Shown piece by piece: positions 1 through 64,000 of a DNA stretch of 64,000 nucleotides. Source of the DNA: Acidobacteriota bacterium (GTDB lineage Bacteria > Acidobacteriota > UBA6911); assembly GCA_963664705.1 (NCBI GenBank), contig OY761556.1, positions 4,192,001 through 4,256,000 of the forward strand. The letters are read 5' to 3'. Below the pieces are notes generated by a model, which worked only from the letters and a program-made list of their open reading frames with translations, was not told the origin of the DNA and made no database searches. The position numbers and the translations under genes are program-made. How positions within the stretch are numbered: the stretch's first letter is position 1; every line of letters starts with the position of its first letter.

Positions 1-1483
1 TTGAAGCGACTCCGCAAGCGGCGCCCCACCCGCCATCTTCATTCTGGGAAGACAGCAGGTAATTGATTCCGGACTCGCAAGCCCGCTCCGTCCGGTTGAA
101 TTCACCAAATGCCATCAGAACGCGGGCAGTACCGAAAACGGGATTCCGAAGGTCGGGAGTCTGCTGACTGCCGAACCAAAGCGGAGTCCAGGACCCATCC
201 TCATGCTGCATTTTTTCAAGGAACCTGAAACCTCTGGCAACGGAAATGCTATCACCTTGGCCATTGGCGAGCAAAGCGCGAAGGGCATGGGCAGTTATGT
301 CGGTACAACTCCGGTCAAAAGGGAGCTTGCCCCAGCCCTTGCAGAATGGCGGCCACCCCCCATCCGCATTCTGAAGATTCGTCAGCCAGCGAAGACCTTT
401 TTTGCGATAGGAGAGGAAAGGATCGTTCGTATGAACCGAATTGGCAGTTGCCCGGGCCGCGTTGACGGACAGCGCAAGCAAAACGCTGGAAGTGTCATCG
501 CCATCAGGAACGGAGCCGCTAAGATCGGTCCATCCCCAACCGCCCGGTTCGGCATTCGTGAAGGGATGAACCCTCTGCATTTGATTCCCGGCGAGCCATT
601 CCAGTATGGATGCCGGAGTTTCAACTCCCGCGGAGCTCAGGGCATTCACCGCACAGGAGGTGACCCAGATTGCCAGGTTCGTATCGATAGGCCAGGAACC
701 GTCGGGGCGCTGAAGCGTTCGCAAGAAGGACAGCGCATGCTCCAAAACCTTGAGTGCGGACCCGGAGCATAAGGATCCGCTGGAGTTCATCGAGAGCAAG
801 GACAGCGCGACAAAAGCGGTCAATGGAACCGCTTCGAGAAATCCGCCGGACTCCGGCTGAAGCTTCTCCAGAATTCTCAGAGCTTTCTTTTCGACGAAGG
901 CTCCCAACAGGCTCTGCCCGCGCCGCTTGTCAATCACCAGCCCAACCGCAATCAGTGCCGGCATGGCATAGCTGACCACCTGCAGCCGAAGCGTTTTATA
1001 GAGGCGCTGCGGCATCACGGCTAGAGGATAGGGCAGTCGCGGGACCTGATCCCACGACACCAGGCCAGCCGCTGCACAGGTCATTAAAATCGGGACTGAG
1101 AAGGTATGATCATCGCCATAAATTCGGCGAATGCCTGCAGCGATATCATCGCCCAGGATTTTGTGAAGATAGGCTGCCGCACGGGAATTGTCTCCTCTGC
1201 CGGTGATGCGAAAGGCCGAAAGTACAAGAATCGTTGTCGAAGGATTGCTGATGGATTTTGGGCAATCACCCCACCCTCCATCCTCGCGCTGCGTCCGTTC
1301 CAACCATTGGCAGCCTTTGTCGATGCGTTCCCTGTCCCCGGAATTTCCGTTCAAATGCAGGGCAATAATGGCCAAAGCTCCCGCCAGCGCCGAAGACGAA
1401 AGCCGGCCCTGCCAATGCCCCTCCGGCCCCATCTCGGCCAGAAGCATCTTCACCGCATGGTTCAGGGCTTCCTGTGCCGTCAT
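1..1483 (-). CDS. Squalene-hopene cyclase-like / prenyltransferase-squalene oxidase repeat protein (3' end beyond the window edge; absent from the ORF track)
   Basis: Hand translation from ATG 1483 (ATGA overlap with the upstream stop) gives MTAQEALNHAVKMLLAEMGPEGHWQGRLSSSALA..., open to base 1. It has five QW motifs (QREDGGW, QRPDGSW, QNADGGW, QHEDGSW, QNEDGGW) and a class II cyclase-like motif PDGDDT at 491-508. Confidence 0.9.
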   Translation of the reverse strand, partial: MTAQEALNHAVKMLLAEMGPEGHWQGRLSSSALAGALAIIALHLNGNSGDRERIDKGCQWLERTQREDGGWGDCPKSISNPSTTILVLSAFRITGRGDNSRAAAYLHKILGDDIAAGIRRIYGDDHTFSVPILMTCAAAGLVSWDQVPRLPYPLAVMPQRLYKTLRLQVVSYAMPALIAVGLVIDKRRGQSLLGAFVEKKALRILEKLQPESGGFLEAVPLTAFVALSLLSMNSSGSLCSGSALKVLEHALSFLRTLQRPDGSWPIDTNLAIWVTSCAVNALSSAGVETPASILEWLAGNQMQRVHPFTNAEPGGWGWTDLSGSVPDGDDTSSVLLALSVNAARATANSVHTNDPFLSYRKKGLRWLTNLQNADGGWPPFCKGWGKLPFDRSCTDITAHALRALLANGQGDSISVARGFRFLEKMQHEDGSWTPLWFGSQQTPDLRNPVFGTARVLMAFGEFNRTERACESGINYLLSSQNEDGGWGAACGVAS

Positions 1484-2946
1484 CCTTCAGCCCTTCTCTT
1501 CTTCAGCCTGAACGCGGCATTCCACCACACAACCTGGCTTTTTCCGATAATCTGTGCGGCAATACTGCGAAAAGCCGGTGCACCCGAACCTCGCTCATTG
1601 TCCCACACCAGTCTCGGCACCCATCTGAAATTGAGGCGATAGGATTCAATGACCGTCTGCCAATGAAGGCGATTCAGCCGGGGCAACGAGTCCCCTGGAC
1701 CCAGCGGAGCAAGCATCACCGGAAACACTGACATCCGCTGATCATGGAGTTCCTGAACCCAGCGGAGACTGAGCTCCGCATCGCGCGGTTCTTCGCTCGA
1801 CAATCCGAGTACGATTGAAACCAGTGGGAAAAAACCGGCGCGAATCAGCCTGCGCATTTGCTGCTGCGTGAATCCATACCAGTCATCCGGATGGTATCCT
1901 GCCATCTTCGCCTTCCCGCCATTCCTTGCCAGGAGCCCTCCCGATGCCGTTTCAACTCCGATATTCACCCATAGGAACTCGTGCCGCTGCCCCAGTGTCA
2001 GGAGGCGATGAACTTCCCTCAATTCATCATCGCTGAACTGTGCAATCGAGCTCACGTTCACATGATCGATTTGAAGCAGTCTGATTGCCGGGTTTTTCCG
2101 GATCTGCCGCAGAGCGTCGATTAATGCCTCGGGGTGAACCTGTACACCGCGCGCACCATAGCGAAAGAAATCCTCGCTGAGCAGCGAAAAGCTTCTCTGT
2201 CCGCCGCGAAGATTTGCCTCGGCGTCATTCATGATCGTTTCCAGGGGCAGGTGCCTCATTGGCACATGGGCGATGGTGCAAAATTCGCATCCCAGCCCAC
2301 AACCGCGACTCATCTCAATGGCTCCCATGGACGCCGCACCCATGATGCCAGGTATATCTGCGGGCTGGTCTCCTTCTATCACTCCCAAAGGCCGCGGACT
2401 ATCCAAAAGACGCCTAAAAATGGATGCGATGTTGCCTTCGCAATAACCGTTGAGGATGGTCAGATCCCGCGGTTGTGTTTGGGAGAACTGCCAGGCACCG
2501 GGTCCGCCGATAACAATGGAGGCCTGTGGCGCAAGCCTCTTCACCTTTGCGTAGACCTGCTCAAAGAATACGCGAGCCCAGATTTGTCCGCCCGCGATGG
2601 CCATCATGGTTGATGAATTCATGCCCTTGCCCAGTGGTTCGCCGGTCGCAATGCCGACAATGCGGGTCTCGGGCCCAATCGCATCCTGCAGGCGATCCGG
2701 GTGCACCGCAATGGACCTGATTCCCTCGCGGCACAATGCGGATTCAATGCGCCGTAAGCCAAGCGGCGCACATACGGCCGCAAGATCGCCGGATGACGGC
2801 CGGGGCATCAGAAGACTCTCAAGAACGATACGCGGCGTCGTTGTTGTCTGGCTAGCCGCTACCATTGCGTCAAACAGACACGCATAATTGGCCATCAACA
2901 TCCGGTCTGCCGTAAGGACAATGGGGAAACCGCGTGGTGTGGACAT
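1480..2946 (-). CDS. Radical SAM protein with B12-binding-like N-terminal domain, resembling the GDGT ring synthase (Grs) family
   Basis: CxxxCxxC motif (RGCGLGCEFC) and upstream motifs IVLTADR, APLGLRRIE, IVIGGPGAWQ, SEDFFRYG, NIGVETAS. Confidence 0.85.
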   Translation of the reverse strand: MSTPRGFPIVLTADRMLMANYACLFDAMVAASQTTTTPRIVLESLLMPRPSSGDLAAVCAPLGLRRIESALCREGIRSIAVHPDRLQDAIGPETRIVGIATGEPLGKGMNSSTMMAIAGGQIWARVFFEQVYAKVKRLAPQASIVIGGPGAWQFSQTQPRDLTILNGYCEGNIASIFRRLLDSPRPLGVIEGDQPADIPGIMGAASMGAIEMSRGCGLGCEFCTIAHVPMRHLPLETIMNDAEANLRGGQRSFSLLSEDFFRYGARGVQVHPEALIDALRQIRKNPAIRLLQIDHVNVSSIAQFSDDELREVHRLLTLGQRHEFLWVNIGVETASGGLLARNGGKAKMAGYHPDDWYGFTQQQMRRLIRAGFFPLVSIVLGLSSEEPRDAELSLRWVQELHDQRMSVFPVMLAPLGPGDSLPRLNRLHWQTVIESYRLNFRWVPRLVWDNERGSGAPAFRSIAAQIIGKSQVVWWNAAFRLKKRRAEG

Positions 2947-2955
2947 GCGGACAGA

Positions 2956-3765
2956 TTATACCTGAGTGTCGAGAGCGTCGATCAAGGAATCAATATCATC
3001 CTGGATGGGCGACTTGGGTGGCGCAAACGGGCTGCCGCATTCCGGGCAGGTATCCTCTCGATTCGGCGCCGATCCCGAAGGAATGGTTTTGCACACCGGA
3101 CAAGCCTGCCTGGTCCGCATATAGAACATACGGCGCGAGTTTTTATCCGGCGACATGAACACCCCGGGAGTGCCGCAGATGGCCTGATCGCGGGAGTAGA
3201 GCGGGAACATGATCGCGCCCTTGGGGCAGATTCGCGAGCACGCCGGGCAGCCGGTCTTGCAGGCATCCGGATTGCTGGCAATCACTGCCTGAGCTTCATT
3301 GCGCGTATACACGCCAAACAGGCAGAACTGGAGACATTGACCGCATTCGTCGCAACGACTTTTGTCAACAACCGGATACCATCTCAATTTTTCAGGATCG
3401 ACACTGTTTGCCGATAGCAAGACGTCGACGCTATCCGCAGGTACGTTCGATGCACTGGCATCGGCGGCCATCTCAGCCATCGCCGCGAAACAGGCATCCG
3501 CGGAATCATAGGCATCATATCGATAGGTAGCACCGCGAAGTCCGTGCCGATGCAGCAGCCATTTTGCCGGGCGAGGATGCAGCGAACTCCAGACCGCGGA
3601 GATCGGACCGCAGGCCGCCAGTTGATCCCACAGGGGACTGCTTTCAGGAATATGGTACAGCGGAGGCGTCATGACGACGCGGAAGCCTGATTCCACGCAT
3701 TTCCCGGCCATAGCCGAAACACGCGCCTTATCTTTACAACGGCTAAGCACAATAAGCTTGGACAT
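2956..3765 (-). CDS. 2[4Fe-4S] ferredoxin-domain protein with C-terminal Zn-ribbon-like motif
   Basis: CDECGQCLQFC and CKTGCPACSRICP cluster motifs, plus C-terminal CPVC...CPEC. Confidence 0.85.
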   Translation of the reverse strand: MSKLIVLSRCKDKARVSAMAGKCVESGFRVVMTPPLYHIPESSPLWDQLAACGPISAVWSSLHPRPAKWLLHRHGLRGATYRYDAYDSADACFAAMAEMAADASASNVPADSVDVLLSANSVDPEKLRWYPVVDKSRCDECGQCLQFCLFGVYTRNEAQAVIASNPDACKTGCPACSRICPKGAIMFPLYSRDQAICGTPGVFMSPDKNSRRMFYMRTRQACPVCKTIPSGSAPNREDTCPECGSPFAPPKSPIQDDIDSLIDALDTQV

Positions 3766-3843
3766 ACTCTATGATTTTATATGATACCTCGGGTCAAACA
3801 TAAAGATTCTTCCCGTTTGGCCGCCGCGGCGATCACCCCGAGA

Positions 3844-4935
3844 TCAGGATATCGTTGTATACCTAAAAGTCGGGCTTGGCCTGCCCGGCATCAAACATCG
3901 CAATGACTGTACGGCGGCGGATACACCGGTTTTTGCGGAACCACCTATTGCATCCCTCACTATTGTCTCCAGTTCGACGGGCGAGATTTGAACTCTGGCA
4001 TTCAGAATACAGCGCGCCTTTGTTCCCGAAAAAGCGTCCTCCGTGTTTATGGCAACCAATCCGCCCAGGCGCGTCAGGTTGAGCGTGCATTCCCTTTCGC
4101 CCGATTCAATCATAAGTTTAACGTGACCAATTTCCGCATTGCGGCTTTGAAATGATGCCTTCAGGTCATTCATGAGTCGGAAGCCATACTTCGCCCATTC
4201 CACCTGGCCATCGACAGATTCCAGATCAATCGCAGCGTTGAGCCAGCCAAGGACTGCCTCTCCTTCGGCATATCGGTCATAGTCAACCTCAACAATGTGG
4301 CTGCCGGCTTTTTTGCCGCTAAAAACATCGGCGAGCCAGGCTTCCAAACCCTCTCCCGTCCTTGCGGAAATCGCATCTACGGATGACTCGGGAAAGGACT
4401 CGCGAAGGAAATGGAGCATGGTCATGCGCTCGCTTGCACTCAGGGTATCTACCTTATTCAGCAATATTCTATCCGCCTCGAGCATTTGGAGGCGAAGGAT
4501 ATATTGAGCATTCTCATGCATCAGGGAATTTTTCGTCTGCAGCACTTCCCGGACCCGTTCCGGATCCACCAAAACCGTCAGTGGAGCCAGATCAATTTCA
4601 GGATATTTGTCTTTGATCGGCTGAAGAATGGTTGCGGACAGATCGGTGCAACTGCCCACCGGCTCCGCCAGGATTATGCCTGCGCCTTGTTGAGCCAGCG
4701 ATTTCACAGCGCCCATGAACCCCGGGAAATTGCAGCAAAAGCAGCTTCCCGCCACCTCGCGCACTTCGGCTCCCGACCGCATCAGCGTGGCGGTATCCAC
4801 GAGATCGGGCGCCTGATCGTTGCTGACCAGTCCAACCGTTTGTTTATCCCCGATCAGACGCCGTGCAGCTTCACGCAACACAGTTGTCTTCCCGGCACCC
4901 AGAAATCCGCCGACCAGTATTAGCCTAACTTTCAT
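3844..4935 (-). CDS. CobW/HypB-like G3E family metallochaperone GTPase
   Basis: Walker A GGFLGAGKTT, GSCFCC metal motif, AEPVGSC, NKVD, SAxTGEG. Confidence 0.9.
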   Translation of the reverse strand: MKVRLILVGGFLGAGKTTVLREAARRLIGDKQTVGLVSNDQAPDLVDTATLMRSGAEVREVAGSCFCCNFPGFMGAVKSLAQQGAGIILAEPVGSCTDLSATILQPIKDKYPEIDLAPLTVLVDPERVREVLQTKNSLMHENAQYILRLQMLEADRILLNKVDTLSASERMTMLHFLRESFPESSVDAISARTGEGLEAWLADVFSGKKAGSHIVEVDYDRYAEGEAVLGWLNAAIDLESVDGQVEWAKYGFRLMNDLKASFQSRNAEIGHVKLMIESGERECTLNLTRLGGLVAINTEDAFSGTKARCILNARVQISPVELETIVRDAIGGSAKTGVSAAVQSLRCLMPGRPSPTFRYTTIS

Positions 4936-4938
4936 GAA

Positions 4939-5775
4939 TTACTCCATTTCACTTTTTCCGCAGCTGCCACAGCACTTGCCGGCATCGGCTCCCGATTTCA
5001 TCGCTGGCTCCAGGATACGAACAAAGAACTGCGAAGCGAGGACTCCGCCGACCAGCGGAGCCAGAATATACACATGGAAGAAACCGCCCACGCGATCGGG
5101 CAATGCGGCATCCCTCCACCCCATAAGCCATGCGACCATACGGGGGCCAAAATCGCGCGCAGGATTCAGCCCGGCCTGCGTGATCGGCGCGACCAGGCAA
5201 ATAATCGAGGTAACGGTCAAACCTATGAAAACCGGAGCCAGAGCATTGTCCGGTCGACCGACATTGCACCCTTCCGTCAGGGCGAAAATCATCAGCACCA
5301 GGAGAAAGGTGCCGAGGGCCTCCGCTCCAATTGCAACAGGAAGCGAGACCACCGCAGCACTTCCCGGGTCCGGGTAGAACTCGCCAAACATTTTCGCCGT
5401 CTGCACCGATGCAGCCGTTCCCCTCACGATCTGATGCGTCGTTTCGTAAGCCGTCAAGGAGGACGAGAACAGGGCATAAATCATACAGCCCGCGAGGAAC
5501 GCTCCGAGTAATTGAGCGGTCACATAGACCGGGAGCTTGCGAAATGCCATTCGGCCGCTCAACGCCATGGACAGACTGACCGCCGGGTTGAGGTGTGCAC
5601 AGGAAAGATGCCGCGTCAGGTAAATGGAAAGGGTAACGCCTATGCCCCATGCCAGCGCAATCTCCATCAAGCCCCTGTGGGCATTAAAAAGCACCGAAAC
5701 GGCAACCGATCCGCAACCAAACAGCACCAGCAGAAAGGTACCTAAGGCTTCACCGATAAACTCTCTCGTCCGCAT
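4939..5775 (-). CDS. MIP family aquaglyceroporin (GlpF-type) with Cys-rich tail
   Basis: Two NPA boxes (HLNPAV, GLNPARD), where NPARD is the glyceroporin signature. C-terminal CCGSC. Confidence 0.92.
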   Translation of the reverse strand: MRTREFIGEALGTFLLVLFGCGSVAVSVLFNAHRGLMEIALAWGIGVTLSIYLTRHLSCAHLNPAVSLSMALSGRMAFRKLPVYVTAQLLGAFLAGCMIYALFSSSLTAYETTHQIVRGTAASVQTAKMFGEFYPDPGSAAVVSLPVAIGAEALGTFLLVLMIFALTEGCNVGRPDNALAPVFIGLTVTSIICLVAPITQAGLNPARDFGPRMVAWLMGWRDAALPDRVGGFFHVYILAPLVGGVLASQFFVRILEPAMKSGADAGKCCGSCGKSEME

Positions 5776-5822
5776 AAACGATATCCTTCAGTCCGAATCA
5801 GCTCGAGCCCACTCAGGCATCC

Positions 5823-6221
5823 TCACTTTTTTTTGCAGCAGGAATTTTTCGTGCTGCCGCCTCCCGGAATCTTCCCCAGAGCATTCAGCAGGCCGTCGAT
5901 TTGCGCCCGGTAGTGCGTCAAAGTCTCTGTCCATCGCTGCAGACAGGCAACTCCATCCTTGGTTACGGCATAGCTGCGCTTTGCCGGTCCGGCATCTCCC
6001 AACTCCCAATTGGAGGAAACCAACCCCTCCTCTTCCATTGACTTGAGGATTTTGTAAACGCCGCTGGTATCGGGAGGAATCGCTGAAAACATTTGCAGCC
6101 TTTGCAACTGCTGAATGAGATCATAGCCGTGCGTCTTTTCCTGGGCCAGCAATCCAAGGATGGTTGGGCGCAGAAACCGATCCAGATTTCTGCCGGAACA
6201 TATACATTGGTTTAGATCCAT
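5823..6221 (-). CDS. PadR family transcriptional regulator, Cys-containing
   Basis: HGYDLIQQL...VYKILKSMEEEGLV...GPAKRSYAVTKDG. N-terminal CICSG, C-terminal CC, upstream SD GGAGG. Confidence 0.9.
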   Translation of the reverse strand: MDLNQCICSGRNLDRFLRPTILGLLAQEKTHGYDLIQQLQRLQMFSAIPPDTSGVYKILKSMEEEGLVSSNWELGDAGPAKRSYAVTKDGVACLQRWTETLTHYRAQIDGLLNALGKIPGGGSTKNSCCKKK

Positions 6222-6247
6222 TATGGGAGTTCCTCCAATAGTTACAC

Positions 6248-6276
6248 ACTCTATTTCCTTCCTGCTTCTCTGTCAA
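6248..6276 (-). promoter_or_regulatory. Sigma70-type promoter of the padR operon
   Basis: TTGACA (6276-6271), N17, TAGAGT (6253-6248). Confidence 0.7.
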
Positions 6277-6389
6277 TTGCAGAATCCCGGAACTGTGGTA
6301 AGCAAATGATCTGTCCGGTGGTTGTAGCAAGTGAAATGTCCGGTGCAAAGGTCTGAGTGAGATAAAGTGCCATCGCGAAAGGAGGAGCG

Positions 6390-7592
6390 ATGGGGCTATA
6401 TCCGACTCGGGCACTGGAGCGGGCGTTGAAAATACAATCAGTGATATTGCAGGCAATGAGTGGAAAAATACTGTGGTGCCAGGCAGCCGAGATCATCGGG
6501 ATATCGGACCGATCAATGAGGCGATGGCGAGAACGATATGAGGAACACGGTTACGACGGGCTCTATGATCGCAGGCTAAAGCGGCCGAGTCCAAAACGTG
6601 TTCCGTTAAAAACAGTGGAGAAAGTGCTTCGGCTTTATCGGGAGCAGTACTTCGATTTCAATGTTCGTCATTTCGTAGAAAAGCTGCATAAGGAACATGA
6701 TGTCGATCTGAGCTATACCTGGGTCAAGACAGCACTGCAAACGGCGGGATTGGTAGCCAAGAGTCGCAAGAAAGGGAAACACCGGAAAAAGCGCCCTCGG
6801 CGACCATTGTCAGGCATGATGCTCCATGTGGATGGCAGCACGCATTGCTGGCTGGAGGGCCAACAACACCACGACCTAGTAGCAATTCTGGATGACGCCA
6901 CGTCAGCGGTGTATTACGCACAGCTGGTCGATCAGGAGAGCACAGCGACGGTAATGGCCGGGTTGAAGGAAGTGGTTGAGAAGAAAGGCATCTTTTGCTC
7001 CCTGTATTCGGATCGCGGAAGCCATTTCTTCTACACTCCGGTTGCGGGAGGGCCACCCGATCGTACACGTAAGACTCAAATCGCCAGGGCCCTTGGACAA
7101 TTGGGGATTGAAACGATACCTGCTAACTCGCCGCAGGCTAGAGGGCGGTGTGAACGGTTTTTTGGAACTTGGCAAGGGCGTCTGCCGCAGGAACTCCGGT
7201 TAAAGAAAATCCAGACACTGGAGGCTGCAAATGAGTTCCTACGTAAAGAGTGGATACCTTTCCACAACAAGACCTTTACCGTTCCGGCACAACAGATGGG
7301 AAACGCTTTTGTGCCCTATTCTGGCACTCGTTCTGAGTTAGATAAGATCTTCTCCCACCAGGAGGAAAGAGATGTGGGTAACGACAATACCGTCAAACTT
7401 GGGAAAATCTGTATGCAGATCGAGCCACAAAAGTTTCGCTTCAGCATGGCTCGATGCCGAGTGCTTGTCTGTCGGCATTTGGATGAAACAATAAGCCTTC
7501 ATTACGGTCCCCATGTGCTGGGCCGTTATGATTCCAACGGGAAGGTTTTGAATCAGCCAGCTGTGAAACGAAGCAATAAGAATGCGGCCTGA
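6390..7592 (+). CDS. DDE transposase (ISNCY/IS1202 family)
   Basis: N-terminal HTH and rve-like core (HVDGSTH, LDDATS, YSDRGS, SPQARGRCERFFGTWQGRL). SD AGGAGG. Confidence 0.95.
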   Translation: MGLYPTRALERALKIQSVILQAMSGKILWCQAAEIIGISDRSMRRWRERYEEHGYDGLYDRRLKRPSPKRVPLKTVEKVLRLYREQYFDFNVRHFVEKLHKEHDVDLSYTWVKTALQTAGLVAKSRKKGKHRKKRPRRPLSGMMLHVDGSTHCWLEGQQHHDLVAILDDATSAVYYAQLVDQESTATVMAGLKEVVEKKGIFCSLYSDRGSHFFYTPVAGGPPDRTRKTQIARALGQLGIETIPANSPQARGRCERFFGTWQGRLPQELRLKKIQTLEAANEFLRKEWIPFHNKTFTVPAQQMGNAFVPYSGTRSELDKIFSHQEERDVGNDNTVKLGKICMQIEPQKFRFSMARCRVLVCRHLDETISLHYGPHVLGRYDSNGKVLNQPAVKRSNKNAA

Positions 7593-7606
7593 CGGGGCCG
7601 CGGTCT

Positions 7607-7653
7607 TTTTTCCTAAGCCGTTCCGGGCTACGCCCTCCACAGCTTAGGAAAAA
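7607..7653. terminator. Subterminal hairpin inside the IS, probably a bidirectional terminator
   Basis: TTTTTCCTAAGC...GGGC-TAC-GCCC...GCTTAGGAAAAA right after the transposase stop. Confidence 0.6.
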
Positions 7654-7929
7654 TCCCAAATAACTAAACCGGACATTTCATTTGCTATAAAAACCGGACA
7701 TCTTGATTTGCTACGAACATTGCAGAATCCCGGAACTGGCAAATCCTGAGATCGAACCGAGGAAAAATCCCATTTCATCACGGGGAAAGCTTAAATCACG
7801 CGAAGTTAGCGCTGATCCTAAGCACTCCTTTCGGCAAGACCCCGAAAATACTCTGGTGCCGGAGTGCGGATGGTATTTATAATATTCTAATAAATCATTG
7901 GATGCTTGAGTCTGAACGGAGATTCGATC

Positions 7930-9108
7930 ATGAAAATAAAAAGCATGCTGGCGCACCTGCTCTTGATGTTTGGCGGACTGGTTGTGGCTGGGCTTAGCAA
8001 TGCAAATGCCAGTGCCTTCGACGATCAAGCGTCGAATAGCCAGGTATCTGTCTATACTATCAGCGATGAGGAATCCGGCGCCTTTGATGCCGCGATGCGG
8101 GAAGCCGATCCGCAAAAGCGCGCGGAAAAGCTGTATGATTTCATACAAAAGTACCCGCAATCACCTCTTATCAAGCGAATTTCCAATGAGAATTATGACC
8201 GGATCAAGATGATTGAAGATGAGCGCACTGCCTATTACAGCGCCGCGCAGCAACCCGATCCGGAAAAGCGTGCGGAGAAACTGCTCGATTTCAACAAGGC
8301 ATACTCCAAATCAGCGCTGACAGAGTATGTCCGCAATGATTACATGGACCTGCTCAAAGCCCTCTTCCAGAACAAAAAATATGATATGGCCGCTTCTCTT
8401 GGAGAGAAATGGCTGGCAGCCAATGCGAACGACAAGAATGTCTACGCCTTTGTCGGCGATGTCTCGATGCAGTTGGGCAAATATCAGCGCTGTGGAGAGT
8501 GCCTGGAAATCGTATACCAATCCACCCCCTCTGCCAGCCTGGCCCGACAAATCCAGGGGTGCTACCAAAAAGCGGACAATCGGTCCAAGATGATCGAATG
8601 GACTGATAAGCTCTTCGGCCTTCCCGAATACAGCGCAGACTACATGCTCCGCCACGAATACATGATGTTTTTCTACAGCAAAAACAATCTTGCCAAAGCC
8701 ACCGAGTATGCACAGCTTACTTTGAAATCGGCGGATCTCGCGAAGCCGGCGGATGCCAATGCCCAGGAGCAACTGCGAAAAGTGCGCCGGGCATGCCATC
8801 ACGTTATTGCCAGCGCTCTGATGGAGCAGAGCAAATTTACGGAGGCCATCACTGAATTTGAAAAGGCCCTCGAAGCAGAGAGGTATAGTCAGGGCTATTA
8901 TGGAATCGCACTCTGTTATGACAACAAGAAAAGCGTGGATGAAGCCATCCTGTATTATGCGATCGCGGAACTGATGGGCGGAGAGGATGCATCGAAAGCA
9001 AAGGCTCGTATGGAGACTCTCTATAAGGCAATTCACAATGATACGCTGATCGGCGTGGACAAGGTTTACAGCAAAGCCCAAAAGGTTCTTGATGGGCAGA
9101 AGAGCTAG
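7930..9108 (+). CDS. Secreted TPR-repeat protein
   Basis: Signal peptide (MKIKSMLAHLLLMFGGLVVAG...ANA), helical TPR-like repeats, duplicated DP[QE]KRAEKL[YL]DF unit. Confidence 0.8.
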   Translation: MKIKSMLAHLLLMFGGLVVAGLSNANASAFDDQASNSQVSVYTISDEESGAFDAAMREADPQKRAEKLYDFIQKYPQSPLIKRISNENYDRIKMIEDERTAYYSAAQQPDPEKRAEKLLDFNKAYSKSALTEYVRNDYMDLLKALFQNKKYDMAASLGEKWLAANANDKNVYAFVGDVSMQLGKYQRCGECLEIVYQSTPSASLARQIQGCYQKADNRSKMIEWTDKLFGLPEYSADYMLRHEYMMFFYSKNNLAKATEYAQLTLKSADLAKPADANAQEQLRKVRRACHHVIASALMEQSKFTEAITEFEKALEAERYSQGYYGIALCYDNKKSVDEAILYYAIAELMGGEDASKAKARMETLYKAIHNDTLIGVDKVYSKAQKVLDGQKS

Positions 9109-9200
9109 CGGCAGAATGAATACATCCGGATATCTTGGGTAATGATACCGCGCCCAATAATTCGGGTTGTTTACCGAGTGATATGTGATAGATATTCAGA

Positions 9201-9860
9201 ATGAATGCGAGACAAAAGCGCCAAGCTTCAATCATAGCGCCTGATTTCAGGGAATCGCTGCGGAACCTGAACGAGTTGGAGACCACGACAGATACGGTCT
9301 ACGGGCTTTCACCAGATCTATGCCTGTCCTACATGAATCCCGGGTGGTTCAGGTTTGCGCAGGAGAACGCTGGAGAGCCTGACATTTCCCGAAGCTGGGG
9401 GCTTGGGCGTCCAATTTTTGATTCGATCCCAGCCGAGTTGCACTCATTTTTCCGCACGCTTTATGAAAATGTGTTGAATGCCTCTCCTCTGAAGGATCGA
9501 TTCCCGGCCAGTTACGAATACGAGTGTTCAAGCGCGGAAACCTATCGGCGCTTTGCCATGCTGGTATATCCTCTTTCCGGCAAGGGATTGCTGGTCGTAA
9601 ACTCTCCGATCCTGGCACGTCCCCACGACCCTGCCACAAGGCCGGCACACGATCCTGATGTAAAAATATATGCGGATGTTCATGGCATGATCCACCAGTG
9701 CGCGCATTGCCGGCGCATCGAAAACATTTCTGTCAAAGGCAGGTGGGATTGGGTCCCCGAGTGGGTAAAGCGCATTCCTCCCAGAACGAGTCACACTCTC
9801 TGCAACTATTGCTATGAGATTTACTACCAGAGGATCTCGGATACTTCCGACGGGGTTTGA
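9201..9860 (+). CDS. Hypothetical protein with PAS-like N-terminus and C-terminal CxxC...HxxCxxC motif
   Basis: 219-aa ORF with LSYMNPGWFRFA...YEYECSS and CAHCRRI...W...SHTLCNYC. Confidence 0.7.
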   Translation: MNARQKRQASIIAPDFRESLRNLNELETTTDTVYGLSPDLCLSYMNPGWFRFAQENAGEPDISRSWGLGRPIFDSIPAELHSFFRTLYENVLNASPLKDRFPASYEYECSSAETYRRFAMLVYPLSGKGLLVVNSPILARPHDPATRPAHDPDVKIYADVHGMIHQCAHCRRIENISVKGRWDWVPEWVKRIPPRTSHTLCNYCYEIYYQRISDTSDGV

Positions 9861-9942
9861 TTTGCACTCCCAATCGAAGACAGCAGAGCTACGGGGATCG
9901 TCGGGACTCCGCTAGCCGGACGGGACTGGAATATCTGTTTGC

Positions 9943-12723
9943 CTAAACGGTTTGTTCCACCGGATCCGGCGTCACATGGGCTCGTGCCGGCGAATCACCG
10001 GCATTCCCGGTGGCCGGGAAGTGAACGCTGGTTCGGATCGAGTGGAGCAGAACTTCGGCGGGCCCGCTCTTTGTCAGATAATCGACGGCGCCGGCATCTC
10101 GAATCGCCTGGGCCCTCTCAGCCTCTTCAAACATGGACAATCCGATGACGCGAATCGCCGGTCTTTCATTGCAGATCAGCCGCGTCGCCTCCACTCCATT
10201 CAGTTTCGGCATGCTCATATCCATGAGTATCACGTCGGGCAGCAATTTTGAAGCAAGATCAACCGCTTCCTGGCCGTCGGAAGCCTGCGCAATGATCTCG
10301 ATATCCGGCTGGTCCTCGAGCAGATTGGCAATACCCTGACGCACAACAGCATGATCATCCGCGAGCAATACCCGAATCTTCTTTTCCTGGATCGCATGGT
10401 TCGTCGTTACTGGCTGCGGCTCCGGTGGAACCTCCTGCTGCGGTGGATCGGGCATGGCGGAGGCGGGAGATGTTACCGGCATGATCAGAATGAACCGGCT
10501 TCCCTGCCCCGGGCTGCTCTGGATTTCAAACCGGCCGCCCATCAACTCCAACCGCTCCCGGATTACAAAAAGCCCGAACCCTCTCCCCTTTTCGCCGGCA
10601 GGTGGCAGCGAGGCAGGATCAAAACCTTTTCCCTGGTCGGACACAATGATCTGGAGGCAGTCATCATATCGCCGCAGATGAACAATCGCTGAACGCACGC
10701 TGGCGTGTTTCACAATGTTGAAAAGCAGTTCGCGGACCGATTCAAACAGCAATATCCGCGAATCCTCCGGGATTGTTCCTATATCCTGCAACTCCAGATC
10801 AACAAAGAGTCCCTGCGTATCCACCATCCTCCGGGCTAACCATTTCAAGCCCTCATTCAATCCCGCCTCATGAAGGATTGGAGGACTCAGCTCAGCCGTT
10901 AGAGTCCGGGAGGATTTTATCGATTCATCAATCAACTCTTCCACTTCTTTGCCGGCCAGCTTCACAACCTCGTCCGCGCTTCTCCCCAAAACAGCGACTC
11001 TGAACTTGGCGGCCACAAGCAACTGCTGGAGATGGTCGTGAAGGATTTTTGCCAGGCGGCTCCGTTCCCGCTGCTCCACCAATGTCAATTCGCCGGCGAC
11101 GGCCCGAAGCTGATCCGCCCTGTGCGCCAATTCCCTGGTTCTTTCAGATACCCGTAATTCCAGTTCCTCTTTTGCCTTTCTCAGCTCCTCCTCGGCCTGT
11201 TTCCGTTCGGTAATATTCAGCGTGCTTGCGAGAACCACCTGCCGGCCATCAAGGGTGATGACATCGGCGGATGAAAGTGCCACAAATTCCTGACCGGCCC
11301 GGTTCCACACCCTGAATTCCCGGTTTCGATAGAATCCCCTGGCTTTTAAATCTTCAAAAGCACTCTTTCTGGCCTGGATGTCACGCGCGATATTCAGATC
11401 CAATGCACTTTTCCCAAGAAGCTCCGCGCGCTTGTATCCAAAAAGGCTGACAAACTCCTCATTGGCATCGATGTATATGCCATCCATATCGGTAATGGCG
11501 ATGGCCGTCGCGTTCTGGGCAAAGGCCTTGGCAAACTTCTCCTCGGAGGACCGCAGCGTTTCCTCCGCCTGTTTGCGTGCGGTATTATCCAGCACAAACG
11601 CCACCATGAGGCTCCGCGTGCCATCAAGGAAGGCTCCCCCGATGATTACGGGCACTCGAGTGCCATCCGGCCGAACATATTCCTTCTCAAACGAGTTAAA
11701 ATCCTTGCGACCGGAAATCACCGTGGCAATTTCGGCTTCCTCGCTGCGCAGAATTTCCGTGGGAGTGAACCTTTTCCAGTTAATTTTCCCCGCTTCAAGG
11801 TCAGCCCTGGCGCAGCCGATGATTCGCAGGTATTCGTCGTTGGCTTCCGCAACCTCGCCGGTGATCGGATCCGCAAAGACAACGCCCATCATGTTTGATT
11901 CGATGGCGGACCGGAATTTTTGCTCACTCTCAGCGAGACTGCGATACAGCAGGGCATAAGGGCGTCGGAAACCGGTTTCCACCAGAGCCTTATAGATAAA
12001 GACAACCGATACAACCTTCAACAGGTGCCCGGTCAAATTGAAATTGCCATAAACATTTGCATACTGAGTAAAGGCAAGTTCGGAAACGATGGTTGCGAGA
12101 ATCGAGGCGCAAAGCAATACGAGAATTGGACGTTCGAAGCTGCTCCGATGAAACAGCAGCCGCACCATTGCCAACACCAGGATCAGGCAAATCGCATACT
12201 CTGCATATATCTTGAAAAGCGTCAATCCCTGCCCTTCCACGTAGCAGGCGGGAAATATGGTCCATACAAAAGTTGACAGAAAAACAGCAGCAGAAATGCA
12301 TACATAGGTTGCCAGAATCGGCAGCGGCCGGACTCGTCGCGAGAGAAAAGTGGGAGCAATCAGCAGGCTGACCGATTCCAGCGTGCGCCCGGCGATCCAC
12401 AACTGCGTGGGAAGATCCGGACCGTGTCCGGGAAATACGCCCATCCCGTTATAGGCAAGTGTGTGCGCCAAATCTATGCCTGCAACAGAAAGAAGCGCTA
12501 TCCCGAGAAACTGGAGATACCCGTTTTCGATCATATCCCGGACATTCCAGGCAATCACAAAAACCGCGGCCGCCACGATAATGCTGAACAACTCGGTAAG
12601 ACTGTGAAATATCAGGTAATTTTGAGTGCCAAGCCAGACGAGAGCGCTAAGCACCAGCGTGATGGAAAGCAGCCGCAGAACGCGAACCAGGTTTTGAGAG
12701 AGTGTAGTCGCCGAACCGGACAA
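9943..12723 (-). CDS. Hybrid sensor histidine kinase (MASE3 - PAS - PAS - HisKA_3 - HATPase - REC)
   Basis: N-terminal TMs (NYLIFHSLTELFS), two PAS/PAC, H-box ERSRLAKILHDHLQQ, DQGKGF, NarL-type receiver (VLLADDH, DVILMD, YLTK). TTG start with SD GGAGG. Confidence 0.9.
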   Translation of the reverse strand: MSGSATTLSQNLVRVLRLLSITLVLSALVWLGTQNYLIFHSLTELFSIIVAAAVFVIAWNVRDMIENGYLQFLGIALLSVAGIDLAHTLAYNGMGVFPGHGPDLPTQLWIAGRTLESVSLLIAPTFLSRRVRPLPILATYVCISAAVFLSTFVWTIFPACYVEGQGLTLFKIYAEYAICLILVLAMVRLLFHRSSFERPILVLLCASILATIVSELAFTQYANVYGNFNLTGHLLKVVSVVFIYKALVETGFRRPYALLYRSLAESEQKFRSAIESNMMGVVFADPITGEVAEANDEYLRIIGCARADLEAGKINWKRFTPTEILRSEEAEIATVISGRKDFNSFEKEYVRPDGTRVPVIIGGAFLDGTRSLMVAFVLDNTARKQAEETLRSSEEKFAKAFAQNATAIAITDMDGIYIDANEEFVSLFGYKRAELLGKSALDLNIARDIQARKSAFEDLKARGFYRNREFRVWNRAGQEFVALSSADVITLDGRQVVLASTLNITERKQAEEELRKAKEELELRVSERTRELAHRADQLRAVAGELTLVEQRERSRLAKILHDHLQQLLVAAKFRVAVLGRSADEVVKLAGKEVEELIDESIKSSRTLTAELSPPILHEAGLNEGLKWLARRMVDTQGLFVDLELQDIGTIPEDSRILLFESVRELLFNIVKHASVRSAIVHLRRYDDCLQIIVSDQGKGFDPASLPPAGEKGRGFGLFVIRERLELMGGRFEIQSSPGQGSRFILIMPVTSPASAMPDPPQQEVPPEPQPVTTNHAIQEKKIRVLLADDHAVVRQGIANLLEDQPDIEIIAQASDGQEAVDLASKLLPDVILMDMSMPKLNGVEATRLICNERPAIRVIGLSMFEEAERAQAIRDAGAVDYLTKSGPAEVLLHSIRTSVHFPATGNAGDSPARAHVTPDPVEQTV

Positions 12724-12882
12724 AGCAATCCTCCCCGAAGGGCTTTTCTCACTGTAACCGATACAGGCATGGTAATCGCCGGAGCGCTATGGTTCAAGAG
12801 CGTAAGGCAATGGCCCTAATATTTGTTTACCGCCCGCATGCCGGTGTTGAGCGCAAGACATTGTTTAGTATATGATCTGTTC

Positions 12883-13182
12883 ATGGGAAGAGATGCTAGT
12901 CCAATTGAAACTCCGGAAGTTGCCGAACGGCTGGATGAACTCCGATCTGTGTTTGATCGGGAGACAGGAAAACAGGGAGCTTATCTTCGGATCTTCGATG
13001 AATTTATCGAGGAAAGCGAGTTCTACGCCGCGCTGCATGTGATCTGCGATTATCTGATGGAACCGGAAAACCCTGTCATCGATGCGATGGTGCTGGAAAA
13101 AATCGCGGCAATTCACGACGTGATGCAAATCCAGGATTATTGCATGGAAATGCTCCAGGCAAAGGTGCGCCCCCACAAGTAG
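12883..13182 (+). CDS. Small acidic helical protein, MafI-like immunity protein candidate
   Basis: 99 aa. EFIEESEFYAALHVICDYLME resembles the recalled MafI family core. Confidence 0.5.
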   Translation: MGRDASPIETPEVAERLDELRSVFDRETGKQGAYLRIFDEFIEESEFYAALHVICDYLMEPENPVIDAMVLEKIAAIHDVMQIQDYCMEMLQAKVRPHK

Positions 13183-13418
13183 ACCTCGACTAGGATAAGT
13201 GCACGGCCCAATCATTGAGATTGGAATTTGATGACGTGTATCTTTCGCTGCACCTGTTCATCGTCGCCGTATGCATCTTTTTCTTCGACAGCATCGCCAA
13301 TTGCCACCCTACACTCCACGCGGACTGCAGCTTGAAAGAAACATTCGCATTGCGGCAAAAGCCATATTAGACTGGCACCATTCCGGGCAACCGCAGAGAC
13401 TCGAGCGAGAGGAGAAAC

Positions 13419-14225
13419 ATGGTCATCAAGTCAGCACCGATTCAAAACATGACAAGTGCCTTTTCCATACAGGGCGCCAACGTTATCGTAACGGGAGGAA
13501 ACAGGGGCATTGGCTACGGCATCAGTGTCGCATACGCTCAAAGCGGTGCGAATGTAGCCATACTCTGCCGAAATAGGGAAAGCGGCGAGAAAGCCGCAGA
13601 GGCGATCCGGCAATATGGAACACGCTGCTTCTGCGTTCCCTGTGACGTGAGCGATGCCGGCAGCGTGAAAAATGCGGCCGCAGATGTCTTGGCCCAGTTC
13701 GGCTCGGTGGACATCCTGGTGAATAACGCCGGCACATCCGCGGCATGCGAATTCGTAAAAGATAAAGACCTCCGGGAGTGGCACCGCGTCATCAACACCA
13801 ACTTGAATGGACCGGCGTATATGATTTACGAAATCGTCCCTCACATGATGAGTGCCGGCAAAGGCGGAAGCGTCATCAACATCTCATCCATAGGAGGACA
13901 GGCCCTCGGAGGAGCCCGAACGCATCCAATGCCATCGTATCACGCGTCCAAAGCGGCTCTGGACATGTTTACGAGGAATATGGCTATTGAATTCGGCGAC
14001 TACGGAATTCGTGTGAATGCCATCGCTCCCGGCCCTACGCATTCCGACCTTGATAAGGATTTGCCGCCCGATGCCTATGAAAAATTCGCAAACCTCATGC
14101 CGATGCATCGTTTTGCGGAACCAATCGAGATCGGGGCTCTTTGCGTATTTCTCTCCTCTCCGGCCGCCAACCATATCACGGGCACGGTCATGGTGCACGA
14201 CGGCGGACTGCTGCTCATTGCGTGA
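13419..14225 (+). CDS. Short-chain dehydrogenase/reductase
   Basis: TGGNRGIG, VNNAG, NISS, YHASK. Confidence 0.95.
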   Translation: MVIKSAPIQNMTSAFSIQGANVIVTGGNRGIGYGISVAYAQSGANVAILCRNRESGEKAAEAIRQYGTRCFCVPCDVSDAGSVKNAAADVLAQFGSVDILVNNAGTSAACEFVKDKDLREWHRVINTNLNGPAYMIYEIVPHMMSAGKGGSVINISSIGGQALGGARTHPMPSYHASKAALDMFTRNMAIEFGDYGIRVNAIAPGPTHSDLDKDLPPDAYEKFANLMPMHRFAEPIEIGALCVFLSSPAANHITGTVMVHDGGLLLIA

Positions 14226-14230
14226 GGAGG

Positions 14231-14303
14231 TTTAGGATTTCGGATCCCAGATTCCCGATTTCAGATTTTCTATAGCAATCTGGAATTTGAAATCTGGGAT
14301 TTT
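14231..14303. repeat. Heptamer-periodic inverted repeat (TTYCAGA-like units)
   Basis: TTTAGGA TTTCGGA TCCCAGA TTCCCGA TTTCAGA, then AATCTGG AATTTGA AATCTGG. Confidence 0.7.
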
Positions 14304-14448
14304 CTTCGGAACCGCCGCAAACCCTTCGTTCTCCCTGACATGCAATAATCCTAGGACCTATGACAAGGAGCAAAGCCAACGGCCCGATTTGGCGCCATGA
14401 TCAGAGATAAACATTAGAAAATTATCCGTTTGTATAATTACAAAACAC

Positions 14449-14477
14449 TTGAGTTATTATTCTCTAATGCGTATAGT
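14449..14477 (+). promoter_or_regulatory. Sigma70-type promoter of cspA, giving a ~140-nt 5' UTR
   Basis: TTGAGT, N17, TATAGT, preceded by the palindrome TTTGTA-TAAT-TACAAA (14429-14444). Confidence 0.55.
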
Positions 14478-14623
14478 CCCCGTAACTCAGGTGTTTGCCC
14501 AGCTTGTATAACATGCCGATAGCAGACCCCGAAGAGTATGGTGTCTCCCGCCCGGATCCCGGAGTCGCACCAAATGCATGCGATCCGATTCGATAACAAC
14601 TCAAGGAATTGTAAAGAGGAAAA

Positions 14624-14827
14624 ATGAAAGAACAAGGCACAGTAAAATGGTTTAACAATGAAAAGGGATATGGTTTCATCAGCCGCGGATCCGGCGATGA
14701 CGTATTCGTTCATCATTCTGCAATACAGGCCAAAGGCTTCCGTTCTCTGAACGAGGGCGACACAGTCGAGTTCTCCGTAACAAAAGGCCCCAAGGGTCTG
14801 CAGGCCACGGAAGTAGTGAAACTGTAA
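14624..14827 (+). CDS. cspA: Cold shock protein
   Basis: [38 protein letters not shown]. Confidence 0.97.
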
Positions 14828-15186
14828 TCTCCCCTTTCTCTGAAGTTTTGGAAGTATCCTTTCCGGGCAGTCGGACTGGGTGCCTGCAAAGGAATGGCTT
14901 GCATGCTGGTATTCCTGAGTACAGGAGCTTCCGGCTTTTAGTGGTGGCCTCTCGCGGAATACGATCTTCTTTGAGTGCAAGCGAGGACTTACCCTACTGC
15001 ACGCGGAATGAAGGCAATTGCTTCAATCCGCGTGCCTCCGCAGTATGCGTTCTCTTCTTAGCTTGTTGGCTATTTCCTACCCTGTAGTTTTCGCTCGTCC
15101 GTTCCTCTGCCAACCAGATTAACGCGCTGGGACATCGAAGGCTCCTAATGCTTGAAGCATCCTGGAACCCCCGATGGTCACCGAAA

Positions 15187-16938
15187 TCAATGGTTTTCGT
15201 AAGCGCCGGCCACATCCTCGCTACTGCCGCCCGCATTGTCTGAGCCGGCCGGAGCCTTGGCCAGCCACCGGTCAATCGACGCCGTTGCCGTACAATCAAA
15301 ATCAGAGATTTTCCAAAGGGGGCTGGTCTCACCCCCCACTACCAGAATGTTTACCTTATCTGGCCGATGATAGGGTGCGATCATCGCATCCCCTGGCAGC
15401 TGTTTCCAGGATGCGTAGGGTTGAACGCCGCTCATCGCAAGCGGGGCGACAAGCATATCGATCATATCGTTGGCCCAGAACTGCTGCGCCGTCATTTTGA
15501 TGTTTTCCGAAATCCATCGCCCCATATCGAGAGGCGTCTGGAATCCTTCCAATTCCTTCAGATTTCTCGCCAGCATTGGATCCAGTATCAGAGTGGCGCC
15601 GGAATAGAGGGCAGGAAGCGCCTGCATCTGCAGCTTGACTTCATCGCCCCACGAACGCCGCGCGGCCGCCCCCATGCTGTTGATCAGATTCCATCCGCGG
15701 AACAGGCTGACGACGCTTTCTTCCCGCTTGTGCCCTTTACGTACGTGAAATGGCTCCCAGACGCTGCGCTCTTCATTCTCGGCCATACAAAGATTGTTGT
15801 AGGAATAGTTGTTTCCTTGGGACGACCAGAAGGTTCTCTTGCGCCGGGCATAGCCCCATATGATGCTCATCAGCGTCCACGCCCGCCCGATAACGGCATT
15901 AGCCGGGTTGTAAGGCCCCAGGGCGCCCATCCCGCAATTCATGCCAATTTCGTTGCGAATCGGGCCATTGACCACGATAGCGCTGGCGAAAGGAAGCGTC
16001 GAGGGCTGAATGGCAGGTTGACCGGTTGATGCGATAGCCAACAGCACCGGCAAATGCTCGGGCATGGCTCCTGCCATCACGGCCGCAATAGCCACCGTTT
16101 CCACGGACACGCGCAAATTCTCCTGCGTATCCACCATGAACGATTTGCCGACCAGTTTGTCCGCAGGCTGACGCGTCCCTGCGAGCATGCGTGCAACGCG
16201 TTCTTCTGTCGGGAGAATAATGGGCAACCCGTCGCTCCACCCCTTCTGCAGAAAGAGGCGCTGCAGGTTCTCCTCGCTGTCCGCGAGCAAAAAGCGCTCC
16301 CGCGAGGGAACCGGTCGAACCACCGTGAGATTCCTGCTTTCCTCCGCCGAATAAGGCGTTGTCAGCGCCTGCAACACTTCATCAACCAGGCGCTTCCCTG
16401 TCATCGGATTTTTCCCTTCGATATATCCGCGCAATGACGAAGGAGGCATCGACACGACAGGGTGCGGAGTGTACAGGAATCGCAGAGGCACCCCGTAAAA
16501 GTCCGTATCCTCACGAACAACACTCTCGAACTCGACTGTTGAAAGGGGCGCGGTAGGAATTCCGTACTTCAGCTCAAGCGTGCGGCAACATCCGGCGACC
16601 GCCGTAACACAGCCCGGTCAGCCCGCCACGCCGAAAATAACGGCATCCCCCTTCTCCTTGATTTCCTTCCACAGATCGGAGGTGTCGTCCCTGAATATAA
16701 ACCCCGTCTTGCGTCTCAGGACCGTTTTTACCGTCGGCATGTGCTCCGCGAACCATGCCTGAAACTGCTCCATGAAAACATCGCTCCCGCCAAAGCCCTG
16801 ATTCACCAGGTACACGGTTTTCCCATTCAAGGTATCCAGACGCGGCGCCATCGACCACGAGGGAACTCCCGCACCGGAACCTTCAGAGGCCGGCGTTCGT
16901 TGGGCTTCAGGATTTAACACTGCAGAAATTGTGGCCAT
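15187..16938 (-). CDS. UGSC-family-like selenoprotein, 583 aa, Sec at codon 107 (U-P-G-C)
   Basis: Track ORFs 16618-16980 and 15187-16491 are in frame and separated by one TGA (16620-16618). Read-through gives GDAVIFGVAG-U-PGCVTAVAGCCRTLELKYGIPT. SD AAAGGAG precedes ATG 16938. Downstream domain has GWSDGLPIILPTEERV. Confidence 0.85.
16584..16617 (-). promoter_or_regulatory. Putative bacterial SECIS element
   Basis: After UGA: GGCUGUGU-UA-CGGC(GGUC)GCCG-G-AUGUUGCC. The apical GGUC loop starts 18 nt after the UGA. Confidence 0.7.
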
Positions 16939-17075
16939 CGGGAACAGCTCCTTTCGAACCGGGCATGTCACTACCGGCATTTTGACGCTATTATATCAAT
17001 AGCTGCCAGAACTCAAAGGCTCCAGAAATGCCATTTGTGCCCTCCCTCTCCTCCGGAGCCTGAGGAAAATTTGTA

Positions 17076-17122
17076 TTGACAGAATTCATTCTGCGCTCTA
17101 CATTGTTTCCATACATGGAAAC
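17076..17122 (+). promoter_or_regulatory. Promoter and operator of the arsR operon
   Basis: TTGACA (17076-81), N17, TACATT (17099-104), followed directly by the perfect inverted repeat GTTTCCAT-AC-ATGGAAAC (17105-17122). Confidence 0.8.
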
Positions 17123-17131
17123 CTTACAACT

Positions 17132-17509
17132 ATGAAACAATCTGAAGAAAACAAGAAGCTGCTCCTGAAGATCTTTGAAATGCAGTGTGAAATCTGCAAA
17201 GCGCTGGGCCACCCGCAGCGCCTGGCGATCGTTGACCGGCTTAAGGAAGGAGAGGCGGCTGCCGCGGATCTGATCCAGGAGCTTGAATTGTCCAAAGCGA
17301 ACCTCTCCAAGCATATGACTCTGCTCGCACACAGCGGTATCGTGGACTCGCGTCGGGACGGCAGGCAGATCTACTACCGGCTGGCAGATCCTGAAATCCA
17401 CGAGGCCTGCTCGATGATGCGATCTATTTTGTATCGCCGGCTGAAGCAGGGAGAGAAATTGGCTTCAGCAATCCATTCGTCCACAGCACTGTCGGCTAAA
17501 GCGAAATAG
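17132..17509 (+). CDS. ArsR/SmtB family transcriptional repressor
   Basis: CKALGHPQRLAIV...SKANLSKHM...RRDGRQIYYRL. Cys in CEIC and EAC. Confidence 0.93.
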   Translation: MKQSEENKKLLLKIFEMQCEICKALGHPQRLAIVDRLKEGEAAAADLIQELELSKANLSKHMTLLAHSGIVDSRRDGRQIYYRLADPEIHEACSMMRSILYRRLKQGEKLASAIHSSTALSAKAK

Positions 17510-17529
17510 CAATACCTTGCGAGTGATCT

Positions 17530-18897
17530 ATGAAAAATAAAACTCACTACACAATTTGGGCTTTGGTTCTTATCGGTCTCCTTGTCAGTTTTTCTGCGAG
17601 CGCCCAGCAGAAGCTCTCGCTCTCGGAAGCAGTATCGCGCACTCTGGCAAAAAACCCGGACCTTGCGGTGGATGCCCCTGGCCAGAATGCAGCCCGTTCG
17701 GAATACGCGGCCACGCGAGCCGGATACCTGCCACGCATCGATTTCGAGCAATCCTATCTCGCGGGCGACAATCCCGTGTTCGTATTCGGCACGCTGCTGA
17801 CCCAGCGCAAATTCACGGCCGCCAATTTTGCACTTCCTTCGCTCAATAACCCCGATTCTGTCGACAATCTGCAGACGCGAGGCACCCTGCAACAGAACAT
17901 CTGGGATTTCGGAAGGACAGCCAACCGCCGTGAGCAGGCGCGATTGGGCATAAACATGGCCGACCAGGCAACGCAGGAACATCGCAGGCAGGTATTGCTG
18001 GATCTCTTTGGCAGCTACTATGTCACATCTCTTGCGAGCGATGCCATGCAAACGGCACAAGCGGCTTTGCGCTCTGCGGAATCGATAGAAAAACAGGCCA
18101 AAGCCAGGGTCGATAGCGGACTTGCCGTGGAGGCGGATCTGCTGCGAAGCCGCGTATACCTGTCGACGGCAAAACAACAGGAGATCCAAGCTCAAGGACA
18201 ACTGGAGGCTGCCAGGGCACAGCTGAACAGAGTCATGGGGGAAGCACTGACCGCGCAGACAGGCGAGACAGCGCCTTTGACCATCAAAGCCATCTCGCTC
18301 CCGTTGGAAGACGCGCTTCTCTCGGAACAAAAACGCAATCGCCCGGATTATCAGAATCTACTGACCGAGCTTCGCCAGGCGGAGCTTGCGGTCAACGCTC
18401 GTTCCAAGGAGAAACTCCCGGTTCTTGCCGGTTATACCACGTGGGAAATGGACAATCCTTCCATGAGCGAGTTTGGCGGCAGCAACTGGGCAGCCGGGAT
18501 TACGCTGCGCTGGAATCTGTTTGCCGGCGGGAGCGATGCAGCACAGCTTGAGGCCGCCCGTCACCGTCTGGAACAGAAAAAGCGCCAGATTGCGGCCATG
18601 GATTCGGCCATGGCGCTCGAGCTTCGCAGGGCTATGATTCAGTACCGGGCGGCCGAACAGCAGGTTGCCGCAGCCCAGGCAGCACAGGCTCAGAGTGAAG
18701 AAGGGCTTCGTATCCTGCGAAACCGGTATGATGCCGGGCTGGCCACCATGACCGATTTGCTTTCCGCGGAAGCCGCGCGCAGCGCGGCACGCACGGGCCT
18801 CGCCGAAGCGATTTATCGCCAGCGTGTCAGCTATGCACAGGTTGAATTTGCCGCCGGCATCCTGAGCCCATCATCGCCGGCCATGAATCTGCAGTAG
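17530..18897 (+). CDS. TolC family outer membrane efflux protein
   Basis: Signal peptide and OEP repeats (YLPRID, RYDAGLATMTDLLSAE). Confidence 0.92.
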   Translation: MKNKTHYTIWALVLIGLLVSFSASAQQKLSLSEAVSRTLAKNPDLAVDAPGQNAARSEYAATRAGYLPRIDFEQSYLAGDNPVFVFGTLLTQRKFTAANFALPSLNNPDSVDNLQTRGTLQQNIWDFGRTANRREQARLGINMADQATQEHRRQVLLDLFGSYYVTSLASDAMQTAQAALRSAESIEKQAKARVDSGLAVEADLLRSRVYLSTAKQQEIQAQGQLEAARAQLNRVMGEALTAQTGETAPLTIKAISLPLEDALLSEQKRNRPDYQNLLTELRQAELAVNARSKEKLPVLAGYTTWEMDNPSMSEFGGSNWAAGITLRWNLFAGGSDAAQLEAARHRLEQKKRQIAAMDSAMALELRRAMIQYRAAEQQVAAAQAAQAQSEEGLRILRNRYDAGLATMTDLLSAEAARSAARTGLAEAIYRQRVSYAQVEFAAGILSPSSPAMNLQ

Positions 18898-18962
18898 CTA
18901 CCAGATAAAGCGGAGCTTCAGAAATGCACAGCATCCAGATTTTTATGACAACGAGGCAAAAC

Positions 18963-20150
18963 ATGAAATCCAAGCTACTAATACTATTTGCCGTTTCAGG
19001 ACTCTTCATCCAAATAGCCTGCAGTGAAAAACCGGTGGCCAAACAGGAAGCGACCCTGACGCCGGTGCCCGCGGCTACGCTCTCGATGCGCTATGAATCG
19101 GTTCCGGGAGTGGTGCAGGCACCAGGCACTGTTCAGGCGCGGGATCGCATTGCACTCTCCTCACAGATCAATGGATTTGTCAGACAGGTGCACGTTCATG
19201 TCGGCGACATCGTGAAGAAGGATCAGCTCCTGGCCACCCTGGATGCACGGGATGCCCAGAGCCAGAAGGCGGCAGCGCAGGCTGCGGTCGACGAAGCACA
19301 GGCAGCTCTCTCCGAAGCCCGTAAAGCCCGCCAGGCCGCGTTGGATATGCAGGCGGCGACAAAAGCAGGTACCGAGCTGGCAAACCAGACTCTCGCCCGA
19401 TATCAAAAGCTGTCGGAATCGCGGTCCGTTTCCCCGCAGGAACTCGATGAAGTGCGGACGCGGCGCGACGCGAGCACCGCCGAGCTGGCATCACGCGAGG
19501 CGATGGTATCCGCAGCGGACGATCGCATCCGACAGGTAGAAGCGAAGATAGCGCAGGCAAAAGCTCAATCCGGGCGCACGGATGTTCTTTTGAGCTGGAC
19601 GGAAATCCAGGCTCCCGCATCGGGTAGAATCGTCCAGAGACTGGTGGATCCCGGTACGGCTATCTTTCCGGGAACTCCCCTGGTAGTCATAGAATCCACG
19701 GACAAGCCACAGGTGGTGGCGGATATCCCAACCGAACACGCCCATCTCCTTAAAATCGGTGCGGCAGTCCGTCTTCGAATGGCTGATTCGGATGGTGAAG
19801 GACGCGTTTCAGAGATCGTCCCACTGTCGGATCCTGGAACCCACAGCATTCAGTTCAAAGTAGATCTCCCGGCCCGTGCTTCAATGCCAAGTGGCCAATT
19901 CGTAAAAGTAGAAGTCCCCTCAGGGACGCGCGATGCCCTGCTTGCTCCGCGCGCCTCTGTGCGACAGACCGGGCAACTCACAGGCATGTTTGTCGTGGAT
20001 AACATGGCGAAGGCTCATTTCCGCCTTGTAAAGGTTGCTCCCTTTGATGCGGATCGCGTTGAGATCCTCTCCGGCATCAACTCAGGAGAAAAAATCGTGG
20101 CCGCTTTGAGCGACCAGGTCATCGATGGCATTCCGGTTGTGGAACGTTAA
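18963..20150 (+). CDS. RND periplasmic adaptor (MFP), lipoprotein
   Basis: Lipobox IAC, lipoyl half-motifs (VHVGDIVKKDQLL, IQAPASG), long coiled coil. Alternative start at 18924. Confidence 0.92.
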   Translation: MKSKLLILFAVSGLFIQIACSEKPVAKQEATLTPVPAATLSMRYESVPGVVQAPGTVQARDRIALSSQINGFVRQVHVHVGDIVKKDQLLATLDARDAQSQKAAAQAAVDEAQAALSEARKARQAALDMQAATKAGTELANQTLARYQKLSESRSVSPQELDEVRTRRDASTAELASREAMVSAADDRIRQVEAKIAQAKAQSGRTDVLLSWTEIQAPASGRIVQRLVDPGTAIFPGTPLVVIESTDKPQVVADIPTEHAHLLKIGAAVRLRMADSDGEGRVSEIVPLSDPGTHSIQFKVDLPARASMPSGQFVKVEVPSGTRDALLAPRASVRQTGQLTGMFVVDNMAKAHFRLVKVAPFDADRVEILSGINSGEKIVAALSDQVIDGIPVVER

Positions 20151-20162
20151 GGAGATCCGGAT

Positions 20163-23100
20163 ATGAGCAAACCCCAAATCGCAGGCAGTCTGGCTCACGC
20201 CTTCATCAAATCCAAGCTGACTCCCCTTTTCCTGATCGCCTCCATCGCGTTGGGAATTGCGGCTGTAGTGCTTCTACCACGGGAAGAAGAGCCGCAGATC
20301 ATCGTGCCGATGATAGATGTGATGGTCTCATTCCCCGGTGCATCCGCAAAAGATGTTGAAACACGGATCACCCGGCCGATGGAGCGTCTTCTGTGGGAAA
20401 TTCCGGGCGTGGAATATGTGTATACCACATCAAGCCCGGGCTCGAGCGTCGCAATTGTCCGCTTCTATGTTGGAGAGGACGAGGAAAAGAGCATTGTCCG
20501 TCTGAATCAGAAAATGTTCGCAAATTTCGATCTGATTCCGCCGGGCGCCTCTCAACCCCTGATCAAACCGCGATCCATTGATGATGTTCCATTCCTGGCG
20601 CTTACGCTCTGGAGTCGGGAACTGGACGGATTTCAGATCCGTCGGGCAGCTGCCGAGTTACGCAATGAACTTCAGCAGATACCGGACATATCGGCAACGC
20701 AGTTGATTGGCGGGCAGAAACGCACCCTGCTGGTCGAACCGGATCCGGAAAAGATGGCCGCCTACGGTGTCAGCTCCTCCAGAATTCAGGGCGCACTGCA
20801 AATGGAGAACCGCGAGACGCATGCCGGCATCGTCACTCACAATAATGAAGCCTTCTCCATTCACCTGGACGGTTTCTTTAAAAATAGCGATGACCTGGGA
20901 AACCTGGTGGTTGGAGTTCAGTCCAATGCTCCGGTTTACCTCCGCAATGTCGCCACCATTTCGGATGGCCCGGCAGAGCCGTCGGAATATGTATTCTTCT
21001 CGCCCGGACCATCCGCTAAAGCAAAGGGAATCGAGATCCCGCAGACGGCCAGCGCCTCTGCCGGCCTCCCTTCCAGTACCGGCATTGGTGCGGCTATCGG
21101 CAATGATCTGATTCCCGGAGTCACGATCACATTTGCCAAAAGAAAAGGCAAAAATGCGGTCGTGCTGTCGGAAGAGGTTCTCAGGAGAGCGGAAAGTTTC
21201 CGCGCGCACAACTTCCCGGCTTCGCTGCAGATGACGGTGACCCGCAACTACGGGGAGACGGCAGCGGAAAAATCCAACGAACTGCTTCTTCACATGATGA
21301 TTGCCGTCATCTCCGTAACGATCCTGATCTGGCTGGTTCTCGGATTCAGGGAATCGGGAGTAGTAGCGGTAGCGATCCCGGTAACCCTGGCACTGACGCT
21401 TGTCGTGTTCCTGCTCTATGGATATACGCTGAACCGCATTACGCTGTTTGCGCTGATTTTCTCTATCGGGATCCTTGTCGATGATGCGATCGTCGTCATA
21501 GAAAATATCGTTCGCCACAAACGGATGCCTGAGAACCGCAATCGATCGTTCACCGATGTTGCAGTTGAAGCGGTCGATGAAGTCGGAAATCCGACCATTC
21601 TGGCAACCTTCACCGTCATCGCGGCCATTCTGCCGATGGCTATGGTGCGTGGATTGATGGGCCCCTACATGCGCCCAATACCCATCGGGGCATCCGCGGC
21701 CATGATCTTCTCTCTCCTGGTGGCGTTTGTGATTACGCCATGGGCGGCCCTGCGTTTCCTGCGCGGATCTCATGTCGGTCACCACGAGGGTGAAACGGAA
21801 GACCGCACGACCCGTTTGTACCGATGGTTCATGGGCAAGCTGTTGGCCAACGCAAAAAATCAGTGGATGTTCCTGGGCCTGGTCGTTGTATTGCTGATCG
21901 CCGCCATGAGCACGGTCTATTTCAAATTTGTCATCGTCAAGATGCTGCCGTTCGATAACAAAAGCGAGTTCCAGGTCATTGTAGATATGCCGGAAGGCAC
22001 AAGTCTGGAAGAGACCGCAGCCGCCACGCGCGCGCTTGCCGTCAAGCTGAATCAGGTGCCGGAAATTACGGATTACGAAATGTATGTCGGAACCGCTTCG
22101 CCGTTCAACTTCAACGGACTGGTCCGGCATTACTACATGCGCAGCGGAGAGAATGTAGCGGATATTCAGGTCAATCTCACTCCGAAGGGAGCTCGATCGG
22201 ATCAAAGCCATGCCATAGCACGGCGGGTACGGGATCTCCTGAAGCCGGTAGCTGAGCAGTACGGCATCCGCATGAAGGTGGCGGAGGTTCCTCCTGGCCC
22301 GCCGGTATTGCAGACGCTGGTGGCAGAGGTATACGGGCCCAGTTACGATCGGCAGATTGAACTGGCCGCCCAGCTGCGATCAATGCTGGAAAAAACTCCG
22401 GGCGTAGTCGACGTGGATTGGTATGTCGAAGATCCGCAACCGGAAATGCTCTTCCACTTCAACCGACTGAAAGCCTCCATGGCGGGCGTTTCAATTGCCG
22501 AGGCACAACAGGCGGTTGCGCTGGGCATCAGCGGAGCACAGGCAGGACTGCTGCATGCGGCGGATGAAGCAGAGGATGTTCCTATCAAACTGAGGCTCCC
22601 GTTGGGCGAGCGCTCCAGCATTGAATCACTTTCCCGGCTCCGCGTTTCATCGGCCACCGGCAAACTGGTACCGCTTGGAGAGTTGGGATACTGGGAAAAA
22701 TCCTCCCGCGAAAGAAACATCTATCACAAGAATCTGATGCCCGTCGTTTATGTAACGGCAGATGTCGCAGGCCGCGAAGAAAGCCCTGTTTATCCAATTC
22801 TGAACATGGACGAGCAGATAACAAAAATGAAACTGCCCGAGGGCTACCGTCTCCAGACCTATACTGCGCAGCAGCCTTCGGAAACAAACCGGCTCGGAAT
22901 GAAGTGGGATGGAGAATGGCATATTACCTACGAAGTGTTCCGGGATTTGGGCCTTGCGTTTGCAGCCGTTCTCGTCCTGATCTACATTCTCGTGGTAGCC
23001 TGGTTTCAGAGCTTTAAGACACCGCTGGTTATCATGGCGGCCATTCCCTTCTCGCTGGTTGGCATACTTCCCGGCCATTGGGCAATGGGCGCATTCTTCA

Positions 23101-23456
23101 CCGCAACCTCCATGATCGGATTCATCGCCGGAGCAGGAATTGTGGTCAGAAATTCGATCATTCTGGTGGATTTCATTGAGTTGCGGCTCAGTATGGGCGA
23201 ATCATTGCAGCAGGCGGTAATCGACGCCGGTGCCGTGCGCTTCCGCCCCATGCTGTTGACCGCTGCCGCCGTAGTCGTGGGCTCCGCCGTAATCCTGTTT
23301 GACCCGATATTCCAGGGACTGGCTATTTCGTTGATGGCCGGAGAGGTCGCATCCCTTCTCCTCAGCCGAATGACGGTACCGGTCCTGTTTTACATGATGC
23401 GTCGCCGGGAATTGAAGCATCACCCCATGCCGCCAAACCCGGCGGTAACTGCATAG
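20163..23456 (+). CDS. RND efflux permease (AcrB/CzcA family)
   Basis: [31 protein letters not shown]. 1097 aa with two TM bundles. Confidence 0.95.
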
Positions 23457-23472
23457 AAAGTAAGGAGACATT

Positions 23473-23685
23473 ATGACTGTAGAAAGATTGATACGCCTGA
23501 TGGCCGGAAGCTTCATCCTGATCAGCCTTGGACTGGCCCATTGGGTCAATCCCAACTGGCTCTGGTTCACGGCTTTCGTGGGCGCAAACCTATTCCAGTC
23601 TTCCCTCACCCGCTGGTGCCTGATGGAAGACATACTGGTCAAACTGGGAGTGAAGAGGGAAACATCCTGTTCCACCGGAAAGTAA
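23473..23685 (+). CDS. DUF2892 / YgaP-like small membrane protein
   Basis: ER.IRLMAG...FVGANLFQS.LT.WC signature. Confidence 0.88.
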   Translation: MTVERLIRLMAGSFILISLGLAHWVNPNWLWFTAFVGANLFQSSLTRWCLMEDILVKLGVKRETSCSTGK

Positions 23686-23769
23686 AAACCATTTCGGTCA
23701 CAGGGCGCGAAGGCAAATATTCACGCTTCAGGCCTTCGCACCCGCAGGACCATTCATCAGGATAATGCT

Positions 23770-25458
23770 ATGAAGATTGTTGTCATCGGAGGTGTAGCCG
23801 CCGGACCAAAAGCCGCATCCAAAATTATGCGGTTGAGGCCGGATGCAGATATCACGGTCATAGAAAAGGGAGCCTTTCTCTCCTATGCGGGATGCGGGCT
23901 TCCCTACTACGTTTCGGGAGCAATCAAGGAACAAAGAGAACTCATGGAAACGCCGGCCGGCGTCGTGCGCGATGCGGCGTTTTTCCTGAACGTGAAGAAC
24001 CTGAAGGTCCAGAGCCACACTGAGGTGACGGAGATTGACCGTGCAGGAAAGCAGGTGCACACCAAGAGCCTGACCAACGGGGCGGAATCCTGGCTTCCAT
24101 ATGACAGGCTCATTCTGGCCACAGGCGCATCACCGATAATCCCCCCTATCCCGGGCGTGGACAAAAAGAACGTTTTCACGCTGCATGGAGTCCATGATGC
24201 GGAGGGAATCAAGTCGGTATTGTCCGAAGGCAAAGCCAAGGATGTGGTCATCATTGGTGGTGGCTTGATTGGAGTGGAAGCGACCGAAGCACTGGCAACC
24301 CACGGCTGCCGCGTGACCATTGTCGAGATGATGCCACAGATACTGGGTCTGCTTGACTGGGAAGTTGCACGCCTGGTGGAGCGATACATGGAATCCAAAG
24401 GCGTCAGGATACTGACCGGCACACGCGCGCTGTCCCTGGATTCCCGCGATGGAAATGATGCATTTGCCTCCGTGGTGCGAACCGATAAGGGCGATTTGCC
24501 GGCGGATATGGTTATCCTCGCCATTGGGGTGCGGCCCAATGTTTCCCTGGCCCGGCAGGCCGGGCTTGCCATCGGCGATAAAACCGGCGCAATCCAGGTG
24601 GATGATCACATGCGCACCTCCGACCCTGATATCTACGCGGCCGGCGATTGCGTCGAATGCCTGGACCGGTTGACCGGAACTCCCTGTTATGTCCCGCTGG
24701 GTTCCACCGCCAATAAGCAGGGACGCATTGCCGCTTTGAACATCTGCGGCGGCAACGAGGTCTTTCCTGGAATCCTGGGAAGCTCGATATGCAAAGTTTT
24801 CGACTACTGCGTTGCCAAAACAGGGATGAATGAACGCACAGCAAAAGCGCTGGGATATGATTACATTACGGCCATGGCTCCCGGCGCCGACAAAGCGCAC
24901 TACATGCCTGAATCAAAAACTCTGCTGATCAAGCTATTGGCCGATCGGAAAACGGGCAGACTGCTGGGCGTTCAATTGACCGGACCGGGAGAGGGAGCTA
25001 AGCGCATCGATGTCGCGGCAACGGCGATCTCGGCGGGAATGACGCTGGATCAACTGGCCAACCTGGATCTGTCCTACGCACCACCCTATGCCTCCGCGAT
25101 GGACAACCTGATAACCGCCGCCAACGTGGCCCGCAATAAAAGGGACGGCTACATGGCCGGAATTTCGGCCGAATCCGTGCTCCACAAGATCGAAAACGGA
25201 GAGGATTTCTTCTTCCTCGATGTCCGTTCTCCGCAGGAGTATTCGCAGATGCATCTGCCAAAATCAACGCTGATCCCCCTGGGCGCTCTGCGCAGACGGC
25301 TCGCCGAAATACCGATGGACAAAGAAGTCATAACCTATTGTGCGGTATCGCTGCGCGGCTATGAAGCATCCCTGGTCCTGAAAGCCGCCGGTTTCCGCAA
25401 CGTAAGGGTGTTGGATGGCGGAATAGCCATGTGGCCCTACGAAAAGTTGTCCGGGTAA
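23770..25458 (+). CDS. CoA-disulfide/persulfide reductase with C-terminal rhodanese domain
   Basis: GGVAAG FAD motif, SYAGCGLPY redox Cys, YAPPY, rhodanese (LDVRSPQE, YCAVSLRG, LDGG). Confidence 0.92.
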   Translation: MKIVVIGGVAAGPKAASKIMRLRPDADITVIEKGAFLSYAGCGLPYYVSGAIKEQRELMETPAGVVRDAAFFLNVKNLKVQSHTEVTEIDRAGKQVHTKSLTNGAESWLPYDRLILATGASPIIPPIPGVDKKNVFTLHGVHDAEGIKSVLSEGKAKDVVIIGGGLIGVEATEALATHGCRVTIVEMMPQILGLLDWEVARLVERYMESKGVRILTGTRALSLDSRDGNDAFASVVRTDKGDLPADMVILAIGVRPNVSLARQAGLAIGDKTGAIQVDDHMRTSDPDIYAAGDCVECLDRLTGTPCYVPLGSTANKQGRIAALNICGGNEVFPGILGSSICKVFDYCVAKTGMNERTAKALGYDYITAMAPGADKAHYMPESKTLLIKLLADRKTGRLLGVQLTGPGEGAKRIDVAATAISAGMTLDQLANLDLSYAPPYASAMDNLITAANVARNKRDGYMAGISAESVLHKIENGEDFFFLDVRSPQEYSQMHLPKSTLIPLGALRRRLAEIPMDKEVITYCAVSLRGYEASLVLKAAGFRNVRVLDGGIAMWPYEKLSG

Positions 25459-25571
25459 ACTTGCAGCCATTCGGATATTCCGCTGCTTTGGGGGCCTAAA
25501 AAAAGGAAAACTTCCCGCGCATTCAACAGCCGGGAGTGATATCGTTTCTGTCAAATGATGGAGGACAAGTA

Positions 25572-25946
25572 ATGAAGTTAGGATTTCCGGTTGAGATCAA
25601 CCAAGGATTGGAAAGCACTGTATACGGACATTTCGGCTCAGCCCCCGCCTTCGTTATTGTGGATGCCGAATCGAAAGAAACGTTAGGACTGGAAAACGGC
25701 AACAGACATCACCAGCATGGGAACTGCAATCCTGTGATGGCGCTGAGCGGCCAGGAGATCGACGCCATGATCGTCGGCGGAATTGGGCCGGGTGCCTTAA
25801 TGAAACTGCAGGCGATGGGGATACGGGTTTTCGGAGCGGGAGCAAAGACGATTCAGGAAAATATTGCGTTGTTCAGGGAAAACCAACTGGCCGAATTATG
25901 CATGGATGATTCCTGCCATGCACATCAAGGCCAGTGCTCTCACTAG
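25572..25946 (+). CDS. NifB/NifX family Fe-Mo cofactor-binding-like protein
   Basis: HFGSAPAF, GGIGPGA, His/Cys-rich segments. SD GGAGG. Confidence 0.88.
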   Translation: MKLGFPVEINQGLESTVYGHFGSAPAFVIVDAESKETLGLENGNRHHQHGNCNPVMALSGQEIDAMIVGGIGPGALMKLQAMGIRVFGAGAKTIQENIALFRENQLAELCMDDSCHAHQGQCSH

Positions 25947-26009
25947 GCCCCTTTTACGCGGAAGAAAGAAAACACGCGAACGATAATTCCCAGCAATCGA
26001 GAGCCAGGC

Positions 26010-26756
26010 ATGCTTGTTGATCAGATCTATGAAGAGACTCTGCAAATTGCACACAATCAAACTGTAACCGACGTCAGGGTCGGGCTTGGATATACGGCTG
26101 TAGCCTTGGACAATGGGCGATGTGGCGTCGCCTTTACGCTGCACGAGAAGGAATATGAATCCTGCACGGTGCTTGCGGAAGCGGGCACAATTGCCGGACG
26201 CCCGGCATCGGAGTTGATCTCCTGGATCAAGCAGGATGATGAAACGGCATGCGCCGTCGGCCTCGCAACCGTCAATGCTCTCATTGCCCCTTCCGAACAA
26301 ACCCTCGAGGCAGACATTCTGGAACAGTTGTCGATTGGATCCAGTGATGCAGTTGGAATGATCGGATATTTTGGACCGCTGATCGATCAGATCACCAAGA
26401 AATCGCGCGTCCTGCACGTATTCGAGCGCCAGCCGATTCCGGAGCTTGGAGTTCTGCCGGACACGGCGGCTCCGGATCTGATTCCGCAATGCCAGGCAGT
26501 CATTATTTCCGGCACCACCCTTCTCAACCGGACCATTGACGGCATTCTGGATCTGTGCGGAAATGCACGTGAGGTGGCAATTCTCGGCCCCAGTACGCCC
26601 TTCCTGCGCAAGCCATTCGAAAAGCGTGGCGTCACGATTCTTTCCGGAATCCAGGTAATCGATTCCGCGCGAGTTCTACGAATTGTCAGCGAAGCAGGCG
26701 GGACGCCGAGCTTCGGATCAGCGGTCCGTAAGCTGAGTATGCGCATTTCACGTTAA
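26010..26756 (+). CDS. DUF364 / Rossmann-like putative metal-binding protein
   Basis: GLGYTAV, GLATVNAL, IGYFGP, ISGTTLLNRT, LGPSTP. Confidence 0.85.
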   Translation: MLVDQIYEETLQIAHNQTVTDVRVGLGYTAVALDNGRCGVAFTLHEKEYESCTVLAEAGTIAGRPASELISWIKQDDETACAVGLATVNALIAPSEQTLEADILEQLSIGSSDAVGMIGYFGPLIDQITKKSRVLHVFERQPIPELGVLPDTAAPDLIPQCQAVIISGTTLLNRTIDGILDLCGNAREVAILGPSTPFLRKPFEKRGVTILSGIQVIDSARVLRIVSEAGGTPSFGSAVRKLSMRISR

Positions 26757-26847
26757 CAAGAGATTCCTGAGGATCCTGAAGCCCTATGGGTTCTTCAAGG
26801 TTGAATTACAAAGCGAATCAGCAATCTGAGCCATTTCCTGGCAACCG

Positions 26848-27363
26848 GTGGAGCCGGCATCCATGCCTTTGAAAGAAGATCCCGAATCCCCAATCGCCGC
26901 CCGGGTCATTGGAGTAATCCAAACTCCATTCCCGGAACCGGCCGGCACTCCAATCCAATCGGCCTATGCGCAAGAGGTGGAAGGCCGGATTACGCTGATT
27001 GAACCGTATGCTTCGGCATTGGACGATATCGAGGGCTTTGAACGTCTGTGGCTTATCTACTGGATGGATGGAGTTCGCCCATTCACACCCAAGGTAATTC
27101 CGTATCGTGACACCCGGGAGCATGGCCTGTTTGCGACCCGTTCGCCCAGCAGGCCAAACCCGATCGGACTGTCGGTTGTCCGGCTTATCCGCCGAGAAGG
27201 CAGCACGCTTCATATCGCCGGAATCGACATGGTGGATGGCACAAAGCTGCTTGACATAAAGCCATACGTTCCGGAATTTGACGCCCATCCAGGCAGTCGC
27301 GCCGGCTGGTTTGACAACTGCGGAGCTGACCGGCGAAAGGCCGATGACCGTTTCCATTCGTAA
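26848..27363 (+). CDS. tsaA: TrmO/TsaA (YaeB) family SAM-binding tRNA methyltransferase-like protein
   Basis: IGVIQTPF, GLFATRSPSRPNPIGLS, LLDIKPY. Confidence 0.88.
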   Translation: MEPASMPLKEDPESPIAARVIGVIQTPFPEPAGTPIQSAYAQEVEGRITLIEPYASALDDIEGFERLWLIYWMDGVRPFTPKVIPYRDTREHGLFATRSPSRPNPIGLSVVRLIRREGSTLHIAGIDMVDGTKLLDIKPYVPEFDAHPGSRAGWFDNCGADRRKADDRFHS

Positions 27364-27499
27364 CCGAAAGCATCTGCGTTCCGGATGAGAGTCCTTCTTC
27401 TGCCACTATTGCAATATTTGATATAGAATAGCCGACACTAGCAACCGGCCTTTGATATTTGAGCAACTCGGCCATCCGTATATTGGGAGGCATTCGCCC

Positions 27500-27901
27500 A
27501 TGTTAAAACCGATCCATCTCGCGCTTTTTCTTCAGCTCACTGCGCCTATCTTTGCTCAAACGCCCCCCGGCAATGCATCCAAGGGGAGCAAACAAATCGA
27601 ATCGACAATGCCCGCCGCTCGTGTCAGCGAGACCCTTGAAGACGCAAGGGTGAAATCCTTTATAAAAATGGCTGAAAACGTCTACGATGGCGTTTGTGTG
27701 CGGCCATCATCAGCGGTCAAATCAAAGGTGAGGGCCAATGGTAGCGGGGACTTCTCTTCAACCTTCTACGAATTCCAGATTCCCTGCTCGAGCAAAAAGA
27801 AGGATGGGCTGGGATTAACGGCGATCGACGTCAATGCTGAATTTTCGCCGCCACGACCGGGCCCGCTGAACCTGATCCTGTCCGTGCATTTGAAGGAATA
27901 G
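27500..27901 (+). CDS. Hypothetical exported protein
   Basis: SD GGGAGG, signal peptide (IFA|QT), two Cys. Confidence 0.65.
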   Translation: MLKPIHLALFLQLTAPIFAQTPPGNASKGSKQIESTMPAARVSETLEDARVKSFIKMAENVYDGVCVRPSSAVKSKVRANGSGDFSSTFYEFQIPCSSKKKDGLGLTAIDVNAEFSPPRPGPLNLILSVHLKE

Positions 27902-28280
27902 CATCTTTTCTATCTGCTTCGGACCGGAATCATAGGAAAGCTGAATCGCCGGTTCGAAGCGGGCAATGCCTGCCTCCGACATAGCCTCTGCATATAACTA
28001 CCTATAGTAATTTGCGTATTTCAGCCAATTGCTCCACAGGACATTTGATTATTAAATACATCTCAGCGTACGACACCAATTGAGTGTCGAATCCCGATGG
28101 GATTTGCGAGATATGAGAGAAAAGGATCCATTGATTGTAGGCCCTGCAAAAAACGAGATGCTCAACAGGGTCCTGAATCAGGAACTCAAAGAAGCGCGAG
28201 CAACAACCGCTTATCAGGCAGTCCTTGAACCGGGGCTGCTCCCGTCACCAAATCTGCATTGACCTGCTGCTAAGAGCCTG

Positions 28281-28330
28281 CTGCGAACAAAGGGCTTTGG
28301 TTGTACAACCAAAGCCCTTGCAGTTTTTTT
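28281..28330 (+). terminator. Intrinsic terminator built on a 30-bp perfect palindrome
   Basis: AAGGGCTTTGGTTGT|ACAACCAAAGCCCTT (28290-28319), then GCAG and T7. Confidence 0.75.
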
Positions 28331-28669
28331 GGGGAACCGGGCACCGGAGAGCAGCCAATTGGACAGATCCCTTCACAGGAAAACTCCAATCGACGACATA
28401 AACGGCCTTAAGCTGTGCGCATGTTTGGAGAGGGGGGCGCGAGCAACCTACCTGCTGCAAACCAGCTTTTTCAGCTGTAATTCAGGGGGTCAATAAAATG
28501 GTAGCACGTGGGTATTTTTACGCAAGACTCAATGTCGGTTTTCGCGTACGCATTAGGAGAAAATAATATAAATCCCAATTACGCGAGTCTCGATAGGGAG
28601 TTTCACTGATTTACGGCCCTTTCGGTTATACTGGGAGCACATCCTAAGGATATACGAAAGGGAGGCCCT

Positions 28670-29959
28670 ATGTGGGATAGACGCAGTTTCTTGCGGAGTT
28701 GCGCAGTCGGCATTGGAACCTTGAGCAGTTCGGCTGCTTACGAAATGCTGACCGCAGCGGGAAAGGAAATTTCAGGCTTAACTCCCGAACAGGCCGCTGT
28801 CAACGAAGATTACTGGTTTGCAATTCAACAGGCTTTCACTGAAGACCGCAACATCGTCAACCTGAATAATGGAACCATCCAGAACGGACTTCGCGTCGTT
28901 CAGGATGCAGTCCGCAGACATAACGAATATTCGGCCGATGCCGCCGCGCACACAATCAATTTGCTCGCAAAAGAAATAGAAAGTTGCCGGCGCCGGCTCG
29001 CCACGCACCTGGGGTGCGACTCCGAGGAGCTGGTGATATGCCGGGGTGGCACGGAGGCAGGTCAGATTCCGATTCTGGGATTGGATCTGAAACCCGGGGA
29101 TGAGGTTGTGATAACCAACCAGGATTATCCCAGGCTGCTTGCCACCTGGAAACAGCGTGAAAAAAGGGAAGGCATTGTATTAAAAATTGTCCCTCTTCCC
29201 TCTCCGCCCGTGCCGCTCGATACTTTCCATAAGCTCGTCGAGCAGCAGATCACGAGCAAGACAAAGCTGATCCACATTTGCCACATGACGCACTGGACCG
29301 GTCAAATGTCACCCGTGCGCAGGATTTCGGACATGGCGCATTCGAAGGGAATCGAGGTCCTTGTCGACGGAGCCCATGGATTCATGCATATTCCCTTCAA
29401 GCTGGCGGACCTCGGCTGCGATTACTATACAGCCAGCCTGCACAAATGGCTGATGGCGCCTCCGGGCAACGGGTTTGTACGCATTCCCAAAGATCGCATA
29501 TCCAAGGTCTGGCCGCTGACTCCTCCATGGACAGATGACCCGAAGGATATTCGGCGCTTTGAGGACGTTGGCACTCGGACCCATGCCAACCGCATTGCTA
29601 TCGCGGAGGCCATTACATTCAATGAAGGCATCGGCATTGAACGCAAATCGGCGCGCATTCGCTATCTGAAGGAACGCTGGGCAAACCGTGTGCGTCAATT
29701 GCCGCGGGTGCGCTTTTATTCAAGTCTTGATCCAACGCAATCGTGCGGAGTGGCCGCGTTCGGCATCGAGGGGATAGACACGATAAAACTGATGAATCAC
29801 CTGCTGGACAAATGGGGAATCGTGGTAACTCCTTCCCAGCATCCGGACGGCATCATTGACGGAATTCGCGCGGTGGTAAATGTTTCGTTGACGACCAAAG
29901 AAATTGACTATTTTGCAGATGTAATTGAAGACATTGTTAAGAAGGATGTGAAGCTTTAG
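28670..29959 (+). CDS. Aminotransferase class V (isopenicillin N epimerase / cysteine desulfurase-like) with Tat signal
   Basis: DRRSFL twin-arginine motif, VDGAHG, SLHKWL PLP lysine. Confidence 0.9.
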   Translation: MWDRRSFLRSCAVGIGTLSSSAAYEMLTAAGKEISGLTPEQAAVNEDYWFAIQQAFTEDRNIVNLNNGTIQNGLRVVQDAVRRHNEYSADAAAHTINLLAKEIESCRRRLATHLGCDSEELVICRGGTEAGQIPILGLDLKPGDEVVITNQDYPRLLATWKQREKREGIVLKIVPLPSPPVPLDTFHKLVEQQITSKTKLIHICHMTHWTGQMSPVRRISDMAHSKGIEVLVDGAHGFMHIPFKLADLGCDYYTASLHKWLMAPPGNGFVRIPKDRISKVWPLTPPWTDDPKDIRRFEDVGTRTHANRIAIAEAITFNEGIGIERKSARIRYLKERWANRVRQLPRVRFYSSLDPTQSCGVAAFGIEGIDTIKLMNHLLDKWGIVVTPSQHPDGIIDGIRAVVNVSLTTKEIDYFADVIEDIVKKDVKL

Positions 29960-30022
29960 GAATTCGTTTTGTCGCTGGTCGCTCATCCGCAGGTACGCGA
30001 TGAACGACCAGCGATGGGAACT

Positions 30023-31105
30023 CTATCTTTGGATGCGTGCAGACCCACCCTGCGCAAAGGCTTTGACCTGATCCAGCGTCGCCATGGATGTATCGCCCGG
30101 AAATGTAGTCAGCAATGCACCGTGTGCCCAGCCCAGATTGACCGATTGTTGAGGCGTTTCCCCGGCCAACAGCCCATAAATAAATCCGCTGGCAAATCCA
30201 TCCCCTCCACCCACTCGATCATAGATATCCAGTTCGCAGGTCGGCGAAACATATGTCTTGCCCTGGACCCATGCGACTGCGCCCCAACTATGTCGGCTTG
30301 TGGAATGGACCTCGCGCAAGGTCGTAGCCACGGCTTTTATTTGGGGATATTTCCTGATGACCTTCTCTATCATCCCGAAAAATGCACTTGGGTCGAGTTT
30401 TGATTTTGCACCGACCTCCGGTCCCGGCACTCCCAGTCCCTTTTGCAAATCCTCTTCGTTGCCGATCAGGACATCCACATTTTCGACAATCCGCGCGACC
30501 ACCTCGACCGCCTTCTGCTGGCCGCCCCAAATGCTCCAGAGCTTTTCGCGAAAATTCAGATCAAAACTTGTCACCGCTCCCGCCGATTTCGCGGCTTTCA
30601 TCCCCTCGGCAATCAAGGCTCCGGTTGTCTCGGACAAAGAGGCAAAAATGCCGCCGCTGTGAAACCAGCGAACACCGCCGGAAAAAATCGATTGCCAGTC
30701 AAAATCGCCCGGTTGCAGCAGCGCTGCCGCCTCATTACAGCGGTTGTAGAAAACCACCGGCGCGCGAACGCCGTGTCCTCGATCGCTATAAACGGTGGCC
30801 ATGTTCGGACCATTTACGCCGTTATGCTTGAACCGACGGTAAAAGGGCCGGACACCCATGGCTTTGACGCGTTCGGCAATCAGATCGCCGATCGGATATT
30901 CCGACATAGCGGTTGCAATCCCTGTAGTCATTCCAAAACAATCGGCCAGGTTGGCGGCCACATTGAACTCCCCACCGCTCACATGGATCTGGCAGGACAT
31001 TGCCTTTCGGAATGGAATAATGCCTGGATCCAGGCGATGCACCAGGGCCCCGAGCGAAACCAGGTCCAATGCTCCGTGCGAAGGGATATTCAGCTCATTG
31101 CTCAT
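30023..31105 (-). CDS. kdgK: PfkB family sugar kinase (KdgK-like)
   Basis: SGGEFNVA, FDLNFREKLW, GNEED, DRVGGGDGF. Start chosen at MSNELN (SD GGAG). Confidence 0.85.
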   Translation of the reverse strand: MSNELNIPSHGALDLVSLGALVHRLDPGIIPFRKAMSCQIHVSGGEFNVAANLADCFGMTTGIATAMSEYPIGDLIAERVKAMGVRPFYRRFKHNGVNGPNMATVYSDRGHGVRAPVVFYNRCNEAAALLQPGDFDWQSIFSGGVRWFHSGGIFASLSETTGALIAEGMKAAKSAGAVTSFDLNFREKLWSIWGGQQKAVEVVARIVENVDVLIGNEEDLQKGLGVPGPEVGAKSKLDPSAFFGMIEKVIRKYPQIKAVATTLREVHSTSRHSWGAVAWVQGKTYVSPTCELDIYDRVGGGDGFASGFIYGLLAGETPQQSVNLGWAHGALLTTFPGDTSMATLDQVKAFAQGGSARIQR

Positions 31106-31157
31106 TGTATACTCCGCATTTTCTATTCGTGATGGTCCGATTAATTCACGGCAGCTT

Positions 31158-32627
31158 CTAGACGGTATAGGAGGAAGAAGCCGTATCACCACCATGCCCC
31201 GTCCAATTCGTATGGAAGAATTTCCCACGGGGATGGTCGACGCGTTCGTATTGATGCGCCCCAAAATAATCCCTCTGAGCCTGGAGCAGGTTCGCGGGCA
31301 GCCTCCCATTGCGAAGCCCGTCGTAATAGCTCAGCGCGGTGGAAAGTGCAGGGACCCAGGCGCCATTGAGAACCGCTGCGGACACAACGCGCCGCCAGGC
31401 TTTCTGCGACCGTTCGATTCGCTCTTTGAAGAAAGGCGCCAGAAGCAGATTGGACAGGCTGGGATTTGCGTCAAAGGCTTCCTTGATTTTGGCCAGGAAG
31501 ACAGACCGGATGATGCAGCCGCCGCGCCACAGGGTTGCAATAGCGCCATAATTCAGGTTCCAATGGAATTCCTTTGCCGCCTCGCGCAGCAGGACAAAAC
31601 CCTGCGTATAGGAAACAACCTTCGACGCATACAGCGCCTTCTCCAGATCTGCCAGGAATTCCTGCCGTTTTCGCTTGAATTGCTTTACCGGCGGATGAAG
31701 CAGCTTCGAGGCTTCGACGCGTTCCTCTTTCATTGCGGAGAGACAGCGCGCAAACACAGCTTCGCTGATGAGGGTGAGCGGAATCCCCAAGTCCAGCGAT
31801 ACTACGCTGGTCCACTTTCCGGTTCCCTTTTGACCGGCCGTATCCAGGATCTTGTCTACCAGCGGCATTCCATCGGCATCCTTGAAGGCAAGGATATCGC
31901 CGGTAATTTCAATAAGGTAGCTGTTCAGATCTCCCTTATTCCATTTTCGAAATATTTCACTCATTTCGTCCGGAGACATGTCGAGGAGATCCTTCATCGT
32001 CTGATAGACCTCGCAGATCAATTGCATGTCCCCGTATTCAATTCCGTTATGGACCATTTTTACAAAATGGCCGGCACCATCCTCGCCCACCCAATCACAG
32101 CACGGCGTGCCATCATCCAGCTTTGCGGCGATAGCCTGCAGGATCGGCTTTACATGAGGCCACGCGGCGGGAGACCCGCCAGGCATGATCGAAGGTCCGA
32201 GCAGGGCACCTTCCTCCCCTCCCGAAACGCCGGTGCCGATGAAGAGCATGGATTTGGATTCGAGATATTTTGTCCGGCGAATAGTATCGGGAAAGTGCGA
32301 ATTCCCTCCATCGATCAGGATGTCACCGGGATCAAGGAGCGGCAACAATTGCTCGATCAGTTCATCGACCGGTTTCCCCGCCTTTACCATCATCATGATC
32401 TTGCGCGGAACCGCAAGAGAGCGTACAAACTCTTCGATGGTCGCAGAGCCGATGAAGTTCTTCCCGGCGCCGCGTCCGCCGGTAAACCGTTCAACCACTC
32501 CTTCTTCCACGCCGGGCACTGTGCGGTTGTACACCGCTACCGTGAAGCCTTTGTCTTCCATATTGAGGGCAAGGTTTTCGCCCATAACCGCTAGCCCGAT
32601 CATCCCGATATCCGCTTTGTCCTTCAT
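31158..32627 (-). CDS. gnd: 6-phosphogluconate dehydrogenase, decarboxylating
   Basis: IGLAVMGENL, VKMVHNGIEYGDMQ, QKGTGKW, QAQRDYFGAH. Confidence 0.97.
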   Translation of the reverse strand: MKDKADIGMIGLAVMGENLALNMEDKGFTVAVYNRTVPGVEEGVVERFTGGRGAGKNFIGSATIEEFVRSLAVPRKIMMMVKAGKPVDELIEQLLPLLDPGDILIDGGNSHFPDTIRRTKYLESKSMLFIGTGVSGGEEGALLGPSIMPGGSPAAWPHVKPILQAIAAKLDDGTPCCDWVGEDGAGHFVKMVHNGIEYGDMQLICEVYQTMKDLLDMSPDEMSEIFRKWNKGDLNSYLIEITGDILAFKDADGMPLVDKILDTAGQKGTGKWTSVVSLDLGIPLTLISEAVFARCLSAMKEERVEASKLLHPPVKQFKRKRQEFLADLEKALYASKVVSYTQGFVLLREAAKEFHWNLNYGAIATLWRGGCIIRSVFLAKIKEAFDANPSLSNLLLAPFFKERIERSQKAWRRVVSAAVLNGAWVPALSTALSYYDGLRNGRLPANLLQAQRDYFGAHQYERVDHPRGKFFHTNWTGHGGDTASSSYTV

Positions 32628-32643
32628 GTTTCCTCCGGACGAA

Positions 32644-32728
32644 TTTCAGATTTCCAATCTCAGACCTAAAATTTATTGCTCTATGTCCTGATCTTTTACC
32701 TATTCCCGGCTTTGAATTCCGAATCCTG
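32644..32728. repeat. Heptamer-periodic repeat
   Basis: TTTCAGA TTTCCAA TCTCAGA CCTAAAA, with partial inverted units in the adjacent gene end. Confidence 0.5.
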
Positions 32729-34009
32729 GTCTTTGATCGGCTCAAAACGATCTCGATGGGCCCAAAGGCCGAGTGCAGGATTGGAAATGAAAAAGATTTC
32801 CTCGCCGCCTGGTAATCGATTGAACCCCTCGCTCAGCTTTTCCGGGTTGTATTTCTCCATCATTGCGTTCAGATCCGCATAACGGAAATGGACCGCTTCA
32901 ATTTCCCTCCGGCTGAGTTTTCCGGGGCAATAAGTGATGCTGAACCGGCCTTCCGAGGATCCATGAATCAAGTGGGCAGCCGTTCCCAGGTTCTCGCTCA
33001 GATCCTGCTGCTCCCGGACCAGCCTCAATATTTTTGGCGTACCCACATATCCGTACTTGCGAATCAGCTGGTCAATTCGATCGTCTTCTCCGAATCTTGC
33101 AAGACCAGGAGCAAGAACAATAAGCTCGGCATTATCCGCAAGCGCCATCCTTGTTCTATAGATGCTTTTATTGCCGAGCCATGTGCTTTTGAATTCCGAA
33201 GGATCAAGGTATACGACCGCCTTCCGAATCGGAGTCTCAAGCATCTGAAAATTTACTTCTGCGGAAAGCTCCGCCGCTCGCCGGAAACACTCTACGTCAT
33301 CACCGATAAAGAGTCCTTTGATCGCAAGGTTTCCTCTCTCGTCCCTGGCAACCACCGTTAGAACATAAATGATCGGCAAATGGCGCGCATATCGCTCAGA
33401 AGCATAGTTAAAAACTTTTCGTACGGGAGTATCCGCGCGCCCCATCATGCGCTCCATCCCGTAGACGGCCCCGAGGAAATGTGTTTTGTTAATCCCCTCG
33501 GATCCTCCGGCCCCCACAAAGATATTCTTGTTATACCCGGCCATGCCGATCACTTCGTGCGGAACAATCTGTCCGATGGAAAGAATTAAGTCATGATTGC
33601 CTTCTCCGAGCAGTTGAGCAACCTGGATCGGGATGGAATAGTCTATTCGGCCCTCTGAGATCTCCTTTATGAAGGAACCCGGCACTTCTCCCAGCGTGGT
33701 CAATCCATCGCGCCAGTCGTGAACACGGAACAGTTCGCGCGGCACATTGCCAAACATGGTCCGGATCTCCTGATCCGTCATCGGAAAGTGCGTGCCGATG
33801 GCAGGCAGGACATCCACCAGCGATTCGCCATAGTATTCCCAGACCATTTCCGTCAGAAGTCCCGCCTGGGAATGGAATCTCGTGAAATCGGGGGGAACCG
33901 CAAGCACGCGCTTTTTCTTGCCTAGCTGTGCCAGGGCATCCGATAACGCCTGTCGGACGGCATGAGCAGACAACGTGCTATTTCGTGAACCACTGCTGAA
34001 ATAAATCAT
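32696..34009 (-). CDS. LarA (lactate racemase) domain protein, candidate sugar-acid 2-epimerase
   Basis: PPDFTR, AIGTH, HDW, VPHEVIGMAGYNKN motifs. Located between uxaE and gnd. Confidence 0.85.
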   Translation of the reverse strand: MIYFSSGSRNSTLSAHAVRQALSDALAQLGKKKRVLAVPPDFTRFHSQAGLLTEMVWEYYGESLVDVLPAIGTHFPMTDQEIRTMFGNVPRELFRVHDWRDGLTTLGEVPGSFIKEISEGRIDYSIPIQVAQLLGEGNHDLILSIGQIVPHEVIGMAGYNKNIFVGAGGSEGINKTHFLGAVYGMERMMGRADTPVRKVFNYASERYARHLPIIYVLTVVARDERGNLAIKGLFIGDDVECFRRAAELSAEVNFQMLETPIRKAVVYLDPSEFKSTWLGNKSIYRTRMALADNAELIVLAPGLARFGEDDRIDQLIRKYGYVGTPKILRLVREQQDLSENLGTAAHLIHGSSEGRFSITYCPGKLSRREIEAVHFRYADLNAMMEKYNPEKLSEGFNRLPGGEEIFFISNPALGLWAHRDRFEPIKDQDSEFKAGNR

Positions 34010-34059
34010 TGAGGCCTGTTCCTGATCTGATTATCAATTATGATTTTCAGATCCCAGTT

Positions 34060-35307
34060 TCAGATTCCAAAAAGAGGTCTGATATGTCGCTCGAAAAGAT
34101 TCGTAGTAACATTTTCCTCAACAATCTTCTTGTTTTCGTTGATGAGTTCGGTCAAACGATCTTTCTTCTCGGCCGCAATTTTGAACCCGATGTGGAAAAG
34201 CTGGCGCAGATGGCGATTATACTTCGCACAGGATTGATCATGTCTCAGGGCAAGCACAAATTCTTCAGGCCCCCAGGAGGATACAATCTCAGGCGCCGGA
34301 AGTCTGGAGGGATCGATATCGATGATCGCGACATAAGGCTTGCACAGCGCTTCGCAGCGCACATAGGATTCCGCATAGATCTGTTTTGCAAATTCCAATC
34401 CGGCTCCGCCGGAGGCAGCAATACCAGCCAGTTCTTCCAGCCACGTGGTTCCCGCGGTTTTCAGATGAACCCCGGCGTCAACGTTGCGGATGGCCCTGCA
34501 TATCAAAGGATACAGGCTGAACTTATCGCTCCCGGTATGGATGCTCATCTTCAGGTTGCCCGGGAGTCCGAAATTCCTGACCGCATAGGCAATCACCGCC
34601 AGATCATCTGCAAAATCCCGGGCAAATTGCTGTGGGTCGCCGACATAATCCACTCCCTTCAGGAAAGCTCCAGGAAATTTTGGAGCAATCGTCTGGACCG
34701 GAACTCCTTCATGCGCCAGGCCTATCAGGATGAGCAATAATTCCACCGCAGTCTGCGGCGTGCGCGCCTCATCAAAGGAGACTTCCGTAACAAACCGGTC
34801 TGTATCCATCTTTTCCCGGATATGCCGGTACAAAACACCGGCATCTGCAATGCCGCTCAGGTAATTGGCGGCAAAACTCTCAAGAACCGCGTCGGTGATT
34901 TCCACTTGCCGGCTCAACCCCGGGATCGCGTGCGATCCCTTATGGGGAACCATGGCATTGAAATAAGCGGATTTCAAAGAGCCTTCGGCCGGCTTGCCGA
35001 TTGCATCGGCAATATCAATGGTGAAGAAGTCGGAACAGGGAAGATAGCCTTCCACGGTGGACATCGTAATGTGGTCCGCATCCACATAATAGGAGTCCTT
35101 CCACCCGGTGACCCGCACGGCGTCATCGGCTTCCACGCGGGTTGATTCCGGTGCGGTTCCCACAATCGCATGTTCACGATTCGATTTGTTCCACACCGGC
35201 ACAGCGCGGATTCCGGCTGCGGCCGCCTTCTGCAACGCTCTTAATTGCGCGGCGCCTTCCAACCCGAACCTGTCTCCAACTCCAAATGAATACTTTTCTA
35301 TTTGCAT
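34060..35307 (-). CDS. uxaE: Tagaturonate/fructuronate epimerase
   Basis: FGVGDRF, DADHI, EVSFDE, SIHTGSDKFS, HLKTAGTTWLE. Start at MQIEK (SD GGAG). Confidence 0.88.
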   Translation of the reverse strand: MQIEKYSFGVGDRFGLEGAAQLRALQKAAAAGIRAVPVWNKSNREHAIVGTAPESTRVEADDAVRVTGWKDSYYVDADHITMSTVEGYLPCSDFFTIDIADAIGKPAEGSLKSAYFNAMVPHKGSHAIPGLSRQVEITDAVLESFAANYLSGIADAGVLYRHIREKMDTDRFVTEVSFDEARTPQTAVELLLILIGLAHEGVPVQTIAPKFPGAFLKGVDYVGDPQQFARDFADDLAVIAYAVRNFGLPGNLKMSIHTGSDKFSLYPLICRAIRNVDAGVHLKTAGTTWLEELAGIAASGGAGLEFAKQIYAESYVRCEALCKPYVAIIDIDPSRLPAPEIVSSWGPEEFVLALRHDQSCAKYNRHLRQLFHIGFKIAAEKKDRLTELINENKKIVEENVTTNLFERHIRPLFGI

Positions 35308-35432
35308 AGTCTCCATTATACAATCGCGCCGTCTGACCGATACCCAAAAGAGCAAAGTGCCACGAATTTCGCAATGCGAAACGAAAACTGCCTGCAGCGC
35401 TCCAAGTTTCCGCTTTGCTCGCTCCCATCAAT

Positions 35433-37463
35433 TCATCGTGGCCCATAATGTGGCAATGGTTTCCCTGTCTCGTACGCACCCAAATCCGGCATTTTCCCCG
35501 CATAATCGTCGTTGATGGTCGGCAGCAGCATTCCCGCATCAATGGCCGCCGAGCCAGGGCGCAATCTGAAGTCGCACTCATCCGGCCGGTAGAGTCGTTG
35601 CGGATCATCCTTATCGGGTATTTTCACGTTTATGAAGACATCATAGTCAACCAGAACACTGTGTTTATCCTGTCCCGTGGCCTGGCTATATTCCGCCAGC
35701 GATCCATATTGCCGGGCTTCAAGCTTATTCGCATAATCAGCTAACCGGCCGAAAGGAGGTGATATCCACTCAAACGCCACCTTCCCTCCCGGCGACGGAT
35801 GAAATCCGTTGTAATCGGAACTGGAATAGTTGGTAAAGGTCGTCATGGTCAGTGCCGGATCAAACCAGCCATCGCTCAAAATCAGGTTGTTTCTATAATG
35901 AAGGTTGGAGGCCGAAGTCGTGCCATGCGCCGCCCCGATAAATGTATTCTGATACACCAGAATTCCGGAAGGCGTGTCGATGTACTTGATGGCTCCGCCG
36001 GTTGTCGTATTGTAAACGATGTTCCGGAATATATAGTTCGGCCCGCCAAAAATGGGCTGGGAACTCAGGCCTCCGCCTGTGGAATTGAAGCAGCGGTTCT
36101 GGAAAACGCGCGTATTTCGCGCGCTTCCATCGGACTCGATGCAGTTATCCGCGGTGTTGGAGATGTCATTATTATAGATATCGATCGACATCGGCACGCG
36201 GTCATCATTTGCGACAGCAGTTCCATCCGGGGCTGTGCCATCCGGATTACCATAGGTGGCCACCGTGATGCCATCATGCCATCCGCTGGCATAGTTGTGC
36301 GCCACCACATGTCCCTGCCCATACACCTTGACGGCATAATCCGAAGTAATCACGGCCGGAAAATTTTCAAATTTGCCCCACACTTCCTGCCACCACCAGC
36401 TCAGGAGCCGTTTCGGATCATGCCGGCCGATGAAGGTATTATCGGCAATAAAGAAGTTCTTCGAGCCCGACCAATCCGCCTGAACGCCGCGCCCGATATT
36501 TTCCAGCCGGCAGCGTTTCAAGGTAAAGCCGCTCGCCCCGATAATGTTTTTCTGGCCAACCAGGAAGGCAAGATTCGTATTCCTAACCGTAATCCCTTCG
36601 AAATAGTTGTAATCGGCCGCAAGCAGATTGAATAGGGTCTGGCACCCATCTCCGTCAAAAACGACTTCGCCGTCTCCAGCGGCTTTGATAACAATCGGTC
36701 GATCGCGGGTCCCTTTACTGGTCAGATAGTATGTGCCGTCAAACGGAGTCCCATAGGCAGCTTCATTCGGATAAAAGCCGCTATAATGAAAGCGGTTGTC
36801 TTTATAGAGTCCGGCGTGCACAAGGATCGTATCCCCGGCCTGGGCCCGCGGGCCAAAAGAATTCGCATGATCGGAGTGATTCGATCCCGCGTAATAGGCC
36901 GCCAATAGCCCGACAAAGGCGGGTTCCTGTTTGGGGCCTTTATACCCATACGGGTAGACATGATATACATGCCCTTCTTTGGCGGGTTGCGGCTCCGTGC
37001 GCGTACGTGCAAAGACCTTCTTTTCCGACGGACCTTTAACGCCATCCGGATCGGATAAAACAAACCGGCATTCATATTCGGTCCCGGGCTGCAGATTCAG
37101 AATGCTCCCCGAAAACATGTTGGGAACGGTATAGTGGAAGGGGCTGACATACCCTGTTCCGTCCGACGCCGGCGGTTTTGGGTATCCCGGGCCCACGGGA
37201 TCTCCAATCTGTTCATGCTGCAACCGCAGGAGAGGAAGCGCAGGACGCCATCGCGACTCCCCCTTCATCCTATAGGAAACCTCAACGCGCGCATTGCGAT
37301 TATCGTCTCCTGATATTCTCCAGTCAAAACCGAGTGCTGTCAGGGTGGGGGGCTCCACGGAGAAGCCTCCGGTGTTTGTCGAATTCTGTGCGCTGCGGGC
37401 TGCGCCTTGCAGTGCAAACATACAAACCAGCAACAGCAGGGTGCTCTGCCCTCTGACTTTCAT
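35433..37463 (-). CDS. Secreted FN3 + right-handed parallel beta-helix protein
   Basis: Signal peptide, PTLTALG...GDDNRNA FN3-like region, Asn-ladder repeats, C-terminal DFRLRPGSAAIDAG...PDLGAYE. Confidence 0.85.
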   Translation of the reverse strand: MKVRGQSTLLLLVCMFALQGAARSAQNSTNTGGFSVEPPTLTALGFDWRISGDDNRNARVEVSYRMKGESRWRPALPLLRLQHEQIGDPVGPGYPKPPASDGTGYVSPFHYTVPNMFSGSILNLQPGTEYECRFVLSDPDGVKGPSEKKVFARTRTEPQPAKEGHVYHVYPYGYKGPKQEPAFVGLLAAYYAGSNHSDHANSFGPRAQAGDTILVHAGLYKDNRFHYSGFYPNEAAYGTPFDGTYYLTSKGTRDRPIVIKAAGDGEVVFDGDGCQTLFNLLAADYNYFEGITVRNTNLAFLVGQKNIIGASGFTLKRCRLENIGRGVQADWSGSKNFFIADNTFIGRHDPKRLLSWWWQEVWGKFENFPAVITSDYAVKVYGQGHVVAHNYASGWHDGITVATYGNPDGTAPDGTAVANDDRVPMSIDIYNNDISNTADNCIESDGSARNTRVFQNRCFNSTGGGLSSQPIFGGPNYIFRNIVYNTTTGGAIKYIDTPSGILVYQNTFIGAAHGTTSASNLHYRNNLILSDGWFDPALTMTTFTNYSSSDYNGFHPSPGGKVAFEWISPPFGRLADYANKLEARQYGSLAEYSQATGQDKHSVLVDYDVFINVKIPDKDDPQRLYRPDECDFRLRPGSAAIDAGMLLPTINDDYAGKMPDLGAYETGKPLPHYGPR

Positions 37464-37598
37464 ACCCACCCCCATCGGAAAACTTAGAATCTTTGAGCCC
37501 TTCAGGTTTACAATGGCTGCCTGTATCATCGGGTCACATTGATAGTCAGGCTATCCTATTACGAAACGTTGTGAAACGACCACACAGGAGTTAACAAA

Positions 37599-38918
37599 AT
37601 GGACGAGAAACTGACGCCGGAACTGAAACGGGAACAGCGGTTCGAACGGTGGTTGAATCCCCAGCACGTGCAGTTTTCAAATGAGCAATCAAAGGGGAAG
37701 TATCAGGCCAGGGTCAATCGGTTTATTAAGGCCATCAAGCTGGAAAAGCCCGACCGTGTACCGGTCATTCTGCCGGCGGGATCCTTTCCTCTCTATTATT
37801 CCGGGATGACGTTGAAAGAGGCAATGCACGACAATCAGCGCCTCATCCTGGCTTACCGGAAATTCCTGGCGGATTTTGAATCGGATACATTCAGCAGTCC
37901 CATGATGGTGGGTTCGTCAAAAGCATCAGAAATGATCAACGTGCTCAACCTGAAATGGCCGGGCCACGGATTGCCGGACAACGCCTCCATGCCGCAATTC
38001 GTTGAAGGCGAGTACATGAAAGCGGACGAATACGATCTATTCCTTGAAGATCTCAGCGACTTCTGCCTCCGCCGTTACCTCCCCCGCAGCATCGGAGCCC
38101 TTGCGCCGTTTGCGAACTTTTCCCCAACGCCATTCATTCTCGGGATGGCCAATCGATTCCTGACCCCTGCGGTCATGCCGCAAGTCCGGGCGGCCTACCA
38201 GGCTATCATTGACTATGGGATTGAAACGGCAAACTGGATGGGCCCGATGATGCAGTTCAATCATGAGGCCACGGCAGCAGGTTACCCGTCGTTTTTTGGC
38301 GGCCAGTCCCACGCCCCCTTCGATATTCTTGCGGACACGCTGCGAGGAACCAAAGGCATCCTCCTCGACATGTATCGCCAACCGGACAATATCCTGAAGG
38401 CCATGGACAAGATCGTCAAAATGAATATTGACGTCGGCCTGGATGGCATCAATATGTCCGGAGTTCCGCTCGTCTTCTTCGCCTTGCACAAGGGAGACGA
38501 TACGTTCATGTCCAGCAAACAATATCAGAAGTTCTACTGGCCGACCTTCCAGAAGGTCATCCTTGGACTGATTGAGGACGGTGCTGTTCCGCTGCTGTTT
38601 GCAGAAGGTAGATATGACAACCGCCTCGATATTATCAAGGACCTGCCACGCGGCAAGGTCATCTGGTATTTTGACCGGACCGACATGTTCCAAGCCAAAA
38701 AGGTGTTGGGAGATGTAGCCTGCATTTCCGGCAATGTGCCCGCATCGCTGCTGATCACGGGCACGCCTAAAGAGGTCAAGGAATACTGCAGGAAACTGAT
38801 TGAAGTTTGCGGCGAAGGCGGCGGCTTTATCCTGACCGGAGGCGCAAGCATTGATAAGGGCGATCCAAACAACCTGCGTGCGATGACCGAAGCAGCTATG
38901 GAATACGGGGTCTACTAG
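37599..38918 (+). CDS. Uroporphyrinogen decarboxylase family (URO-D/MtaA-like) protein
   Basis: PDRVPV, APFD..ADTLRG, FYWPTF, ISGNVP, GGGFIL. Confidence 0.88.
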   Translation: MDEKLTPELKREQRFERWLNPQHVQFSNEQSKGKYQARVNRFIKAIKLEKPDRVPVILPAGSFPLYYSGMTLKEAMHDNQRLILAYRKFLADFESDTFSSPMMVGSSKASEMINVLNLKWPGHGLPDNASMPQFVEGEYMKADEYDLFLEDLSDFCLRRYLPRSIGALAPFANFSPTPFILGMANRFLTPAVMPQVRAAYQAIIDYGIETANWMGPMMQFNHEATAAGYPSFFGGQSHAPFDILADTLRGTKGILLDMYRQPDNILKAMDKIVKMNIDVGLDGINMSGVPLVFFALHKGDDTFMSSKQYQKFYWPTFQKVILGLIEDGAVPLLFAEGRYDNRLDIIKDLPRGKVIWYFDRTDMFQAKKVLGDVACISGNVPASLLITGTPKEVKEYCRKLIEVCGEGGGFILTGGASIDKGDPNNLRAMTEAAMEYGVY

Positions 38919-38928
38919 AATCAAACAG

Positions 38929-38969
38929 TTCGTGGGGGCTCGCAGCGAACATCCGCGAATCCCCACGAA
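38929..38969. terminator. Hairpin between convergent genes
   Basis: TTCGTGGGG...TCGC...GCGA...CCCCACGAA. Confidence 0.5.
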
Positions 38970-39156
38970 TCCCGGGTTCGCAAATCTGCCGTACCGAAGC
39001 GCCACCTACCGGGAAAAAGCAAGAAGGCCGAGGGAAACCGATCGGAAACCGGGCCATCGCTCAACCTGTCCCTTTGTATCGCGGAAGTAATTTCCATTGC
39101 CTCGAATTATGGGAATCTACCGATGCCGTTCCGGCATCGGCTATAAAGGAACTCCT

Positions 39157-40236
39157 TCACTGGAGCGGAGAAAGACAAAACATCGAGGCCGTCAATTGGC
39201 CTGTGATTCTGCGTATTTTCAATGTAGTCACGTCAACCGCGTATAAATTCCAATCCCCTTCGTGGGGAGACCGGAAAATGACCTCCTTGCCGTCAGGCGC
39301 AAAAACGGCATCCTTGGGTTCAATGGTTCCTCCGGTCAGATTCACGGTTCGGTTGTCATTCACATAAACCAGAGCCAACCCACCGGGCGATTGAACCAGG
39401 AGAGCCTTCCCATCAGGAGCCCAGGAAACCTCCTGCGCCGGCATCATCCCCACATGTTTCCTGTTCGTACCATCCGCATTGACAACGCAGGCGGATGAAA
39501 CGCCCCCTTCCGCTTGAGGAGAAATGCTGATGTAGGCAATCCGATTTGAATCCGGGGACCAAACCGGTTTGATATCGATGGCCTGCGATTCCTCATCCAC
39601 ACGCTTCGAATGACGTCCGTCGAGACTCACAAGGTAAATTTCCGTGCTCTGTTCATTGCCAAAACTGAGCGCCAGGCGCGTCCCATCCGGCGAAAACGAT
39701 CCATAGCAGTTTTGACCAAACCCGGTAACGCGTTTCTTTTCACCCGTCCGCAGATTGACCAGATAGGCGGCGCTCATTGGAGGTCTCTTCGCACTCACTA
39801 CATCCAAATCATCATGCGCCGGGTCTTCATAAGCTGAGACCACCAGCAACTGCCGGCTGTCCGGTGACCATTCGAAACGGCTGACAGGAAAATCGAGAAG
39901 GCGATTGCGGTTAGCTCCTGATGCATCCATCCAATACAGGGGAAGATGCATGGGCATGCGATACTTGGTCAGCATCTGGGAATCCTCATGCCGGGCGGCA
40001 AAAAACAGAATCTTTTTCCCATCAGGAGACCAGGAGGAGGTTCGCAACTGGGCAGTCGCATCCGACGTCACGAGTTTCCCCCCCGTGGTGTCGGAATTGA
40101 TCACAAAGATGCCATGCTGTCCGGACCGGGCGGGGACCAGCGCGATTTTGTATTCGTCCTTTTTTCGGGAAACGGGAGAACAAGACAGAAGAAAAGTCAG
40201 TCCGGCCAAAGCCAGGCAGAACTTCAGTTTGGTCAT
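39157..40236 (-). CDS. TolB-like PD40 beta-propeller lipoprotein
   Basis: Lipobox LLSC and repeated WSPDG/FSPDG units. Confidence 0.88.
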   Translation of the reverse strand: MTKLKFCLALAGLTFLLSCSPVSRKKDEYKIALVPARSGQHGIFVINSDTTGGKLVTSDATAQLRTSSWSPDGKKILFFAARHEDSQMLTKYRMPMHLPLYWMDASGANRNRLLDFPVSRFEWSPDSRQLLVVSAYEDPAHDDLDVVSAKRPPMSAAYLVNLRTGEKKRVTGFGQNCYGSFSPDGTRLALSFGNEQSTEIYLVSLDGRHSKRVDEESQAIDIKPVWSPDSNRIAYISISPQAEGGVSSACVVNADGTNRKHVGMMPAQEVSWAPDGKALLVQSPGGLALVYVNDNRTVNLTGGTIEPKDAVFAPDGKEVIFRSPHEGDWNLYAVDVTTLKIRRITGQLTASMFCLSPLQ

Positions 40237-40281
40237 AATTACTCCTCACCCGCACACTGCCGGGAGGCTCTGTTCATTGGA

Positions 40282-43200
40282 TCATTGATGCAGAACCACT
40301 GTCGCCTTGCGCTCAACCCTGGCCCAACCAACCGCGCCGCCGCGAATAGCAGCAAGCATGGATTTAATGGCAATGTAATACATGACCTGTCGGTACAGAA
40401 GGCGCTGCCAAAGCAACCAGAACAGCAATTTCCAATCCTCTTTCCGTTCCAAGGCAAATGCCACAATACAGGAAAGGTAATCTATCGCAAGAAACATCAG
40501 GTAATAGCCGGCCAGCCGCAGAAGATTTGAGCTGCTATATGAATTGCCGTGATAGTAGCGCTGCAGCTGGTAAATGCCGACGGACATCAGGACCAGCAGG
40601 TCCATCAATGGCGAAATTAACGGAAACAGCAATTGAAAGATCACAATATTGGGAAGTGCGATGAATCCCAGGGAGCCATAGCGGCGACGAAACAACGTGT
40701 CGCGGTGCTTCCAGACGGATTGAAGCGTTCCGAAACTCCAGCGGAATCGCTGTTTCAGGAAGTTGCGAAGGCTATGCGGCGCCTCGGTATACGCAATAGC
40801 TTTATCCTCGTAAGCAATGTCGTATCCCATACGGCGAATGGCAATTGTCAAATCCGTATCTTCGGCAAGCGTGTCATTGGTAAATCCGCCGGCTTTCAAT
40901 ACCAGCTCACGCCGCCAGGCCCCAATGGCGCCGGGAACAACAGTAATGCAGTTGAGTGCATCGAATGCACGCCGGTCCAGGTTTTGCGAGGTGATGTACT
41001 CCAGCGCCTGCCAGCGTGTAAGCATATTGATCCTGTTCCCGACCTTGGCATTGCCGGCCACCGCTCCTACTTCCTGCACCTCAAAGCGTCGTACCAACTT
41101 CTGGATTGTGTCCTTCTGGAAGAGCGTGTCTGCATCCATGGCGATCACAATGTCCGCCCTGGACTGGCTGATCCCATAATTCAGCGCTTCCGCCTTCCCC
41201 TGGTTCTCCCGCTGGAACAAACGCACGCGAGGATCTCCACCGAATGCGCGTTTGACTTCGGCTCCCGTAGCATCGGTTGAGCCGTCATCGACCACAATGA
41301 CTTCAAAGCTGGGATATTCGGAATGCAGCAGTGCGGCAAGGGTCCGGACAATTACCTTTTCTTCATTGCGAGCCGGGACAATGACGCTGACAAAGGGAGT
41401 GAATGAATCATTATAGCGTTCCCGATGACGAATGATCTCCTCGATCAGGGCAAGCGTTCCAATAAAAACGAATCGGCCAATGCCAAAAATGATGCCGATA
41501 ATAAACAGCCACTGGAAAGTCCTGTTTAGCGCCCCGAACAGCCAGAATGCAATCAGATCAAGGCGCGCTCTCCACAAATCGGAACTCGGAATAGGAGGCA
41601 TTACCTGGGCTCGAGTACGGCCGATCAAAGAGGCCAATGATACGATTTCGTATCCGCGCTTGCGCAGTTCGGTGATAATCCTCGGCAGGGCTTGCACGGT
41701 TGCAGACCGGTCCCCTCCAGCGTCGTGCAAAAGAAGGACATTCCCGCGGGTCGCATCGCTGAGCGTCGCTTCGACGATGCGATCGGGATCGCGAACATAC
41801 TCCCAATCTCGCGCATCGGGACGCTCCCCCACCAGCAGGTACCCCATCGCCTGGGCAACTTCCAACAACTGTACTTCGGAAGGCACCTCCGGTTCGGAGT
41901 CGAGGCTGTAGGGAGGCCGGAAGTACAGCGACTGAATCCCCAAGCGAGATTCAAACAGGCGTTGCGTGAGATTCAACTCGATTTCAACCTGCCGCACGGA
42001 ACTGCCATCGATGTTTGGATGCGTGAAGGTGTGGTTCCCTATCTCATGTCCTTCAGCAATCATCCTTTTGACCAGTCCGATATTCTCTTCCGCTGCCAGT
42101 CCGACCAGAAAAAAAATGCCGGGCGCCTTGTACTCCTTCAAAATATCAAGAATTTGCGGAGTGTACCGCGGATCAGGTCCATCATCGAACGAGATTGCCA
42201 TTTTCTTTGGGTGCCGGCCGTGGCGATCGAGCAGATACCCAAGGGGAATCCTGGGGAATGCTTCATCGGTAATCAAATTCAAATCCGGATTGAGCCTGAA
42301 GGTTCGCTGGCCCGTCCTGGGCGTTTCTTCGATACGGAGAAGCTCGCCATACCCGTTAAAGTCGATATCGTAGCCATAGGTAAGCAGCTTCATACGCTCG
42401 GCAACTTTTTCTTCCGTGTCGAACCGGCTGAAGACATGCCATGCGCTTGGATCCTCCAATCCGAGTCGCCACAAAGCATAGCCGCGCGGGGAAAATTTCT
42501 TTGTTTCCGAAATCTGGTTATAAATTGTAACTCCGTCCAGAAACCATACGTGATGAATCCGACGGTGTTCATCGTAGTAGTCGAACGTGGGGTTTAACGT
42601 ATCCGGATCCATTTCCGGATTGGCATCCGATTCCGCAGCGGTTCGCATAGCCTGCTGAAACGAGAGCGGAATGGATTCATATTTCTTGCCGCCCAATTCC
42701 GTCCAGTCATACCCATAGTTGGCCAGAGCAATGACCAGTTTGTTGGACGGAATGTCCTCGAGCCGTTTCTGAACGTTCTTCAGAAACCAGTCCTGAGGAG
42801 CCACCGGACCGGGAGGAGATGTTTCCCAATGCAAATCGTAATTCATCAGTACGATGAAATCGTTGACGCCCGCATAGTACTTGTAGTCAAAATCCGGAGA
42901 TGCCGCCGGAAGATCCTGGGAGACAAGAAGGTTTTGCGCGCGACACGCTTCATACAGTTCGCGCATAAAGGTACGCAAATGCGGCTGAGTGGCGCGCGGA
43001 ATATCCTCAAAATCGACGTTCACGCCAAGATAGCCATTCCTTTTCAGATACAGAGTGACATTTTCTATGAGCCGCCGTCTCGAATCGGGAGAGGCAAGAA
43101 CCTGTGCGACCAGGTTGCCCTGCCACACCTGCCCATTGAAGTTATTCAGGAGGGGCATGATCTTCACATCAATCTGCTCCCGCTTGATAAAATCGCGGAC

Positions 43201-43704
43201 AGCTCGGGCATTCTCCTCTTCATCCTTAATAATGACGCTGCCGTCGCCCCGGTCCGCTAACTGCAGCCACTCCGGCACCAACACATCCACATTGTCGTGG
43301 TGCTCGCGGAAAGCGGTCAGGCTGGGTGTATCCCAGTTCACGAAAAATGCCACCATGAGCGCCGTCGATTCATTGATCGAAGTATCGACCGGGTGTTGCC
43401 CGGGCGGAATCTCTTTCCCTTTATTCAGGTTATCAAGGCGCGCAATCATTCGGGAAAGCCGATGATTGCGCTGCTCCGCAATAGACAGCTTGGATTTGGT
43501 AGATTCCGGGATCGCGTGCAAAATCCTTCCCTGATAAGGGAGCTCCAGAGTGGCAAGACGAGGCCTGTTCAATACATTCAGAAGGAACGCCACAATCAGC
43601 GCGGCCAGAATAAGAGCAATGACAAAAAAGGCCTGGCGCCAACGCCACCAGCGCTTTTGAAAAGGATCGAAGAAAATCTGCCGACGAGGAGATTCTGACG
43701 TCAT
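40282..43704 (-). CDS. Trifunctional GH18 - CE4 polysaccharide deacetylase - GT2 polysaccharide synthase
   Basis: GH18 (GVNVDFE, MNYDLHW), NodB (SFDDGP, HTFTH, RPPY, LLHD), GT2 (DDGSTD, DADT, AED, QRFRW) and TM helices. Confidence 0.93.
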   Translation of the reverse strand: MTSESPRRQIFFDPFQKRWWRWRQAFFVIALILAALIVAFLLNVLNRPRLATLELPYQGRILHAIPESTKSKLSIAEQRNHRLSRMIARLDNLNKGKEIPPGQHPVDTSINESTALMVAFFVNWDTPSLTAFREHHDNVDVLVPEWLQLADRGDGSVIIKDEEENARAVRDFIKREQIDVKIMPLLNNFNGQVWQGNLVAQVLASPDSRRRLIENVTLYLKRNGYLGVNVDFEDIPRATQPHLRTFMRELYEACRAQNLLVSQDLPAASPDFDYKYYAGVNDFIVLMNYDLHWETSPPGPVAPQDWFLKNVQKRLEDIPSNKLVIALANYGYDWTELGGKKYESIPLSFQQAMRTAAESDANPEMDPDTLNPTFDYYDEHRRIHHVWFLDGVTIYNQISETKKFSPRGYALWRLGLEDPSAWHVFSRFDTEEKVAERMKLLTYGYDIDFNGYGELLRIEETPRTGQRTFRLNPDLNLITDEAFPRIPLGYLLDRHGRHPKKMAISFDDGPDPRYTPQILDILKEYKAPGIFFLVGLAAEENIGLVKRMIAEGHEIGNHTFTHPNIDGSSVRQVEIELNLTQRLFESRLGIQSLYFRPPYSLDSEPEVPSEVQLLEVAQAMGYLLVGERPDARDWEYVRDPDRIVEATLSDATRGNVLLLHDAGGDRSATVQALPRIITELRKRGYEIVSLASLIGRTRAQVMPPIPSSDLWRARLDLIAFWLFGALNRTFQWLFIIGIIFGIGRFVFIGTLALIEEIIRHRERYNDSFTPFVSVIVPARNEEKVIVRTLAALLHSEYPSFEVIVVDDGSTDATGAEVKRAFGGDPRVRLFQRENQGKAEALNYGISQSRADIVIAMDADTLFQKDTIQKLVRRFEVQEVGAVAGNAKVGNRINMLTRWQALEYITSQNLDRRAFDALNCITVVPGAIGAWRRELVLKAGGFTNDTLAEDTDLTIAIRRMGYDIAYEDKAIAYTEAPHSLRNFLKQRFRWSFGTLQSVWKHRDTLFRRRYGSLGFIALPNIVIFQLLFPLISPLMDLLVLMSVGIYQLQRYYHGNSYSSSNLLRLAGYYLMFLAIDYLSCIVAFALERKEDWKLLFWLLWQRLLYRQVMYYIAIKSMLAAIRGGAVGWARVERKATVVLHQ

Positions 43705-43832
43705 AAAGCATCACCCATCTTATTCTACTTTAATAAAGCCAATATTATAGCTCAGAGTGCCCTAATAGATGAGGATGGCGTTTTAATGGAGTCTTCGGCT
43801 CTGAATTGGCGCTGATGCTGCCGGGACAGCTG

Positions 43833-43886
43833 ATGCCGCATACTATTTGTCGAGGGGCGCGCCTTTTTGCAAATAATCCGCGGCAT
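43833..43886. terminator. Long imperfect hairpin downstream of the TonB receptor
   Basis: ATGCCGC..TATTTG..GAGGGGCG/CGCCTTTT..CAAATA..GCGGCAT. Confidence 0.5.
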
Positions 43887-43967
43887 TAGCCGGAAATGGC
43901 GGCGCCATTGTATTACCTGGAGATTATGGTTTTTTATCCGCCTGGCCGACACAATGCAGTCAATGGA

Positions 43968-46900
43968 TTACCATTCCATTCTTACCCCGAACTGAACAAC
44001 CCTGGGAGTCCCGGTAACGGTTGTTACATAGCCAAACGTTGTTGCATTCCCTAAGTTGGTATTCGGGTCGGCAAAGTGATGCCGGTTGAAGACATTCAAA
44101 AATTCCGCCCGCAACTGCAGTTTTGATGATTCTGCAATCCTGAGGTTCTTGATCAACCCCAGGTCTTCATTGGCATATCCAAAACCGCGCAGTTCCGCGT
44201 AGAACCTCTTCCCATTGCCCAATTGGTGCCCACCCGGATTGGAAAATGCCGTCGGATTGAAATATCGATTCGCCGGTGCATTTTGCACCTTCGGATTGAA
44301 CCGCGTGCTGTCAAACTGGCCATTCAGATCGGCGTGAGGATCAAAATTGGCGTATACAGCCCCCTCCCACCCCGGATACCAGACGCTGGAATAGACCGCC
44401 AGGGGATTCCCCGAGTTGTATCGAAAAATGCCCGTAATGTTCCACCCCGATATGACCGAGTTCAGAATGCGATTGGTCCCGGCAGAAATCCTGCGGCCTT
44501 TCCCAAAAGGGAGCTGCATCGAGATCTGTCCCTTGAATATGTGCTTTTGATCGTAGCTGACCACGGTTCGCGCAGATTCCGACAGATCATACATGTCCTG
44601 GATGCCACCACTCGGATCCCATGTCTCATCGAATCCTGTTTCAGCATTTCCGACCGCCCTGGACAGGCTATAGGAAAGTTGGAATGACATATTGCTGGAG
44701 GATCTTCGCGTAACCGACACATGCAGGGCCTTATAGCCTGAGGATCCTGCCGGTGTCCCCGCAAAGTAGACCGGCCCGCCTGTTTCTGAAGCGATATGGG
44801 GGTAGGGTTGAAGCGCAACGCCGGCAAAATTGGAAAATCCGGCATATGGGTAAGCCACGCCCGCGGCCGATGCACTATCCGCATCCCACACCCAGGCCCA
44901 TGGGTCTACCAGAGGATTCTCATAGGACTCTCTGCGCGGTTGATTGCGGCGCAATGACCCGTTGTGCAGCCTCCTTCCCTGATTGCCCATGAATACCGCT
45001 TCCACAATCGTGTCTCTGCCGGGCTCGAACTGCACTCCGAAATTGTATTGATGAACATATCCGGAAAAGAGGCTGCGCGGATCAATGGAGACCATTCCAT
45101 ACACCAGGGAATTGGAGTCTTTGGACGGAGCTTGATAGTTATCAGGATAGCCACTATCCCAATTGAACCGGGGCAGATTCTGCGTGGCTTTCTGAAGATT
45201 CGTTCCGCGATATCCAGGAGCAAAACCATAGGGGACGCCGCTCCAGTAATTCATTCCCGGAGCAATGAAGGAGATCCCATATCCCGCGCGCGCAACAAAG
45301 CGGCTATTGAATCGATAGGCCGTCCCGATTCGTGGCCCAAACTCCTTCCAATCCCGCACCTTTTCGAAGGTGTCTCCAGGGCTGTCCAGAAATTCCAACG
45401 CGCCGGCTACGTTCAGATTCGTATTCTTGAGCTCGGGATTGAAGCTGGCCCAACGCCCATATTTTTCTCTCAAAGGCTGTGGCTGTTCCCACCGCAAACC
45501 CATATTGAGCGTCCAGGCATTGCGGACACGGTAGTTATCCTGAAAGAAGATACCCACATATTTCCTCCGGCCATACAGGTCGAAAGGAACCGTCTTGCTT
45601 CCGCTTTCCGCTTCTCCCAGGAAGAAACTGGCAAAGCCGAATCCCGTGCGATTGGACCATGAATAGCCGGGAATACCTGTTTGCGTGGAGGAAAACCCAA
45701 AGTTCAAGGTATCGAGACCGGCATGGCTATTCATCTGCTGCCCCCAGAATTCGCCGCCAATCTTTATGCTATGAGACCCGTGAATCCAATCCACCGTTCC
45801 GGAGGTTACGAAATTTTCGGCTACGGAATAGTTGGAGCTTCCATAGCCGACGTCGGTAGTTTTGATTCCGTTTACCGCAGACCCAAAGCTGATCTCCGGA
45901 AAAAGGCCGGATCCGGTGGAGCCCTGAAGCCCAAGATAGTACTGCCATTTACCATCCGCCTGGGCCGAAAGGCTCGGGTTTCGATACCTGTTATAGACAA
46001 ACGAACCCGTCCCCACCACATTGGGGCTGATATTCCAGTTCGCCGTCAGTCTCAACGCGCGGCTGGTGACTTCCTGCTTTCGCGCGCGGGCCAGAGGACC
46101 GCCGGCTGCTTCAGGCGCAAGAGGATCCCAAATGCCGCCCTGATCCAGCAGTATTCTCGGCCGCTCGGTCCAGATGAGTGATCCTGTCAATTTAAGTGCG
46201 GGCGTTATCGTGTGATCCACCTTCAGAGTCAATTGGCTCTGGTGAAACCATGGGCTTTCATATTGCGGCCCCGCAGAGTTGTTGGTCAACACCCCCTCGA
46301 TCATCGGTTTGTATTGTGCCCTGAAAAGATCGATGACCCTGCCGGATACAGCGCTCATTCGTTTGAGCGGAATGCGGTTGTTCGGAAAGGGATCGGACAC
46401 CCAGCTGCTGCCGACCCGGCGCATCGTCAGTGGATCAAAAATCTGGCCGGCATAGATAGCCCGACCGAGCACATCCCTGGCAATCTCCGTAGTGGTCAGC
46501 AAACGGCTAAAATCCCCGTCCAGGAATTCCGGAATCGGCACGGTTCGATTCAACGCCCCTACCTGTGTCTGCTGCTGTCGGAAATGCTCAAAGGCGCCAA
46601 AAATCAAAGTCCTGCTTCTTCCATCATATAAGCCAGGAAGAAAAACCGGCCCGCCCGCACTACCCCCAAAAACCAGTTGTCGGTCTCTTGCCCGCTGGTA
46701 CAGCGGATTTCTCGGGTCCTGGCTCTTCTGCCAATTATTCATCCAGGTATTGGCGTTGAGCGCTTCATTGCGGCCAAGGTAATAGGCGCCGCCGTTGAAC
46801 GTATTGGTTCCGTGCGCCAGTGCAAAATTGAATACTCCGCCGCCGGCATGTCCATATTCGGCAGAGAGCCCGCCGGTTTGAATGCTGAATGCCTGAATCG

Positions 46901-47576
46901 ATTCCATCGTGGGGCTCGATTCAAAAACGTTCCCCTGAATCTGCGACGTGGCGGAGAGGCCGTCAATCAACACTTCCTTTGTAAATGCCGGAGCCCCTGC
47001 AATGTGAGAACTCCATCCATTCCCTTCCACGGCAGGTGAAAGCGCGTAAGCAAAGCTCTCCACCAGGCGCCCCCCGGAAATGGTGAGCGGCAGATTCCTG
47101 ATTACCGCTCCCTCGATGGCGGTCGCCAACAGGGAATCTTCCGATCGCAGCAATGCCAGATCCGATGTGATGGAAATGGTCTCCTGAATCTCGCCGGTCT
47201 CCAGCAAAACATCGATTCGAATTGTTTGGGCTACGGGAACTGCAAAGCGGGGCTGATCTGCGGTCTTGAATCCTTTCATCTCGACAGTCAGCTTGTACAA
47301 TCCCGCCGGCAGATTGCGAACCGCATAAAACCCCGTATCATCCGAAAGGGCTTCATTCGAAGCGCCGGATTCCAGGCTGGCAATGGCTATATGCGCTTTG
47401 GGAATCACTGCCCCGCTACGGTCCGTTATTCGCCCGACAACACCGCCGCGATCCACCTGCGCCATAGCCTCAGGCAACAAAGCGCTCAGCAGCAACAGGA
47501 GAAAAGTCAATGAAAGTGCCCTGGCGACAGTTCGCGACTGTCGCCCGACAAAGCCCGAGGCGTCTGCACTGGACAT
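43968..47576 (-). CDS. TonB-dependent receptor with carboxypeptidase-regulatory-like N-terminus (Acidobacteria type)
   Basis: GRITDRSGAVIP, SAEYG, RNEALNAN, FFQDNYRV...LNMGLRWE, RAEFLNVFN, C-terminal PRVVQFGVRMEW. Start at MSSADA (SD GAGG). Confidence 0.93.
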   Translation of the reverse strand: MSSADASGFVGRQSRTVARALSLTFLLLLLSALLPEAMAQVDRGGVVGRITDRSGAVIPKAHIAIASLESGASNEALSDDTGFYAVRNLPAGLYKLTVEMKGFKTADQPRFAVPVAQTIRIDVLLETGEIQETISITSDLALLRSEDSLLATAIEGAVIRNLPLTISGGRLVESFAYALSPAVEGNGWSSHIAGAPAFTKEVLIDGLSATSQIQGNVFESSPTMESIQAFSIQTGGLSAEYGHAGGGVFNFALAHGTNTFNGGAYYLGRNEALNANTWMNNWQKSQDPRNPLYQRARDRQLVFGGSAGGPVFLPGLYDGRSRTLIFGAFEHFRQQQTQVGALNRTVPIPEFLDGDFSRLLTTTEIARDVLGRAIYAGQIFDPLTMRRVGSSWVSDPFPNNRIPLKRMSAVSGRVIDLFRAQYKPMIEGVLTNNSAGPQYESPWFHQSQLTLKVDHTITPALKLTGSLIWTERPRILLDQGGIWDPLAPEAAGGPLARARKQEVTSRALRLTANWNISPNVVGTGSFVYNRYRNPSLSAQADGKWQYYLGLQGSTGSGLFPEISFGSAVNGIKTTDVGYGSSNYSVAENFVTSGTVDWIHGSHSIKIGGEFWGQQMNSHAGLDTLNFGFSSTQTGIPGYSWSNRTGFGFASFFLGEAESGSKTVPFDLYGRRKYVGIFFQDNYRVRNAWTLNMGLRWEQPQPLREKYGRWASFNPELKNTNLNVAGALEFLDSPGDTFEKVRDWKEFGPRIGTAYRFNSRFVARAGYGISFIAPGMNYWSGVPYGFAPGYRGTNLQKATQNLPRFNWDSGYPDNYQAPSKDSNSLVYGMVSIDPRSLFSGYVHQYNFGVQFEPGRDTIVEAVFMGNQGRRLHNGSLRRNQPRRESYENPLVDPWAWVWDADSASAAGVAYPYAGFSNFAGVALQPYPHIASETGGPVYFAGTPAGSSGYKALHVSVTRRSSSNMSFQLSYSLSRAVGNAETGFDETWDPSGGIQDMYDLSESARTVVSYDQKHIFKGQISMQLPFGKGRRISAGTNRILNSVISGWNITGIFRYNSGNPLAVYSSVWYPGWEGAVYANFDPHADLNGQFDSTRFNPKVQNAPANRYFNPTAFSNPGGHQLGNGKRFYAELRGFGYANEDLGLIKNLRIAESSKLQLRAEFLNVFNRHHFADPNTNLGNATTFGYVTTVTGTPRVVQFGVRMEW

Positions 47577-47583
47577 GATTACC

Positions 47584-48537
47584 TCACTCTGGAGCGGAAG
47601 CAGGTGTTGACGGTCCGATAGAAATTGCTTTGGCTTCGCGGTAGGCGTGCCGGCATGCTTCCACTTGATATGCCGGGCCAAGAGCGTAGGCCGCGCTAGC
47701 CAAAAACCATATGAACCAGGTGAGGGAGCTATATGGCCAGGGAATATAGTTATGGTTGGTAGTAGCCCATAATCCGATATCTCCGAGAGATGTAAACAGA
47801 ATCCCCACGGAAAACGCCCCCCAGGACTTGGCAAGTAATCCCCAGCCCGTCTGAACGGCAGAGCGCCGAATCAATATCGCCTCCAGAAGGAGTACGCAGA
47901 GAAGCAGATCGCTGGGCCAGGCCAGTATCTTGTATAGATCATAGGGGGCGTACAGCCCAACGATCTCCTTCGCAATCTCATAGATCTGTCGCAAGGTAAA
48001 AGCAATGACGGCGGAAATGAGGAGGATATCCATTGGCCGCAGGCGGGTGAGTATGCGAAGTCTCCGCAGCATCTTCACGACCCGAAAGAGTCCGACCGCC
48101 AGAATCGCCATGCTAAGCGGGCCGCCAAGGATCAATCCGAATTGCTTGCATGCCTGATAGTAGGCCGCATTCCGGGCACCCCACAGGATATAAACAGGAT
48201 TCAAGTAGGACTCGGTACACAGGATCTGGCTGAAGATATATCCAATGAAGCGATAGAGAGAAGCGAGCACAATGAAAAGCCACGCGGTATACATTGGCTC
48301 GCCGCGTGAAAACTGGCGAAATGAGGTCCAGGCAAGGAGCAACTCCGCGGCGGCACAAAGAACAAAGAACAGACTGCCCTGGTATTGAAAAAACAGATCG
48401 ATTCGGGCGTTATTGCCCTCAATGCGCCAGAGCAGGAAAATGACGCCGCAGACGATCATGTGAACAGCGGTAACCCAAAGGATGCCGTCCACGATCGGCG
48501 TGTGCACCTTGTTGATACTTCCAGGATTCCTGATCAC
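47584..48537 (-). CDS. Polytopic membrane protein (about 8 TM), unknown function
   Basis: Hydrophobic segments. GTGA overlap with the anti-sigma stop. Confidence 0.75.
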   Translation of the reverse strand: MIRNPGSINKVHTPIVDGILWVTAVHMIVCGVIFLLWRIEGNNARIDLFFQYQGSLFFVLCAAAELLLAWTSFRQFSRGEPMYTAWLFIVLASLYRFIGYIFSQILCTESYLNPVYILWGARNAAYYQACKQFGLILGGPLSMAILAVGLFRVVKMLRRLRILTRLRPMDILLISAVIAFTLRQIYEIAKEIVGLYAPYDLYKILAWPSDLLLCVLLLEAILIRRSAVQTGWGLLAKSWGAFSVGILFTSLGDIGLWATTNHNYIPWPYSSLTWFIWFLASAAYALGPAYQVEACRHAYREAKAISIGPSTPASAPE

Positions 48538-49013
48538 GATATGGACGATCCTTTGATCCGCACTAATCTGGATTCAATTGCTTTCGCGCTCTTTTTCCCA
48601 AGCAGAGTCCGCAGCAGGGCATCGGCAGATTCCAGCCCGTCATATGCGTGTGCGCCGGGCGCCACCTGCCCGGTAAGGACGGCCGCCGCCGCCCGCTTCC
48701 CCAAATAAACCTCCAGCACAGCCGCCATCTGCTTCCTGGCATCATCCGAACCCGGCGCCATTCGAATGGTATTCTGCATACTTTCAGCCAGTTCGGCTTT
48801 CGAAATGCCGGTTTCAATTGCGGCGTTCAGAGCTGAGAGGTGTGTCCATTCCTGACTGATTTGAGCTGCCTTTGACTGACACTCAAAACAGCGCTGGAGA
48901 TGGTCATGGATACGCGCCCGGACTTTGTCACTAACCTCGCCGTCATGATAGGCGATAAGCAGCCGCTCGCCGGGGTGTTGCCACAAATGCAGCCAGATGT
49001 GAGGGAAAGTCAT
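48534..49013 (-). CDS. Zinc-binding anti-sigma factor (zf-HC2)
   Basis: H...LIAYHDGE...HLQRCFEC. ATGA overlap with the sigma gene. Confidence 0.85.
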   Translation of the reverse strand: MTFPHIWLHLWQHPGERLLIAYHDGEVSDKVRARIHDHLQRCFECQSKAAQISQEWTHLSALNAAIETGISKAELAESMQNTIRMAPGSDDARKQMAAVLEVYLGKRAAAAVLTGQVAPGAHAYDGLESADALLRTLLGKKSAKAIESRLVRIKGSSIS

Positions 49014-49597
49014 TCTGAACTCCTTATAAATAGGTTGCTGTGACGCATCTTTCTTAATGCTCGTGCAAGCAACGCCGAGACCGTTCCAGATCGGATTTCA
49101 AGCATTTGCGCGATCTCGTCATACCCAAAGCCTTCAAGACGCAACTGCATGCACTCTCTTTCCCGCGGAGAAAGCTCCGAGAGAGCCCTGCGGAAATTCT
49201 CATGATGCTGGTATGCAGCTTCCAAATCCTGCCGGACGTCGATTACCTGAGCGGCGGCTTCCAGGTCCATGGATGCCCTGGAATAGTCTTTGCGTTTGCA
49301 ATCCACCAGATAGTTGCGCAAAACACGGAAAAGCCACGCACGTACATTCTCGATTTGCTGTCCATCTGCCCGAATAAGGAAATATCGCAGAAAAACCTCC
49401 TGGATACCATCCTGTGCAATGGCGCGATCACGAGTCATGGCAATAGCATAGCGTGATAATGAGGACGAGTGCTTATTCAGCATCTCGAGCACTTCCGCTT
49501 CCAGCTTTTCCCTGTGGGCATCGTGGCGCAAGTCCTTTACAGACACCTCTTCAGTCAGGCTGGAGACAGCATTGATGAGACCTTTGTCGGAAGTCAT
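49010..49597 (-). CDS. ECF RNA polymerase sigma factor
   Basis: AQDGIQEVFLR, RAWLFRVLRN, LSPRERECMQLR...YDEIA. Confidence 0.93.
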   Translation of the reverse strand: MTSDKGLINAVSSLTEEVSVKDLRHDAHREKLEAEVLEMLNKHSSSLSRYAIAMTRDRAIAQDGIQEVFLRYFLIRADGQQIENVRAWLFRVLRNYLVDCKRKDYSRASMDLEAAAQVIDVRQDLEAAYQHHENFRRALSELSPRERECMQLRLEGFGYDEIAQMLEIRSGTVSALLARALRKMRHSNLFIRSSE

Positions 49598-50308
49598 ACC
49601 TGCGGGAAACCTCTACATCCCGAAATAGATCAATCTCTGAAACCTCGAAGCCATGGGGGATATCCATTCATCATAATACAAAGACATCGGCCGGCAACTG
49701 GTTTTTCCGTATTGGAGATTTGATCCACAAAAATATTTTTCTCCGTGTAATGAAAATGCTCAATCCATACGTCTTACTATAATGGGCAAATTTCATCGAT
49801 CGCGGTCAGGTGAGGGAGGCGAATGACACGCAGCGGGATATAGAATACAGGATGATCGTTCGACGGGCAATCAAATGTATCGAAGTTGCTTATTCCCTTT
49901 ATTTTATGGGATTGTCCCGGTATAGGCTCTGACCATCAATGGAAGAGTCCCAAGCTGTGGATATCCGGCTGCATCTCATACATAGTATTCATTTGACTCC
50001 CGGCGGGTATCCGATGATGATAATTTACTAATGTCCCGATCAGCGCACGCCGAATTAGGAAGTTTGTTTTGATCATAAAATTACCCCCGGCATTATGTAA
50101 AGAAAATACCTGCTTCCTGCGTCTTATCTGAGAGGGCAAATTCCAAGCTCGCGAGGAAAGCCCGCATATGGGTTGCCGGACTGAATCCCCAGTTTTCACC
50201 CCTGCCAATCATTCCAGAAAAAAGAATTAATGTTCTAAACACTCGATACCGATAAAGGGCATATGGAGTAGTAGGCATATTTTTGATTGCGCGTGTTGGG
50301 GCCCCCGG

Positions 50309-50965
50309 GTGCCATCCTCAACACCTGACCGGAATATGTCAGTGCATCAACAACCATGCCCGCAGCTTGGCAGGGCGGGCCAGAGTTGGAGCAAAAACGT
50401 GTCAACATTCAATAGGGATCGCGACGACGGTTTCAGCCTGATTGAGATAGCTATCTGCCTCATGTTCATGTGTGTCCTGGGCGGGATTGCAGTCTTGAAC
50501 ATGAATGGAATTATGCCGGGTCTGAAGGCAAACAAGGCGATGTATCAAACGATCGCTCAATTGCGTCGCGGGAGAGAACTGGCAATTTCTCAGCGTCGAC
50601 TGATCGAGCTGCAATTCAACTCGACCAATCAGATTCAGCTCCTGCGTATTGAAGAACCGGCTCATACAAAAACGTTGATTGCCACGGCCACGCTTGATGG
50701 TCACTGCGAATTCAGGAAATTCAGCAGCATCGGGTCAGACACTCCGGACGGCTTTGGCAACAGCAGCGCGATCGACTTCGGAAGCGCAGACAAGCTGATT
50801 TTCTCAACCGAGGGAACATTGATCGACGAATCGGGTGATCCCGTCAGCGGCACTGTCTTCCTCGGCATTGATCAACACCCGGAGGCGGCACGGGCCGTTA
50901 CGGTCCTCGGATCGACCGGGCGTATCAAAAGCTATCGATGGGCAGGAGACAAATGGATTCCCTGA
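50309..50965 (+). CDS. FimT/GspH-like prepilin (start uncertain, possibly ATG 50335-50337 region)
   Basis: Class III signal G|FSLIE, RELAISQRR, C-terminal VTVLGSTGRIK. Confidence 0.85.
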   Translation: MPSSTPDRNMSVHQQPCPQLGRAGQSWSKNVSTFNRDRDDGFSLIEIAICLMFMCVLGGIAVLNMNGIMPGLKANKAMYQTIAQLRRGRELAISQRRLIELQFNSTNQIQLLRIEEPAHTKTLIATATLDGHCEFRKFSSIGSDTPDGFGNSSAIDFGSADKLIFSTEGTLIDESGDPVSGTVFLGIDQHPEAARAVTVLGSTGRIKSYRWAGDKWIP

Positions 50966-50975
50966 AGAGGAACAC

Positions 50976-51512
50976 ATGAGAATCAATGAGCACCCACTCA
51001 CGACACAATCCGGATTCACGCTTGTGGAGGCGCTGATTGCTCTGGCCATCCTGAGCGGCGGGCTTCTTGCCCTTGCCTCCGCGCTTGGGCAAGGCATGCT
51101 CCTTGTATCCGGATCGCATTATCATCAGATGGCGAAAGAAAAAGCCTCGGAGGCTATGGAAAGTGTGTTTACCGCCCGGGATGCGCGGAAAATCCCGAGT
51201 TGGGACAATATCCAAAATGTCGGTCAATCCGCGGACGGCATTTTCCTGGATGGCCCGCAGCCGATTTGCGCGCCAGGCGACGACGGCCTGGTAAATACAG
51301 ACGACGACGGCGATCTCGAAACACTCCCGGGGAAGGACGGTGTTTTCGGGACGACGGATGACGAGATCCTCACGGCAGACAGGTTTTCCAGGGAGATCGA
51401 GATACGGAATATCAGTTCGAATCTACGGCAGATTCGAGTCATCGTACGCTATCGGGCCGGCAACGCACAGCATCAGTATCAATTGACTTCCTACATTTCG
51501 CCTTTTGCTTGA
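50976..51512 (+). CDS. PilV-like minor pilin
   Basis: G|FTLVE, SD GAGG, acidic GxDGxxxTxDD repeats. Confidence 0.85.
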   Translation: MRINEHPLTTQSGFTLVEALIALAILSGGLLALASALGQGMLLVSGSHYHQMAKEKASEAMESVFTARDARKIPSWDNIQNVGQSADGIFLDGPQPICAPGDDGLVNTDDDGDLETLPGKDGVFGTTDDEILTADRFSREIEIRNISSNLRQIRVIVRYRAGNAQHQYQLTSYISPFA

Positions 51513-51556
51513 TCACGGCTGCGGTATCGCAGCCAAAGCCCGGCGATAGAGGCATT

Positions 51557-52567
51557 ATGCGAGAAGAACATGGAATAAGCTCGGTGGAACTGCTGATTGC
51601 CTCGGCAATCGCGCTCATAATTCTGGCCGGAACGCTGGGTTCGTTGAACGGAAGCCTGAAACTGAACGAACAGGCGGCTTTGGCAACGGACCTTGAACAG
51701 AATCTCCGCGCCGGCATGAATTTTCTTGTAAAGGACTTTGTGACGGCAGGCTGGGGCATCCCTACCGGCGGTATCCCCATCCCCTCCGGAACGGGCGCCC
51801 AGCCGGTTCATCGTCCAGGTCCTCCCGGATCGGATTATCACTTTGCCTCAGAAACATTGGCCGCAGTAAACCCGGGCGCAGGCCTGGGCGCGGCATGGAA
51901 TGGACAGCCCACCGATATTGTCAACATCCTGTGTGCCGACAGTCTCATCCCGCTGAACGAATGGCCACTCACCGCCATCAGCATTTCGGGAGGCGCGTCC
52001 CAGATCACCGTTGATTCCAAGACGCAGATATCGGGAATTGACGGTGCGATTCGAGAGGGGGATCTGATCGCGCTGAGCAATGCAAACGGCAGCACGCTGC
52101 AATATGTTACCTCCGTTGCAGGTCAGACCATTAATTTTGGAAGTGGGGACCCTCTCAACCTGAATCAGCCCAATGCGCCCCAGGGATCGATCTCCCTGCT
52201 CCAGAATGCGGGGGTGTTTCCGCCGACAACGGCCACCCGCGTATGGCTGATCACATACTACCTGGACTACACGTTTGATGCAGACAAACCTCGACTGATC
52301 CGCAGAATCAATGACGGAACAGGACATCCGATCGCACTTGTCCTGGAGGATCTGCAGCTGACCTATGACCTGGTGGATGGAGATACAAATCCAACAGATA
52401 TTGATTCCCCGGTAGCCCCCAATTCAAACAATCAGATTCGCAAGGCCAACATCCTTCTTTCCGGACGATCGGGTGAAAGAACTCGGGATTCGCATGAATT
52501 CATGCGCCGAAGTCTGAGAACCCAGGTCAGCCTTCGAAGTCTGTCTTTTATGGACCGTTATCGATAA
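51557..52567 (+). CDS. PilW-like minor pilin
   Basis: G|ISSVE, QNLRAGMNFLVKD..TAG, EDLQLTY. Confidence 0.82.
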   Translation: MREEHGISSVELLIASAIALIILAGTLGSLNGSLKLNEQAALATDLEQNLRAGMNFLVKDFVTAGWGIPTGGIPIPSGTGAQPVHRPGPPGSDYHFASETLAAVNPGAGLGAAWNGQPTDIVNILCADSLIPLNEWPLTAISISGGASQITVDSKTQISGIDGAIREGDLIALSNANGSTLQYVTSVAGQTINFGSGDPLNLNQPNAPQGSISLLQNAGVFPPTTATRVWLITYYLDYTFDADKPRLIRRINDGTGHPIALVLEDLQLTYDLVDGDTNPTDIDSPVAPNSNNQIRKANILLSGRSGERTRDSHEFMRRSLRTQVSLRSLSFMDRYR

Positions 52568-52581
52568 CCCGTGAGGGAAAT

Positions 52582-55026
52582 ATGAAGATACGAAACGAGT
52601 CGGGTGTTGCCCTCATCAGCGCGCTGCTGATCCTTATACTATTGGGTGTATTACTCGAGGGCTTCTTTCTTTCAGTAAACTCAGATCAGAATCTGATGGC
52701 CGTGGACCGGGATCAAAACCGCTCCTTTTACGCTGCACTTGCAGGCCTGGAGAAGCTCACCGCCAGTCTCGGTACCCTGTATAACCAAAATTACTCGCCT
52801 ACCGTCGCGCAGATCACGGCCCTGACTACCACTCCGCCGAGTTTGCCCTATACAAGCTATGTTTCGCCTGGAGGTGGATCCGGATATCAAATCCAGTATC
52901 CTACGACGAGCAGTGGAAAGCCGAAAGCGGACAACCGGACTGTCCCCACAGGCCCCTACGAGGGACTTGTCGGGATGATGACTCCATTCACAATGACCGT
53001 TACGGCACGAACCGTCTCCGGGGGAGAGGTCAGGATGCGGCGCACACTGCAGACGGTTGAAGTCCCGGTGTTTCAATTCGGCATATTCTCCGAAACCGAC
53101 CTGAGTTTCTTTGCCGGCCCGAATTTTGATTTCGGCGGACGCGTCCATACCAACGGCAACCTGTTTCTGGCGGAGGGCAATGGAAGTATCCTTACCATGA
53201 AAGACCGTGTCACGGCCGTTGGCGAAGTGATCCGAACAAATTTGAACAACGGATGGAACACCAACAGCAACTACACGGGGACTGTCAAAGTCATTACATC
53301 CCCCGGCGCGGATCGACCTCTCGCGCGCACGGAAGGCAGTTTGACCGGGACTCTCGGCTCATCCAAAAACACCGGATGGACCAATATCTCCATCGGTTCC
53401 TATAACGGAAATATCCGGAATGGAGATACGGGAGCACGGCGAATGGATCTTCCGCTGGTGAGCATGCAAGCCGAGCCGATAGATCTGATTCGACGCCCCG
53501 CCCAGAATTCCAATGAAAACACCACCAATGCCGAGGTATACAACCAACGCTATTATTCCCTGGCGAGCCTGAGGATTCTGTTATCCGATGAAGCCTCCGA
53601 TCTCAACTCTCTGCCGACCAGAACAACGGCGAATCCGGTACACCTTGTCAATCCCCTCGGGATTGGATCGCAATTCATCGGCGAATCCAAAAGAAACTCC
53701 GATACCGATTTCAGGAGTCCGAACGGCACCTCCCTTGTCGGCGGGTATATCAAGATTGAGTTGCAGGACAGCGACAAGGTCTGGCACGACGTGACCCAGG
53801 AAATATTGGCCTTTGGACTCTCCGGCCGGGATCTGACGGCAGTATCCGGCTGCTCCGGATTCAACCCCAACTCCATCATCAGGGTTCAGCGGTTGAAGGA
53901 CAGCCCTGCAACAAGCCCCTGCGGAGGTTCATCCAACCAGCAGTATCAGTATTGGCCCAACGCGCTTTATGACACGCGGGAAGGTGTGGCAAGAGACAAT
54001 ATTTCTACCAGCGATGGCCGCATCTATCTGGGCGGAGTCATTCATTACATCGAGCTCGATGTTAATAATCTCGCCCGCTGGTTCCGCGGGACCCTTGCTG
54101 GAAGCGGCACAAGTGCCATCAATGAAACCGGCTATGTGGTGTATTTCTCCGATCGACGGACAAACCGGAATGCTGCCAATCAGGAAACCGGAGAGTACGG
54201 CCACGAGGATTTCGTGAATCCGGGAGATGTCGCAAACGGGGCTCCCAGTGGATCCCTGGAAACAGGAGAAGATGTTAATCAGAACGAAAGTCTTGATACC
54301 TACGGGGAAACACCACAGGCTCCCGGAGGTATTTCCCCGCTGGATAGCAATGCCCGTCCCTGGACCTATAGCAGCGTAACAGCGGCTATGGCGAGAAAAA
54401 ACCGGCCTATATTCTTCCGGCGGGCTTTAAAACTTGTAAACGGGCAAACCTTCGACCTGGGCAGCGATTCGGACGGAATACCCTATGGGCTGACCATCGC
54501 CTCGGAAAATCCGGTATATGTGCACGGAAACTACAATGCCGCCGGCGCGTTTGACTCCAACCATCGAGCCTGTTCCGTGATTGCAGACGCCGTTACGCTT
54601 CTTTCCAATGCGTGGAACGATGCCAATTCCTTTTCCAGTCCCAACAACCCGGGAGGACGCGTCGCAAGCGATTCGTGGTACAGAATGGCCGTGATTGCGG
54701 GCAAGGGCGTCCCTTTTCCGAACATCAATATGGCCGATGTCGACAAGAGAGATTTCGGCACCGATGGGGGAGTCCACAACTTCCTGCGCTATCTCGAAAA
54801 CTGGGGAGGCAGGAGTCTGCGTTACAAGGGATCCATTGTCAGCCTGTTCTTCAACCGGCAGGCCACAGGGACGTATAAATGCTGCACAAATGTATATTCG
54901 CCCCCCGATCGCGGCTATAGCTTTGACGTGGAATTTCTGGAGCCCAGTCTGTTGCCGCCGCGCACGCCGATGTTTCACGACGTGAACATCACGGGATTCA
55001 CACAAATACGAATGCCGAACAAATAG
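52582..55026 (+). CDS. Large PilX-like protein (814 aa)
   Basis: G|VALIS with no Glu at +5 (typical of PilX), SFYAALAGLE, VHTNGNL, C-terminal PPRTP. Confidence 0.82.
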   Translation: MKIRNESGVALISALLILILLGVLLEGFFLSVNSDQNLMAVDRDQNRSFYAALAGLEKLTASLGTLYNQNYSPTVAQITALTTTPPSLPYTSYVSPGGGSGYQIQYPTTSSGKPKADNRTVPTGPYEGLVGMMTPFTMTVTARTVSGGEVRMRRTLQTVEVPVFQFGIFSETDLSFFAGPNFDFGGRVHTNGNLFLAEGNGSILTMKDRVTAVGEVIRTNLNNGWNTNSNYTGTVKVITSPGADRPLARTEGSLTGTLGSSKNTGWTNISIGSYNGNIRNGDTGARRMDLPLVSMQAEPIDLIRRPAQNSNENTTNAEVYNQRYYSLASLRILLSDEASDLNSLPTRTTANPVHLVNPLGIGSQFIGESKRNSDTDFRSPNGTSLVGGYIKIELQDSDKVWHDVTQEILAFGLSGRDLTAVSGCSGFNPNSIIRVQRLKDSPATSPCGGSSNQQYQYWPNALYDTREGVARDNISTSDGRIYLGGVIHYIELDVNNLARWFRGTLAGSGTSAINETGYVVYFSDRRTNRNAANQETGEYGHEDFVNPGDVANGAPSGSLETGEDVNQNESLDTYGETPQAPGGISPLDSNARPWTYSSVTAAMARKNRPIFFRRALKLVNGQTFDLGSDSDGIPYGLTIASENPVYVHGNYNAAGAFDSNHRACSVIADAVTLLSNAWNDANSFSSPNNPGGRVASDSWYRMAVIAGKGVPFPNINMADVDKRDFGTDGGVHNFLRYLENWGGRSLRYKGSIVSLFFNRQATGTYKCCTNVYSPPDRGYSFDVEFLEPSLLPPRTPMFHDVNITGFTQIRMPNK

Positions 55027-55035
55027 CGGGCGGAA

Positions 55036-55093
55036 TTTCCAATTCCAGATTCAGGATTTCAGATCAAAATCCTGAATCTGGAATCCCGAATCC
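55036..55093. repeat. Heptamer-periodic 18-bp inverted repeat between convergent pilX and pspA
   Basis: ATTCCAGATTCAGGATTT (55042-59) pairs with AAATCCTGAATCTGGAAT (55067-84). Confidence 0.8.
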
Positions 55094-55743
55094 TAGAGCC
55101 GCCGCCGCGCCTTCAATTCTGAGAGCATCTTGTTGATCTCATCCTCTTTTTCCATCGAGGCAAACTTGTCGTCAACGTCGTCTCCCATCAACTCAGTCTT
55201 CGCGCGGCTCATGGAATCGGTATGCAGGACTCCTTCTTCGAGATGATCCAGATTGGATTTGCCTTCTGATCCCGCCTGCGCTTCTCCCGCCTTGTTCATC
55301 GATCGCGCTCTGCGGTGCCGCGCAATCAGAAGATCGCGTTTGTTGTGGGCTTCAGCCAGCTTGTCCCCCAATCGCTTCAGGGAGCCTTTGAGGACTTCTG
55401 CCTGTGCCTTCTGGTCCGCTTCCTGTGTTTTGAGGCTTTCCGCCATTTTTTGATGAGCCACCGAGCGTTCCAGTGCCGCGCGCGCGAGGTCGTCCTTTTC
55501 CTTATCCACAGCCAGTTCTGCCTTCTGCAGCCATTCCGCGGCCTTTTGTTCAATTTCCTTGCGCTTCTTTTCGAGCACATGTTGATCGGCGAGAGCCACC
55601 GCGACCTGCGTCTTCACCTGGATTAGTTGATTTTCCATATCCATGATGACCTGTTTGATCATCTTCTCGGGCTCTTCCGCCTTATCGATCAAGTCGTTCA
55701 GGTTGGCCCGAATCAGGGTTGTAACTCTCTCCAGCAATCCCAT
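55093..55743 (-). CDS. pspA: PspA/IM30 family protein
   Basis: MGLLERVTTLIRANLNDLIDKAEEPEKMIKQ, DDLARAAL, coiled coil. Confidence 0.93.
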   Translation of the reverse strand: MGLLERVTTLIRANLNDLIDKAEEPEKMIKQVIMDMENQLIQVKTQVAVALADQHVLEKKRKEIEQKAAEWLQKAELAVDKEKDDLARAALERSVAHQKMAESLKTQEADQKAQAEVLKGSLKRLGDKLAEAHNKRDLLIARHRRARSMNKAGEAQAGSEGKSNLDHLEEGVLHTDSMSRAKTELMGDDVDDKFASMEKEDEINKMLSELKARRRL

Positions 55744-55767
55744 TGCAGTACTCCTTTCCTCCGGAGC

Positions 55768-55792
55768 ACGCTCCCGGCGATGCCGGGAGCGT
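55768..55792. other. Intercistronic 11-bp stem-loop
   Basis: ACGCTCCCGGC-GAT-GCCGGGAGCGT, no U tract. Confidence 0.65.
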
Positions 55793-55824
55793 ATCGACTC
55801 GCTCCAGAGTGTTCCCCATGGTTA

Positions 55825-57273
55825 TTACACGGCAGAGGTGGTCTTATCCCTATTTTCTGCCATGTCCTTATCTTTAGCCTTCGCTTTGCCTATTTCCTTT
55901 ACCTTGCCCAGCAAGTCGGAAATCTGCATTCCGGACAGCGTCTCGAACAGGGCGGGCACCTGGGCCGCAATTTGAGTAATGTCCCCGGTAATCTTATGCA
56001 TGCCGGCGGAATCTCCATTGCCGGTCGAGACGATAGTGATCTTGTCGACGTTAGCCAGGGGCGATGCCAATGCACGGACAACATCGGGCATCCCGCTGAG
56101 CAACTTGTCAACCACGGCAGCCTGGTTCCATTCCTGATAGGCCTCCGCTTTGACATTCATAGCCTTGGCTTCCGCTTCGCCTTTTTTGAAAATGACATCG
56201 GCTTCGGCCTCACCCTGGACGCGGATGGCGGCCGCGCGGCCTTCGGCTTCAACGATCAGCCTCTGCTTTTCCGCGTTCGCCAGAGCCTCAATCCTGCGCC
56301 GCTCTATTTCCGCCGGCTTGAGCACGGTAGCGATCAATTCGCGCTCCCGCCTCTCAATCTCCGCATCCTGCACGTTGATCTCGTTTTCCTTCCCGACCCG
56401 CTGGATCTTGACGGCTTCGACGACTACCTGCTGCTGCATAACGTTGGTTTGGATTTCATATGATTTATCGGCCGTTGCCTGCTGCCGCTTGGTGGTTTCC
56501 AGGTACTGCGCCCTTTTGATGGCCAGATCCCGTTCAGCTTCCGCCTGCTTTGCCTGGGAAAGCGTCTCGGCAAGGACGCGTTCCTGGTCCGCCTGAGCCT
56601 TTGCTACCGCCGAGGCACGCTGCGCTTCGGCACGCTTGATGGCCGTGTCCCGTTCAGCTTCCGCCGTTGCAACATCGGCATCTTTCTTGATTCTTGCGAC
56701 GTCAGGGCGACCCATGTTTGTGATGTACTCGTTCTGATCCTTCACTTCTTTGATCGTGAACGAGATGACCTCAAGGCCCATCTTGTTCATATCTTCAGCA
56801 CATGTGGACCGCATGCGGTCGGCAACCATTTCGGGTTGCTTGACAATTTCCTCAACCGTCAACTGCCCGATAATGCCGCGCAGATGCCCTTCCATCACCA
56901 GTCGAATCAGGGCTTCGCGCTCCTGTTCCGTCTTGGTCAAAAACTGCTCCGCCGCGGTCTGAATGGACTCCGGATCCGATTTCACCTTGATCTGGGAAAC
57001 CGCCTCCACAGTGACCGCCACACCCTGTTTGGTGTACAGATCCTGTTTTGGAGCCACATCGAATGACATCAATTCCAGCGAGAGCTCACGGCAGCTCTCC
57101 ACCATGGGAAAAATCACCGTCCCGTGCCCCTTAACGATCCTTGTTCCGCGGAACCCGTACACCACAAGCGCTTCATGCGGACCGGCCTTCCGATATAAAC
57201 CCGTAAAAAGCGCAAGAAGAATGAAGATGACCAGTACCATCAGACCAGCCATCACAAAAACTCCCGTCGGCAT
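55825..57273 (-). CDS. Flotillin family (SPFH) protein
   Basis: N-terminal TM, AAEQFL, EGHLRGI, ISFTIKEV, AEA-rich flotillin repeats, VDKITIV. Confidence 0.93.
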   Translation of the reverse strand: MPTGVFVMAGLMVLVIFILLALFTGLYRKAGPHEALVVYGFRGTRIVKGHGTVIFPMVESCRELSLELMSFDVAPKQDLYTKQGVAVTVEAVSQIKVKSDPESIQTAAEQFLTKTEQEREALIRLVMEGHLRGIIGQLTVEEIVKQPEMVADRMRSTCAEDMNKMGLEVISFTIKEVKDQNEYITNMGRPDVARIKKDADVATAEAERDTAIKRAEAQRASAVAKAQADQERVLAETLSQAKQAEAERDLAIKRAQYLETTKRQQATADKSYEIQTNVMQQQVVVEAVKIQRVGKENEINVQDAEIERRERELIATVLKPAEIERRRIEALANAEKQRLIVEAEGRAAAIRVQGEAEADVIFKKGEAEAKAMNVKAEAYQEWNQAAVVDKLLSGMPDVVRALASPLANVDKITIVSTGNGDSAGMHKITGDITQIAAQVPALFETLSGMQISDLLGKVKEIGKAKAKDKDMAENRDKTTSAV

Positions 57274-57313
57274 AGATCCTCCCTATAACGTTGAATTCAT
57301 GATCCGATCTGTA

Positions 57314-57988
57314 TTACTCCGATTTTGACAACTCATCCCATGGACGCACATAGGCGATCCCGTTCTGGTACCGCGTGACCAGCACCTCGGTCCCCTTTGC
57401 GATCGCCTTCCCATCCTCACTGCGGGCTCCGCAGGTACGCCGCGTCCCTTCCTGCGAATAGATGATTTCACCAGTCCCCTGTTCGCGAATTGAACTCGAA
57501 ACGCGACCCAGAACGCCCGTCATTCGATAATCCGCCGGATCCAGATTGCGCTCCCGCCCAACCAGGACTTTGGCCAGGAACCAGAAAACCACGGAAGCCC
57601 CCGCCAGGCCGGTCAGGATCGAAAGCAGCAGCGACCATACAAACCACAAGGGTGAATAGGCCGTCAGCAGATATCCCGCTCCTCCGAACCAGGCCAAAAA
57701 AGCAGCAATTGTTCCAAGATTCAAAGGAGAAACGCTGGCCGCACGCATGCGATCCGAACTGGCCGCATCATGCACATGATCCCCATGTGCCAGATCATGG
57801 CCGCCGTGATGAAAGACATCCCCATGATGGAGGCCTCCGCCGTGATGCAACGCACCATGATGCAAAAACCCGCCCGAATCCCCGTCATGAAACGGGAGAT
57901 TGATATGAAGATGCCCAATCAACAGCGACAGAAGACTCCAAAAGAAACCAACCAGAAAACAGAACAGATAAAAATTTTGCCATGTCAT
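57314..57988 (-). CDS. NfeD/YuaF-like membrane protein with His-rich loop
   Basis: AFLAWFGGAG TMs, C-terminal OB fold (GRVSSSI...GEI...ARS...GTEV), HHG repeats. Confidence 0.85.
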   Translation of the reverse strand: MTWQNFYLFCFLVGFFWSLLSLLIGHLHINLPFHDGDSGGFLHHGALHHGGGLHHGDVFHHGGHDLAHGDHVHDAASSDRMRAASVSPLNLGTIAAFLAWFGGAGYLLTAYSPLWFVWSLLLSILTGLAGASVVFWFLAKVLVGRERNLDPADYRMTGVLGRVSSSIREQGTGEIIYSQEGTRRTCGARSEDGKAIAKGTEVLVTRYQNGIAYVRPWDELSKSE

Positions 57989-58521
57989 CGATCACGCCTC
58001 CGCGATATGGAGGTCCCACCATTGGGAGCATGGGAGCTGTCACTCTTTCGCTCCGGCGCAGAACTCAGGACTTCGGACAGCCGCTCAAACAGTCCCGGCG
58101 TATCCAGTATGTCCGCCAGAAGCAAAAGACATTTGCGGCTGTCGGAATGCCGCGCCAGCGCGAGCAACGCTGTGTGTAGCGCGTTATCGCGACTGAAGCG
58201 CTCCGCCCCTTCTACGAGCCACAGATCCAGCCTGTCTTCTGCCGCCCGCAGATCCGAGAGCAACTCCGGGTGATACCCTTCAGGATCATCCACAAGGTAG
58301 CCTGGATGGACCTTGAAGAAACGGGCCAGAAGAAGTCTCGTGGTATTGGTGAGGTGTGGACGTCGACCGCTTTCAATCTGGGAAAGATAAGACTGACTGA
58401 TCGCCTTCCCCATCTCTTTCTTGATGGCATCCACGACTTCCAACTGCGTCATTTCACGCCCTAACCCGCGCAACGCTCCTTCCAGCTCACGCATGTACCG
58501 AATCTTTTCCCCTAGATTCAT
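57985..58521 (-). CDS. XRE family HTH regulator
   Basis: LGEKIRYMR...TQLEV...ISQSYLSQIESGRRP. ATGA overlap with the next gene. Confidence 0.88.
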   Translation of the reverse strand: MNLGEKIRYMRELEGALRGLGREMTQLEVVDAIKKEMGKAISQSYLSQIESGRRPHLTNTTRLLLARFFKVHPGYLVDDPEGYHPELLSDLRAAEDRLDLWLVEGAERFSRDNALHTALLALARHSDSRKCLLLLADILDTPGLFERLSEVLSSAPERKSDSSHAPNGGTSISRRRDR

Positions 58522-58531
58522 AATTCAGCCC

Positions 58532-58577
58532 TATCACAAAATGAAATAGTTATATTGCTATTTGTAATATCTGTCAA
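58532..58577 (-). promoter_or_regulatory. Promoter with two operator-like palindromes
   Basis: TTGACA (58577-72), N17, TATAAC (58554-49). Imperfect 17-bp palindromes TATCACAAAATGAAATA (58532-48) and TATTGCTATTTGTAATA (58553-69). Confidence 0.75.
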
Positions 58578-58881
58578 GCAAAAAAATATTCCCTTGTCCG
58601 GTACCTGCCTGCCGCATTGCGCAAACCGCGCTGATTACAAATAACTTGTGGGTATACCTTCAGATGTTGGATCGCGGCAGCGCCCCTGCGCATGACTATT
58701 TCTGCCCTATGCAGCCTGGGACGACACTTGCCGATCTGAGATAGGATACTATTGCGACCGCCTTTCACGTTTGTAACACGAATGAAACCGTGCGTAATAG
58801 TGTATCGAGCTGACCAGGCTTGGATATGAAACCCGCTTTTGTTGCAGTTTGAAGTTATCACGCTTTGCAAAAGGAAGGTCC

Positions 58882-61173
58882 ATGCACATTTTTGCCAGAG
58901 CAGTCTTTATCTGTTTTTCATCTCTCGTCTTCAACGCCTCGTTATTCCTGTTGCCGGTCTTTGCCGAGGAAGACAACAAGGTCCGGGTGCGCCCATTGTC
59001 CGGGAAGATTCAAATTGACGGCATTTTGAATGAGCCGGCCTGGCAGGAGAGCCCATCCATACCCAACCTCACCCAGGTGGAACCGCGTCCGGGCGAACCG
59101 CCATCGGAGCAGACAAAGGTTTGGGTCGCATATACAAAGGATGCGCTCTACGTTGCAGTCCGCTGCGCGGATCGGCTACCAAAGCAGGTGGTGGCAACCG
59201 AGATGAAGCGCGATGCCTTTTTAATGGACAACGATAATATTGAAATCATACTCGATACCTATCATGACCACCGCAACGCCTATTTCTTTTCAACCAACCC
59301 GGCGGGAGCGCTCCTGGATGGTCGTGTGACGGAGAATCAGGAAGCCGCATTGGAGTGGGATGGAATATGGAACGTTCGGACTTCCACGGACGACCAGGGA
59401 TGGAGCGCGGAATTCGAGATCCCCTTTAAGACAATCGGGTTCAATCCGAGGCTGACGGAATGGGGATTCAACCTCTCGCGCTTTCTTGCCCGCGGACGAG
59501 AGACTTCCCGCTGGGCTTCGCCTACGCTGGACACAAAGCTATTCCAGACATCCAAGGCGGGGCACATCACCGGCATCGAAAACCTGACGCAAGGCATCGG
59601 CATCGACATCAAGCCTTACGGAATCACAGGCTTTACCAGAGACATTGCCAGGAAGAACATGCTGTCTCCATCCGGCGCGATAACGGATGATTCGCTGAAC
59701 TCAAAGATCAGCGGCGGCGCGGACATTTTCTGGCGTCTGACCGCCAATTTTGTCTCCAGCACAACGATCAATACGGACTTTGCGGAGACCGAAACGGATA
59801 CCCGCCAGGTCAACTTGACGCGGTTTGCGCTTTTTTTCCCAGAGAAACGCTCCTTCTTCCTCGAAGATGCGGGCATTTTCGAATTTGCCAAGGTCCCGCG
59901 CGATGGGCCTCCCGGCTTCGACATGGGCGGGGATTTGATACCATTTTTTTCAAGGCGCATTGGGCTGGTCGGCGATCCCATGAACACCGGCGACTATTAC
60001 GAGGTTCCCTTGCGTGTGGGAGAAAAACTGACCGGCAAGATCGGGAGATTCGATATCGGGCTGCTGGATGTCCAAACCGGCCGATTCGAGGAACCCGACC
60101 GATCGGGCAAACCGGGATTCCAACTGGCCAGCAAGAACCTTGCCGTCGGGCGGATAAAGGCAAACTTCCTGAATCAATCCTACATCGGAGCCATGTTCAC
60201 CAATGGAGATCCCACAGGGGAGACAGCGAACCAGATGGGTGGCATCGATCTGAAGTTGGCGACCTCCAACTTTCTCGGCAAGGGGAAAAATGCCAGTTTG
60301 ATGCTCTTTGGAACCAAAACCAGGACAACCGGCGTCGACAAGCGTGATGCCGCGTATGGTGGCGTCGTCTCGTATCCGAACGATTTGGTCCAGCTTCAGT
60401 ATAAGTGGATGAATATCGGGCAGAACTATAATCCGGGCCTCGGCTTTGTACCACGCACGGGGGTCAGAATTTCATCCGTAAGCGGCGAATATGCCCCGCG
60501 GCCGGAATTCTGGAACATACGGCAGATGTCATTCGAGTTCTCCTACGATGACTATTACAGCACGACCTTTGGCGACTGGGAAACCAAACAACTGGTTGTG
60601 ACCCCTTTTCAGTGGCACATGAATAGCGGCGACATGATCGGCTATGAATTCACCCATTCCAAAGAACAGCTCTTTTACCCGTGGCAGATCAGCGAGCACG
60701 AAGGAATCACCATTCCGACCGGCAAGTACGATTTCAATCTGAACACCATCATGTTTGTAAGTTCGCAAGGCCGGCCATTCTCCATCATGAGCAGCTTTGG
60801 CACCGGATCCTTTTTCTCCGGACCCCGCAGGCGCTACGATGCCGAGATTACATGGAGAAAAAACAGCCACTTCACCACATCATTTCGTATTGAGCAGAAC
60901 TGGCTGGATTTGAAGGAAGGCAAATTCAACACGAGCCTGGTTTCATACCGTCTGGACTATGCCTTCACCCCTTTCATCTCGCTGGCAAATTTTGTTCAGT
61001 ATGATACGGAGTCAAGGAATGTGGGGCTGCAGAGCCGGCTTCGATGGATTTTAAAGCCGGGAAACGAGTTCTTTATTGTGCTCAACCACGGCTGGCAGGA
61101 AAATCAGCTGGATCGGTTTGAATCTGCCCAAACCCGTTTCCGCCTTAAATTCAACTACACTTTCCGGTTTTAG
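58882..61173 (+). CDS. CBM9-like + DUF5916 outer membrane protein
   Basis: IDGILNEPAW, WSAEFEIPF, NTDFAETE, FFPEKRSFFLE, FFSRRIG, C-terminal YTFRF. Confidence 0.9.
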   Translation: MHIFARAVFICFSSLVFNASLFLLPVFAEEDNKVRVRPLSGKIQIDGILNEPAWQESPSIPNLTQVEPRPGEPPSEQTKVWVAYTKDALYVAVRCADRLPKQVVATEMKRDAFLMDNDNIEIILDTYHDHRNAYFFSTNPAGALLDGRVTENQEAALEWDGIWNVRTSTDDQGWSAEFEIPFKTIGFNPRLTEWGFNLSRFLARGRETSRWASPTLDTKLFQTSKAGHITGIENLTQGIGIDIKPYGITGFTRDIARKNMLSPSGAITDDSLNSKISGGADIFWRLTANFVSSTTINTDFAETETDTRQVNLTRFALFFPEKRSFFLEDAGIFEFAKVPRDGPPGFDMGGDLIPFFSRRIGLVGDPMNTGDYYEVPLRVGEKLTGKIGRFDIGLLDVQTGRFEEPDRSGKPGFQLASKNLAVGRIKANFLNQSYIGAMFTNGDPTGETANQMGGIDLKLATSNFLGKGKNASLMLFGTKTRTTGVDKRDAAYGGVVSYPNDLVQLQYKWMNIGQNYNPGLGFVPRTGVRISSVSGEYAPRPEFWNIRQMSFEFSYDDYYSTTFGDWETKQLVVTPFQWHMNSGDMIGYEFTHSKEQLFYPWQISEHEGITIPTGKYDFNLNTIMFVSSQGRPFSIMSSFGTGSFFSGPRRRYDAEITWRKNSHFTTSFRIEQNWLDLKEGKFNTSLVSYRLDYAFTPFISLANFVQYDTESRNVGLQSRLRWILKPGNEFFIVLNHGWQENQLDRFESAQTRFRLKFNYTFRF

Positions 61174-61186
61174 TGAGCTTCGGCCT

Positions 61187-61250
61187 CTTTTTGGCTTCTA
61201 AGAAGCTCCGTCTTGTTAGGCGGCATGTACGCTTCCTGGAAGCCAAAAAG
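61187..61250. terminator. Long hairpin between convergent genes
   Basis: CTTTTTGGCTTC (61187-98) pairs with GAAGCCAAAAAG (61239-50). Confidence 0.6.
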
Positions 61251-61295
61251 GCAGCAAAAATCCGGCCCCAAGGCCTTATTCAGCCACTGTAGCCC

Positions 61296-62438
61296 TCACT
61301 TGTCTTCCTTCGGTCCGTCCCCGGCAGACTGGATACGGGAGCTGTGTTTCATGATGACGGCGAATAATTCGTCTACCAACTCCAGCGGCAGGCCCAGTGA
61401 TTTTCCCCATTCCTGACGAGGAGCCATCATGCGCCTTTCACGATCGGGGTCCACGACAGGTGTCGACTGGTTCATTTTGATCTTCCCGATCTTCCGCACA
61501 ACTTCAATGCGGTGACCCAGGGCCGAGAGTATCTGCTTATCATAGCGATCAACCATACTGCGCAGATCATGTTTGCGCGGCCGATTCAGGCTGTCCGGCA
61601 TCATTTTGCGCCGATGCCGTCCTGCCTGTTCCCAGGCAAGCGCCATTTCTCCACCAGACATTGCACCATTCAATTGCAGAAGCGTCCGGCCGAAACGATC
61701 AACTGCCTGCCTGATCGCTTCCTGGTTGGTGTCGAGGATTCCCTTCCACATGGAGTAATCTGATGCCGCCAGTCGTGTCATGTCGAGAAACCCTCTGCCG
61801 GCGATTTTATCCAGCATGCCATGCTCGGCATCACCCGCACGTGCAGTCTGCATCAGGGCGACCGAGATGAGCTGGGGAAGATGACTGACCATCGCCATGA
61901 TACGGTCGTGCTCTTCCGGATCCAGGGTGATGGGGATTGCCAGGAGGCTCTCAACTAGACCGATCAGGGTAATCAGCGCATCGGGTGGCGTATCCGGATA
62001 GGGACAGATCGCATAAACGCGATCGCTGAACAGAAGCGGGTCTGCGGCCTCCACGCCGGAACGCTCCGATCCCGCAACAGGATGCCCTCCGATAAAGTGC
62101 ACCCCGGGAGGGAGCAGCCCGCATGCACTTGCCATGATTGCTTTCTTGGTACTCCCCACATCAGTAACAATGGTGCCTTCGCGCAGGAATGGACGGAGCT
62201 GTTCAATCACGCCCAAAACAGACTGTACAGGAGTTGCCACAACAACGATGGAGCTTTCGGGTATATGGGCAGAAAAATCATCCATGGACCCAACCTGATC
62301 CGTCACCCCCGCCTCCCGTATAGCCGGAATGCGCTCAGGCAGATCAAGGCAGGCGATCGAATAATCCGGCCGCCTTCTTTTCAAAGCCAGCGCCAGAGAT
62401 CCTCCGATTAAGCCGCACCCGATAATCGTGATTTTCAT
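61296..62438 (-). CDS. tyrA: Prephenate dehydrogenase fused to a C-terminal AroQ chorismate mutase
   Basis: IIGCGLIGGS, DVGSTK, GGHPVAGSE, HDRIMAMVSHLP, TRLAAS, then LRSMVDRYDKQI..R...IGKIK...DPDRE...S..IQ. Confidence 0.9.
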   Translation of the reverse strand: MKITIIGCGLIGGSLALALKRRRPDYSIACLDLPERIPAIREAGVTDQVGSMDDFSAHIPESSIVVVATPVQSVLGVIEQLRPFLREGTIVTDVGSTKKAIMASACGLLPPGVHFIGGHPVAGSERSGVEAADPLLFSDRVYAICPYPDTPPDALITLIGLVESLLAIPITLDPEEHDRIMAMVSHLPQLISVALMQTARAGDAEHGMLDKIAGRGFLDMTRLAASDYSMWKGILDTNQEAIRQAVDRFGRTLLQLNGAMSGGEMALAWEQAGRHRRKMMPDSLNRPRKHDLRSMVDRYDKQILSALGHRIEVVRKIGKIKMNQSTPVVDPDRERRMMAPRQEWGKSLGLPLELVDELFAVIMKHSSRIQSAGDGPKEDK

Positions 62439-62453
62439 TTCAAATCTCTCCGT

Positions 62454-63482
62454 TTATTTTGCCTTGCCAAGCCGCCGGCCAAGAGTTGTGGCAATAATGC
62501 GGCATCGATTCATCAAGAGTCCGAATTCCTCGAAGGTCAAAGATTGCGGCCCATCGGACAGAGCCTTGTCGGGGTTAGGATGGATTTCCACCATGATACC
62601 ATCGGCGCCCGCGGCCACAGCTGCCCTGGCCATGGCGGCGACGAATCGACGGGTTCCCACGCCATGGCTTGGATCCGCAATAATCGGCAAATGCGAGAGG
62701 TGCTTCACGACGGGAATCGCTGATAGATCCAGCGTGTTTCGTGTGGCGGTCTCAAATGTGCGAATGCCTCTTTCGCACAAAATGACATCCGGGTTCCCTT
62801 CTGTCAGGATGTATTCAGCGCTCATCAGCAATTCCTGGATAGTTGCAGACAAACCCCGCTTCAGGAGAACCGGTTTGCCCGCATGCCCGAGGGCCGTCAG
62901 CAGCGGATAATTCTGCATATTGCGGGCACCGACCTGAAGGAGATCCGCATACTGCGCAACGGTATCAATCATTTCGATTGTCATGACTTCCGTAACCACC
63001 GCCAGTCCATGCCGGTCCGCCGCTTTCCGCAGAAGTTTCAGTCCTTCAAGCCCAAGTCCCTGGTAGGAATATGGGGATGACCGCGGCTTGAAAGCGCCTC
63101 CTCTTAATATCTGCGCTCCGCTTGCCGCCACCATCTCCGCACTGGCTTCAATTTGCTCCTCCGTTTCCACAGCACAGGGCCCGGCCATCACGGCCACCTC
63201 CATCCCGCCCACCAGGACATTTTCGCCGACACGGACTACCGTGTTTTCAGGGTGAAACTCATGGCTTGCGAGCTTATAGGGCGTGGAAACCAGGACTACA
63301 TCGCGAACTCCCGGCATTAGGGAAAAGGACCCGATGTCGAGTCGATTGCGATCACCCACCACACCCAGGATCGTGTGTTCTGTACCATCGGACCGATGCA
63401 CGAGCAGGCCGGCGTCCTTAATTTTCTGCTCCACAGCCTGGATCTGCGCCTCTGTGGCCTTTGCCTCACATACGACGATCAT
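62454..63482 (-). CDS. aroF: DAHP synthase type I-beta with N-terminal regulatory domain
   Basis: [47 protein letters not shown]. Confidence 0.95.
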
Positions 63483-63495
63483 AAAAATTCTCCCC

Positions 63496-63536
63496 AAAAA
63501 TACGAACGGCCCACCGGTTTCCCTGGTGAGCCGTTC
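63496..63536 (-). terminator. Attenuator terminator hairpin upstream of aroF
   Basis: GAACGGCUCACC-N9-GGUGGGCCGUUC followed by GUAUUUUU, 14 nt before the aroF ATG. Confidence 0.85.
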
Positions 63537-63583
63537 TTTCTCTTCTGTTCTGAATGCGACGAAGAAAGGAAAAGACGAGGCCC

Positions 63584-63637
63584 TCAGGGGTCGGTCTTAT
63601 ATGAGCGGTAATAGTAAAGAGAATAGCAAATGCTCAT
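63584..63637 (-). CDS. Tyr-rich attenuation leader peptide [17 protein letters not shown]
   Basis: 17 aa, 5 Tyr including YYY, SD-like GAAGGA, located before the aroF terminator hairpin. Confidence 0.85.
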
Positions 63638-63802
63638 TTCATCTTCCTTCAGCGTTATATAGTACCAGAAATCAGCGTCCGCTGTTAGCAGTTAGTATGG
63701 AGTCGGTCTATCCTGACATCTGCCCGGCAATTCTCCCCTGGAAACAACACCTCGTCTATCGCACTGTATTCCAAGGAATTCAGACTAAGGAGGATGTGAT
63801 GT

Positions 63803-64000
63803 ATGGCCACATGGGGACTTGTCGAATACCGCGATGCCTCACCCGAGGTGCGCGCAATCTATGATGACATTATGGCGACGCGGAAAGTGGACTGGATCAA
63901 CAATTTCTGGAAAGCTCTCGCCCACGATCCTGCCACGTTAAAGCGGACGTGGCAAAGCATCAAGGAAATCATGGCACCGGGCAGACTGGATCCGCTGGTG
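63803..64000 (+). CDS. Carboxymuconolactone decarboxylase / AhpD family protein (partial, runs off the right edge)
   Basis: SD AGGAGG. Hand translation MATWGLVEYRDASPEVRAIYDDIMATRKVDWINNFWKALAHDP... Confidence 0.85.
   Translation, partial: MATWGLVEYRDASPEVRAIYDDIMATRKVDWINNFWKALAHDPATLKRTWQSIKEIMAPGRLDPLV

Follow-up and report, generated by a model that had tools for sequence, protein, structure and literature searches.

Organization of the locus

At the left end of the window (the whole 64,000-nucleotide stretch of DNA analysed), six minus-strand genes form a tight run whose open reading frames were re-found with gaps of 47, 3, 78 and 9 bp, followed by a 4-bp overlap (Table 1). The gene families named in a preliminary description of the locus hold: Pfam cut-offs are passed by PadR, MIP, CobW and both SQHop_cyclase domains, and the Fer4 match of the ferredoxin-domain protein and the Radical_SAM match of the radical SAM (rSAM) protein score just below theirs. 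The run itself is longer than described. It extends past base 1 on the left and comprises eight genes: the cyclase gene ends ~230 bp beyond the window edge, a DUF116-polyprenyl synthase gene lies 6 bp further on, and a toroid gene overlaps the synthase by 4 bp. These last two, the most telling genes of the run, had been missed because they lie outside the window. No significant terminator-like fold follows the last gene.

Table 1. Features of the eight-gene run and its upstream flank.
Feature	Position	Strand	Details
ISNCY-family insertion sequence, outside the operon	6296..7718	+	transposase 6390-7592; NF033594 349.6 bits vs 250
Predicted sigma-70 promoter TTGACA-N17-TAGAGT of the PadR cassette	6248..6276 (6276-6248)	-	consensus match
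Candidate PadR operator, palindrome TATTGGAG-N3-CTCCAATA, 1 mismatch	6222..6240	.	covers padR ribosome-binding site
PadR-family regulator, cassette gene 1	5823..6221	-	132 aa; PF03551 55.4 bits vs 27
GlpF-type aquaglyceroporin (MIP), Cys-rich, cassette gene 2	4939..5775	-	278 aa; TIGR00861 178 bits vs 171.25
G3E (CobW-like) GTPase with CxCC, cassette gene 3	3844..4935	-	363 aa; PF02492 65.5 bits vs 20.7
78-bp spacer, inferred cassette/core junction	3766..3843	-
Ferredoxin-domain protein, predicted 2x[4Fe-4S], core gene 1	2956..3765	-	269 aa; Fer4 below cut-off
Radical SAM protein, C216/C220/C223, core gene 2	1480..2946	-	488 aa
SHC-like class II cyclase, core gene 3	1..1483, off left end; whole gene G000:C1:4191774-4193483 = L001:15774-17483	-	569 aa
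DUF116::trans-polyprenyl diphosphate synthase, core gene 4	L001:14124-15767, left of window	-	547 aa
Alpha/alpha-toroid prenyltransferase-like protein, core gene 5	L001:13204-14127, left of window	-	307 aa; PF00432 55.2 bits vs 26.5

The PadR–aquaglyceroporin–G3E cassette

Cys6, Cys8 and Cys93 of PadR are kept in at least 90% of 21 aligned rows, and C21, C59, C170 and C193 of the aquaglyceroporin reach the same level over 76 rows. The channel carries both NPA motifs (N63-P-A and N204-P-A-R-D), and its nearest relative among 51 PDB sequences is GlpF (1fx8, E 6.8e-44). The selectivity filter predicted by alignment, W43/I192/A201/R207, departs from the W/G/F/R filter of GlpF and resembles the plant NIP-I filter. 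The G3E GTPase has Walker A (9-18), CxCC (65-68), ExxG (91-94) and NKxD (160-163) motifs, and no named NCBIfam equivalog passes its cut-off for it. In a quick tree this GTPase falls within the MIP-linked group (SH-aLRT 100), and the 11 cyclase-linked G3Es stand apart from it. A chimera formed by recombination of the two G3E clades was considered and rejected: the MIP-linked rows are nearer in 9/9 windows of 40 residues.

In 80 loci anchored on MIP homologues, a G3E gene is present in 58, directly downstream in 48 of the 67 with room for it. PadR accompanies 22 of the 80 and an ArsR/SmtB-type regulator 28, the two never sharing a locus. ArsR/SmtB proteins sense many ions. Ferredoxin, rSAM, synthase and toroid genes are found in 0/80 of these loci, and the only core match of any kind is one cyclase match at 28% identity. 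A search of 251 genomes from the phylum to which genome G500 belongs gave no MIP at 1e-60, and the same PadR fronts TonB receptors, without MIP, in two genomes of the window's own genus. PadR-MIP-G3E is a separate cassette, present elsewhere independently of the core.

This cassette likely handles arsenic or a metal. Genes for ArsM-like, ArsS, ArsP, ArsG-like or Acr3 proteins lie in 11/80 MIP loci (0.67 Mb) as against 0/89 cyclase loci (1.40 Mb); the ArsM-like and ArsG-like neighbours score below NCBIfam cut-offs, and ArsM loci near MIP number 5 by the stricter tblastn used here and 10 by clustering. In one locus (L255) the cassette sits between two ArsR-ArsP pairs. No arsenic enzyme or transporter gene is visible in the other 69/80, and we hold the arsenic reading with moderate confidence. 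The arrangement recalls those ars operons that include an aquaglyceroporin gene (AqpS of Sinorhizobium meliloti; PMC6138428), in which a MIP channel likewise stands behind a cysteine-bearing repressor, and part of the MIP loci share ArsR-type, ArsM-like, ArsS, ArsP or Acr3 neighbours with them. Unlike those operons, the run lacks ArsC and ArsH, the usual partner is the CxCC G3E, and PadR replaces ArsR in 22/80 loci. ArsB, Acr3 and ArsM are likewise missing from the run, the genome's arsR-acr3 and arsM lying ~780 kb away. A literature search returned no paper on an ArsR/PadR-controlled aquaglyceroporin-G3E combination.

Promoter, candidate operator and insertion sequence

The TTGACA-N17-TAGAGT promoter of the preliminary description is present, and the match alone is no better than chance (1 site against 4.6 expected in shuffles). 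The call is supported because TTGACA recurs before padR homologues, upstream of 8 of 13. The palindrome over the padR ribosome-binding site, a motif derived from padR upstream regions, is the best match in the 6.9-Mb genome, which holds 1 site with 1 mismatch, 1 with 2 and 29 with 3. It recurs at the padR start in 4/5 loci outside the derivation set, with 0, 1, 2 and 4 mismatches; the locus with 0 mismatches nearly duplicates one that served for the derivation. Comparison of these upstream regions shows the predicted promoter and the palindromic candidate operator to travel with PadR.

An ISNCY element with direct and inverted repeats, which recurs once more in identical form elsewhere in the genome, is inserted right at the -35 box and flanked by a 20-bp target duplication (6276-6295 / 7719-7738). 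A promoter supplied by this element was ruled out, since the -35 box lies outside it save one base of the target duplication.

The predicted terpenoid core

The cyclase is of the class II type; QW repeats and a DxDD motif, noted in the preliminary description, mark class II triterpene cyclases. It has six QW-type repeats and a D327-G-D329-D330 motif in which D327, D329 and D330 are invariant in 39 rows, and its model (pLDDT 91.7) adopts the two-toroid fold with a TM score of 0.78 to SHC 1sqc at 21% identity. This fold and motif would fit an ordinary hopanoid cyclase, a reading that, taken together with an assembly artefact (below), is extremely improbable and largely refuted. The 494-aa in-window part scores 112.7 bits against the TIGR01507 cut-off of 431.1, the protein is 22% identical to the genome's hpn-linked SHC, its active-site lining differs, and no squalene synthase lies nearby. 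In a tree whose outgroup comprised the genome's two true SHCs only, it sits on a long branch (SH-aLRT 100) away from both and groups with rows from Gemmata, Verrucomicrobiota and Bacteroidota. The two true hopene cyclases lie elsewhere in the genome (TIGR01507 678 and 639 bits vs 431), one of them ~870 kb away with SQS, HpnA-like and IspH genes. The placement of this cyclase outside the ordinary SHC group is thus borne out.

The protein resembles the 'SHC-like' or unknown-function clade of class II cyclases described by Santana-Molina et al. 2020 (PMC7306690) and McShea et al. 2025 (PMC12414744), where a non-squalene substrate is proposed and a link to polyprenyl synthase is made. Shared with that clade are the two-domain architecture, an intact DxDD, a polyprenyl synthase next door and relatives in Planctomycetota (including Gemmata), Verrucomicrobiota, Bacteroidota and Acidobacteriota; a nearby synthase and a PVC, FCB and Acidobacteriota distribution mark the clade and are found here, and the 569-aa length with catalytic residues falls in the 550-700 aa range given in the methods of PMC12414744. 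The earlier reading of a pathway with no characterised product stands; the clade and its synthase link were already in print in these papers. The DUF116 fusion and the ferredoxin, toroid and rSAM partners do not figure in the passages on the SHC-like clade in either paper; ferredoxin is absent from both main texts, and DUF116, radical SAM and prenyltransferase from the main text of PMC7306690. The PadR-MIP-G3E front end further sets the run apart from the published cluster, being absent from 94 other loci. We found no newer literature on the SHC-like substrate.

The synthase matches PF01976 (102.9 bits) and PF00348 (128.2 bits) and has the IPPS fold (Z 33.4, rmsd 2.3, 311 aligned); both fold searches with the DUF116::synthase fusion were taken up by matches to the synthase domain. 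Its first DDxxD motif is invariant, and the second starts with N in 42/58 rows and with D in 16/58. Ala-Ser occupies positions -5/-4 before the first DDxxD in 58/58 rows, which by the rule for long-chain synthases would point to a long product. The neighbouring toroid protein has an invariant D285-x-E287. The ferredoxin-domain protein has eight conserved Cys at 138-180 and is 68% identical in G127, a genome of the same genus.

In the rSAM protein, C216, C220 and C223 of a single CxxxCxxC are invariant. Its best NCBIfam matches are B12-rSAM models, below cut-off, and its Atlas look-alikes are named B12-rSAM at 0.99; the Pfam B12-binding domain gives no match. Archaeal proxies, which we assume to resemble Grs and which are not validated Grs sequences, align at 25-26% identity (E ~1e-30; hhalign 100% over 434 columns), and a Methanopyrus homologue matches at E 6e-71. 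Archaeal GrsA and GrsB are GDGT ring synthases, which form cyclopentane rings on isoprenoid chains, and Gmm, Cgm, Pgm and Ted are related B12-rSAM lipid enzymes. The traits in common with this group are full-length homology, at 22-32%, to an archaea-rich B12-rSAM family, a length of ~490 aa, one CxxxCxxC and an isoprenoid context; unlike the archaeal Grs-type enzymes, this rSAM stands in a bacterial branch of its own tied to a cyclase. Published Grs calls use BLAST to S. acidocaldarius GrsA/GrsB at E 1e-40 or better, 70% coverage and 20% identity (bioRxiv 2022.08.15.504015). The 'Grs-like' label holds as family kinship, judged against proxies, and carries nothing beyond it: the protein represents a bacterial offshoot of an archaea-rich B12-rSAM family of which Grs is likely a member. 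Because the wider group cyclises, methylates or desaturates, the exact reaction is not readable from the family.

Iron-sulfur and radical enzymes also distinguish the run, which has neither YtpB nor an epoxidase, from the Bacillus sesquarterpene route (SqhC, heptaprenyl synthase, YtpB) and from the actinomycete epoxy-polyprenyl cyclases Lon15 and AtoE, and would point to oxygen-free chemistry.

Two modules with separate neighbourhoods

Cyclase-anchored neighbourhoods were compared in 94 loci (80 + 9 + 5), 89 of which entered the arsenic-gene count; for the 13 closest cyclases (59-77%), the surrounding genes were visible in one case. PadR occurs in 0/94 and MIP in 1/94, a distant match at 26% identity. 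Among the first 80 loci, the synthase is present in 52, ferredoxin in 40, the toroid protein in 23 and a window-type rSAM in 15. The ferredoxin-rSAM-cyclase order recurs in 15 loci (one ends before ferredoxin), and the 11 whose upstream sequence reaches 4 kb or more carry no cassette gene there. In G127 (94% complete) all five core genes keep their order, at 65-73%; a thioesterase precedes them, and PadR, MIP and G3E have no match. No other of 30 genomes of the genus has both halves together. A weak further indication is that the longest-contig sizes of the 13 closest cyclases do not recur among the top 120 MIP or G3E homologues; the MIP and G3E lists share at least 9 such sizes (by inspection, longest contig only).

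A conserved unit of six genes is thereby rejected, the modules standing apart across 94 cyclase loci, 80 MIP loci and the genus. With it falls the self-contained six-gene pathway of the preliminary description, which was to be given up if the genes were not conserved together; its cyclisation of an unusual non-hopanoid lipid or terpenoid survives as a prediction for the core, and the reading as a whole is partly supported. It also had the operon import a small polyol or metalloid. The channel is of a metalloid type, and what it conducts probably does not enter the lipid pathway. That an imported polyol or metalloid is built into the lipid by one conserved pathway, giving for example an arsenic-bearing isoprenoid, is very improbable: the linkage is tight, prenylation of a small acceptor by the toroid protein is conceivable, and arsenosugar-type ArsS and ArsM-like genes flank the MIP family in 3/80 loci, but the lack of co-conservation weighs against it and the run contains no methyltransferase or kinase.

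The comparisons instead show two modules with separate neighbourhoods and separate nearest relatives. Their joining is no likely artefact of assembly: individual contigs from runs X1-X4, all of one sample that may itself be the source, cross the G3E-ferredoxin junction with zero differing letters, and a second study's run holds pieces of both modules at 99% identity or more, none listed across the junction.

The 78-bp spacer and the joining of the modules

We consider it rather likely that the locus is a composite operon, in which a PadR-MIP-G3E cassette, likely a sensor and conduit for arsenite or a related metal(loid), lies directly upstream of a widespread five-gene SHC-like cluster. The predicted product of that cluster is a cyclic isoprenoid lipid, not a hopanoid, built from a long polyprenyl chain. 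The cassette would have landed upstream of the core in this genome. By binding the palindrome that covers the padR ribosome-binding site, PadR would repress the promoter of its own gene, and a thiophilic ion captured by its cysteines would release it; As(OH)3 or a comparable uncharged compound would equilibrate through the channel, and the CxCC GTPase would hand on a metal or cofactor. In the core, the synthase would extend a head-to-tail chain beyond C20, without squalene, and the toroid protein would move the chain to an acceptor or remove its diphosphate. The DxDD cyclase would then protonate the terminal alkene and form rings, and the ferredoxin-fed rSAM would close a further ring, methylate or desaturate without oxygen. 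Read-through of the 78-bp spacer is probable and would now place the core under the signal sensed by PadR.

Should the two modules instead be neutral neighbours, the core would be transcribed separately, starting at a weak promoter within the spacer, and only position would be common to them, which is quite unlikely. The spacer is the widest gap of the run and turns A+T-rich at its end, where that promoter would lie; a hairpin with a T-run lies at 3887-3871, and no operator copy precedes the ferredoxin gene. However, the spacer has no promoter match at the scan threshold and folds no better than shuffles (z -0.59, no terminator-like fold), and the hairpin falls in coding sequence, the last codons of g3e, where a motif is conserved; the scan returned 18 such hairpin/T-run sites against 8.3 in shuffles. 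The spacer region has no visible likeness to the region upstream of the G127 core.

A third reading makes the GTPase the reason for the joining. The core would need a CxCC G3E to load cobalamin, an iron-sulfur cluster or another metal into the rSAM or DUF116, and would have regained one from the MIP-linked sister clade, so that the eight genes now act as one metal(loid)-responsive lipid-remodelling unit. The window's G3E occupies the position of the sister G3Es, which occur, mostly upstream of ferredoxin, in 14/94 cyclase loci (5/5 in the phylum sample), a cysteine desulfurase lies near the cyclase in 6/89, and the spacer has no terminator. In another phylum (201 genomes), the G3E subgroup nearest to that of the window, taken at E 1e-90 or better by a threshold picked once the data had been seen, is found in 6/21 genomes with the rSAM vs 2/180 without, kin among these genomes not being independent, and always on another contig than the rSAM; with all G3E matches the figures are 8/21 vs 40/180 (p 0.11). 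Against this partial co-occurrence, G127 keeps its core without such a G3E, 10 of 16 genomes with the rSAM cluster have no G3E match (many are incomplete), and the fusion is seen in one genome only. We regard such re-recruitment as rather unlikely.

Implications

Within the composite operon that we favour, the arrival of the G3E may have been selected, as cyclase clusters often carry their own sister G3E upstream of ferredoxin. A stronger proposal, that the graft as a whole was selected, would have a cysteine-sensing PadR, acting in place of ArsR through a palindromic operator of its own, switch on the oxygen-free synthesis of a new class of radical-modified cyclic polyprenoid lipid according to arsenite or metal status, with the CxCC G3E a cofactor chaperone recruited twice from sister clades. 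We think this unlikely; if true, it would tie metalloid stress to a new bacterial biomarker lipid and offer an inducer with which to isolate that lipid.

The six-gene set is a combination found in one genome, which lowers its weight. The aquaglyceroporin-G3E cassette under ArsR or PadR, with its candidate operator, is common in the metagenome loci examined. For the core, PMC12414744 and PMC7306690 make the substrate of SHC-like cyclases an open question for cyclase evolution and for unassigned terpane fossils. The locus provides a compact five-gene set for expression, and a possible inducer if read-through holds.

An eight-gene run and its promoter region

The preliminary description had set out six closely spaced minus-strand genes, and the sequence bears this out, with gaps of 47, 3, 78 and 9 bp followed by a 4-bp overlap. 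Continued to the left of base 1, as had been proposed, the genome sequence completes the cyclase (569 amino acids) and adds a DUF116::polyprenyl synthase (547 amino acids, 6 bp after the cyclase gene) and a single-toroid prenyltransferase-like protein (307 amino acids, its gene overlapping that of the synthase by 4 bp), so that the run has eight genes. We refer to the first three, encoding a PadR regulator, an aquaglyceroporin (MIP) and a CobW-like G3E GTPase, as the cassette, and to the remaining five, from the ferredoxin-domain protein and the radical SAM enzyme (rSAM) to the toroid protein, as the core. A small same-strand open reading frame for a 69-aa product, 80 bp past the toroid gene, matches no Pfam or NCBIfam family, and one of the 26 matches to the B12-radical SAM model in the genome is located 4 kb past the operon end (Table).

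In four sequencing runs from one sample the G3E–ferredoxin junction lies within single contigs, with zero differing letters; data of a second study (one run) contain near-identical fragments from both halves and, among the pieces listed, none across the junction. The promoter-like site described ahead of padR is present in the sequence, its match alone being not above chance (1 found versus 4.6 expected), and TTGACA occurs upstream of 8 of 13 padR homologues. An ISNCY insertion element separates this promoter from its original upstream DNA; its target duplication is unusually long and its ends are internally repeated. Since the genome holds two identical copies, the insertion is probably recent.

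Table. Coordinates of features in the operon region and elsewhere (G000, genome of the window; G119, same-genus genome; L, examined locus)
Feature	Coordinates	Strand	Remark
ISNCY element	window 6296-7718		abuts -35 box; 20-bp target duplication
ISNCY, identical second copy	G000:C1:1975549-1976971		
Candidate PadR operator	window 6222-6240		best palindrome match in genome
69-aa ORF	L001:12914-13123	-	
B12-radical SAM match	L001:7733-9403		
Second true squalene-hopene cyclase	L003:8520-10529 (G000:C1:4678520-4680529)		by O-methyltransferase and hydrogenase-like genes
Regulator, hgcA, hgcB, arsM run	L213 (G000:C1:4967304-4970055)		outside window
PadR and operator before G3E-TonB receptor-radical SAM	L195:8016-13241 (G119)		

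The cyclase fits the published SHC-like group

The cyclase adopts the squalene-hopene cyclase (SHC) fold (model pLDDT 91.7; TM 0.78 to 1sqc at 21% identity), carries six repeats of the QW type and has a DxDD motif that is invariant. Its in-window part reaches 112.7 with TIGR01507, where the cut-off is 431. Two true SHCs elsewhere in the genome score 678 and 639 bits, making three SHC-fold enzymes in all; one of the two adjoins squalene-synthase, HpnA-like and IspH genes, and the second lies apart from this hpn cluster. A quickly built phylogeny with 36 rows groups the protein with relatives from Armatimonadota, Planctomycetota, Verrucomicrobiota and Bacteroidota, far from the two true SHCs of its own genome. 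Of the 7994 candidates scored, 7601 match the cyclase at E 1e-20, and true SHCs may be among them. Santana-Molina et al. (PMC7306690) name such a group SHC-like, report that a polyprenyl synthase usually lies close by and propose a precursor other than squalene. McShea et al. (PMC12414744) place the SHC-like group as sister to epoxy-polyprenyl cyclases and state its function as not shown. The core is a further copy of this recognised cluster.

Cassette and core occupy separate neighbourhoods

Of 80 GTDB cyclase loci, 52 have the synthase, 40 the ferredoxin, 23 the toroid protein, 15 this rSAM, 5 a G3E, 1 a distant aquaporin and none PadR; a further nine loci at class level and five at phylum level yield no PadR or MIP. 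Short contigs are frequent among the loci, which makes these counts lower bounds. Among 80 metagenome loci of the aquaglyceroporin (MIP identity 69–81%), 58 have G3E, 22 have PadR and 28 others have a regulator of the ArsR/SmtB type, the commonest regulator-bearing orders being arsR-mip-g3e (22) and padR-mip-g3e (11); ferredoxin, rSAM, synthase and toroid genes are found in 0 of 80. More distant MIPs (41–49%) in two other phyla likewise neighbour G3E, PadR, ArsM-like or ArsP genes in some of their loci. Within the genus (30 genomes), 2 genomes have the cyclase, 3 PadR, 2 MIP and 3 G3E; both halves together occur only in the genome studied here. The same-genus genome G127 keeps the complete core, with gene order unchanged and at 65–73%, behind a thioesterase. 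In the G3E tree the window protein falls among MIP-linked rows (SH-aLRT 100), apart from 11 cyclase-linked rows. The earlier reading of an unusual, non-hopanoid lipid or terpenoid pathway stands for the core, but the six genes are not one conserved unit; the joining of cassette and core is a one-genome variant so far.

The 78-bp spacer between the two halves has no terminator-like fold, and transcription from the cassette is therefore likely to read through into the core. It is conceivable, though in our judgement unlikely, that the core needs a CxCC G3E protein and regained one here from the MIP-linked sister clade. In clusters of other gene orders, fourteen of 94 cyclase loci have a sister G3E of their own, in most cases ahead of the ferredoxin, and some of these G3E-bearing clusters also encode a cysteine desulfurase together with a GcvH-like protein. 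Across 201 genomes from the phylum of G501, the closest G3E subgroup, defined by a cut-off chosen afterwards and counted in related genomes, occurs in 6 of 21 genomes with this rSAM versus 2 of 180 without, on separate contigs. For the subfamily as a whole the counts are 8 of 21 versus 40 of 180 (p 0.11). No such G3E was found in 10 of the 16 genomes that carry this rSAM cluster. A second SHC-like order, G3E, ferredoxin, (radical SAM), synthase, toroid, cyclase, is seen at L099, L101-L103, L217-L221, L063 and L070, in some loci with a cysteine desulfurase; GcvH-like genes are present in 25 of 89 cyclase loci.

Predicted regulation and possible role of the cassette

The palindrome TATTGGAG-N3-CTCCAATA spans the ribosome-binding site of padR, an arrangement that we read as autoregulation. 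The motif recurs at the padR start in four of five loci outside the derivation set, one of the four being nearly identical to a locus of that set and another having 4 mismatches. In two same-genus genomes this PadR fronts TonB receptors with no MIP alongside (G119, Table; G116, where at L270 PadR and operator precede a TonB receptor and the contig ends); the reach of PadR thus extends beyond the aquaglyceroporin. In our literature search, neither cassette nor candidate operator was found in print. Two other layouts were observed: MIP-PadR-cysteine desulfurase at L130, L136, L141, L145 and L154, with an ArsG-like permease in two, and, at L116, L119 and L123, PadR-MIP with its operator shifted and a more distant G3E (34%) transcribed divergently, acr3 also being present at L119.

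PadR conserves Cys6, Cys8 and Cys93; in MIP four cysteines are conserved and a Cys-rich tail is usual; the GTPase carries CxCC. The channel is nearest GlpF, with NPARD kept and a W/I/A/R filter. Arsenic-type genes accompany 11 of 80 MIP loci versus 0 of 89 cyclase loci, with ArsS and ArsP above cut-offs and ArsM-like and ArsG-like proteins below, and AqpS is a described precedent for an aquaglyceroporin inside an ars operon (PMC6138428). The other 69 of 80 MIP loci show no arsenic-type gene, and this, together with the PadR-TonB loci devoid of MIP, argues against arsenic as the sole concern of the cassette. In the genome studied here, arsR-acr3 and arsM lie ~780 kb from the operon. As the putative substrate or signal of the cassette we rank arsenite or methylarsenite first, and a metal or cofactor second.

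Elsewhere in the genome, a MarR-like regulator (labelled by inspection) shares one run with hgcA (424.9 bits versus 275), hgcB (120.5 versus 99) and arsM (361.7 versus 263), with arsR-acr3 ~8 kb beyond; the organism is thus predicted to methylate mercury, and its hgcAB genes adjoin arsenic genes. No low-molecular-weight ArsC (PF01451) was found genome-wide.

Predicted chemistry of the core

Structural comparison assigns the synthase to the trans-IPPS fold (Z 33.4, rmsd 2.3, 311 residues aligned). Small residues stand ahead of the first DDxxD motif in each of the 58 rows, which we take to indicate a long-chain product, and the second motif begins with N instead of D in 42 of 58. The DUF116 part has seven conserved cysteine positions, six of them kept in the protein encoded here, and may bind an iron-sulfur cluster. 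In the toroid protein a D-x-E is invariant; protein prenyltransferase beta subunits have D-x-C at the corresponding place.

The rSAM enzyme represents a bacterial branch whose next full-length relatives are at 22–32%; among the 20 of 150 matches for which names were obtained are Methanopyrus, Bathyarchaeia, Archaeoglobaceae, Acidilobus and Bryobacteraceae. The N-terminal motifs of these relatives presumably resemble those of Grs. Grs is described as making rings within isoprenoid chains (PMC13459092), related B12-rSAM enzymes as methylating or desaturating (bioRxiv 2025.10.20.683597), and Acidobacteriae as carrying Grs homologues (bioRxiv 2022.08.15.504015). The core likely encodes a route in which a polyprenyl chain would be made, then transferred or relieved of its diphosphate, cyclised by proton initiation and finally tailored by radical chemistry, the whole proceeding without a requirement for oxygen.

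What the first reader, a model, noticed from the sequence alone, without database searches (positions are those of the whole stretch)
1480..2946. Bacterial radical SAM resembling archaeal GDGT ring synthases (GrsA/GrsB)
Seen: ordered motifs IVLTADRMLM, APLGLRRIESAL, VHPDRL, NSST, IVIGGPGAWQ, IPGIMGA..GAIEMSRGCxxxCxxC, SEDFFRYG and PEALI. These match, in order, my recollection of the archaeal Grs family (LTxDR, APYGxRKIEA, DPDHL, GGPxxWQ, IPxIxGA..GxIEIxRGC), which forms cyclopentane rings in tetraether lipids. Known: some Acidobacteria make branched GDGTs, including cyclised forms. Inference: this could be a bacterial C-C ring-forming lipid enzyme, and its translational coupling to a terpene-cyclase-fold gene hints at a shared substrate. 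The similarity is recalled, not computed.
Basis: partly seen in the sequence, partly recalled or inferred. Interest (0 to 1): 0.8.

Follow-up and report, generated by a model that had tools for sequence, protein, structure and literature searches.

The report
Swappable Grs-like enzyme in terpenoid operon
This bacterial gene is a true relative of the archaeal enzymes that close rings in membrane lipids, but it sits in an operon for an unknown ring-shaped isoprenoid, where other bacteria carry an unrelated radical enzyme in the same place, so it likely tailors that isoprenoid rather than tetraether lipids.

Summary
The 488-aa ORF and its motifs are real. It belongs to the Grs family: 24% identity over 86% of S. 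acidocaldarius GrsB, and family support 100/99 against other B12-type radical SAMs. It forms its own bacterial clade, apart from GrsB, from GrsA-like proteins and from a second, ~590-aa Grs-like group in the same phylum. True GrsA was not obtained.

It lies in a conserved operon: ferredoxin, this enzyme, an SHC-like cyclase, a DUF116-polyprenyl synthase and a prenyltransferase-fold protein. All 21 of 201 Armatimonadota genomes with it have the cyclase, and none has a full-length Tes. This genome does encode Tes, 2.2 Mb away.

Of 35 genomes with the cyclase, 25 carry this enzyme and 10 carry an unrelated Twitch-type radical SAM; none carries both. In 8 of the 10, the Twitch gene fills the same slot. 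Best reading: a likely cobalamin-dependent enzyme that forms a C-C bond in the operon's polyprenoid (0.47), not a branched-GDGT ring synthase (0.08). No activity was tested. This scan found the Grs-in-terpene-operon link before on other DNA (17 notes); my searches of its notes did not show the swap.

The parts
1480..2946 (-). Grs-family radical SAM enzyme, 488 aa: N-terminal Rossmann-type (likely cobalamin-binding) domain, partial barrel with CxxxCxxC at 216-223, C-terminal helices
1..1483 (-). SHC-like class II terpene cyclase, 569 aa, DxDD intact. It runs off the window's left edge (genome C1:4191774-4193483). Beyond it lie the DUF116-polyprenyl synthase (547 aa, C1:4190124-4191767) and a prenyltransferase-fold protein (307 aa, C1:4189204-4190127)
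   Evidence: (62 bits against the SHC cut-off of 431)
2956..3765 (-). Ferredoxin-like protein with two 4Fe-4S motifs, 269 aa, 9 bp upstream of the radical SAM gene; likely electron donor
   Evidence: present upstream in 18 of 20 Armatimonadota loci, and the other two end at a contig edge
3844..4935 (-). CobW-type GTPase, 363 aa; likely metal or cofactor chaperone
   Evidence: a CobW homologue precedes the ferredoxin in 9 of 34 related loci
4939..5775 (-). MIP-family channel, 278 aa, Cys-rich tail; co-oriented here but not a conserved member of the operon
   Evidence: found in 0 of 34 related loci
5823..6221 (-). PadR-family regulator, 132 aa; heads the co-oriented run here, not conserved with it
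   Evidence: found in 0 of 34 related loci

Best explanation
This is a Grs-family radical SAM enzyme fixed in a bacterial terpenoid operon, and it likely uses cobalamin and SAM-derived radicals to form a new carbon-carbon bond (an extra ring, or a join between chains) in the polyprenoid that the neighbouring synthase and SHC-like cyclase are predicted to make. Steps: (1) the DUF116-polyprenyl synthase makes a head-to-tail chain, probably C20 or longer (motifs shown; chain length inferred); (2) the DxDD cyclase protonates and cyclises it (motif shown; activity inferred); (3) the ferredoxin reduces the radical SAM cluster (inferred); (4) two rounds of hydrogen abstraction, with cobalamin holding the first radical, close the bond, as proposed in a review for GrsA/B (inferred). 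Whether step 4 comes before or after step 2 is open. In other lineages an unrelated Twitch-type radical SAM fills the same gene position (shown) and would do the same or an alternative step using an auxiliary Fe-S cluster (inferred).
For: Family: 24% over 86% of GrsB. Tree support 100/99 for the family against 8 own-genome B12-type or MiaB-type radical SAMs (22). R65, W152, H295, K347, W356 and P409 are present in 34 of 34 operon-clade, 7 of 7 GrsA-like and 8 of 8 GrsB-clade rows and are not the common residue in the 22 outgroup rows. Fold: model pLDDT 94.8; best match is the cobalamin-dependent MgmA, Z 24.1, rmsd 4.1 over 353 residues. Context: cyclase directly downstream in 18 of 20 Armatimonadota loci, synthase in 16, prenyltransferase-fold gene in 15. 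The cyclase is in 24 of 201 genomes, including all 21 with this enzyme. DxDD is kept in 35 of 35 cyclases and ASLxHDD in 29 of 29 synthases. Swap: 25 of 35 cyclase genomes have this enzyme and no close Twitch-type match; the other 10 have the Twitch type at 535-840 bits, directly after the ferredoxin in 8 of 10 loci. Two Grs-type operons nest among Twitch-type operons on the cyclase tree (99) and the synthase tree (100), with the same accessory genes. The family members with a known reaction that I placed or read about form C-C rings on isoprenoid chains. Gms, a SPASM/Twitch enzyme, also forms C-C bonds in isoprenoid chains.
Against: No activity, product or expression was measured. Identity to GrsB is only 24%, and the family backbone is unresolved, so the reaction cannot be read from the tree. 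Other B12 radical SAMs that act on archaeal isoprenoid chains are methylases or a desaturase, and I could not place them in my tree. Pfam finds no B12-binding domain in this protein at E 0.01 (4 of the 120 listed homologues carry one), and the N-terminal fold matches response regulators as well as cobalamin domains (Z about 8). CobS was found in only 7 of the 25 genomes. Sharing a slot does not prove the same product. The genomes are kin and mostly incomplete, and the trees force only 2 changes of state. This genome does encode Tes.
Confidence: 0.47

Rival explanations
1. Same substrate, other chemistry: it methylates or desaturates the operon's polyprenoid, as Gmm, Cgm, Pgm (methylases) and Ted (desaturase) do on archaeal chains, or HpnP and HpnR on hopanoids.
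For: Most cobalamin-dependent radical SAMs are annotated as methylases, and the best structural match is a methylase. Ted shows that such enzymes can desaturate inert isoprenoid chains. The operon context fits equally well.
Against: Gmm is described as MoeK5-like, not Grs-like. The protein groups with Grs and away from the own genome's other B12-type radical SAMs. The enzyme that replaces it has no B12 domain, so cobalamin-based methylation cannot be a step they share. Desaturation is not touched by this argument.
Confidence: 0.27
2. It is a ring synthase for branched GDGTs or other membrane-spanning lipids, and its place in the operon is incidental.
For: It is this genome's only Grs homologue. 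The genome has Tes over the curated cut-off (570 bits against 450) and a DUF2229 protein; the same-genus carrier G517 also has Tes. Papers propose this role for bacterial Grs homologues.
Against: 0 of 21 Armatimonadota carriers have a full-length Tes match (2 have partial ones), against 21 of 21 with the cyclase. Tes here lies 2.2 Mb away. A separate ~590-aa Grs-like group lacks all operon genes in 15 of 15 loci, occurs with full-length Tes-like genes in 30 of 31 genomes (phylum background not measured), and does not form one clade with this group (AU p 1e-34). Mss could not be tested.
Confidence: 0.08
3. The operon makes a sulfur-containing or carrier-bound terpenoid, and the radical SAM slot inserts sulfur or attaches the isoprenoid to a carrier.
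For: The longer form of the operon holds a cysteine-desulfurase-like gene and a GcvH-like carrier, also in the two Grs-type operons G049 and G537. The fold resembles the methylthiotransferases RimO and MiaB (Z about 20).
Against: The only invariant cysteines of this protein's alignment are the three of the radical SAM cluster, so there is no sign of a sacrificial cluster. No such genes lie beside the operon in this window. The desulfurase may simply build Fe-S clusters.
Confidence: 0.08
4. It builds the cyclase's substrate by adding a radical across a double bond, as HpnH adds deoxyadenosine to diploptene, giving a polar head group.
For: The slot-mate has weak HpnH matches (E 2e-9 and 8e-7 in 2 of 4 proteins), and a glycosyltransferase follows the operon in several loci.
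Against: HpnH is far from the best family match and far under its cut-off (37 bits against 225). No Grs-family member is reported to do this in the review passages I read.
Confidence: 0.07

Closest known systems
GDGT ring synthases GrsB (Q4JC22, saci_0240) and GrsA (Q4J8I0, saci_1585) of Sulfolobus acidocaldarius
   Same: Homologous from the N-terminus through the barrel (24% over 458 residues to GrsB); same family at 100/99; shared non-core residues R65, W152, H295, K347, W356, P409; same three-part architecture as a review describes for GrsA/B models.
   Different: Own bacterial clade (100/99) outside the GrsB and GrsA-like clades; bound to a terpene cyclase operon; most carriers tested have no Tes, so likely no GDGT substrate; clade-specific DHxN at 294-297.
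Bacterial Grs homologues proposed as brGDGT ring synthases (Solibacter, PMC10087280; four Acidobacteriae MAGs, 10.1101/2022.08.15.504015; 94 of 684 Planctomycetota MAGs, 10.1101/2024.06.25.600576)
   Same: Bacterial, passes similar BLAST thresholds against GrsB, untested function.
   Different: I find two separate bacterial groups in this phylum: this operon clade and a ~590-aa group without the operon. I did not have the published sequences, so which group each belongs to is not shown. Named homologues of this clade include Planctomycetes.
'SHC-like' / 'unknown function' clade of class II terpenoid cyclases (PMC7306690; PMC12324236)
   Same: The neighbouring cyclase fits the description: catalytic motif kept, polyprenyl synthase nearby, 569 aa, found in Acidobacteriota and PVC bacteria.
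   Different: The passages I read name no radical SAM or ferredoxin partner, no link to Grs and no alternative radical SAM. I did not place the cyclase in their trees.
Gms and Tes (auxiliary Fe-S radical SAMs that join isoprenoid chains); HpnH
   Same: The slot-mate scores best, weakly, to SPASM/Twitch families and has three conserved C-terminal cysteines; Gms is a SPASM/Twitch enzyme.
   Different: No family reaches its cut-off. The slot-mate was not compared with Gms directly and shows no significant similarity to the Grs-like protein (E 0.08).

Membership tests
Grs family (GDGT ring synthase homologues) | BLAST to GrsB: at least 70% coverage, 20% identity, E 1e-40 in a genome search (criteria of 10.1101/2022.08.15.504015) | tested here: met
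   86% coverage, 24%, E 2.7e-46 against own-genome ORFs
Grs family (GDGT ring synthase homologues) | The same thresholds against GrsA | tested here: inconclusive
   True GrsA not obtained. Stand-ins gave 81%, 28%, E 2e-36 (L005) and 79%, 24%, E 5e-28 (P0407), both short of 1e-40
Grs family (GDGT ring synthase homologues) | Groups with Grs to the exclusion of other B12-type radical SAMs | tested here: met
   100/99 with 8 outgroups, 100 with 22. Outgroups are unnamed proteins of the own genome; Gmm, Cgm, Ted, HpnP, HpnR and HpnJ were not in the tree as named sequences
Grs family (GDGT ring synthase homologues) | N-terminal Rossmann-type domain, CxxxCxxC barrel, C-terminal helix, no auxiliary cluster | tested here: met
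Grs family (GDGT ring synthase homologues) | Binds cobalamin | not testable with these tools
   Fold is compatible; no Pfam B12-binding hit
GrsB orthologue | Lies in the clade of S. acidocaldarius GrsB | tested here: not met
   GrsB clade 100/98 excludes it
GrsA orthologue | Lies in the GrsA clade | tested here: not met
   The clade of proteins sharing GrsA peptide motifs (100/99) excludes it; the clade is defined by stand-ins
GDGT or brGDGT ring synthase (function) | Host makes membrane-spanning lipids (Tes or Mss) | tested here: inconclusive
   Tes present in the own genome and G517, full-length Tes-like in G049 and G537, absent in 21 of 21 Armatimonadota carriers. Mss untested: the proxy PF13282 missed the Thermotoga control
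GDGT or brGDGT ring synthase (function) | Forms cyclopentane rings in tetraether lipids | not testable with these tools
   Needs expression and lipid analysis
Squalene-hopene cyclase (neighbouring gene) | TIGR01507 cut-off | tested here: not met
   112 bits against 431; the genome has two canonical SHCs elsewhere
SHC-like clade (neighbouring gene) | DxDD kept, polyprenyl synthase nearby, 550-700 aa | tested here: met
SHC-like clade (neighbouring gene) | Placement in the published clade | not tested
   Published reference sequences were not in hand

The most novel reading that the evidence does not exclude
A widespread bacterial pathway makes an unknown polycyclic isoprenoid lipid without squalene, and one carbon-carbon bond in it is made by either of two unrelated radical enzymes: a cobalamin-dependent Grs-family protein or a cobalamin-free Twitch-type protein. 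This would be the first Grs-family enzyme acting outside tetraether lipids and an isofunctional pair for joining inert carbons. It would also mean that many 'GrsA' hits in Planctomycetota and Armatimonadota say nothing about the sources of ringed branched GDGTs.
Probability: 0.3. Interest if true: 0.85.

Novelty: new variant of a known kind. Interest (0 to 1): 0.62.

Why it matters
Two open questions meet here. The product of the SHC-like cyclases is unknown and is expected to be a new polycyclic terpenoid of possible biomarker value (PMC7306690, passages); this operon gives a five-gene set to express, with a prediction for the radical step. The makers of ringed branched GDGTs, used as climate proxies, are being inferred from GrsA BLAST hits in bacteria; the hits split into at least two groups, and one is tied to a terpene operon. 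The natural swap between two unrelated radical SAMs offers a built-in control experiment and, if they are isofunctional, a way to compare cobalamin and Fe-S strategies for the same bond.

Tried and rejected
True GrsA: not retrieved. A motif scan of metagenomes gave two relatives, and a region search gave 24 GrsA-like proteins, none named as the S. acidocaldarius protein. Cgm peptides were not found with six motif terms in the proteomics table, so Gmm, Cgm and Ted are unplaced. No Grs structure turned up by sequence or fold, and no NCBIfam family passed its cut-off. The scan of genome contigs with the single protein found one locus; plasmids gave none; viral contigs were not searched. DUF4070 as a stand-in for Mss was rejected because the Thermotoga control was silent. 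Does cobalamin supply or oxygen explain the swap? CobS in 7 of 25 against 1 of 10 genomes, and heme-copper oxidase matches in 11 of 25 against 7 of 10: weak trends among kin, not used. An oxygenase in place of the radical SAM was looked for and not seen in the gene lists. An arsenic-related reading, prompted by PadR, MIP and their Cys-rich tails, was dropped because these genes are in 0 of 34 related loci. A fusion of the small Cys protein to the ferredoxin was not supported by BLAST. The quick trees put the operon clade outside all other Grs (93), but the careful tree did not resolve this, so I claim no branching order. The phylum of the window's genome is inferred only indirectly; the acidobacterial PadR model stayed under its cut-off. 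No expression data were obtained. No complex was predicted.
Full report
OBSERVATION. The ORF at 1480-2946 on the minus strand encodes 488 aa. Its stop overlaps the start of the next gene (ATGA). Pfam sees only a radical SAM core just under cut-off, and no NCBIfam family passes.

IS IT A GRS RELATIVE? A paper's supplementary tables (PMC12107092, rows found by search) identify the two genes lost in the grsA grsB mutant. I took Q4J8I0 and Q4JC22 as their proteins from recall; the table lists peptides under these accessions. One GrsA motif found two metagenome loci; L005 encodes a 521-aa GrsA-like protein whose closest named relatives are Thermofilum. A search with it over 1.84 billion representatives gave 699 hits at E 0.001 and 149 at 1e-30. 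A second step reached S. acidocaldarius GrsB (P0334, Q4JC22). True GrsA was not reached. The window's protein is 24% identical to GrsB over 458 residues and is GrsB's best hit among 15,341 own-genome ORFs (E 2.7e-46; next 8e-11). It meets the published thresholds for GrsB (10.1101/2022.08.15.504015, passages); two GrsA stand-ins fall short of E 1e-40.

TREE. I used 173 rows in FastTree (representatives under 470 aa left out) and a hand-picked 68 of them in IQ-TREE, LG+G4 (bootstrap not fully settled). The Grs-like family separates from the own genome's other B12-type and MiaB-type radical SAMs at 100/99. Within it, the window's protein lies in a clade of its own (100/99), apart from the GrsB clade (100/98), the GrsA-like clade (100/99) and a clade holding a ~590-aa group from the same phylum (100/100). 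The backbone is unresolved. Holding the two bacterial groups together is rejected (p 1e-34; two unnamed rows next to the operon clade were left outside the constraint). R65, W152, H295, K347, W356 and P409 are kept in 34 of 34 operon-clade, 7 of 7 GrsA-like and 8 of 8 GrsB rows and are not the common residue in 22 outgroup rows. The model is confident (pLDDT 94.8) and best matches the cobalamin-dependent MgmA (Z 24.1, rmsd 4.1, 353 residues), then RimO and MiaB. A review describes the same architecture for GrsA/B models (PMC13459092, passages). Gmm, Cgm and Ted are not in the tree as named sequences.

CONTEXT. With the genome in hand the co-oriented run reads PadR, MIP, CobW-type GTPase, ferredoxin, this enzyme, a 569-aa SHC-fold cyclase, a DUF116-polyprenyl synthase and a prenyltransferase-fold protein. 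The same last five genes lie in a Fimbriimonadaceae record. In that record's phylum (Armatimonadota, by my knowledge), 21 of 201 genomes have a close homologue. Of 20 loci fetched, 18 have the ferredoxin, 18 the cyclase, 16 the synthase and 15 the last gene; three of the gaps are contig ends. The cyclase is in 24 of the 201 genomes, including all 21. In the window's own phylum (likely Acidobacteriota, inferred from a Bryobacteraceae name), the close type is in 2 of 301 genomes and in 3 of 60 relatives, 1 of 29 in the genus. The ~590-aa type is in 32 of the 301; none of 15 loci fetched has an operon gene. All 35 cyclases keep DxDD, and all 29 synthases have ASLxHDD; small residues before this motif fit chains of C20 or longer (my knowledge). 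Two papers describe such cyclases as a clade of unknown function that probably uses a precursor other than squalene (PMC7306690, passages and supplement passages; PMC12324236, passages). The genome has two canonical SHCs elsewhere.

TETRAETHER TEST. G517 has Tes too, and G049 and G537 have full-length matches under the cut-off. But 0 of 21 Armatimonadota carriers have a full-length match. In contrast, 30 of 31 genomes with the ~590-aa type have a full-length Tes-like gene, 4 over cut-off; the phylum's background rate was not measured. Mss was not validly tested.

THE SWAP. Ten genomes have the cyclase but not this enzyme. In 8 of their 10 loci an unrelated 396-aa radical SAM lies directly after the ferredoxin; in the other two it is on another contig. 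It has no B12 domain, scores weakly to SPASM/Twitch families, keeps three C-terminal cysteines in 5 of 5 rows and has no significant similarity to the Grs-like protein. Among 35 cyclase genomes, 10 have it at 535-840 bits and 25 do not; those 25 are the ones with the operon-type Grs-like gene. Five of the 25 have distant matches of 162-178 bits at other places, and three of the 10 have the ~590-aa Grs-like type elsewhere. In the own phylum the close Twitch type is in 9 of 301 genomes; two of them, on contig ends, had no cyclase hit at 1e-60. G049 and G537 have the gene order and accessory genes of the Twitch-type operons (desulfurase-like, GcvH-like, CobW, small Cys protein) but the Grs-like gene in the slot, and they nest among Twitch-type operons on quick trees of the cyclase (99) and the synthase (100). 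So the gene was exchanged in place at least once. The genomes are kin and many are incomplete, so the counts overstate independence.

MECHANISM. Shown: family, fold, operon, motifs, exchange. Inferred: the synthase makes a head-to-tail polyprenyl chain, the cyclase protonates and folds it, the ferredoxin feeds electrons, and this enzyme abstracts hydrogen twice to form a C-C bond with cobalamin holding the first radical, as proposed for Grs. The partner fits: Gms, a SPASM/Twitch enzyme, joins isoprenoid chains (PMC11214058, passages). I put 0.8 on the substrate being the operon's isoprenoid and about 0.6 on C-C formation given that. Methylation or desaturation is the main rival (10.1101/2025.10.20.683597, abstract, passages and part of one section).

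NOVELTY. Bacterial Grs homologues are in print and were proposed as brGDGT ring synthases (PMC10087280, passages; 10.1101/2024.06.25.600576, passages). Seven paper searches on the combination showed no paper linking a Grs homologue to the SHC-like operon; the hit was checked. Subscription papers, the original Grs paper and bioRxiv supplements were not seen, and the figure of gene neighbourhoods in PMC7306690 may show the radical SAM gene. This scan noted the Grs-in-operon link 17 times (8 shown) and the Twitch-type operon several times. My first reading was written before I saw them, and a word search for the swap found nothing; the snippets are short, so full reports may hold it. Verdict: a new variant of a known kind, interest 0.62.

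Noticed in passing
G291:C104:36974-40541: A ~590-aa Grs-like gene lies directly after a full-length Tes-like gene on the same strand. This group is a better candidate for ringed branched GDGTs than the window's clade; it is missing from the window's genome.
   Followed up: partly
G000:C1:2012421-2013905: Tes homologue over the NCBIfam cut-off (570 bits), near NADH dehydrogenase genes; three weaker Tes-like genes elsewhere.
   Followed up: partly
L044 (G000:C1:2243798-2245069): A Tes-related radical SAM match with one in-frame TGA, possibly selenocysteine.
   Followed up: no
window 6390-7592 (+): IS481-like transposase directly beside the PadR gene that heads the run. The operon is rare in the genus (1 of 29 others) and closest to a Fimbriimonadaceae operon, which hints at transfer.
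   Followed up: partly
window 4939-6221 (-): PadR and MIP both end in Cys-rich tails, as in metal- or metalloid-responsive modules; neither is conserved with the operon.
   Followed up: partly
L001:734-2404 (+): A second B12-binding radical SAM (556 aa) lies about 4 kb beyond the operon on the other strand, near a glycosyltransferase.
   Followed up: no
L026, L028, L030, L031, L037: Armatimonadota operons often add a PQQ-type beta-propeller gene between cyclase and synthase, or a family-4 glycosyltransferase after the last gene, which suggests a polar head group.
   Followed up: partly
L001:7125-8768 and homologues: The DUF116 domain of the synthase holds a conserved four-cysteine pattern, matched by my expression in 23 of 29 rows; possibly a metal or Fe-S site.
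   Followed up: partly
L006:2010-3036: The second metagenome GrsA-like gene has no full-length ORF; it looks frameshifted or mis-assembled.
   Followed up: no

Follow-up and report, generated by a model that had tools for sequence, protein, structure and literature searches.

A minus-strand gene at positions 15187..16938 of the window (the whole analyzed stretch of 64,000 nucleotides) almost certainly encodes a selenoprotein of 583 amino acids, in which a UGSC-type domain is joined to an Unknown_1 (GWSDGLP) domain and which lacks a signal-peptide-like start. Taken alone, this gene is an ordinary hidden selenoprotein gene of known family and architecture; what is striking is the genus-wide expansion to which it belongs. 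Judged by its sequence, it is filed here as a variant of the UGSC/Unknown_1 fusion, characterized by a UPGC motif, a CC pair and a likely cytoplasmic location. This UPGC/CC variant within the genus-wide expansion is likely new: an incomplete search of the literature found no report of the expansion, none of UGSC proteins being exported and none of a link between these proteins and GrdB, and the main text of a preprint on UBA6911 genomics (10.1101/2021.04.09.439258) contains neither "selen" nor "UGSC".

Reading frame and gene start

The frame 16938-15187 comprises 583 codons, the sole internal TGA being codon 107 (16620-16618), which is separated by 42 sense codons from a GTG at 16491. Translation through the TGA gives the UxxC motif as U107-P-G-C110, with a C117-C118 pair further on. 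The preliminary description had reported the single TGA, the 42 sense codons, the motif and the CC pair, and translation bears out all of them. It had also anticipated that gene callers would report two fragments. Standard ORF calling indeed splits the gene into pieces of 120 and 434 amino acids, the corresponding entry in a public protein collection is a 420-aa piece, and the other 119 relatives among the matches listed (of 4765) are likewise cut, being 396-475 amino acids long with a query coverage of only 67-81%. The large number of such genes in the family (see below) also means that, in this lineage, callers truncate genes by the dozen in a genome.

The ATG at 16938 is preferred as the start over the ATG at 16980, because a Shine-Dalgarno-like AAGGAG (16948..16953, minus strand) lies 9 nt upstream of it and because the orthologues share this start position. 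They also lack a hydrophobic leader, and the protein is likely cytoplasmic.

Conservation of the TGA and of the hairpin

One-to-one orthologues with 75-85% identity are present in 19 of the 29 other genomes of the genus. For the comparisons below, 29 loci were pooled and 9 duplicates dropped, leaving 20 distinct sequences with the window gene included; one frameshifted record (L062), which also shows the TGA, was excluded. The TGA at codon 107 (16618..16620, minus strand) and the Cys110 codon (16609..16611, minus strand) are retained in all 20 orthologues, and among the 35 paralogues of the same genome in 31 and 32, respectively. In the pair encoded at 16585..16590 (minus strand), C118 occurs in all 20 orthologues and C117 in 19 of them; the pair is absent from all other paralogues, that is, among paralogues it is seen only in the subfamily of the window copy. 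Like C118, C384 is invariant across the 20 orthologues. By these sequence comparisons, the window copy belongs to a conserved, one-per-genome subfamily with extra cysteines.

Downstream of the TGA lies a putative SECIS core hairpin, CGGC-GGUC-GCCG (16593..16604, minus strand), whose loop begins at +18, i.e. after a 17-nt spacer. Its folding energy does not stand out against shuffled sequences (z = +0.55 and -0.32) or against synonymous recodings (p = 0.64), and the hairpin was therefore judged by conservation. Among the 219 fourfold-degenerate columns of the 20 orthologues, in which the mean frequency of the major base is 0.61, only four are invariant, and these fall in codons 112-115, which form the stem and loop of the hairpin. 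As the genomes are kin, no formal p-value was assigned to this pattern, and its localization was taken as decisive. The hairpin also fits the consensus model of a 2026 selenoprotein review (PMC13188914), which gives a loop of 3-9 nt with G as its first or second base, a spacing of 16-37 nt, a stem of at least 4 bp and an MFE of -7.5 or lower; the values found here are a GGUC loop, a spacing of 17, a 4-bp stem and a segment MFE of -14.7.

The preliminary description had proposed selenocysteine read-through directed by this hairpin, and had suggested looking for a cysteine homologue and for the Sec machinery. Both were found: an alphaproteobacterial homologue with 41% identity (L063) carries TGT (Cys) in place of the TGA, and selA, selB, selD and tRNA-Sec are each present twice in the genome. 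Together with the conserved TGA and the frozen silent sites, these data indicate that codon 107 is almost certainly read as selenocysteine. A sequencing error in particular is very unlikely, because every one of the 20 orthologues has the TGA. That the TGA is a true stop, making the locus a pseudogene, two separate proteins or an error, could draw on the weak folding energy, on sequencing reads that do not reach the TGA and on the separate UGSC and partner genes of other bacteria, but is barely credible given a TGA that falls inside the Pfam UGSC domain, its retention in every orthologue with silent-site freezing confined to the hairpin, the Cys in L063 and a complete, duplicated Sec machinery.

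Selenocysteine machinery and other selenoproteins of the genome

The genome is a single contig of 6.89 Mb, with marker-based estimates of 98% completeness and 6% contamination. All eight Sec-machinery genes score above their family cut-offs. One set forms a compact selB-selA-selD-tRNA-Sec cluster at 3072623-3078500, beside an arsenite-methyltransferase-like selenoprotein gene, and the second is dispersed (3461774, 3657373, 2046792 and 6559014), its selD carrying a TGA. ARAGORN also reports a third tRNA, short at 72 nt and with the anticodon TCA (1625651-1625722, minus strand), which is absent from the Rfam tRNA-Sec listing.

At least about 42 selenoprotein genes were listed, 31 of which, about three quarters, come from the UGSC/Unknown_1 family. 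The count derives from a by-eye screen in which 10 of 16 scanned candidates were added as members of known selenoprotein families, along with SelD; five of the 16 were dropped for want of support, and this second screen replaced a first de novo screen that proved too noisy. Other exported-looking selenoproteins of the genome are thioredoxin-like, DUF1573 and UshA-like proteins. The largest whole bacterial selenoproteomes given in PMC13188914 comprise 57 and 63 genes, maxima that are approached here largely through one family, which supplies about 31 of about 42 genes in this genome and has about 40 copies with a TGA in a sister genome.

A separate observation concerns a MetE-like (PF01717) gene at 4603874-4604977 (minus strand), which has an in-frame TGA in the context RTFM-U-ATLAT, followed by a conserved hairpin, ACCCGC-CGTGAT-GCGGGT, and which retains intact HVC and PDCG motifs. 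Five other genomes of the genus share the TGA, and a homologue in genome G036 has TGT. The text of the 2026 review (PMC13188914) does not contain the phrase "methionine synthase".

Domain composition and predicted structure

The N-terminal domain (approximately residues 28-198; 16345..16857, minus strand) was delimited by Pfam, a structural model, structure search and HHalign. Pfam PF24696 (UGSC) matches residues 28-170 with 58.3 bits (gathering cut-off 25), in agreement with the UGSC-type assignment of the preliminary description. The NCBIfam equivalog NF041046 (UGSC_fam) yields 46.2 bits for the whole protein and 49.3 for the N-domain alone, below its cut-off of 125, and 147.9 for a stand-alone UGSC control (L146).

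The fusion of this domain to the GWSDGLP domain, pointed out in the preliminary description, is real but not new, having been described in 2008 by Zhang and Gladyshev as UGSC fused N-terminally to "Unknown_1" (PMC2398784, Fig. S1A). The Unknown_1 motif shown there, AVNxVMAG..PEYMP..NGP, matches residues ~283-330 by eye. Outside the bacterial family of this genome, the C-domain is found within 1.5 kb flanks in 18 of 25 UGSC loci, being fused in one of them. The two domains belong together, as their pairing by fusion or adjacency in these 18 loci shows.

The full-length model has a pLDDT of 89 and a pTM of 0.89 and is consistent with a defined two-domain arrangement. It shows the N-domain as a parallel beta-alpha sandwich in which U107 sits where the third strand ends and a helix begins. 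A structure search with residues 36-199 listed flavodoxin- and receiver-like matches (best Z 10.2, rmsd 2.9, 121 aligned residues), and no thioredoxin appeared among the best 50 matches listed.

The C-terminal Unknown_1 domain (approximately residues 214-560; 15259..16299, minus strand) was modelled alone with a pLDDT of 91.6 and has no Pfam family and no clear structural match. Pfam gave no meaningful family for 44 C-domains, and Foldseek returned nothing at E <= 0.001 for the C-domain and, for the full model, a best E of 4e-4 (FtsZ, TM 0.15, rmsd 20). VIA-align of the C-domain reached a best Z of 5.6 (rmsd 6.2, 144 aligned), which is in the noise range and does not by itself prove a new fold. 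Searches of PDB sequences found no match with the protein and one with the profile, at E 1.1. Across the paralogues, whose C-domains share a median identity of 36%, D236, S313, G351-R352 and E387 are nearly invariant, as expected of an active or binding site, and the segments between the conserved residues differ by clade.

Paralogous expansion in the genus

Full-length members of the family number 35 in this genome, 31 of them with a TGA at the same column, and their motifs include USSC, UDGC, UGSC, USVC and UDSC. Assessed by hydropathy and by eye, 28 have signal-peptide-like starts, one a twin-arginine-like start and five none, and one is unclear; among the TGA copies only two, including the window copy, lack a signal-peptide-like start. 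A hairpin of -3 kcal/mol or better qualifies in 21 of the 31 TGA paralogues, compared with 23% of 1350 control TGA ends, and 10 of the 31 beat synonymous recoding at p < 0.05. By the rule applied here, six of the 31 have no hairpin or only a distant one, namely five GDUGSCTK copies and one other. Four of the 35 paralogues lack Sec.

The expansion extends over the genus: all 24 same-genus genomes drawn contain 9-45 matches, compared with one match each in two of 16 genomes from other families of the class, and 138 of the 150 matches listed in the same-genus and class search have one TGA. Outside the genus, a phylum-wide draw, which scored 13 candidates per genome so that some counts may be low, gave 1-2 matches in 20 of 249 genomes; a full re-search of one of the genomes outside the genus (G111) found two. 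A sister genome within the genus (G043, 8% contamination) has 77 matches, with a TGA at any position in about 40 of those listed.

The paralogues are old: their median C-domain identity is 36% and only 3 of 595 pairs exceed 90%. Selfish recent amplification was accordingly rejected as the main explanation, given the few near-identical pairs, the low median identity and the one-to-one orthologues of the subfamilies. In a midpoint-rooted FastTree phylogeny, the window copy groups with its orthologues (support 0.999), in a clade with UDGC copies (0.99).

Several individual copies deserve mention. A paralogue at 444274-446028 (minus strand; L024), from which both the U and the second Cys are missing, exceeds the window copy in conservation (88-93% C-domain identity across 120 database relatives) and lies downstream of genes for an aldehyde:ferredoxin-oxidoreductase-like protein and an Fe-S protein; given this conservation, some function of the family is independent of UxxC. 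The copies at 3995117-3996931 and 6758042-6759841 (L040 and L049) have 99.7% identical C-domains and are each followed by a 204-codon ORF with no assigned family; an ORF of similar size also follows the copy in L051, and immediately upstream of the L049 copy is a gene for a DUF1573 selenoprotein. The UDGC paralogues at 1803282 and 6870429 have a C-x-D-G-x-C tail that is absent from other paralogues.

Gene neighborhoods

No neighbors shared between the window and the orthologue loci were found, and neighbor families recur in at most 4 of the 21 orthologue loci. In the window, the selenoprotein gene is convergent with a gene at 14624-14827 (plus strand), which from its motif we take to be of the cold-shock type. 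The divergent upstream genes at 17132-25458 (plus strand) encode an ArsR-type regulator, an outer-membrane efflux protein, RND-like proteins and a fusion of an FAD/NAD oxidoreductase with a rhodanese. An operon hypothesis was rejected, since the flanking SDR gene, the cold-shock gene, the ArsR/RND cluster and a CoA-disulfide-reductase-like gene are not kept beside the orthologues. The 77 neighbors of paralogues that were scanned have mixed functions, and five of them are aldehyde:ferredoxin oxidoreductase-like or xanthine-dehydrogenase-like genes.

Relationship to GrdB and possible functions

A profile of 35 N-domains was compared by HHalign with a profile of 27 GrdB/PrdB-like sequences, built from 30 PF07355 loci with L107, L115 and L121 left out. 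The alignment spans 69 columns (probability 90.2, E 1.5e-6) and places U on U and C on C, with a reversed control at 0.3. Searches with the whole PF07355 model gave no match in this genome and matches in 37 of 151 genomes drawn. By this profile evidence, the Sec region is homologous to that of GrdB/PrdB, and the protein itself is not a GrdB member. Separately, about one in four of the Acidobacteriota genomes drawn has small PrdB-like proteins (L095-L123), most with a TGA in (L/V)VPV-U-PxC.

The reading we prefer, with a probability of roughly 0.4, is that the window protein is a self-contained GrdB-like reductase. SelB would bind the hairpin and insert Sec107. With the C-domain holding a small substrate, the selenolate, positioned where a helix of the flavodoxin-like domain begins, would attack it and cleave a carbon-heteroatom or sulfur bond. 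The resulting adduct would be resolved by Cys110 to a selenenylsulfide, and thiol reductants of the cell would re-reduce this, possibly through Cys117/Cys118; C118, C384 and the nearly invariant C117 could relay electrons. The C-domain, with a substrate site at D236, S313, G351-R352 and E387, would fill the substrate-binding role of the pyruvoyl subunit in GrdE/PrdA systems, and the 35 diverged paralogues, most of them predicted to be exported, would form a panel with different substrates. Against the reductase stand the lack of any clue to a substrate among the neighbors of orthologues or paralogues, a GrdB match of only 69 columns with no GrdE/PrdA or GrdA found, the Sec-free paralogues and the high conservation of the one lacking both U and C. 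The window protein would be a convenient choice for an initial assay, since it unites both domains in one chain, is likely cytoplasmic, has been modelled with confidence and is linked to GrdB.

A wider and more tentative extension of the reductase proposal is that UGSC plus Unknown_1 might be a second, pyruvoyl-free class of GrdB-type selenoenzymes on an undescribed fold, which one Acidobacteriota genus would have multiplied to 30-40 Sec copies per genome, as a mostly exported, substrate-diversified reductase panel dominating the selenoproteome, with the window gene as a conserved cytoplasmic member that has its own cysteine relay.

The UPGC variant named in the preliminary description is present, and the redox role attributed there to the protein stays at the level of inference. 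As one alternative, the protein would be a Se-dependent thiol-disulfide or peroxide oxidoreductase, whose UxxC exchanges with disulfides of proteins or small molecules, whose C-domain picks the clients and whose exported copies keep the envelope redox state. This is possible, though on balance improbable: the UxxC motif itself, the thioredoxin-like fold assumed in PMC2398784, the 28 of 35 paralogues with signal-peptide-like starts and the other exported-looking selenoproteins would suit it, but the predicted parallel beta-alpha sandwich has flavodoxin-like best matches, the sequence relative is GrdB/PrdB, and thirty deeply diverged copies with one-to-one orthologues suit substrate specificity more than generic redox buffering. 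Sulfur or selenium transfer, or a C-S lyase-type reaction in which an organosulfur substrate in the C-domain passes a persulfide-like or alkyl group to Sec as its carrier, seems unlikely; a Sec nucleophile with a resolving Cys, the invariant C118 and C384 and the oxidoreductase-like genes near some paralogues are compatible with it, but those genes are not common to most copies and no rhodanese or desulfurase homology was found in the protein. Least probable among the functional alternatives is non-catalytic metal or metalloid binding, sensing or selenium storage, with exported copies scavenging or buffering thiophilic metals, for which high copy number, export, the extra CC and the conservation of Sec-free paralogues could be cited, but a conserved 350-aa partner domain and homology to GrdB suggest catalysis, and the neighbors scanned show no conserved link with transporters or resistance genes.

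Comparison with known systems

The E. coli fdhF SECIS has a GGUC-containing loop at nearly the same distance from the UGA. As in bacterial SECIS elements of the fdhF/FdhA type, a small loop beginning with G follows the UGA after 17 nt in the window gene (FdhA of the same genome has a GGTCT loop after 18 nt), whereas the core stem is just 4 bp (-5.0 kcal/mol alone).

The relationship to GrdB/PrdB is confined to the Sec region, where a strand, U-x-x-C, a helix, E-x-x-G-I-P and a later R...PHP are held in common. In proline reductase, according to PMC11229817, the Sec of PrdB attacks a substrate carbon while a partner subunit holds the substrate, and a U-to-C replacement in PrdB abolished activity. 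In contrast to GrdB/PrdB, the window protein has a different 350-aa domain, no pyruvoyl partner (GrdE/PrdA) and no GrdA were found in four genus genomes (G000, G006, G021 and G043) in a search that did find them in a positive control (G029), and most paralogues look exported.

Within the UGSC family, which PMC13188914 lists without a function, the UxxC of the window gene occupies the column typical of the family, but the motif is U-P-G-C and not the literal U-G-S-C of NF041046. The N-domain is predicted to be flavodoxin-like, unlike the thioredoxin-like fold assumed for UGSC in PMC2398784. The conserved Cys highlighted in the Unknown_1 alignment of that source (MAGC) corresponds to Ala291; at this column, 31 of the 35 paralogues have Ala and 3 have Cys. 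Compared with the published UGSC/Unknown_1 fusion, the window gene has UPGC and the additional C117/C118, and whereas a single UGSC sequence is reported for Olavius (PMC1976440), it is one of 35 copies in its genome.

Follow-up and report, generated by a model that had tools for sequence, protein, structure and literature searches.

In a 64,000-nucleotide stretch of an Acidobacteriota genome (the window), a short ORF rich in tyrosine codons and conserved in relatives lies upstream of the aroF-tyrA operon. Sequence comparison and RNA folding together make it very likely that this element is a classical leader-peptide attenuator sensing charged tRNA-Tyr. The original prediction, made from the letters of the window alone, had proposed such an attenuator with a leader at 63637-63584 on the minus strand and five Tyr codons. 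Translation of the ORF confirmed this leader, with Tyr at residues 5, 8, 9, 10 and 13, and RNA segments 1 to 4 were found at the positions that had been given for them. The locus, from the promoter-like element to the second gene, consists of the following elements:

63659..63667, minus strand: extended -10 promoter-like element TGnTAnnnT, predicted from its motif to be the promoter of the leader transcript
63643..63650, minus strand: purine-rich Shine-Dalgarno-like block of the leader; all aligned leaders have a purine block before the start
63584..63637, minus strand: leader ORF of 17 codons, ending Asp-Pro-UGA, from translation of the ORF
63608..63616, minus strand: Tyr core, residues 8-10 (positions -10, -9 and -8 before the stop); predicted sensing codons, from Tyr conservation
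63601..63637, minus strand: extra 6-bp pairing of the leader start (63637-63632) with 63606-63601, from folding and covariation
63572..63598, minus strand: hairpin 1:2 around the stop codon (segment 1, 63598-63588; segment 2, 63583-63572), a weak pause or protector candidate
63521..63589, minus strand: predicted antiterminator 2:3 (5' arm 63589-63569, 3' arm 63545-63521), enclosing a pyrimidine:purine stem, from folding
63504..63536, minus strand: terminator hairpin 3:4, from folding and covariation (segment 3, 63536-63525, and segment 4, 63515-63504, from the sequence)
63496..63503, minus strand: interrupted U tract, from the sequence; predicted 3' end of the attenuated RNA near 63496
63490..63495, minus strand: Shine-Dalgarno-like sequence of aroF, a GGAG-type motif that directly follows the tail in most relatives
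62454..63482, minus strand: aroF, DAHP synthase with an N-terminal ferredoxin-like domain, 342 aa, starting at the ATG at 63482, from NCBIfam and Pfam
61296..62438, minus strand: tyrA, prephenate/arogenate dehydrogenase fused to a C-terminal type II chorismate mutase, 380 aa, from Pfam

The two genes downstream of the leader were assigned by family matches, from which we infer that the operon makes tyrosine. The aroF product matched NCBIfam NF006421 (485.8 bits) and TIGR01361 (391.5 bits), both above cut-off, as well as Pfam PF00793 and PF18152, and its relatives align from residue 1 when the start is taken at 63482. The tyrA product matched PF02153, PF20463 and PF01817, all above the gathering score; every match to the NCBIfam dehydrogenase models shown fell under cut-off, and prephenate and arogenate are left as alternative substrates. 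Among the TyrA matches listed at 58-82% identity, 16 of 17 came from Acidobacteriota, Acidobacteria or Terriglobia (one from UBA6911) and one from Syntrophaceae. Because the gene upstream of the leader lies on the opposite strand, the element falls inside the predicted aroF leader RNA. For the Phe branch there is a different gene, a chorismate mutase-prephenate dehydratase-DAHP synthase fusion that lies beyond the window, some 7-9 kb upstream; no Phe leader was found before this fusion in this genome or in nine relatives. Likewise, no Tyr leaders were seen in the approximately 500 nt upstream of the two tyrS genes, trpS and the third DAHP synthase gene. Longer in-frame starts of the leader and a TTG start of aroF at 63497 were considered and dropped, as they were not conserved.

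Tyrosine genes are, in the textbook view, controlled by TyrR or T-boxes, and the original prediction had set the attenuator apart from both. The genome (98% complete) gave no match to the T-box family RF00230, for which a control search found matches in 5 of 14 genomes; it also gave no match to the TyrR model TIGR04381 and only four matches, all under cut-off, to PF18024. Two further predicted leaders were found in the same genome: trpE is preceded by a Trp-Cys-Trp-Trp leader and a terminator, and the citramalate synthase gene cimA by an Ile-rich leader, the latter present in 18 of the 20 genus loci that included the cimA start.

We counted 14,909 short ORFs in the genome that lie outside long ORFs and carry an SD-like trimer. 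Only 19 of them had at least four Tyr codons, and the leader at 63637-63584 was the only one counted whose Tyr run comes with both a terminator-like hairpin and a downstream gene. The probability of at least 5 Tyr among 16 residues is 6e-5 at the Tyr frequency of the genome. By the established decoding rule, a tRNA-Tyr with the anticodon GUA decodes both Tyr codons; since the genome holds a single tRNA-Tyr (GUA), TAT and TAC should be equivalent sensors. Upstream of the leader, the TGnTAnnnT motif occurred within an 85-nt window in 30 of 37 leaders, compared with 2.7% of random 85-nt genome windows; a sigma-70 scan reported no promoter site at the leader.

The original prediction had called for Tyr-rich ORFs before aroF in relatives, and these were found. 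The loci of relatives were fetched by the TyrA protein, not by motif, and the leader lay directly upstream of aroF in 18 of the 19 same-genus relatives whose locus included the aroF start; in the 19th (G016), an intron separates the two and the leader stands on a different contig. We trained a sequence model on 26 leaders; it matched 26 of 30 genomes in the genus (this one included) and, elsewhere in the family, 34 of 50. The matches to the 26 training sequences are built in; those to the remaining leaders are not. Each matching genome gave a single strong match except G017, where the operon occurs twice. Four genus genomes were missed: two are 71-76% complete, one (G042) had no match to the dehydrogenase part, and one (G006) has a truncated tyrA with no aroF in the stretch fetched; the three family genomes without a match that were inspected carry a more distant tyrA within a longer operon. 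The aroF gene was contained in 35 of the 37 leader loci, every strong match that reached the next gene sat before aroF, and six leaders kept the same design with 115-169 nt between the stop codon and aroF. Outside the family, the 86 other genomes of the class gave one weak match (E 0.008). Among 27 tyrA loci from other families of the phylum (one locus left out), aroF lay directly upstream in 21, and none of these 21 had a Tyr-rich ORF in the 260-440 nt examined before aroF, a range that a leader further upstream in a longer operon would escape. Because they are conserved in relatives, we judge the leader and the aroF-tyrA element to be real; the conservation counts overstate independence, as the sequences are related.

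The 37 distinct leaders, 16-21 codons long, show conservation at the level of the codon and the reading frame. Tyrosine makes up 157 of 634 leader residues (25%, compared with 2.8% in the genome; 103 TAT and 54 TAC), with 2 to 7 Tyr codons per leader and at least two in 37/37. It stands at position -10 in 34/37 leaders and at -9 in 34/37, and in these core codons the first base is invariant and the third base is only T or C. Of the Tyr codons in the last 45 nt before the stop, 155 are in frame, compared with 5 and 3 in the other frames; stop codons interrupt the leader frame in 0/37 but the other two frames in 16 and 5 of 37; and an ATG in the expected zone is in frame in 32/37, compared with 0 and 5 in the other frames. 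Pro precedes the stop in 37/37 leaders (Asp-Pro in 22, Gly-Pro in 10, Ser-Pro in 4, Asn-Pro in 1), and the stretch from the Tyr core to the stop is free of insertions and deletions, while each of positions -3 to -8 is occupied by 5 to 9 different residues. We also scanned metagenomes blindly, with a pattern that consists of the Pro codon, the stop and segment 2 only and contains no Tyr codon. The 19 matches, 15 of them new, had Tyr at -9 in 19/19 and at -10 in 17/19, and aroF was found downstream in 16/19; the other three end at contig ends. A frameshift or read-through fusion of leader and aroF at CCC-UGA was discarded, because the spacing between the two falls in all three frames (13, 11 and 11 of 35). 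A loose DNA pattern run over the genus was also discarded as a count, since its matches were no more frequent than those of a reversed control.

Among the RNA elements, the terminator is the best defined. Hairpin 3:4 has the 12 bp of the original prediction (one of them G-U) plus 2 bp, a folding energy of -26.0 kcal/mol (z -4.9) and no equal among 200 shuffles. In the alignment, 93.5% of its cells are paired, its covariation was reached by 0/500 shuffles, and its own partners beat foreign ones in the partner-swap test (0/5000 permutations). The U tract that had been drawn with it proved to be interrupted: the tail reads G-U-A and then five U, with 7 U in the 10 nt after the G-C core, and a simple terminator scan did not list the minus-strand hairpin 3:4. 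Across the leaders, 36/37 have at least 5 U and 18/37 have at least 7 U of 10 nt, and the U tracts of the Tyr leaders are weaker than those of the same genome's Trp and Ile leaders. Because of the interruption, termination may be leaky.

The predicted antiterminator 2:3 also folds (-24.4 kcal/mol, z -2.1, 5/200 shuffles as good; mean z -2.1 over the 37 leaders), but it is longer than originally drawn and runs from the Pro codon (63589) to the terminator loop (63521). Together with its inner stem it has 83.7% of cells paired, compared with 51-65% when slid. Hairpin 1:2 is possible but weak (-7.3 kcal/mol, z -0.66, 47/200 shuffles as good); 81.6% of its cells are paired (5/500 shuffles), with 99% in the three C-G pairs flanking the stop and 74% in the outer helix. 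Covarying stems had been expected in relatives, and the terminator bore this out, whereas the other two stayed at shuffle level: the antiterminator reached 228/500 in covariation and 457/5000 in own-partner preference, and hairpin 1:2 reached 61/500 and 4435/5000. These covariation tests used a 37-row alignment fitted to a sequence-only model, and three control pairings gave 790-2955 of 5000 in the partner-swap test. RNAalifold, run on the first alignment, returned the terminator and the three pairs at the stop only. Bases that take part in two helices are not expected to covary, an argument made for pheL by Gurvich et al. (PMC3082878); for the antiterminator, the lack of covariation is an absence of support, though an expected one for shared bases. 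The 6-bp pairing that involves the leader start codon (-5.6 kcal/mol, 12/200 shuffles) has 72% of its cells paired, both-side changes in 4 of 6 pairs, covariation reached by 9 to 26 of 500 shuffles on three measures and a preference for its own partner over foreign ones (15/5000 permutations). It is predicted to hide the leader start when the ribosome is absent, and the original prediction did not include it. An Rfam search of 63000-64000 gave no leader family at E up to 10, with chance-level matches only.

The effect of ribosome position was modelled by folding each leader up to the nucleotides that precede segment 4, leaving out the RNA that the ribosome covers or has already passed, with a footprint assumed to reach +12 or +15 from the P site; 36 of the 37 leaders entered this model, the search motif having failed to find segment 4 in the other one. 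The probability of the antiterminator exceeded 0.5 in 32-36 of 36 leaders when the A site was placed at -10 to -5, and in 0-2 of 36 when it was placed at the stop, both counts being for equilibrium on truncated RNA with an assumed footprint, not for kinetics. In this genome, the antiterminator had a probability of 0.80 with the ribosome on the Tyr core and of 0.36 or 0.01 with the ribosome at the stop. Without a ribosome the probability was again 0.80 here, and it was above 0.5 in 24/36 leaders and below 0.5 in 12/36. These folding probabilities indicate that ribosome position can flip the switch, and in a direction that suits a biosynthetic operon. The mutually exclusive folds of the original prediction were thus recovered, and its trp-type logic held as a position-dependent switch, but the strict role it gave to hairpin 1:2 is doubtful. 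Segment 1 lies beyond the reach of a ribosome on the Tyr core, and given the ribosome-free value of 0.80 the off state likely needs a ribosome that stays at the stop during the synthesis of segments 3 and 4; hairpin 1:2 forms first in the course of transcription and may matter more kinetically than the equilibrium model suggests.

On this basis, the attenuator would work as follows. With the ribosome between the Tyr core and a point some four codons short of the stop, folding predicts that 2:3 pairs and the terminator is blocked; once it stands at the stop, segment 2 is predicted to be covered and 3:4 to form. When Tyr-tRNA is scarce, the ribosome would linger on the Tyr core, the antiterminator would form, and the polymerase would read into aroF-tyrA. 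When Tyr-tRNA is plentiful, the ribosome would reach the stop and be held there by a slow Asp/Gly-Pro-stop, and transcription would end near 63496. Since hairpin 1:2 is weak here, the time spent at the stop codon would set the off state more than 1:2 does, and the start-codon pairing may limit re-loading of the leader. Across bacteria, no C-terminal pairs are reported to be avoided more strongly than Asp-Pro and Gly-Pro, and stalling has been reported at Asp-Pro-stop in E. coli (bioRxiv 10.1101/751305). For pheL, the text available describes basal pheA expression as dependent on ribosome release at the leader's stop, and it also argues that the Pro-stop may be kept for base pairing alone (PMC3082878). 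We infer selection for slow termination at the Asp/Gly-Pro-stop, with the qualification that the same bases are also needed for pairing. An extension of this reading, which we regard as improbable, is a dual sensor, in which the off state is timed by the slow Asp/Gly-Pro-stop and not by a protector hairpin, and the stay at the stop is lengthened by free Tyr acting on the Tyr-Tyr core in the exit tunnel. If true, one 17-codon peptide would read tRNA charging to switch on and the free amino acid to switch off, which would combine the designs of pheL and TnaC in a biosynthetic operon.

Four other readings of the locus were weighed against the tRNA-Tyr attenuator. One keeps the sensing and changes the output, so that 3:4 would hinder ribosome loading on aroF or set up Rho-dependent termination. 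The interrupted U tracts, the two rho genes of the genome and the end of the hairpin 20-24 nt before the aroF start in the 29 leaders measured of 37 all fit such an output. However, opening the aroF ribosome-binding region costs no less in the antiterminator state (mean 8.4 kcal/mol, compared with 7.9 kcal/mol in the terminator state; 29/37 leaders), so that translational sequestration of this site was rejected as not supported by the opening energies. The six leaders with 115-169 nt between stop and aroF keep the design even so, several of them with good U tracts. We consider a different output quite improbable, and leaky intrinsic termination is the best reading of what 3:4 does. An element in which the ORF is incidental and the region is a mere terminator or structured spacer before aroF has next to no probability: short ORFs are common (14,909) and 1:2 and 2:3 lack covariation, but the frame-specific Tyr codons, the open frame, the in-frame start, the Shine-Dalgarno-like block and the promoter motif are all conserved, and the hairpin lies within the predicted aroF leader RNA.

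The two remaining readings concern the signal. TnaC responds to a free amino acid and, by blocking Rho, induces a catabolic operon. A TnaC-like arrest peptide here would have free Tyr or another aromatic metabolite hold the ribosome at the Pro-stop, where it covers segment 2, so that the element would sense abundance. The invariant Pro-stop and the absence of indels from the Tyr core onwards are what such a peptide would show, although base pairing explains them equally; the off state is also predicted to need a ribosome at the stop, and a C-terminal Pro is named as a key feature of TnaC in the text available (PMC3082878). A Pro-stop end and control by a ribosome held at the stop are indeed shared with TnaC as described in the accessible text (PMC3082878, PMC8450073). 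Here, however, the operon is biosynthetic and the peptide is poorly conserved outside the Tyr core. The free variation at -3 to -8, the need for two C bases of the Pro codon in pairing, and the CCC-UGA end of E. coli pheL likewise speak against arrest, and a Tyr run of 2 to 7 codons is what would be expected of a tRNA sensor; we give an arrest peptide very little credence. Equally hard to credit is an attenuator that is not specific for Tyr, with Phe and/or Cys co-sensed or the real signal. Phe accounts for 40 of 634 leader residues (6.3%, compared with 4.3% in the genome) and Cys for 34 of 634 (5.4%, compared with 1.3%); all 34 Cys codons are TGC, which simple TAT/TAC decay does not predict. 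DAHP synthase also feeds all three aromatic branches, and C. glutamicum offers a precedent in the part of the review available (PMC11802643). On the other hand, 12 of 37 leaders, this one among them, have no Phe codon, while all 37 have at least two Tyr codons; the second gene is specific to the Tyr branch, and the Phe-branch fusion lies elsewhere and has no Phe leader. As the positions that hold Cys in some leaders hold Arg in others, both as YGC codons, an RNA constraint is suggested for Cys, which does not fully explain its enrichment.

Leader-peptide attenuation is known for Trp, Phe, His, Thr, Leu, Ile/Val and Cys. Judged by sequence and folding models, the Tyr leader would work like pheL and trpL: all computable defining features were found, except that hairpin 1:2 is weak and the U tract interrupted, and it belongs to no Rfam family. 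The pheL-pheA leader of E. coli likewise has a short leader with aromatic codons and a CCC-UGA end, followed by an inner stem, a G-C hairpin and a U tail. There, as here, the C bases of the Pro codon pair with G bases just past the stop, and an aromatic-pathway gene lies downstream. It differs in having Phe codons and controlling pheA, whereas the present element has Tyr codons, aroF-tyrA, an interrupted U tract and the extra start-codon pairing. The Rfam family Phe_leader (RF01859) gave no match at the gathering score (L073), while the E. coli control scored 132 bits. This is a new specificity (Tyr) for a known mechanism.

The original prediction had called a Tyr leader undescribed. No Tyr attenuator with a test was found in the searchable literature, where most subscription papers are beyond reach and the supplements of surveys could list Tyr leaders; but the idea itself has been put forward and listed for aroF, and near cases exist in Corynebacterium and Acholeplasma. 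Attenuation of E. coli aroF by Tyr-tRNA is said to have been hypothesised by Camakaris et al. in 1980. Table 3 of PMC2659441 gives the aroF gene of Shewanella an 'attenuator sensing tyr-tRNA', with a 1980 E. coli paper as the source; the accessible text groups this aroF with genes lacking a proposed RNA structure and names no Tyr leader peptide (PMC2659441). The idea is the same, a Tyr-tRNA attenuator before aroF-tyrA, without an RNA structure in the text available there, and gammaproteobacterial aroF-tyrA is assigned to TyrR or TrpR in the accessible part of PMC5343134. In C. glutamicum, a Phe-Tyr-Phe leader (aroR) before the DAHP synthase gene aroF is a tested attenuator according to the portions available (PMC11802643, PMC4046766), and this leader, with its Tyr codon, responds to Phe and not to Tyr as reported in the review (PMC11802643). 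It has in common with our element a Tyr codon before a DAHP synthase gene, and is set apart, by its description and not by sequence, in carrying Phe-Tyr-Phe only, in coming from Actinobacteria and in having no tyrA link stated in the available text. In Acholeplasma, uORFC-13-1 is described as a uORF with a terminator exclusively before aroF, with a proposed attenuation that Brewer et al. (2021) read as Phe-sensing in the text available (PMC8632094). A uORF and a terminator before aroF are thus shared, in a different phylum and as compared by description only; in the one supplement searched, no match for uORFC-13-1 was found.

The one tested leader with a Tyr codon that we found thus reportedly does not respond to Tyr, as described for C. 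glutamicum in the parts available, and a conserved, Phe-free leader with a Tyr run before aroF-tyrA offers a clean and directly testable case for the gap in Tyr attenuation. With the predicted Trp and Ile leaders, this uncultured Acidobacteriota family would regulate at least three amino-acid pathways (Tyr, Trp, Ile) through mini-genes missed by gene callers. The element may also serve as a compact, portable candidate Tyr biosensor, and the 37 variants and the metagenome matches form a natural series for how slow Pro-stop termination may set the basal level.

The genus relative with the leader on another contig provided a further observation. G016 carries a group II intron whose start directly follows the terminator tail and whose end, on the other contig, immediately precedes the aroF Shine-Dalgarno sequence; the link between the two contigs is drawn from the uninterrupted sequence in G011. 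The CGC triad in domain V of the intron is that of class IIC introns, whose typical place, according to PMC1702495, is downstream of terminators or of other inverted repeats. The position of this intron would support a real stem-loop at the site, not termination as such.

Upstream of trpE and of the citramalate synthase gene cimA in the source genome (G000, contig C1), leader peptides followed by hairpins predicted to be terminators were found in the sequence:

630383-630472 (locus L145), plus strand: Trp leader MSSKANVQIDVWCWWRSDTCARVGWPPLP (then stop) with a strong terminator, upstream of trpE
6084745-6084671 (locus L146), minus strand: Ile-rich leader MIQRTSANIISIAIIMITGISPGG (then stop) with a terminator, upstream of cimA

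The Trp leader ORF ends in CCC-UGA, and the trpE downstream of it matched TIGR00564 over the cut-off, while cimA matched TIGR00977. An Ile-rich leader ending in PGG was carried by 18 of the 20 genus loci with a cimA start (L149-L168). Rfam searches returned nothing at gathering score for the Trp leader locus and no match for the Ile-rich leader. A putative Ile attenuator on cimA may deserve separate study.

Group II intron sequence was detected in two same-genus relatives, G016 and G010:

L055:1-126 and L016:3127-3262 (G016), minus strand: group II intron whose domain V is class IIC-like
L155:1-70 (G010), plus strand: 3' end of a group II intron resembling that of G016, immediately upstream of cimA

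The intron in G016 lies between the tail of terminator 3:4 and the aroF SD, and the assembly breaks within it. The site in G010 corresponds to the position of the Ile attenuator in relatives. Attenuator hairpins in this genus may thus be repeated targets of such introns.

Other genes of the source contig, and those flanking aroF-tyrA in the window, were also inspected:

C1:4262446-4264446, minus strand (also L031-L047): chorismate mutase-prephenate dehydratase-DAHP synthase triple fusion, 668 aa
C1:71720-72607, plus strand, and C1:5895678-5896532, minus strand: tyrosyl-tRNA synthetase genes
C1:644007-644228, minus strand, and C1:3894087-3894308, plus strand: rho genes
window 63804-64000, plus strand: divergent gene beside the Tyr leader
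window 55093-58521, minus strand: four-gene cluster downstream of tyrA

The triple-fusion gene sits a few kb upstream of the aroF-tyrA operon. No leader was found upstream of it in G000 or in 9 relatives; a conserved TGTG(G/C)(G/A)ACAAT-like motif lies ~30-45 nt before its start. No Tyr leader was seen in about 500 nt upstream of either tyrosyl-tRNA synthetase gene. G000, with its two copies each of the synthetase and rho genes, has a contamination rating of 6%.

The divergent gene, which we take from its CxxC motif to be probably carboxymuconolactone decarboxylase/AhpD-like, differs among relatives and was therefore placed outside the Tyr leader element. The four-gene cluster, presumably encoding helix-turn-helix, NfeD-like membrane, flotillin-like and PspA-like proteins judging by the translations, stands immediately 3' of tyrA in two relatives. 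In one relative the tyrA match (L047:8001-9112) was split over several frames, which may reflect sequencing errors. ARAGORN called three tRNA-SeC, three tRNA-Cys and one unassigned tRNA in G000.
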